Positions 1 through 10,492 of a stretch of DNA of 10,492 bases are shown here, piece after piece. This DNA is from Alphaproteobacteria bacterium (GTDB taxonomy: Bacteria; Pseudomonadota; Alphaproteobacteria; Rs-D84). How positions within the stretch are numbered: the first letter of the stretch is position 1; every line of letters begins with the position of its first letter. Location of the stretch: NCBI GenBank assembly GCA_031549365.1, contig JAVBPX010000009.1, forward strand, positions 1 through 10,492, in the 5' to 3' direction. Below the pieces are notes generated by a model. The model worked only from the letters and a program-made list of their open reading frames with translations, searched no databases and was not told where the DNA came from. The translations under genes were made by a program, and so were the position numbers.

Positions 1-141
1 AAGATCATATGTTTTATTATCTCTCCCCGGAGGGGCGAGATGGGTAGTGTTTTTATTTTCTCCCGCACCACTCAACCACGACAAATAATTGTCGGGTTTT
101 AATTGCAATGATCCGTCTGCACGTTGTTTCGCCGAGATAAT
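1..141. repeat. Exact 141-bp terminal direct repeat, left copy (identical to 10352..10492)
   Basis: Base-by-base comparison: aagatcatat...gccgagataat at 1-141 equals 10352-10492. Confidence 0.97.
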
Positions 142-187
142 GATTGGTGCGGAGTTGTGATTCCGAGGGATGACATGTTAATATTTT

Positions 188-434
188 AGTTGCTGTCGCA
201 ACGTTTGTTTTACTGGATCCTCTCGCTGCGCGATCCGGATGACCAGGGATTTGGGGTGGTTTAATTGTGGTTATTGTTTTTATTTCCCCCTCTCTATAAA
301 ACATGATGATCGAAGATCATATGTTTTATGATCTCTCCCCGTTGGGGCGAGATGGTTTTTAATTGCAATGATCCGTCTGCACGTTGTTTCGCCGAGATAA
401 AGATTGCCACGGAGTTGTGATTCCGAGGGATGAC
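188..434. repeat. Second copy of a ~312-bp composite REP/RPE-like unit
   Basis: 188-355 closely matches 10225-10394 (agttgctgtcgcaacg...tactggatcctctcg...atctctcccc...ggggcgagatgg). 356-434 matches 96-174. This copy lacks the ~53-nt segment containing the CGACAA-ATAA-TTGTCG hairpin. Confidence 0.92.
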
Positions 435-447
435 AATTAATTTTTTA

Positions 448-888
448 TTATTCGGATGGGGTGAGGGAAAAGCGGGCTGTTAATGGGGCCGTTTCCAAAA
501 TTTCAATTTTTAATGTGTCGTTATCGCGGATAAAAGTTTGCAATTTTGATGAATCGTTTTTTAATTTCCAACCCAATGATTCCAGTGTTTTTTCGTAATA
601 GCGTTGAAATTCGCGTCGCGATACGGAATCCGAGGTTATGATTGTTTCGATGATGTGACCATCAGGGGTCGAGAATAAAAATCCAGTTTGTTCCACGGCC
701 AATGTTTTTTCCATTTGTGGGATGTCTTCGAAATTGGGTAGAAATGTTGTTGCGAAAGAAGGGGTTGCGAACAGTAATATTGCAATGATTGCCACGGAGC
801 CATAGCTCTTTGCAATGACATTAATTAATGGATGCCTGATTGTGCAGGAAGGACAACGGGTTGATAAAGTTTTATTTGATGTTGTCAT
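448..888 (-). CDS. Secreted/periplasmic conserved hypothetical protein (146 aa)
   Basis: GAGGA RBS 7 nt upstream, overlapping the virB10 stop. Hydrophobic h-region IIAILLFA with a PSFA cleavage site. The mature part (FEDIPQM...FSTPDGHI...YYEKTLESLGW...FIRDNDTLKIE) resembles a hypothetical family I recall from alphaproteobacteria. Confidence 0.8.
   Translation of the reverse strand: MTTSNKTLSTRCPSCTIRHPLINVIAKSYGSVAIIAILLFATPSFATTFLPNFEDIPQMEKTLAVEQTGFLFSTPDGHIIETIITSDSVSRREFQRYYEKTLESLGWKLKNDSSKLQTFIRDNDTLKIEILETAPLTARFSLTPSE
779..854. repeat. Intragenic copy of the RPE-like repeat (modules A and C) inside CDS 448..888
   Basis: attgcaatgattgccacgg (779-797) is identical to 10176-10194. gattgccacggag also occurs at 402 and 8575. 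The copy ends in caatgac like 9497-9503. 829-854 (tggatgcc...caggaaggac) loosely resembles the tggatcc...ggatgac module. Confidence 0.75.
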
Positions 889-899
889 GTATGCATCCT

Positions 900-3047
900 C
901 TATTGCATTGGTGGGAAGCAGGGGCCAGTTGGATCATTTGTTGGACAGCATGCGGATTCCGCAGGAGTCCATTCTTCGCCCGCACAACAACCGAATTGGT
1001 TTGGTGGGGTGCCGTCTTCGCACAGTGCGCCACCCGCGGATGCGCCGCCAAAATTCATTGATCCACCGCCAGATCCGCCAAAAATTTGTTTATCAATGTC
1101 AGGGGCCTTTTCCTTTTTTGCGTATGGGTCGATACCCGATTGCAATGCGGCAAGATCTGATGGTATGTATTTTTCCATTCCGGTGGCGAATGATTTGGCC
1201 ATGGATTCGTTTGTTGTTGCAGCGATTCCATTGACCATGGTCGAGCGAACCTGGCCGACATTATCGTTTTCGTTGATTTGTGCGGCAGCAATAGTACCAA
1301 AGTCGGCAGATGTAGTTTTGAGGTCGCCAAAAGCTTCGTCTGAGAAACGTACGATTAAATCGCGTGGTGAATATACAGTGATGCGAGTTCCTGCGGGTAC
1401 GATAAATGGTGGTGTTGTGTTGTCCATCATGTCGGTTACCAATTTTTGGGCGACGCGATTCCAGGATGAAATTATTTCCTGTTTCGCCAATTCAGAGCTG
1501 CGCATATTTCCGGATTGGGTTACAGTATTGTTATTTAAATCAATTTGGTTTACGAATTTATCCGAAATTGGTGCGATTAAATTGACTGCGGCTGGGACCA
1601 GCGATGTTATCATTGGCATGACGAATTCCTCCATATAATCGGTGGATCCACGGCCTGGGACGCCAATCCGCCCCTGGGCATCGGCCGAGAATGGTTGATT
1701 GCTGGGAAAATTAAATTCGGCTCCGTCTGGACGGACAAAACGATACCAATCAATTTGAATTTTTCCGATTGCCTTGTACCGGCCAGGCGCATTGTCTGTT
1801 ACGCGACCGAGCATTAAAGTTCCAGTTGGTATTACAATTGTGCGTTCGTTATCTGCGTATACGTTACGTTCAACCACGGCCTGGACCGGGAGTTTGTTTA
1901 TGGTTTGTGATTCAACACGGATGTCAGATACAATAACAGCAGGTATTGGTTTGAATTGACGCAGAACGTATTTATTGTTTTTTGGAAGAGATGAAACCTG
2001 GGCCCCGGATGTTATTGATATTGGAACAAATTCAGATTTTTCATGGTCGCCAGCACCAGGCAAGCGGTTTGCAGCAAATCCCTTTTTTTCAGGGTCGGTG
2101 TTTTTAGCGACGGCGGCTGCACGAGCCGCAACAATGGTCGCAAAATCAATGGATTGCTGTTGTGATTTTTTTCCATGTGTAGGAGAGTTCAATTGCGGCA
2201 TTAATGTTGATTCTGCGATTTTGCCGGAATTAACCCTTTCGGCGTCGGTTCCGATTTTTTGTGCGGGATTATCCAATGATGGAGAATAGATAAATCCAGT
2301 GTATGGATCGTATTCGCCCAGAGGTTTTTCGCATTTTGTATCCGCAAATCCATAATAATTATAATGGCCGGCGGCAGGAACAATCCAACCGTTTGGACGG
2401 CCAGATAAGTCGTATGAGCGAGATGCGAAGCGTAAACAATTTTCTTCGACAATTGTGGGTTCGGGTTGTTTTTTTGCTTCCTCGATTTTTGGTAATTCAG
2501 GGACAATGTTTTCGAACCAGGATGTATCAGTTTTTTCTGGTTTTAGTTCGGCAACCCGTTCACGGATGGTTGATAATGAAACAGTTATGCGTTCCCGTTG
2601 CTTTAAGCTGTCGGGACCGTTTTTTGGGCCGTAAGTAATTATAATCTGTGTTTCAAATTCCGTTGTGTATTTTGATGGAGCCCAAGACAAAGTAATGTTG
2701 CAATAGTTTAAGTTTGGTTCCAAGATACCCAAATCACGACATGTGTCCAATAATTTTAAATCGGGATCTGTTTGGGATAATGCGACGTCATAAATGCGGA
2801 CGCTGTTGCCAGATGTTATTTTAATGTCCGATTTTGTTGTGCGATTTAATTCAGCGTCATTGATTATAACGCGATCTGGATCCATTTTAATTTTAGGAGT
2901 TTGATCAACTGTAATCGCAACATTTGGGGTTTGTTTCGATGGCATTAATAAAATTACCACGAATATCGCAACGACAATAAAAGCCATGCCCAGCAAAATC
3001 CAATGCGTGTATTTTGGTAATGATGGTTTTTTTTGAGCGGTGGCCAT
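900..3047 (-). CDS. virB10: VirB10/TrbI-family T4SS core protein (715 aa) with N-terminal TM, extra periplasmic domain(s) and Cys-rich C-terminal extension
   Basis: TM at aa 16-35 and a Pro/Glu/Lys-rich linker. TrbI-type motifs at about 1345-1970: IPAVIVSDI, VQAVVERNVY, IVIPTGTLMLG, IDWYRFVRPDG, DAQGRIGVPG, PPFIVPAGTRITVYSPRDL. Lies directly downstream of virB9. Confidence 0.92.
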   Translation of the reverse strand: MATAQKKPSLPKYTHWILLGMAFIVVAIFVVILLMPSKQTPNVAITVDQTPKIKMDPDRVIINDAELNRTTKSDIKITSGNSVRIYDVALSQTDPDLKLLDTCRDLGILEPNLNYCNITLSWAPSKYTTEFETQIIITYGPKNGPDSLKQRERITVSLSTIRERVAELKPEKTDTSWFENIVPELPKIEEAKKQPEPTIVEENCLRFASRSYDLSGRPNGWIVPAAGHYNYYGFADTKCEKPLGEYDPYTGFIYSPSLDNPAQKIGTDAERVNSGKIAESTLMPQLNSPTHGKKSQQQSIDFATIVAARAAAVAKNTDPEKKGFAANRLPGAGDHEKSEFVPISITSGAQVSSLPKNNKYVLRQFKPIPAVIVSDIRVESQTINKLPVQAVVERNVYADNERTIVIPTGTLMLGRVTDNAPGRYKAIGKIQIDWYRFVRPDGAEFNFPSNQPFSADAQGRIGVPGRGSTDYMEEFVMPMITSLVPAAVNLIAPISDKFVNQIDLNNNTVTQSGNMRSSELAKQEIISSWNRVAQKLVTDMMDNTTPPFIVPAGTRITVYSPRDLIVRFSDEAFGDLKTTSADFGTIAAAQINENDNVGQVRSTMVNGIAATTNESMAKSFATGMEKYIPSDLAALQSGIDPYAKKEKAPDIDKQIFGGSGGGSMNFGGASAGGALCEDGTPPNQFGCCAGEEWTPAESACCPTNDPTGPCFPPMQ

Positions 3048-3067
3048 ATTTTAATTTCCTGAATTAA

Positions 3068-4531
3068 TTATTGGATGCGAACAACGTGGCACGAGGTACC
3101 TTGGAATTTTGTCAGTTGGTCGCAGAGCTTTTGAGCCTCGTCAATTGAGCCGATTGGGCCGACGCGTAAACGATATAGACGGCCGGTGGTTGATGCTGAG
3201 CCAAGTTCGCCGACGCCCTGTTCGTCAACGGCGAAGAATACGCGGTCGGAATATGGAGCCAATATGCCCTGGGCACCGTCTGTTGAATTAAATGTGGCCA
3301 GTAATTTTGTCCAGTAATCATTCAGAGATTTTACAGATGTATCAGATCCCAATTCAACAGCAACGCCAGTTTGGTTTGATGAAATAATTGGAATATCGCG
3401 CCCAGGCAAATATGATCCACGGGTTGAACGTGTGGATGACATTGGAGCGGTCGCCATGGCGGTTCCCAATGCGGATGTTTGCATTGTGCCAGGGTTTACC
3501 ATCATTGTTGTTTGTGGTGCGCCGTATGTTTGGCCCATTGGTTGGTTGTACATTGATGCCGGTTGTGAATAGATATTATTCAAAGATGCAGATTGTTCAA
3601 CGTTTGCAGATGCCAAGGCGTAAACAGATGCTGGGTCGGAAATCAAGAATGGCTTTTCACGTTTTTTGATGCAAACGATCCTTTGGCCAGAGCGTAATAC
3701 CAAGTCGCCAACAGATTCAACGACCAATAAACGGCCGTTTGGACCATCGGTTCTGAATCCCACCGGAGATTCCCCGCCTTCGATTAAAATGCTGACCACT
3801 GGGCGTTGAGTCATGGCGATAACCTTGTCCCCGAAATCAATGTATGTAAAGATTTTATCGCGCCATACACGTTCAGGTGCGATTACATAATCGTCTGGGT
3901 TTGGAACAAAGATGTCCAAGTCAAAACGGAATTCTGTTGGGTCAACCTTGATAGATTTAATCCAGCCGTAGTCTTCGTCGTCAAGTCCTGTGGATGTTTT
4001 TTTCCCGCCGAAAATTGAATTTAGGCCACCCGCGCCAGATGCGGTTGCGGTGGATGCCAAAGATGATACGGATGCATTCCCATCAATTAAAATGTCAACC
4101 ATTGAATGGGTGATTACATTTGTATTTGATGGTTCAGAGCGAAGATATAAAACATATTTGTTTCCAGATTTGCCCATGATAATTAAATTTGTGTCTGCGC
4201 CCTGGTTATCCTTGGCAGGCATGACCATTAATGTGTTGCGGTTGGTCCCCTGGGTTGTGATTTCGAAATATTCAGGACTGCCAACATAGGCGTCGGCAAT
4301 TTGTTCGCCATTTGGCATGTTGATAATGGTTATCATTCCATTGCGTAGTTTAACAGGTAAAATCGCGCCAGGCGCCCAAGTCAATTGTGCGTATCCAGGT
4401 TTTTTGCTGTCCGCCAACATATTGTTTTCAGGGTTATCCCAAGCATCCTGGACCCCATAATATTCGGCATTGGCCGTTGATGCCAAAAGCCCAAGCAATA
4501 TAAACATTGCGGAATAAAGACGTGTTTTCAT
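3068..4531 (-). CDS. virB9: VirB9/TrbG-family T4SS protein with C-terminal SPOR domain
   Basis: Start placed at ATG 4531 (AGGAAAGG RBS at 4539-4546) rather than 4555. Sec signal ending ANA. VirB9 motifs: TNLIIMGKSGNKYVLYL, IAPERVWRDKIFTYIDF, RPVV, LVLRSGQRIVCI. SPOR signature at 3068-3367: VELGS...W...LYRLRVGP...EAQKLCDQL...CHVV. Confidence 0.92.
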   Translation of the reverse strand: MKTRLYSAMFILLGLLASTANAEYYGVQDAWDNPENNMLADSKKPGYAQLTWAPGAILPVKLRNGMITIINMPNGEQIADAYVGSPEYFEITTQGTNRNTLMVMPAKDNQGADTNLIIMGKSGNKYVLYLRSEPSNTNVITHSMVDILIDGNASVSSLASTATASGAGGLNSIFGGKKTSTGLDDEDYGWIKSIKVDPTEFRFDLDIFVPNPDDYVIAPERVWRDKIFTYIDFGDKVIAMTQRPVVSILIEGGESPVGFRTDGPNGRLLVVESVGDLVLRSGQRIVCIKKREKPFLISDPASVYALASANVEQSASLNNIYSQPASMYNQPMGQTYGAPQTTMMVNPGTMQTSALGTAMATAPMSSTRSTRGSYLPGRDIPIISSNQTGVAVELGSDTSVKSLNDYWTKLLATFNSTDGAQGILAPYSDRVFFAVDEQGVGELGSASTTGRLYRLRVGPIGSIDEAQKLCDQLTKFQGTSCHVVRIQ

Positions 4532-4544
4532 TTTTAAGCCTTTC

Positions 4545-5153
4545 CTATTTTTCATAATGGTATCCTGTTACGTAAATCCCAAGTGGATTATTCAGGCGTT
4601 CGCCCCATAAAGTATCCATCGGTGGAGTTATCGCGATTGTTATTTGAATTGTAAAATCTTTTTGATCACTTTGTCCAGTGTTATCAACATCAATTGCCCG
4701 GATTTTTACGGCCCAGGTATCAATGCTGCGCGGTTCGATATTCATAATTTCGATTGAACGGCGCAATCCCATTTCATTGTTGATCCCAATTTGATAAGTT
4801 GGAGTTTTTGTGAATTCAGAATAAACATTTTTTGTAGACATCATAGCAACAGGTCCATCCGGGTTCCAACGAGATCCCATTGTGGTTCGGTTTGCCGAGA
4901 TTTCTTCGCGGGCGGCGATGTATTGTTTTATGAAATTTTCTTTGAAGGTTTCCAAGTTATATTTATTTGGAAAATAGGACTGAATCAATACGCGTTGTGA
5001 ATCGGCAGGTGCCGTGCCCATGAAAAAAATTTGAGTTTTTGTTAATGGGTTCATCATGATAAATGTCCCGATTAATACCAACAGCGTTGTCAATGCGCCA
5101 GCGAACACAAATGTTAGCATTCGTGATGTGAATAGTGATTGTGTGTCGGTCAT
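4545..5153 (-). CDS. virB8: VirB8/TrbF-family protein (canonical-looking paralog 3, 202 aa)
   Basis: Single N-terminal TM. VirB8 motifs FIKQYIAARE, MSTKNVYSEF and C-terminal ERLNNPLGIYVTGY. Immediately upstream of virB9. Confidence 0.88.
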   Translation of the reverse strand: MTDTQSLFTSRMLTFVFAGALTTLLVLIGTFIMMNPLTKTQIFFMGTAPADSQRVLIQSYFPNKYNLETFKENFIKQYIAAREEISANRTTMGSRWNPDGPVAMMSTKNVYSEFTKTPTYQIGINNEMGLRRSIEIMNIEPRSIDTWAVKIRAIDVDNTGQSDQKDFTIQITIAITPPMDTLWGERLNNPLGIYVTGYHYEK

Positions 5154-5179
5154 TTTTCTCTCGCTTCCTTGTGATTTTC

Positions 5180-5209
5180 AGTCTAGCGCGTTTTTGTGTG
5201 TTATTGCAA
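5180..5209 (-). promoter_or_regulatory. Putative internal sigma70 promoter for virB8(3)-virB9-virB10
   Basis: Minus strand (C)TTGCAA-N18-TAGACT with GC just before the -10, in the only large (119-nt) gap of the T4SS cluster. Confidence 0.5.
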
Positions 5210-5272
5210 GTAAGTTTTTTTGATTTTGTATTGTTATTATTGATTTTAGAAGTGGTTTGTGATGAATCAAAA

Positions 5273-5917
5273 TTAATGGGATATTTCTTTGACGTCAAAT
5301 ACGCGGAAGTCAAAGATTAATGTTGGGTCTTCGCCATTTTGTAACAATTCTGATTCGTTCCAAAGACGGCCGTGATATTCCGCGCGGATAAATACGTTTT
5401 TGCGTTCAATTTTTGGCGTTGCTTGTATATCGTTTGGTTTGTCGAAAGTTGTTAGGCGGACTATGATTGAATAATAGTCATTTTTCTTTTCGATTTTTTC
5501 AATGTCGGCCAGGCGAAGAATGCCGCGATTCGACATTTCAAGCATTTCGGAAGCGACGGATTTTTGCCAGGTTTTAAATATTTCTGTGGCGGAGAAAACC
5601 TCGACCGAGAAATATTGCCCGGGACGATGCGATGCGTTTTTACGACGGTCCATTTCAGCAGAGTATGGAATAATTTCATAGTAATCGCGAACATAACGCT
5701 CAAGTAATGAATTGGTCAATGATTCGGTATTTATCATGTCCAGAGATATAGGTTTTTCCAGGCGTTGTTCCGAATAGGAATTTGTTTGAAAAATTTCAGG
5801 TTGTATTTTATGCTCGTCAGACATCATTTTTGATAGAATTTTTCCCGACATGCTGAGGCTCATCATCATGATGCAAATTAAAGTTAGGGCGCCGAAAATT
5901 GTAATTATGCGTTTCAT
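5273..5917 (-). CDS. Divergent VirB8-like membrane-anchored protein (paralog 2, 214 aa)
   Basis: N-terminal TM. LLERYVRDYYEI and FSATEIFKTW align with VirB8 helices. The C-terminal DPTLIFDFRVFDV sits where NPLGF.V..Y normally lies. ATGA overlap with the upstream gene. Fits by size and synteny. Confidence 0.7.
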   Translation of the reverse strand: MKRIITIFGALTLICIMMMSLSMSGKILSKMMSDEHKIQPEIFQTNSYSEQRLEKPISLDMINTESLTNSLLERYVRDYYEIIPYSAEMDRRKNASHRPGQYFSVEVFSATEIFKTWQKSVASEMLEMSNRGILRLADIEKIEKKNDYYSIIVRLTTFDKPNDIQATPKIERKNVFIRAEYHGRLWNESELLQNGEDPTLIFDFRVFDVKEISH

Positions 5918-6651
5918 TTCGTTGTTACCAAGGGATAGTAGTTAAATTCTGATACGTAAAATCCTGGGAATGGGATTGAATTTAAATCTTGGTCAATGCG
6001 GATATACATTACAACAGGGGTGCGTTTGCCGCGGGATTCAATTTCAACAGTTGCGCGCCACATAGTGCCGGATGATGAATCGGTGGATGGCTTTTTTAGC
6101 ATTGTTGCACGCAGGGTTCCGTCCACAATTTTTTGTGTTTCGCCAGAGGATGCCATTTTTTCATAAATTTTTAGTTCGTTTTTACGAAATTCTTGAAATA
6201 CGTTCGGATGTGATATGCAACACAAAGTGCAATCTGAGATTTTTGAATTTTGGCAGCTATCCCATTGGCATTGACACCAGTTTTTTGCGTTTGATGTCGA
6301 TATGTTTGAAATATAAAAATGTCGCGGAACGTATGACGCGATGGTGTATTCCATTGCGATTTGTTCCCAAGGCATAGTTTTGATTGGGTTTTTATAATCG
6401 GTTTCTGAAATTGCAACCCAATTTTGAGTTACTGGGTCTGTATATAACAAGTATGCGTGTAATCGTTCATTTTTTTGTGCCCACAGTAACCATCCGCACA
6501 TGATAATTATCAAAACGAACAATACAATAGAGCCAATGGCAAAGAAGCGCGAGAGTTCGATGTTTTTTGATTCTGGGAATGCTGGTGTATCAAAACGTTC
6601 AGGGTATGGGACGTTGGAAGGGGTGCGTTTCGATATGTGTTTGTTGGACAA
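5914..6651 (-). CDS. Divergent VirB8-like protein with Cys-rich insertion (paralog 1, 245 aa)
   Basis: TTG start 3 nt after the lipoprotein stop. TM at about aa 36-58, then AYLLYTDPVT, TIASYVPRHFYI, SHPNVFQEF and C-terminal PFPGFYVSEF. Insert CQCQWDSC...DCTLCC. Confidence 0.7.
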   Translation of the reverse strand: MSNKHISKRTPSNVPYPERFDTPAFPESKNIELSRFFAIGSIVLFVLIIIMCGWLLWAQKNERLHAYLLYTDPVTQNWVAISETDYKNPIKTMPWEQIAMEYTIASYVPRHFYISNISTSNAKNWCQCQWDSCQNSKISDCTLCCISHPNVFQEFRKNELKIYEKMASSGETQKIVDGTLRATMLKKPSTDSSSGTMWRATVEIESRGKRTPVVMYIRIDQDLNSIPFPGFYVSEFNYYPLVTTK

Positions 6652-6654
6652 GTA

Positions 6655-6801
6655 TTAGCCCCGGTAAATCATCATGCAAGCACAAGGTGATAATTTTAAT
6701 TCGTCGTTGTCGTAACCTGTGCCAACTGGGTCGCGATTGTAAACCTGGCCACAGCCTGCCAAGGCAAGTGCAAATAAAAATAATATTGCAAATTTTTTCA
6801 T
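6655..6801 (-). CDS. virB7: Small lipoprotein, VirB7-like (48 aa, absent from the ORF track)
   Basis: Manual translation: MKKFAILFLFALALAGCGQVYNRDPVGTGYDNDELKLSPCACMMIYRG*. Perfect lipobox LAGC (Cys17), AAGGGA RBS 8 nt upstream, and first position in the virB8-9-10 cluster. The virB7 name rests on size, lipobox and synteny. Confidence 0.82.
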   Translation of the reverse strand: MKKFAILFLFALALAGCGQVYNRDPVGTGYDNDELKLSPCACMMIYRG

Positions 6802-6843
6802 GATATTTATCCCTTTGTTCCCCCGATTATTCCCTGTATCAAG

Positions 6844-6873
6844 ATTATAGAAAAAATTTTAGTATTCGGTCAA
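6844..6873 (-). promoter_or_regulatory. Near-consensus sigma70 promoter of the T4SS core operon
   Basis: Minus strand (C)TTGACC-N18-TATAAT, 42 nt upstream of the lipoprotein ATG. Confidence 0.7.
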
Positions 6874-6879
6874 GAGTTT

Positions 6880-8502
6880 TTACCAGTCCATTGGGTATAT
6901 AGAATTTGATTTAGGTTTAAAGTCAATGAAGGCAGCGCGAGGAGGTTGGATTTGCCAGAATGGAATCAGAATTCCATCCATTAGAGCAATCCGACTGATC
7001 ATGTGCATTGCAGCGCCCAGATTAATTGTTGGATTGTTAAATGAATTGATAATGCGATCCACCGATTCATTGCGATAGTTTGCGTAATTTAAGCCGTAAT
7101 TATTTAATGCTGAATCTGTCCCGAAGTATAAATTTAATGCGTATTTCGGATTCGTTAAAATTGGCATAGTGGCAACAACCATATCGTAATCGTAATATTT
7201 TAAGCGTTCATTATAAGTGTAATCGCTGACGATATCCAATTGTGTTGGAATGCCAATTTCGTTTAGTGTTTTTACCATGTTGATTAATTGCTCTATTAAA
7301 ACAGTATCCGAATTAATTGTGTCAGGTGCCAAGATTTTTATTTGAGCAGTGTCCGCACCGCGCATGAATTTTTTTTCGTGGGTGTTGTAATTATATCCTG
7401 CGTTTTCAAGCGCCAATCGAAGTGGAAGCAAGGGTTGAATGGTATTCGTTGCACAATTTTCACTGAAAAAAGGGCAGGAGTCCGCAGGTACCCGAGTGTA
7501 TTCCATAGCAGATGGAGGTGAATAATTTCCAGAATAGATTTTTGGATTTATTTTGTCGGATAGGCCCAGAATTTCGATAACGTTGCGTTCTTCGGATGTC
7601 ATGAATCCATGATAATCGGATAGTAAGCAATTAAATCGAGTCGCGTCCATGCCTGCCAGTTTTTGGTTTGTTATTGGCAATGCCAATCCAATTTGAGTTC
7701 GAATTTCAAGGTTTTGGAACAAAGGTGTTTGAGTGTTTAGCCATAAACCAGATACCGGAGTTTTTGTTTCGGATAGATGTTTTATGTTGTTTTCGTCCGT
7801 CTTTAATTCGTGGTATGGGTCGTCGTATATAACATTAATTTTTTTAGAGTTAAACAATTTCCATAATTCGTCATACGGATGATTTTCAAATGCCAAGCTG
7901 TGCAGTTTAGATTTAGTGTCGACTTTAGTGTCGACAGGAGTTAGTAAAATTTTGGTGTCAGTTATTGATTCGATTTTATATGGGCCAGATGTTGTTTTTA
8001 AAAATTTTAGCGATGCGTATGTTTCGTTCTTGATTTCATTTTTTGGCAAAATTTGCATTGTTAAAAAAGTTAAAAGTTGGGATTCCGAAGTTTCAGATAT
8101 TGATGCTATTAATGTTTTATCATCGATTTTTTCAATTGATAGTATTGGTGATAATTCGGCAGTAAGAGTTAAGTCTGATTTATAAAAATTAAATGATGCG
8201 ATTATGTCGTCCGAAGTAATTGGTTCGCCGTTTGACCAAAATTTATCAAAGAGTTTGATTGTTAATTTGTTTTCGCGTTCAGATATTGAATATTCCCCCA
8301 GGTTTGATTGTAAATATTTTTGGTCGTTTATTCGGATTATTGGTTCGTATAATAAGTCTGAGATAGCGTATGGTAAAATAGGGGTTGGTTTTATTGTTGT
8401 GATTTTATTGGCCGTTCCGATTGTAATCGTTGCCCCAAAAGCGTTTGATACAATCAAGCAAAATGCAATGAATATAAAAATAAAACGGTCAAAGCGATCC
8501 AT
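6880..8502 (-). CDS. ABC transporter solute-binding protein, family 5 (divergent YejA/OppA/DppA-like)
   Basis: Signal peptide ending NAFG and GGGGGAG RBS. SBP_bac_5 motifs: WSNGEPITSDDIIASF, SGPYKI, WLNTQTPLFQNLEIR, LENAGY, LNEIGI, DYDMVV, NYANYRNESVDRII, LIPFW. Confidence 0.85.
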   Translation of the reverse strand: MDRFDRFIFIFIAFCLIVSNAFGATITIGTANKITTIKPTPILPYAISDLLYEPIIRINDQKYLQSNLGEYSISERENKLTIKLFDKFWSNGEPITSDDIIASFNFYKSDLTLTAELSPILSIEKIDDKTLIASISETSESQLLTFLTMQILPKNEIKNETYASLKFLKTTSGPYKIESITDTKILLTPVDTKVDTKSKLHSLAFENHPYDELWKLFNSKKINVIYDDPYHELKTDENNIKHLSETKTPVSGLWLNTQTPLFQNLEIRTQIGLALPITNQKLAGMDATRFNCLLSDYHGFMTSEERNVIEILGLSDKINPKIYSGNYSPPSAMEYTRVPADSCPFFSENCATNTIQPLLPLRLALENAGYNYNTHEKKFMRGADTAQIKILAPDTINSDTVLIEQLINMVKTLNEIGIPTQLDIVSDYTYNERLKYYDYDMVVATMPILTNPKYALNLYFGTDSALNNYGLNYANYRNESVDRIINSFNNPTINLGAAMHMISRIALMDGILIPFWQIQPPRAAFIDFKPKSNSIYPMDW

Positions 8503-8523
8503 AATTCTCCCCCGAGTAATTCA

Positions 8524-8552
8524 ATCATAGCGGGTTTCGTTTTTTGTTGCAA
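8524..8552 (-). promoter_or_regulatory. Putative sigma70 promoter of the solute-binding protein gene
   Basis: Minus strand TTGCAA-N17-TATGAT, with GC before the -10. Confidence 0.55.
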
Positions 8553-8573
8553 TTAAAACATTTGAAAATGCGC

Positions 8574-8637
8574 TGATTGCCACGGAGCCTTGGCTCCACA
8601 ACGCAACCACGCAATCAAAGATTGCTGTTGAGTGGTG
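8574..8637. repeat. REP/RPE-like hairpin cluster downstream of the HIT gene
   Basis: Contains tgattgccacggagcc (shared with 786-801), hairpin GGAGCC-TT-GGCTCC (8584-8597) and hairpin GCAATC-AAA-GATTGC (8611-8625). gttgagtggtg (8627-8637) is the reverse complement of caccactcaac (66-76). Confidence 0.75.
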
Positions 8638-8644
8638 GGTAGAA

Positions 8645-9022
8645 TTATTTATTGGCGAGGAGGTGAGTGTGGAAGTGTGGAACTTCTTGGCCGCCGCCGG
8701 GGCCTGTGTTCACCAATATTTTAAAGCCTGGGTTTAATAATTCCAGTTTATCTGTCGTTTCGCGAACGCAGCGCCAGAAATCTGATTGTTCTTGGGAGGA
8801 TGCGTCGCGGGTAAAGTGATAGATGTTTACGTATGGGCCCTTTGGGATTATCAGTACATGTACGTCGGCGCGCGGATTAACATCATGGAATGCCAGGGAT
8901 TTTTCAGTTTCGTGGACGCGTTTGCATGGAATTTCATTGCGCAGTATTTTTGCAAATACATTATTTGGATCGTAATTACAGTTTGGACACTTTTCAGAGC
9001 AGCAGGTCATGATTATCACCAT
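8645..9022 (-). CDS. hinT: HIT-family nucleotide hydrolase (HinT/PKCI-1 type); start may be ATG 9010
   Basis: YDPNNVFAKILRNEIPC, LAFHDVNPRADVHVLIIPK, and NTGPGGGQEVPHFHTHLL with the H-x-H-x-H triad. Confidence 0.93.
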   Translation of the reverse strand: MVIIMTCCSEKCPNCNYDPNNVFAKILRNEIPCKRVHETEKSLAFHDVNPRADVHVLIIPKGPYVNIYHFTRDASSQEQSDFWRCVRETTDKLELLNPGFKILVNTGPGGGQEVPHFHTHLLANK

Positions 9023-9048
9023 TGGTTGGGATTTTTTATGTCAGATGT

Positions 9049-9077
9049 ATTTTAACACTTTTTGTAAAGCGGTTCAA
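9049..9077 (-). promoter_or_regulatory. Putative sigma70 promoter of the HIT gene
   Basis: Minus strand TTGAAC-N17-TAAAAT with an extended -10 TG. Confidence 0.45.
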
Positions 9078-9108
9078 TTAAAAGTGGAAAGATTTTTATA
9101 AACAGGTG

Positions 9109-9402
9109 TTATGATGGGGTGGATTTGTTTTTTGCTATTCGGATTACAAGGGCGCCGATACCACCCCATTGGGTTGGTGCAGTTGTAACAGATTGTATCC
9201 AGGGATAGTTTAAAGAATCGCACCAGGTTTTTACTGATTGGTTTATTATTCCTGAGCCACGGCCAGTTATTATTAGTGCGCGTGTTGTCCCGTTTTCGTG
9301 ACAGTTTCGAACAAAGCGGTCGAACAATATGAATGCCGAGTCCACTGTGTTATCATGGAGATCTAGTTTTGTTTCTGGGATTTTTTCTTTGAGGTGCGAC
9401 AT
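9109..9402 (-). CDS. Stand-alone Smr/MutS2 C-terminal domain protein (97 aa from ATG 9402)
   Basis: KLDLH..TVDSA, ALIITGRGSGII, W, APTQWGGIGALVIRI. The ATG at 9402 is preferred over the track's non-ATG start at 9462. Confidence 0.9.
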   Translation of the reverse strand: MSHLKEKIPETKLDLHDNTVDSAFILFDRFVRNCHENGTTRALIITGRGSGIINQSVKTWCDSLNYPWIQSVTTAPTQWGGIGALVIRIAKNKSTPS

Positions 9403-9409
9403 GTGATTG

Positions 9410-9438
9410 AATTTAACAATAAAATGTTTAGGTGTAAA
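9410..9438 (-). promoter_or_regulatory. Putative promoter of the Smr gene (possibly leaderless)
   Basis: TTTACA-N17-TAAATT with extended TG. The -10 ends 7 nt before the ATG and there is no Shine-Dalgarno. Confidence 0.4.
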
Positions 9439-9471
9439 GGGGAATCGTAATTCGAAAAACAATATTGTTGA

Positions 9472-9594
9472 GATTGATGCGTCACTGTGTGGCTAGCAAT
9501 GACAATATTACATTGCTGTCGCAATGGTTTTATTACTGGATCCTCTCGCTGTGCTTCCACCTTTGTTAAAACTATGGTGGACAGGCAGGATGAC
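9472..9594. repeat. Composite REP/RPE-like repeat between the HTH and Smr genes
   Basis: Same module order as 142-243 and 10184-10281: gattg...atgac, ttgctgtcgcaa, ttactggatcctctcgctg...ggatgac. Contains an extra hairpin TCCACC...GGTGGA (9556-9581). Confidence 0.82.
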
Positions 9595-9618
9595 ATTTAT
9601 TGCAATGGTAAATATAAA

Positions 9619-10068
9619 TTAGGCGTTTTGAGGGAGCTTTTTGGAAAGGTTTTCCATAATTGCAAACACGTTATCACGTACAGAATCATTTGGTAATTTC
9701 CAAAACAAATTAATCAATTTTAATGATTCGTTACGTGTTAATGGATCATTTTCAGATGGCTCGGATACATGTAGACCGCGGCGTTTTGATTTTGTAGGTG
9801 AAAAATCATCCATGATTACTGTTTGATTGGGGAGCCCTTCGAAGAAGAAGGCCACAGGTGTTTTTAAGGCCATTCCAATTTGAAACAGGCGGGATGCTGA
9901 AATGCGGTTTACAGCAGTTTCGTATTTTTGGATTTGTTGGAATGTGATATCGCAGGCGGTTGCCAGTTCGTCCTGGGACATGCCGACCATATTACGGCGC
10001 AAGCGTAAGCGTTGGCCGACGTGGATGTCGACGGGGTCCGGAGTGAAGGTTGGTTCTGGTTTTGCCAT
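9619..10068 (-). CDS. XRE/Cro-CI family HTH transcriptional regulator (alphaproteobacterial type)
   Basis: PDPVDIHVGQRLRLRR..GMSQDELA..ITFQQIQKYE..NRISASRL..FFFEGL, and C-terminal ESLKLINLFWKLP..VRDNVF. AAAGGA RBS. Confidence 0.93.
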   Translation of the reverse strand: MAKPEPTFTPDPVDIHVGQRLRLRRNMVGMSQDELATACDITFQQIQKYETAVNRISASRLFQIGMALKTPVAFFFEGLPNQTVIMDDFSPTKSKRRGLHVSEPSENDPLTRNESLKLINLFWKLPNDSVRDNVFAIMENLSKKLPQNA

Positions 10069-10093
10069 GGTAAATTCCTTTGGTTATTTTCGT

Positions 10094-10121
10094 ATTATGG
10101 GAAATTTTTCCCAAATTGCAA
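10094..10121 (-). promoter_or_regulatory. Putative promoter of the HTH gene with overlapping palindromic operator
   Basis: (C)TTGCAA-N16-CATAAT. Inverted repeat TGGGAAA-TT-TTTCCCA at 10098-10113 covers most of the spacer. Confidence 0.55.
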
Positions 10122-10171
10122 GCTTAAATTGAAATTTGTGTTTTTTGTTTTGATTGAAAGTGGGATTTTTG

Positions 10172-10351
10172 TTTAATTGCAATGATTGCCACGGGGTTAT
10201 TGCTGCCGAGAGATGACAATAAAAAGTTGCTGTCGCAACGTTTGTTTTACTGGATCCTCTCGGCTGCGCGATCCGGATGACCAAGGGTTTGGGAGGGTTT
10301 TAATTGTGGTTATTGTTTTTATTTCCCCCTCTCTATAAAACATCATGATCA
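10172..10351. repeat. Composite REP/RPE-like repeat, continuing into the terminal repeat
   Basis: tttaattgcaatgattgccacgg...gatgac (10172-10217), followed by a near-identical match to 188-312. Confidence 0.9.
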
Positions 10352-10492
10352 AAGATCATATGTTTTATTATCTCTCCCCGGAGGGGCGAGATGGGTAGTG
10401 TTTTTATTTTCTCCCGCACCACTCAACCACGACAAATAATTGTCGGGTTTTAATTGCAATGATCCGTCTGCACGTTGTTTCGCCGAGATAAT
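10352..10492. repeat. Exact 141-bp terminal direct repeat, right copy
   Basis: Identical to 1-141. Confidence 0.97.

What the first reader, a model, noticed from the sequence alone, without database searches (positions are those of the whole stretch)
900..6873. Atypical T4SS core operon: VirB7 - 3x VirB8-like - VirB9::SPOR - extended VirB10, with no mobility genes
Seen: a tightly packed operon under a near-consensus promoter, flanked by housekeeping-type genes, in which most subunits are duplicated or carry extra domains. No VirB4/VirB11/VirD4, VirB2/5/6 or relaxase is in the window. Known: the canonical order is virB7-8-9-10-11. The Rickettsiales rvh system has two VirB8 and two VirB9 copies in scattered loci. 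Inference: a domesticated, non-conjugative T4SS subtype, possibly for host/prey attachment, effector delivery or DNA exchange, with its remaining subunits elsewhere in the genome.
Basis: partly seen in the sequence, partly recalled or inferred. Interest (0 to 1): 0.85.

Follow-up and report, generated by a model that had tools for sequence, protein, structure and literature searches.

The report
Chromosomal type IV secretion core operon
This operon encodes the envelope-spanning core of a type IV secretion machine that a tiny-genome gut bacterium keeps as a permanent chromosomal organ, probably to deliver proteins into the partner cell it depends on.

Summary
On the minus strand, behind an 11-of-12 sigma-70-like promoter match, lie a 48-aa lipoprotein, three VirB8-fold proteins, VirB9 with a C-terminal SPOR domain, and a 715-aa VirB10.

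The window is a whole contig of a 911-kb genome. Its relatives are Candidatus Enterousia and other gut alphaproteobacterial MAGs of 0.7-1.0 Mb.

The other parts lie elsewhere in the genome:
- VirB3-VirB4, VirB11 and VirD4 are on other contigs.
- Five tandem membrane proteins look VirB6-like (a lead only).
- Three relaxase models found nothing.

These genes are core genes of the family: VirD4 in 121/121 genomes, VirB11 in 30/31, VirB4 in 29/31, and B8-B9-B10 adjacent in 79/80 loci.

The lipoprotein plus two extra VirB8 paralogs are present in 174/201 genomes. They are joined to B8-B9-B10 only here and in one relative. Both branch basally on a VirB9 tree, and outgroup families carry B8-lipoprotein-B8-B9-giant B10, so the joined form is probably ancestral.

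Verdict: a domesticated, non-conjugative, rvh-like P-type T4SS. It is a new variant of a known kind. It is not rvh in the strict sense, because VirB4 and VirB9 are single. I found no published mention of a T4SS in this lineage, or of a VirB9-SPOR fusion.

The parts
6844..6873 (-). sigma-70-like promoter match, TTGACC-18-TATAAT. It lies in the 78-nt gap between the SBP_bac_5 gene and the lipoprotein gene.
   Evidence: 11 of 12, the best of 35 sites in the window; shuffles gave a mean of 26.4 sites. Sequence read. This is a consensus match only.
6655..6801 (-). 48-aa lipoprotein in the VirB7 position. It has a lipobox L-A-G-C and a 32-residue mature peptide with an invariant S-P-C-A-C motif.
   Evidence: - ORF.
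- Only lipoprotein signal models hit it.
- 65-86% identical across the family.
- Its HMM hits an ORF between or beside VirB8 genes upstream of VirB9 in 12 of 12 outgroup loci.
5914..6651 (-). VirB8 paralogue ('p245'). It is bitopic, with a TM segment near residues 36-57, and has a Cys-rich insertion.
   Evidence: - The window copy has no Pfam hit.
- 32 of 39 orthologues hit PF04335 at E <= 0.01, best 4.7e-10.
- hhalign to the p214 family: probability 96.7, E 3.3e-10.
5273..5917 (-). VirB8-fold paralogue ('p214') with an N-terminal TM anchor.
   Evidence: - AlphaFold2 pLDDT 89.9.
- All 25 Foldseek PDB matches at E <= 0.001 are VirB8/TrwG/CagV/TraE, TM-score to target 0.65-0.75 for the soluble-domain chains (0.43-0.54 for full-length R388 chains).
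- hhalign to the B8 family: probability 80, E 1.3e-5.
- 3 of 39 orthologues hit PF04335.
4545..5153 (-). Canonical VirB8.
   Evidence: - PF04335 E 2e-14.
- The only PF04335 match in the genome.
- The family profile hits TrwG/VirB8 chains in the PDB, best 2.3e-7.
- Adjacent to VirB9 in 79 of 80 relatives' loci.
3068..4555 (-). VirB9 with a roughly 90-residue low-complexity linker and a C-terminal SPOR domain. The SPOR part is residues ~395-495, nt ~3071-3373.
   Evidence: - CagX E 2.4e-21 and SPOR E 3.8e-7.
- The model shows a confident N-terminal domain, a disordered stretch at 300-390, and a beta-alpha-beta-beta-alpha-beta unit at 397-494.
- Foldseek hits: X. citri VirB9 E 6e-12; R388 TrwF N-terminal domain, TM-score to target 0.78-0.84; RlpA SPOR 6i09_A, TM-score to target 0.74.
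- The C-terminal domain is aligned and conserved in all 48 rows of A6.
900..3047 (-). Long VirB10. It has an N-terminal TM segment, extra conserved periplasmic blocks (residues ~45-175 and 200-275), a TrbI barrel (368-564, nt 1356-1946) and a conserved Cys-rich tail (676-715).
   Evidence: - TrbI E 1.2e-16.
- Best PDB sequence match is ComB10, E 3.2e-5.
- Conservation by block was measured over 78 family sequences. Relatives are 754-858 aa, so this is the shortest full-length copy.
448..888 (-). 146-aa exported protein of unknown role. It lies 11 nt behind VirB10 and is probably co-transcribed.
   Evidence: - ORF.
- Only a sub-threshold Pfam match.
- A homologue sits at the same place only in L014.
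1..446 (.). Copies of a dispersed 100-260-nt repeat, also found at 10176-10492. They end the contig. The 83-aa ORF at 53-304 lies inside the repeat and is probably not a gene.
   Evidence: nt 1-141 are identical to nt 10352-10492. The same repeat sits at the ends of most contigs and inside C3, C8 and C13.

Best explanation
**What it is.** The operon encodes the envelope-spanning scaffold of a chromosomal, vertically inherited, non-conjugative P-type (VirB/D4-like) type IV secretion system. The host is a reduced-genome gut alphaproteobacterium related to Candidatus Enterousia.

**Shown:**
- The identities and folds of VirB8 (x3), VirB9, the SPOR domain and VirB10.
- VirB3, VirB4, VirB11 and VirD4 lie elsewhere in the genome.
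- These genes are core genes of the family.
- No relaxase was found with the models tried.

**Inferred mechanism:**
- The lipoprotein, VirB9 and VirB10 form the outer-membrane core complex.
- The SPOR domain sits on a long flexible linker. It ties that complex to peptidoglycan glycan strands that lack stem peptides. This would fix the complex in the wall, and perhaps at division sites or poles.
- The three VirB8 paralogues build a mixed periplasmic ring above the inner-membrane complex.
- VirB4, VirB11 and the coupling protein VirD4 power the export of proteins into a partner cell. This organism needs a partner because it lacks most biosynthesis.

The partner, whether a eukaryotic or a bacterial cell, and the substrates are unknown.
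For: **Parts and folds.**
- Parts of the operon.
- Parts elsewhere in the genome: VirB3+VirB4, VirB11, VirD4.

**Core status in the family.**
- VirD4 in 121/121 genomes.
- VirB4 in 29/31, and 21/21 high-quality genomes.
- VirB11 in 30/31.
- B8-B9-B10 adjacent in 79/80 loci.
- The extra VirB8 module in 174/201 genomes.

**No relaxase.**
- PF03432, PF08751 and PF03389 gave 0 matches in the own genome.
- PF03432 passed its cut-off in 0/61 family genomes, with 2 weak hits.

**VirB6-like candidates.**
- Five tandem polytopic paralogues lie on contig C10.
- 29 of 31 family genomes have five copies.
- The nearest named ESM Atlas clusters are TraJ/TrbL, score 0.90, 193 of 256 features shared.
- Three of the five sub-threshold PF04610 hits in relatives fall inside array members.

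**Lifestyle.** Order Rs-D84 genomes lack amino-acid, nucleotide and lipid synthesis and complete glycolysis, and a partner-dependent life is proposed for them (PMC12306168, whole text read).

**Operon layout.** Outgroup loci have B8-lipoprotein-B8-B9-B10. R. typhi has rvhB8-II followed by rvhB7-rvhB8-I-rvhB9-rvhB10-rvhB11 (PMC4676284, passages).

**Expression (weak).** Contigs of one metatranscriptome library (run X1) match nt 2775-4612 and 6435-6885 without a mismatch. DNA carry-over in that library is not excluded.
Against: - No substrate or effector has been identified.
- No pilin was found: PF04956 gave 0 matches.
- No VirB6 passes any Pfam threshold, even at E <= 10. The VirB6 assignment is therefore only a lead.
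- VirB5 was not searched for.
- The 'VirB7' label rests on position alone.
- SPOR binding to glycan, and where the domain sits (periplasm or cell surface), are untested.
- Transcription is not shown. The RNA-library contigs cannot tell RNA from DNA, and one contig runs upstream of the promoter match.
- The genome is a 15-contig MAG, so absences are provisional.
Confidence: 0.65

Rival explanations
1. The same machine is aimed at other bacteria. It would be either a contact-dependent killing system or an epibiotic-parasite system, like the Xanthomonas bacteria-killing T4SS. In this reading the VirB9 SPOR domain helps the cell deal with, or hold on to, a bacterial cell wall.
For: - The habitat is a dense bacterial community, and the partner is unknown (PMC12306168).
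- Rs-D84 MAGs occur in flagellate-free higher termites too, so a protist host is not obligatory (PMC11257099, passages).
- The best structural match of the VirB9 model is the X. citri killing-system VirB9, E 6e-12. That match may only reflect the general VirB9 fold.
Against: - No XVIPCD-type effector or immunity pair was looked for or seen.
- The lipoprotein is 32 residues when mature and has no extra domain. The large N0-bearing VirB7 of the Xanthomonas system is recalled from memory, not tested here.
- The closest operon layout is that of rvh, which is used on eukaryotic hosts.
Confidence: 0.2
2. It is a DNA-uptake or DNA-release machine, ComB-like or GGI-like. It would feed a cell that cannot make nucleotides, or mediate gene exchange.
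For: - The best PDB sequence match of VirB10 is H. pylori ComB10, E 3.2e-5.
- NCBIfam ComB10 scores 1.8e-12.
- JGI annotators named several homologues 'ComB9 competence protein'.
- Nucleotide synthesis is missing in the order.
Against: - VirD4 and VirB11 are core genes here. ComB systems work without them (recalled, not tested here).
- The NCBIfam VirB10 model scores better than the ComB10 model, 4e-17 against 1.8e-12.
- No relaxase was found that could support DNA release.
Confidence: 0.1
3. It is a decaying remnant of a conjugative plasmid or ICE and no longer works.
For: - The genes are scattered, and pilin, VirB5 and VirB6 families are not detected.
- The contig has identical 141-nt ends.
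Against: - All reading frames are intact, and the proteins are 55-84% identical across 18 genera.
- The genes are present in nearly every genome of a family that has shed most of its metabolism.
- The identical ends belong to a repeat found at most contig ends, so they do not indicate a circle.
- GC content is like the rest of the genome: 0.413 against 0.38-0.41.
Confidence: 0.04

Closest known systems
Rickettsiales vir homolog (rvh) T4SS
   Same: - It is chromosomal, scattered over several loci, and has no relaxase.
- VirB8 is multiplied.
- A small VirB7-position gene lies beside the VirB8 genes upstream of VirB9-VirB10. In outgroup loci the order is B8-lipoprotein-B8-B9-B10. In R. typhi it is rvhB8-II, rvhB7, rvhB8-I, rvhB9, rvhB10, rvhB11 (PMC4676284).
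- There are five tandem VirB6-like candidates.
- It is kept in a host-dependent reduced genome.
   Different: - VirB4 and VirB9 are single copies, whereas rvh has both duplicated (PMC11077975).
- There are three VirB8 copies, not two.
- VirB9 carries a SPOR domain.
- VirB10 has extra conserved domains and a Cys-rich tail.
- VirB11 and VirD4 are detached from VirB10.
- The organism is filed in GTDB order Rs-D84, not Rickettsiales (PMC12306168).
- The B8 profile matches Bartonella/R388 TrwG better than R. typhi RvhB8, 2.3e-7 against 6.7e-3.
Archetypal VirB/VirD4 and pKM101/R388 P-type T4SS
   Same: VirB3, B4, B8, B9, B10, B11 and D4 homologues are all present. The gene order B7-B8-B9-B10 is kept. 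The VirB9 N-terminal domain and the VirB8 fold match R388, Brucella and Agrobacterium structures.
   Different: - It is not on a mobile element and has no relaxase.
- No detectable VirB2, or VirB6 by Pfam; VirB1 and VirB5 were not searched for.
- It is very divergent. VirB9 reaches only E 0.5 against PDB sequences.
- It has the SPOR fusion and extra VirB8 copies.
SPOR-domain proteins (RlpA, FtsN, DamX, DedD)
   Same: The C-terminal ~100 residues of VirB9 pass the Pfam SPOR cut-off. They are modelled with the same beta-alpha-beta-beta-alpha-beta fold as the RlpA SPOR domain, TM-score to target 0.74.
   Different: Here the domain is fused to a secretion-system core subunit, not to a division or cell-wall protein. 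No paper in the searched library holds both 'VirB9' and 'SPOR domain'.
H. pylori Cag (CagY) and other T4SS with giant VirB10
   Same: VirB10 is enlarged well beyond the TrbI barrel. Homologues next to VirB9 in outgroup families are 1141-2468 aa.
   Different: The window's copy is only 715 aa. No Cag-specific components were seen. That CagY is a giant VirB10 is recalled from memory, not tested here.

Membership tests
P-type (VirB/D4-like) T4SS | VirB4 ATPase | tested here: met
   PF03135 at 61.4 bits (cut-off 21). There is one match in the genome, an 810-aa ORF preceded by VirB3.
P-type (VirB/D4-like) T4SS | Core-complex subunits VirB9 and VirB10, plus VirB8 | tested here: met
   Pfam hits above the cut-offs. 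Folds agree.
P-type (VirB/D4-like) T4SS | VirB11 ATPase and VirD4 coupling protein | tested here: met
   T2SSE at 77.7 bits on a 329-aa ORF. T4SS-DNA_transf at 167 bits on a 716-aa ORF.
P-type (VirB/D4-like) T4SS | VirB6 polytopic channel protein | tested here: inconclusive
   PF04610 gives no match in the own genome even at E <= 10. There are five tandem polytopic paralogues. Their nearest ESM Atlas clusters are TraJ/TrbL. Sub-threshold PF04610 hits fall inside orthologues in three relatives, best 2.4e-5 at 22.7 bits against a cut-off of 25.9.
P-type (VirB/D4-like) T4SS | VirB2 pilin | tested here: not met
   PF04956 gives 0 matches at E <= 0.01 in a 97.6%-complete genome. Short, divergent pilins are easily missed.
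P-type (VirB/D4-like) T4SS | VirB7 lipoprotein that binds the VirB9 C-terminal domain | tested here: inconclusive
   A conserved lipoprotein occupies the VirB7 position here and in 12 of 12 outgroup loci. It has no sequence match to any VirB7 model. Binding was not established.
rvh (Rickettsiales vir homolog) | Duplicated VirB8 | tested here: met
   Three VirB8-fold genes.
rvh (Rickettsiales vir homolog) | Duplicated VirB4 | tested here: not met
   One PF03135 match in the own genome. The own-protein search finds one full gene per genome in relatives.
rvh (Rickettsiales vir homolog) | Duplicated VirB9 | tested here: not met
   One PF03524 match in the own genome.
rvh (Rickettsiales vir homolog) | Multicopy VirB6 | tested here: inconclusive
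   Five tandem paralogues are conserved in 29 of 31 genomes, but their VirB6 identity is only a lead.
rvh (Rickettsiales vir homolog) | No VirB5 analogue | not tested
   No VirB5 model was run. A secreted ~205-aa protein with no Pfam family follows VirB4 in 9 of 9 loci.
Conjugative plasmid/ICE T4SS | Relaxase | tested here: not met
   PF03432, PF08751 and PF03389 give 0 matches in the own genome. PF03432 passes its cut-off in 0 of 61 family genomes. Other relaxase families were not searched.
Conjugative plasmid/ICE T4SS | Patchy, mobile distribution | tested here: not met
   Core genes in 18 of 18 genera (VirB4 in 17 of 18). The flanks are housekeeping genes.
SPOR domain | Pfam PF05036 above the gathering score, and an RNP-like fold | tested here: met
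   30.8 bits against a cut-off of 21. Secondary-structure order. Match to RlpA SPOR, TM-score to target 0.74.
SPOR domain | Binding to denuded glycan strands | not testable with these tools
   This needs a biochemical assay.

The most novel reading that the evidence does not exclude
The VirB9 SPOR domain hangs on a ~90-residue disordered linker behind the outer-membrane-associated C-terminal domain. In this reading it is displayed at the cell surface rather than in the periplasm. There it would grip denuded peptidoglycan at the septa of a Gram-positive partner bacterium. The secretion machine's own core subunit would then be the adhesin of an epibiotic parasite. Together with the giant VirB10 of sister lineages, this would define a distinct 'wall-gripping' T4SS class, spread through small-genome Alphaproteobacteria and sharing ancestry with rvh.
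Probability: 0.08. Interest if true: 0.85.

Novelty: new variant of a known kind. Interest (0 to 1): 0.62.

Why it matters
Order Rs-D84 (Enterousia and kin) is common in the guts of ruminants, horses, birds, mice, humans and termites. Its genomes are under 1 Mb, and it is proposed to live off a partner. The paper that describes its genomes names no machinery for this (PMC12306168, whole text read).

A complete, core-genome T4SS with a coupling protein and no relaxase is the obvious candidate for that machinery. It turns the question 'who is the partner and what is exchanged' into something testable: tag VirB9 or VirB10, find VirD4 substrates, image the cells.

The finding also bears on T4SS evolution. 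The B8-B7-B8-B9-B10 layout and the VirB6 multiplication were thought typical of the Rickettsiales rvh system. Here they occur in other small-genome Alphaproteobacteria, with features not found in print: a VirB9-SPOR fusion, three VirB8 copies, and VirB10 proteins of up to about 2,470 aa in sister families.

Tried and rejected
- **Lipoprotein-VirB9 complex.** I ran complex prediction with the mature lipoprotein against VirB9 residues 190-305 (collected). The verdict was 'no answer', score 0.04 against a mark of 0.32. This is no evidence either way.
- **Circular plasmid.** Nt 1-141 and 10352-10492 are identical. I rejected a circle because the same repeat ends most contigs and also lies inside several.
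- **Word-index search.** It found no homologue of the 214-aa or the 245-aa protein. This was a sensitivity limit. Profile searches of genomes then found them in 174/201 genomes.
- **Two-sequence profiles.** They gave no useful hhalign signal. 39-sequence profiles did.
- **PDB sequence searches.** The p245 family and the five membrane paralogues gave no match.
- **Neighbours of VirB4.** fam6, fam8 and fam9 turned out to be LPS genes: DUF374, LpxK and LpxC. They are not T4SS parts.
- **RNA and tRNA scans.** Rfam and tRNA scans of the window found nothing.
- **VirB10 N-terminal region.** The ESM Atlas gave only a weak lead, score 0.75, to TrbI proteins of which 20% carry an Ig-like domain.
- **Gaps in RNA-library coverage.** Window bins with no contig cover in runs X1 and X2 are not evidence of silence.
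- **Named-reference phylogeny.** A tree against rvh, vir, trb, cag and comB reference sets could not be built, because no tool gave those sequences by name.

Full report
**What is there.**

The window is the whole of contig C9 of a 911,163-bp, 15-contig genome. The genome is 97.6% complete, 0.67% contaminated, and has GC 0.38-0.41. All real genes run on the minus strand.

From the upstream end, the flanking genes are an HTH regulator (9619-10068), an Smr protein (9109-9462), a HIT protein (8645-9022) and a family-5 solute-binding protein (6880-8502).

After a 78-nt gap come these genes:
- A 48-aa lipoprotein (6655-6801).
- A 245-aa protein (5914-6651).
- A 214-aa protein (5273-5917).
- VirB8 (4545-5153; PF04335 E 2e-14).
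- VirB9 (3068-4555; CagX E 2.4e-21) with a C-terminal SPOR hit (E 3.8e-7, 30.8 bits, cut-off 21).
- A 715-aa VirB10 (900-3047; TrbI at residues 368-564, E 1.2e-16).
- A 146-aa exported protein (448-888).

The gap holds the best promoter-like site of the window, TTGACC-18-TATAAT at 6873-6844, 11 of 12.

**The two unannotated proteins are VirB8 paralogues.**

Neither has a Pfam or NCBIfam hit. The word-index search found no homologue.

A profile of the 214-aa protein found a match in 174 of 201 family genomes, and in 18 of 18 genera. In 27 of the 28 further loci returned, the lipoprotein, the 245-aa gene and the 214-aa gene lie side by side. The 28th is a cut contig.

With 39-sequence alignments:
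- The two families are paralogues (hhalign probability 96.7, E 3.3e-10).
- The 214-aa family matches the VirB8 family at probability 80, E 1.3e-5.
- The 245-aa family matches the VirB8 family at probability 51.

32 of 39 orthologues of the 245-aa protein hit Pfam VirB8 at E <= 0.01, best 4.7e-10. The window's own copy does not. For the 214-aa family the count is 3 of 39.

The AlphaFold2 model of the 214-aa protein is confident, with pLDDT 89.9. All 25 of its Foldseek PDB matches at E <= 0.001 are VirB8 relatives: Bartonella, Brucella and Agrobacterium VirB8, R388 TrwG, R. typhi RvhB8, CagV and TraE. The TM-score to the target is 0.65-0.75 for the soluble-domain chains and 0.43-0.54 for full-length R388 chains.

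**VirB9-SPOR and the long VirB10.**

The VirB9 model shows:
- A confident N-terminal sandwich.
- A poorly predicted C-terminal domain. Low confidence is to be expected for a part modelled without its partners (my inference).
- A disordered stretch at 300-390.
- A confident beta-alpha-beta-beta-alpha-beta unit at 397-494.

Foldseek finds X. citri VirB9 (E 6e-12), DotH, the R388 TrwF N-terminal domain (TM-score to target 0.78-0.84) and the RlpA SPOR domain (6i09_A, TM-score to target 0.74). The SPOR-like tail is aligned in all 48 sequences of alignment A6, including proteins only 30-48% identical.

Of 23 more distant representatives scanned, 5 show SPOR at E <= 0.01. Full-length matches that include the tail occur in at least five other alphaproteobacterial families.

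VirB10 in the family is 754-858 aa; the window's 715 aa is the shortest full-length copy. Besides the TrbI barrel it has conserved blocks at residues ~45-175, 200-275 and 676-715, the last Cys-rich.

Against PDB sequences the system is remote. VirB9 reaches only E 0.5. VirB10's best match is ComB10 at E 3.2e-5.

**The rest of the machine.**

- VirB3-VirB4 lie on contig C15. They are followed in 9 of 9 loci by a secreted ~205-aa protein with no Pfam family.
- VirB11 and VirD4 lie on contig C8, about 5 kb apart, separated by two AMP-binding enzyme genes.
- VirB8, VirB9, VirB10 and VirB4 each have one Pfam match in the genome.
- PF04610 (VirB6) and PF04956 (VirB2) find nothing.

A scan for polytopic proteins found five tandem paralogues of 373-493 aa on contig C10 with no Pfam family. 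Evidence that they are VirB6-like:
- 29 of 31 family genomes have five copies, and two have four.
- The nearest named ESM Atlas clusters are CtnDOT_TraJ/TrbL, score 0.90, 193 of 256 features shared.
- Three of the five weak PF04610 hits in relatives fall inside members of this array, best E 2.4e-5, below the cut-off.

I treat 'VirB6 x5' as a lead.

Relaxase models PF03432, PF08751 and PF03389 find nothing in the own genome. PF03432 passes its cut-off in 0 of 61 family genomes, with 2 weak hits.

**Who carries it.**

The 80 best of the 195 species genomes that encode close VirB9 relatives (55-64% identical) are MAGs labelled Candidatus Enterousia, Alphaproteobacteria or Rickettsiales bacterium, plus a few evident mislabels. 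They come from rumen, colon, faeces and termite guts. Two are closed genomes of 716,531 and 958,618 bp.

Enterousia belongs to GTDB order Rs-D84. Its genomes lack most biosynthesis and complete glycolysis, and are proposed to depend on a partner. That paper, which I read whole, does not mention a secretion system.

I saw no T4SS treatment of this lineage in the listings for 'Enterousia' (16 papers) or 'Rs-D84' (12 papers). Apart from two of those papers, I saw titles and abstract starts only. No paper holds both 'VirB9' and 'SPOR domain'.

Core status in the family:
- VirD4 in 121/121 genomes.
- VirB4 in 29/31, and 21/21 high-quality genomes.
- VirB11 in 30/31.
- B8-B9-B10 adjacent in 79/80 loci.

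**Is the six-gene operon conserved?**

Only partly. Only the window and L014 (= G003) have the lipoprotein and the two extra VirB8 genes directly upstream of VirB8. In none of 17 other genomes inspected over about 7 kb on each side does the module lie near B8-B9-B10. In the locus scanned with Pfam (L124) it lies between uppS-cdsA-rseP-bamA and a secreted ~285-aa protein plus YraN, and most of the other 16 loci show ORFs of matching sizes and order.

In 12 loci from 11 other alphaproteobacterial families (genomes of 0.9-2.5 Mb):
- The lipoprotein HMM hits an ORF just upstream of VirB8-VirB9 in 12 of 12.
- A second VirB8-like gene precedes it in 9 of 12.
- A VirB10 of 1141-2468 aa follows VirB9 in 9 of 12.
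- VirB11 follows VirB10 in 3 of 12.

On a VirB9 tree of 93 sequences, the window and L014 fall outside a clade of the other 79 family sequences (SH-aLRT 95). They sit next to the outgroup branch.

The linked state is therefore most simply ancestral, and was split once. Two caveats apply. Both basal branches are long, so long-branch attraction is possible. And a single-gene tree is not a species tree.

**How it most likely works.**

Shown: the parts list, the folds, the core-gene status, and the lack of a relaxase with the models tried.

Inferred from established knowledge of VirB/D4 systems (the roles of the parts as in the R388 and pKM101 structures, which were matched):
- The lipoprotein, VirB9 and VirB10 form the outer-membrane core complex.
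- The VirB8 proteins form the periplasmic arches.
- VirB4, VirB11 and VirD4 supply energy and recruit substrates.

VirD4 is present, no relaxase is found, and the organism depends on a partner. This points to protein export into a partner cell.

The SPOR domain would tether the core complex to glycan strands stripped of peptides. SPOR proteins are known to bind these at division sites (recalled knowledge; binding was not tested here).

The invariant C-x-C of the lipoprotein and the invariant Cys295 near the end of the VirB9 C-terminal domain could form the VirB7-VirB9 disulfide known from Agrobacterium (recalled; not tested here).

One metatranscriptome library of an invertebrate gut holds contigs identical to nt 2775-4612 and 6435-6885. 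This shows that the organism is present in that sample. It is at best weak support for expression.

**Comparison and verdict.**

By the hallmarks quoted in PMC11077975 (passages), rvh has duplicated VirB4, VirB8 and VirB9, multicopy VirB6, and no VirB5. This system meets the VirB8 feature, possibly meets the VirB6 feature, and fails the VirB4 and VirB9 features.

It therefore works like rvh and shares its operon layout (PMC4676284, passages), but I do not file it as rvh. It is not a conjugative or ICE system.

It is a new variant of a known kind. Its distinguishing features are the VirB9-SPOR fusion, the three VirB8 copies, the domain-rich VirB10, and its occurrence as a core organ of a widespread, little-studied gut lineage.

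Noticed in passing
window 1-446, 779-807, 8567-8595, 9490-9548, 10176-10492; also the ends of contigs C3, C4, C5, C8, C10-C13, C15 and sites inside C3, C8, C13: A dispersed family of 100-260-nt intergenic repeats, 85-100% identical, breaks the assembly. It is unusual in so small a genome. One copy lies just downstream of VirD4 (C8:61771-62037). It also explains the identical 141-nt ends of this contig.
   Followed up: partly
G000 C10:26866-33326 (locus L147 2866-9326, minus strand): Five tandem paralogous polytopic membrane proteins (373-493 aa) with no Pfam family. They are conserved as five copies in 29 of 31 family genomes and are VirB6-like by ESM features and by sub-threshold TrbL hits in relatives.
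   Followed up: partly
G000 C15, locus L008 12046-12675 and 12735-13319: A secreted 209-aa protein lies directly after VirB4. It is conserved there in 9 of 9 loci, has no Pfam family, and the own copy carries an HExxH motif. Next to it, in this genome only, is a 194-aa protein with a glutamine-deamidase domain (PF18626, E 6.5e-15), a possible secreted effector.
   Followed up: partly
loci L160-L163, L167-L171: In other small-genome alphaproteobacterial families the VirB10 homologue next to VirB9 is 1141-2468 aa.
   Followed up: partly
loci L122-L138 (for example L124 7659-8516); own genome C15:28862-29680: A well-conserved (45-64% identical) secreted ~260-297-aa protein with an acidic N-terminus and a C-terminal ...K-P-Y-A-F. 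It follows the lipoprotein-VirB8-VirB8 module in most relatives. In this genome it is unlinked from the module. It has no Pfam family.
   Followed up: partly
loci L016, L017, L020, L033, L036, L044, L065, L090 and most others, 200-330 nt downstream of VirB10: Two conserved soluble ORFs of ~115 and ~113 aa with no Pfam family follow VirB10 in most relatives, ahead of yidC on the other strand. They are absent from that position in the window.
   Followed up: no
locus L014 11759-12094: In the closest relative, the Cys-rich motif that ends VirB10 in the window is encoded by a separate 111-aa ORF with its own signal peptide. This is either a split gene or an assembly error.
   Followed up: no
G000 C15, locus L008 7645-8817 (minus strand): The D-Ala-D-Ala carboxypeptidase gene next to VirB3-VirB4 also carries a SPOR domain (E 1e-4). 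This organism therefore uses SPOR on a wall enzyme as well.
   Followed up: no
locus L014 5130-5525 and window 9619-10068: The HTH regulator gene lies directly upstream of the lipoprotein gene in L014. In the window it is separated from it by the Smr, HIT and solute-binding-protein genes. It is a candidate regulator of the operon.
   Followed up: no

Follow-up and report, generated by a model that had tools for sequence, protein, structure and literature searches.

A VirB9 subunit with a divergent SPOR-family domain at its C-terminus in Rs-D84 Alphaproteobacteria

The 10,492-nt stretch of DNA analysed here (the window) encodes a VirB9 subunit with a flexibly tethered, divergent SPOR-family domain at its C-terminus. 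The gene (virB9-SPOR, 3068..4555, minus strand; 495 aa plus a stop codon at 3068-3070, minus strand) was delimited by the ORF list and translation along with Pfam CagX and SPOR matches, and its frame is single and free of stops or frameshifts. The initial annotation, made from the sequence alone, had placed VirB9, a linker and a SPOR domain in one frame, and this was borne out (Pfam CagX 76.9 bits; SPOR 30.8 and 34.8 bits on the whole protein and on the tail alone, respectively). We lean modestly towards interpreting the product as the VirB9 of a type IV secretion system (T4SS) outer-membrane core complex, extended by a spacer and a divergent SPOR domain that tethers the machine to the cell wall.

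The protein begins with a probable Sec signal peptide (4466..4555, minus strand; residues 1-30, ending ...ANA and with no lipobox Cys in a by-eye reading of the sequence), and an N-terminal helix is predicted at residues 6-26 (AF2, whole protein). The VirB9/CagX domain (3662..4387, minus strand; aa 57-298) comprises both the N-terminal and the C-terminal halves and matches Pfam PF03524 with an E-value of 2.4e-21 and 76.9 bits against a cut-off of 34.2. Its closing motif LRSGQRIVCI, expected near position 3671, was located at nt 3668-3697 on the minus strand (residues 287-296). AF2 gave the N-terminal half (aa 55-157) a block-mean pLDDT of about 67-90 and modelled the C-terminal half poorly. 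The NCBIfam model for the P-type VirB9 equivalog, TIGR02781, scored 49.2 bits against a cut-off of 217.7; the window protein is a distant VirB9-family member and not an equivalog.

A spacer of 100 aa lies between I296 and G397, with Ser, Thr, Gln or Met at 38 positions. This agrees in length and composition with the Ser/Thr/Gln/Met-rich linker of about 95 aa described before, although the spacer is not uniform along its length, both ends being conserved. Among 120 homologues, column identity is 0.96 in the segment following VirB9 (3581..3667, minus strand; aa 297-325), which includes a helix predicted at residues 309-319 at low confidence in the AF2 model, and 0.84 in the lead-in to the SPOR domain (3368..3430, minus strand; aa 376-396), whereas it drops to 0.43 in the variable linker between them (3431..3580, minus strand; about aa 326-375). 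This linker is probably disordered, with pLDDT below 50 across residues 287-386; it ranges from 42 to 75 aa in length (median 63) and is abundant in G, T, A, N, M, P and Y. In the same 120 homologues the N-terminal and C-terminal halves of the VirB9 domain have column identities of 0.81 and 0.98, and the SPOR tail, always at the extreme C-terminus, has 0.85.

The SPOR-family domain itself occupies the last 99 aa (3071..3367, minus strand; aa 397-495). Pfam PF05036 was matched with an E-value of 3.8e-7 and 30.8 bits (cut-off 21) when the whole protein was searched, and with 2.2e-8 and 34.8 bits on the last 99 aa alone. The last 115 aa, when modelled with AF2 (pLDDT 73.3, pTM 0.67), show the topology beta-alpha-beta-beta-alpha-beta, with strands at positions 17-25, 59-64, 80-88 and 110-114 of the model and helices at 28-43 and 91-102. 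When this model was compared with the PDB by Foldseek, ranks 1 to 3 were all SPOR domains, headed by that of RlpA with denuded glycan (6i09, E 6.6e-4) and followed by RlpA 6i05 and CwlC 1x60; both RlpA entries had a TM score of 0.67 normalised by target, and DedD 6ztg came at rank 27. A single hit fell at E ≤1e-3, TM normalised by query was 0.48, and close behind the SPOR domains came ribosomal protein S6 and CutA, which have generic ferredoxin-like folds. We conclude with moderate confidence that the modelled fold class fits SPOR, a class shared with non-SPOR proteins too. Both the HMM match and the fold implied by the earlier SPOR assignment were recovered (Pfam 34.8 bits; AF2 fold; Foldseek matches to RlpA and CwlC).

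The tail resembles the SPOR domains of RlpA, FtsN, DamX, DedD and CwlC in its Pfam match and RNP-like fold, and a long low-complexity linker precedes it, as reported for most SPOR proteins (PMC6895207). At ~99 aa it is longer than the typical SPOR domain of about 70 aa given in the same account (PMC6895207); apparent extra segments follow alpha1 and separate beta2 from beta3 in the AF2 model, the second at low confidence. Its carrier is a secretion-machine subunit rather than a divisome protein or wall hydrolase.

MAFFT mis-aligned beta1 when the tail was set against E. coli SPOR domains, and hhalign was therefore used for this comparison. Against four E. coli SPOR domains the hhalign probabilities were 49-65%, reaching 81% for a plasmid-type set of tails (group B), and a broader profile of 27 representatives aligned over the whole domain (68 columns). 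A PDB profile search with the tail returned no SPOR chains at E ≤10 and only noise, at E ≥0.17. In the Atlas, the tail of a stored homologue had look-alike scores of 0.88-0.89, SPOR-bearing clusters ranking second and third; since these scores are below the lead threshold of 0.9, they constitute a lead only.

From 527 species genomes with matches, 80 related loci were kept, which belong to reduced-genome gut Alphaproteobacteria (Candidatus Enterousia, order Rs-D84). Full-length relatives of virB9-SPOR are present in all 80, with the tail contiguous with VirB9 in each, and the linker of the uninterrupted 495-aa frame contains no stop or frameshift of the kind that might have undone the fusion. 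Glu401, Arg462, Arg464, C478, C489 and the YRLRxGP motif are identical in every one of these loci. Of 8000 candidates scored, at least 1304 were homologues at E ≤1e-3. Detection of relatives by the SPOR model is borderline: the precomputed Pfam annotation carries a SPOR call for just 6 of the 120 close homologues listed, and of the 93 representatives with 360 aa or more, 11 have a Pfam SPOR match at E ≤0.01 and 6 score 21 bits or higher. The scarcity of precomputed calls might suggest an artefact, with Pfam matching by chance or two genes wrongly joined through mis-assembly or a frameshift. We give such an explanation almost no credence: the frame is uninterrupted, the architecture is contiguous with identical key residues in 80 independent loci, the fold evidence agrees with SPOR, and conservation extends over the 120 homologues as well as the large set of candidates scored, which together effectively refute it.

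Beyond these gut bacteria, a homologous Cys-pair tail ends the VirB9 of plasmid T4SSs in Sphingosinicella and Microvirga, and an iterated HMM recovered the tail in 27 of 150 representatives. Pfam SPOR is absent from the Microvirga tail and reaches just E 0.12 on that of Sphingosinicella. Groups B and C of the tails are linked by hhalign probabilities of 96.7-98.9% and 90.9%; the most divergent tails, group C, gave no match to E. coli SPOR domains (hhalign, probability 0.2%), and their putative link to SPOR is transitive only, through groups A and B. A tree built from the VirB9 core alone contains a split with 98% support that places 48 of 48 tail-bearing rows on one side and 0 of 51 rows on the other. 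The tail appears to be an old hallmark of one VirB9 clade, which includes plasmid-borne T4SSs of free-living Alphaproteobacteria.

SPOR domains carry a conserved Gln in beta1 (RlpA Q270, equivalent to FtsN Q251 and DamX Q351) that forms hydrogen bonds with the lactyl group of MurNAc and the N-acetyl group of GlcNAc. It is described as the sole highly conserved side chain for binding of denuded glycan, characteristic rather than absolute, and its equivalents in FtsN and DamX are reported to be necessary for septal localisation (PMC6895207). The tail instead has Glu401 (nt 3353-3355, minus strand), which aligns with FtsN Q251 (hhalign, 27-representative profile against the four E. coli SPOR domains; 49%, E 1.7e-4). 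This position is Glu in all 80 loci and Asp in plasmid-type group B. A carboxylate here should repel the lactyl carboxylate that Gln normally hydrogen-bonds. One of the related genomes encodes a canonical Gln-bearing SPOR protein with Peptidase_S11 (locus L012), so the Glu is specific to VirB9 and not a lineage-wide drift; a second (locus L021) encodes a protein with M23 and LysM domains. With these proteins the Rs-D84 lineage has peptidoglycan machinery.

A basic patch on the SPOR sheet, described as accommodating the lactyl carboxylate, is formed by RlpA R302, R309 and R311 and includes FtsN R285 (PMC6895207). In the xRxRxGP strand of the tail, Arg residues stand at the positions of FtsN R285, RlpA R309 and RlpA R311: R462-L-R464 (nt 3164-3172, minus strand) has the spacing of RlpA R309-x-R311, and hhalign against the four E. 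coli domains sets R462 on FtsN R285. A counterpart of RlpA R302 was not identified in the tail. The SPOR pattern first described for the tail, including a Cys pair, is present in that both Cys and YRLRxGP are found; the Cys pair is, however, not a general SPOR feature, as FtsN alone has one among the four E. coli SPOR tails aligned. In FtsN the pair C252-C312 is reported to link beta1 with beta4 (PMC6895207). Cys489 of the tail (nt 3089-3091, minus strand) aligns with FtsN C312, and its partner Cys478 (nt 3122-3124, minus strand) sits in helix alpha2, giving a predicted alpha2-beta4 pair (AF2 model, hhalign) in place of the beta1-beta4 pair of FtsN.

Within the window, virB9-SPOR is encoded between virB8 and virB10. 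The virB8 gene (4545..5153, minus strand; Pfam VirB8 E 2e-14) adjoins it upstream with an 11-nt overlap, and virB10 (900..3047, minus strand; 715 aa) lies directly downstream, its product matching Pfam TrbI at aa 368-564 (E 1.2e-16) and the NCBIfam VirB10 model below cut-off. By tblastn, virB8 was detected at all 80 loci and virB10 at 79 of them. No VirB4, VirB6, VirB11, VirD4 or pilin gene was found within the window, nor within ~10 kb on either side in two related loci (L012 and L021), which are flanked by housekeeping genes. In plasmid relatives VirB2, VirB3, VirB4, VirB8, VirB9, VirB10, VirB11 and VirD4 are encoded in one operon. Two ORFs upstream of virB8 (5914-6651 and 5273-5917) were considered as VirB8 paralogues and left out of the feature because their similarity is marginal (pairwise E 0.023 and 0.003), they have no Pfam or NCBIfam match, and each occurs at a single locus of the 80.

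Characterised VirB9 proteins include TraO of pKM101 and VirB9 of Agrobacterium. The expectation that such proteins end at the VirB9 domain was confirmed for TrwF of R388, the sole solved VirB9 that matches the window protein by sequence, whose 266-aa chain is tailless. The two share the CagX/VirB9 Pfam domain and the order virB8-virB9-virB10; they match at E 3e-4, and the window protein has about 200 aa extra at its C-terminus. Peptidoglycan-binding extensions (OmpA-like, PF01471) are carried by inner-membrane subunits of other secretion machines, TagL/TssL in T6SS and GspA/ExeA in T2SS, which have in common with our protein the principle of a wall anchor and differ in the domains used and in the membrane of the host subunit. 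Within T4SSs, DotK and Dis1 of Dot/Icm are reported as peptidoglycan-binding domain proteins of the outer-membrane core complex (PMC9302130). Both belong to a type IVB system and are accessory proteins in their own right, with OmpA-like domains, whereas in our VirB-type (type IVA-like) gene set the predicted wall-binding module forms part of VirB9. A parallel in architecture is PilQ of the Pseudomonas aeruginosa type IVa pilus, in which a wall-binding module is fused to a multimeric outer-membrane ring protein. Its AMIN domains were demonstrated to bring the machine to sites of future division, and anchoring against force was proposed (PMC5285504). The initial annotation put forward this mechanism for VirB9, so built-in polar targeting is not new as a concept. 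The PilQ module is an N-terminal AMIN domain of a pilus machine, whereas the predicted module of VirB9 is a C-terminal SPOR domain of a T4SS.

We hypothesize that VirB9 is exported to the periplasm and stands under the outer membrane in multiple copies, with 14 per complex in the systems studied. Each copy would therefore dangle a SPOR module, joined by a spacer of roughly 100 aa of which about half is variable and disordered, that could reach the peptidoglycan layer and bind glycan strands. Binding by these tails would fasten the machine to the wall and stabilise it there. The earlier proposal that the core complex anchors itself to the wall and assembles at the division site or new pole is partly supported: wall tethering by the tail is plausible, and septal or polar targeting is speculative because the conserved glycan-contacting Gln is Glu in all 80 loci. 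Given that the R-x-R pair is kept and the Gln is replaced, we expect glycan binding of an altered preference, not strictly septal like that of FtsN or DamX.

Two other explanations deserve weight. The tail might be a canonical SPOR domain that binds amidase-denuded septal glycan, such that the T4SS would already be in place at sites of division and be passed on to the new poles, perhaps with no need for a VirB1-type hydrolase. Family membership, fold and the retained R-x-R pair are consistent with this, like logic has been demonstrated for PilQ (PMC5285504), and polar placement of a T4SS is reported for Legionella, where it depends on DotU (PMC9302130). No lytic transglycosylase was found from the relaxase gene to virD4 in any of three plasmid operons (Sphingosinicella, Microvirga, Erythrobacter), by annotation or Pfam, with Pfam applied to unannotated ORFs for two of the three. 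We nonetheless consider this unlikely: Glu replaces the Gln whose equivalents are reported as needed for septal localisation of FtsN and DamX, the replacement is specific to VirB9 with a canonical Gln-bearing SPOR protein in a related genome, and in Microvirga a 'cell wall hydrolase' gene lies about 1.1 kb upstream of the relaxase gene.

The loss of Gln would also fit a tail that derives from SPOR and no longer binds the wall, serving instead as a protein-protein or ring-building module (taking, for example, part of the VirB7 role) or as a disulfide-stabilised domain for assembly or quality control. Small alpha/beta domains commonly build periplasmic rings in secretion machines. The invariant Cys pair at a new position, alpha2-beta4, would suit such a module, as would the very strong conservation of segments 297-325 and 376-396, a feature superfluous in a passive tether, and VirB10 from this cluster bears a six-Cys tail conserved in 76 of 80 loci. 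True SPOR domains are, however, the best structural matches, one of them solved with bound glycan, the R-x-R patch for the glycan carboxylate is strictly kept, and a variable, disordered linker of 42-75 aa suits a reach-and-bind tether better than a fixed ring. A module of this kind is also improbable in our judgement, and tethering to the wall through an altered glycan preference is the interpretation we retain.

A wall-binding module fused to VirB9 would offer a direct handle on how T4SS core complexes pass through the wall, stay attached to it and find their site on the cell, a question that most systems still pose. Full-text literature searches found no description of a VirB9-SPOR fusion, as judged on titles, abstract starts and occurrence counts. 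Septal pre-installation through the AMIN domains of PilQ and wall-binding modules on secretion machines are already known, so the conceptual novelty is limited. The tail marks a large VirB9 clade that includes cultivable plasmid hosts, and its function is therefore testable outside the uncultured gut lineage. For Rs-D84/Enterousia, genomes of <1 Mb with missing biosynthetic pathways have been reported and an obligate symbiotic or parasitic lifestyle proposed; the paper making this proposal has 0 occurrences of the word 'secretion'. A T4SS is a candidate tool for the proposed dependence of these bacteria on partner cells.

As a more distant speculation, for which we hold out little expectation, a T4SS clade may have re-tuned its SPOR module (Gln to Glu or Asp) to a non-canonical wall feature, such as de-N-acetylated or anhydro-ended strands at the insertion site, letting the core complex locate or keep its own opening in the wall and take up its place at new poles with no need of a VirB1-type hydrolase. 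The clade in question spans conjugative-type plasmids of Sphingomonadales and Hyphomicrobiales through to the chromosomal system of reduced-genome gut symbionts.

The virB9 gene (window 3068..4555, minus strand) is a single uninterrupted open reading frame of 495 aa, whose N-terminus reads by eye as a putative Sec signal peptide without a lipobox. Pfam matched CagX/VirB9 (PF03524; cut-off 34.2 bits) at aa 57–298 (E 2.4e-21, 76.9 bits) and SPOR (PF05036; cut-off 21 bits) at the C-terminus with 30.8 bits for the full-length protein; run by itself, the 99-aa C-terminal stretch, which is the span initially picked out minus the stop codon, scored 34.8 bits (E 2.2e-8). The initial annotation described VirB9 joined through a linker to SPOR and named a stop or frameshift in the linker among its refuting conditions. 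Its description is correct, because the Pfam matches, the position of the LRSGQRIVCI motif (residues 287–296, nt 3668–3697) and the composition of the spacer all agree, and the frame stays open over its full length. The linker, put at ~95 aa, spans 100 aa from the motif to G397 and is indeed rich in S/T/Q/M (38 residues), but it is composite. Across 120 homologues aa 297–325, with a predicted helix at 309–319, are conserved (column identity 0.96), as are aa 376–396 (0.84); only ~aa 326–375 are variable (0.43; length 42–75, median 63). An artefactual fusion is excluded for practical purposes: the fusion is genuine and conserved, defines a clade and lends itself to experiment, the function of its tail being a prediction.

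Of the 8000 candidates scored in a word-indexed search, at least 1304 proteins had E≤1e-3. The 120 homologues listed are 476–528 aa long and align over 93–100% of the query at 57–65% identity (query itself aside); the named ones among them are ‘TrbG/VirB9 ... Alphaproteobacteria/Rickettsiales bacterium’ MAGs. Pattern matching in the species-representative genomes gave 569 matches, 527 of which encode a relative, and the best 80 of these 527 relatives’ loci were kept for locus comparison. All 80 align to the last residue of VirB9. Their record titles point to Candidatus Enterousia and to unclassified Alphaproteobacteria of the gut or termite gut, and two of the records are complete chromosomes (716,531 and 958,618 bp). 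According to the available text of PMC12306168, members of the order Rs-D84 have genomes under 1 Mb, lack biosynthetic pathways and probably live as obligate symbionts or parasites; the paper nowhere uses the term ‘secretion’, and T4SS go unmentioned in its available text. Records L001, L003, L006, L007, L008, L011 and L012 among the kept loci are titled ‘uncultured Muribaculaceae’ or ‘Bacteroidales’ and encode this alphaproteobacterial VirB9 at 58–64% identity, one of them being the 716-kb complete chromosome. These taxon labels look wrong.

Modelled with AlphaFold2 from a 31-row alignment (mean pLDDT 73.3, pTM 0.67), the C-terminal 115 aa adopt the topology beta-alpha-beta-beta-alpha-beta, with a long beta2–beta3 loop at low confidence and an additional segment after helix 1. 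The top three Foldseek matches in the PDB are all SPOR domains: Pseudomonas aeruginosa RlpA with denuded glycan (6i09_A; E 6.6e-4, probability 1.00, TM 0.67 normalised to the target, 0.48 to the query), the apo RlpA domain (6i05) and CwlC (1x60). The first of these is the single match at E≤1e-3; the generic ferredoxin-like proteins ribosomal protein S6 and CutA come next, and DedD (6ztg) ranks 27th. Links to solved SPOR domains are weak at the sequence level. A profile search with the tail found no SPOR chains in the PDB at E≤10, and hhalign against four E. coli SPOR tails gave 65% probability over beta3-alpha2-beta4 for the family profile and 49% over 68 columns, the whole domain, for a more diverse 27-representative profile. 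Because the above-cut-off Pfam score, the fold and the hhalign evidence combine, we accept the tail as homologous to SPOR and as a divergent member of that family.

The sole highly conserved side chain of SPOR domains, in the portion of PMC6895207 available, is a Gln (RlpA Q270, FtsN Q251, DamX Q351) that hydrogen-bonds the MurNAc lactyl carboxylate and the GlcNAc N-acetyl group, and a basic patch (RlpA R302, R309, R311; FtsN R285) holds the lactyl carboxylate. In the VirB9 tail, R462 aligns with FtsN R285 by hhalign, R462-L-R464 has the spacing of RlpA R309-x-R311, and both Arg are identical in 80/80 related loci. The Gln position is taken by Glu401 (hhalign), again Glu in all 80, and by Asp in the plasmid-type group B tails. 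This Glu is VirB9-specific, since the same lineage encodes an ordinary SPOR protein: locus L012 carries (20841-21452, minus strand) a separate Peptidase_S11 plus SPOR protein (26.2 bits) with a canonical VQxGAF strand that retains the Gln. The Peptidase_S11 part of that protein is a D-Ala-D-Ala carboxypeptidase fragment fused to the SPOR domain. Since the tail retains the R-x-R patch and has Glu in place of Gln, it is predicted to bind glycan, with an altered preference expected. The Cys pair, initially counted as part of the SPOR pattern, is not a SPOR hallmark. FtsN carries C252 in beta1 and C312 in beta4 (PMC6895207, available text); C489 of the tail aligns with C312 by hhalign, whereas C478 is modelled in helix alpha2. 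As both Cys are invariant in the 80 loci and C478 sits in alpha2, an intradomain disulfide other than that of FtsN is likely.

A profile that included the tail gave 559 matches at E≤1e-3 among 1.84 billion representatives, the best 150 of which were taken further. Pfam scanning covered the 93 of these that are ≥360 aa long, the 57 shorter ones lying outside the scan, and found CagX in 93/93 and SPOR in 11 at E≤0.01 (6 at ≥21 bits). The tail HMM matched 28 of the 150 listed representatives, always at the extreme C-terminus, and 27 when iterated under a stricter database size. A C-x7-13-C-x2-9 ending occurs in 60 of the 150, namely 27 HMM-positive, 8 in group B, 24 in the most divergent group C and one sequence that is probably junk. 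By hhalign, group B matched the family at 96.7–98.9% probability, and group C matched the 27-representative profile at 90.9% and group B at 94.8%; each of these statistics comes from one comparison, and group C aligned poorly. The family of representative P0135, a second large uncultured alphaproteobacterial set, comprises at least 1472 proteins at E≤1e-10 (8000 scored), with precomputed SPOR and CagX in 30 of 120 listed proteins. Representative P0156 (478 aa) has an unusual architecture, in which DUF2961 (82 bits) is followed by just the C-terminal portion of CagX and then by SPOR; the gene call may be chimeric, or the rearrangement may be real.

An unrooted FastTree tree was built from the VirB9 core only, with tail columns excluded, although its representatives had been picked with the tail-containing profile described above. 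Its 107 rows are 104 near-complete-core representatives, the window protein and two plasmid proteins; left out were P0122, which is probably a fragment, and the 45 representatives whose cores are incomplete. A split supported locally at 98% separates the 48 rows that bear a tail, joined by 8 tail-less ones, from the remaining 51 rows, none of which has a tail. Tail presence changes at least 8 times, always within the tail-bearing side. Judged from these core sequences, the tail marks a VirB9 clade.

The VirB9 proteins of Sphingosinicella sp. BN140058 p1 (430 aa, group B tail, Pfam SPOR E 0.12 only), Microvirga sp. VF16 pMVF16-3 (550 aa, group C tail, no Pfam SPOR match) and Erythrobacter aureus (432 aa, listed by annotated length alone) are encoded in full VirB2–VirB11/VirD4 operons next to a relaxase gene (MobA/MobL); the tail is absent from a plasmid VirB9 of Paracaedimonas (318 aa). 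The three plasmid operon records (L081, L087/L088, L089) share the order MobA/MobL relaxase, DnaB-like helicase (2/3), VirB2–VirB11, VirD4, and in the stretch from relaxase gene to virD4 annotation shows a lytic transglycosylase in none of the three, nor did Pfam detect one among the unannotated ORFs of two of them. A 58–68-aa ORF ahead of virB8 in two of the three could be VirB7. In Microvirga, the relaxase gene is preceded, ~1.1 kb upstream, by a ‘cell wall hydrolase’ gene.

VirB7, VirB9 and the C-terminal domain of VirB10 are each present 14 times in the outer-membrane core complex, as described in the accessible part of PMC8740702. Each VirB9 would present its SPOR module on a ~100-residue tether able to reach the peptidoglycan layer, and numerous weak contacts with glycan around the channel would hold the machine in place. 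Our analysis makes such a wall tether somewhat probable. The initial annotation went further, proposing canonical denuded-glycan binding, septal pre-installation and inheritance at the new pole. PilQ AMIN domains offer a direct precedent, and the missing lytic transglycosylase of the plasmid operons is a faint hint in the same direction, but the replacement of Gln by Glu counts against this stricter model, which we think unlikely. Loss of the conserved Gln, the new position of the Cys pair and the strong conservation of the segments flanking the variable linker would each suit a protein module without any wall role, a reading we hold to be doubtful.

Relative to known SPOR domains, the VirB9 tail has the same fold and family and differs in a key residue and in its host protein. 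Its wall tethering would share its targeting logic with the AMIN domains of PilQ, which differ in fold and machine (PMC5285504, available text), so the targeting proposal is in principle not novel. DotK and Dis1 of Dot/Icm are also wall-binding parts of a T4SS core, yet are separate OmpA-like proteins in the available text of PMC9302130. TrwF, unlike the window protein, is an ordinary VirB9 without a tail. Automated Pfam annotation already flags CagX plus SPOR in some database entries; full-text literature searches, within the text they cover, returned no description of a VirB9–SPOR fusion.

In the window, virB8 (4545-5153, minus strand; Pfam VirB8) overlaps virB9, and virB10 (900-3047, minus strand; Pfam TrbI) follows it; virB8 was found in 80/80 and virB10 in 79/80 kept loci. 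Directly upstream of virB8 are two ORFs on the minus strand (5914-6651, 245 aa; 5273-5917, 214 aa) with membrane-anchor-like starts, a marginal resemblance to VirB8 (E 0.023 and 0.003 in pairwise comparison), no Pfam or NCBIfam match, and each present in 1/80 related loci. The 245-aa ORF contains a Cys-rich cluster. The flanks are not conserved, since the upstream 540-aa solute-binding protein gene (6880-8502, minus strand; SBP_bac_5, matching in its first half alone) has a counterpart in none of the 80 loci, and HIT, Smr and HTH genes (8645-10068) also flank the cluster. In loci L012 and L021 the virB8-9-10 triad stands alone amid housekeeping genes (rpoB, rplJ/A/K, nusG, yidC, lspA and others), in L012 with rpoB, rplJ, rplA, rplK and nusG upstream and yidC, lspA, ksgA and recR downstream, and no VirB4, VirB11 or VirD4 lies within ~10 kb of virB9 in either. 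Such a T4SS layout is scattered over the chromosome, in genomes of less than 1 Mb.

VirB10 has ~355 aa without a Pfam match (residues 1-355; window 1983-3047, minus strand) ahead of TrbI (aa 368-564), a longer N-terminal region than in classical VirB10 proteins. Beyond TrbI, its last ~43 aa (903-1031, minus strand) form a six-Cys tail (C-E-D-G...G-C-C...C-C-P...C-F-P-P) without a Pfam match, which tblastn found in 76/80 related loci and which may give the core complex a small knob rich in disulfides.
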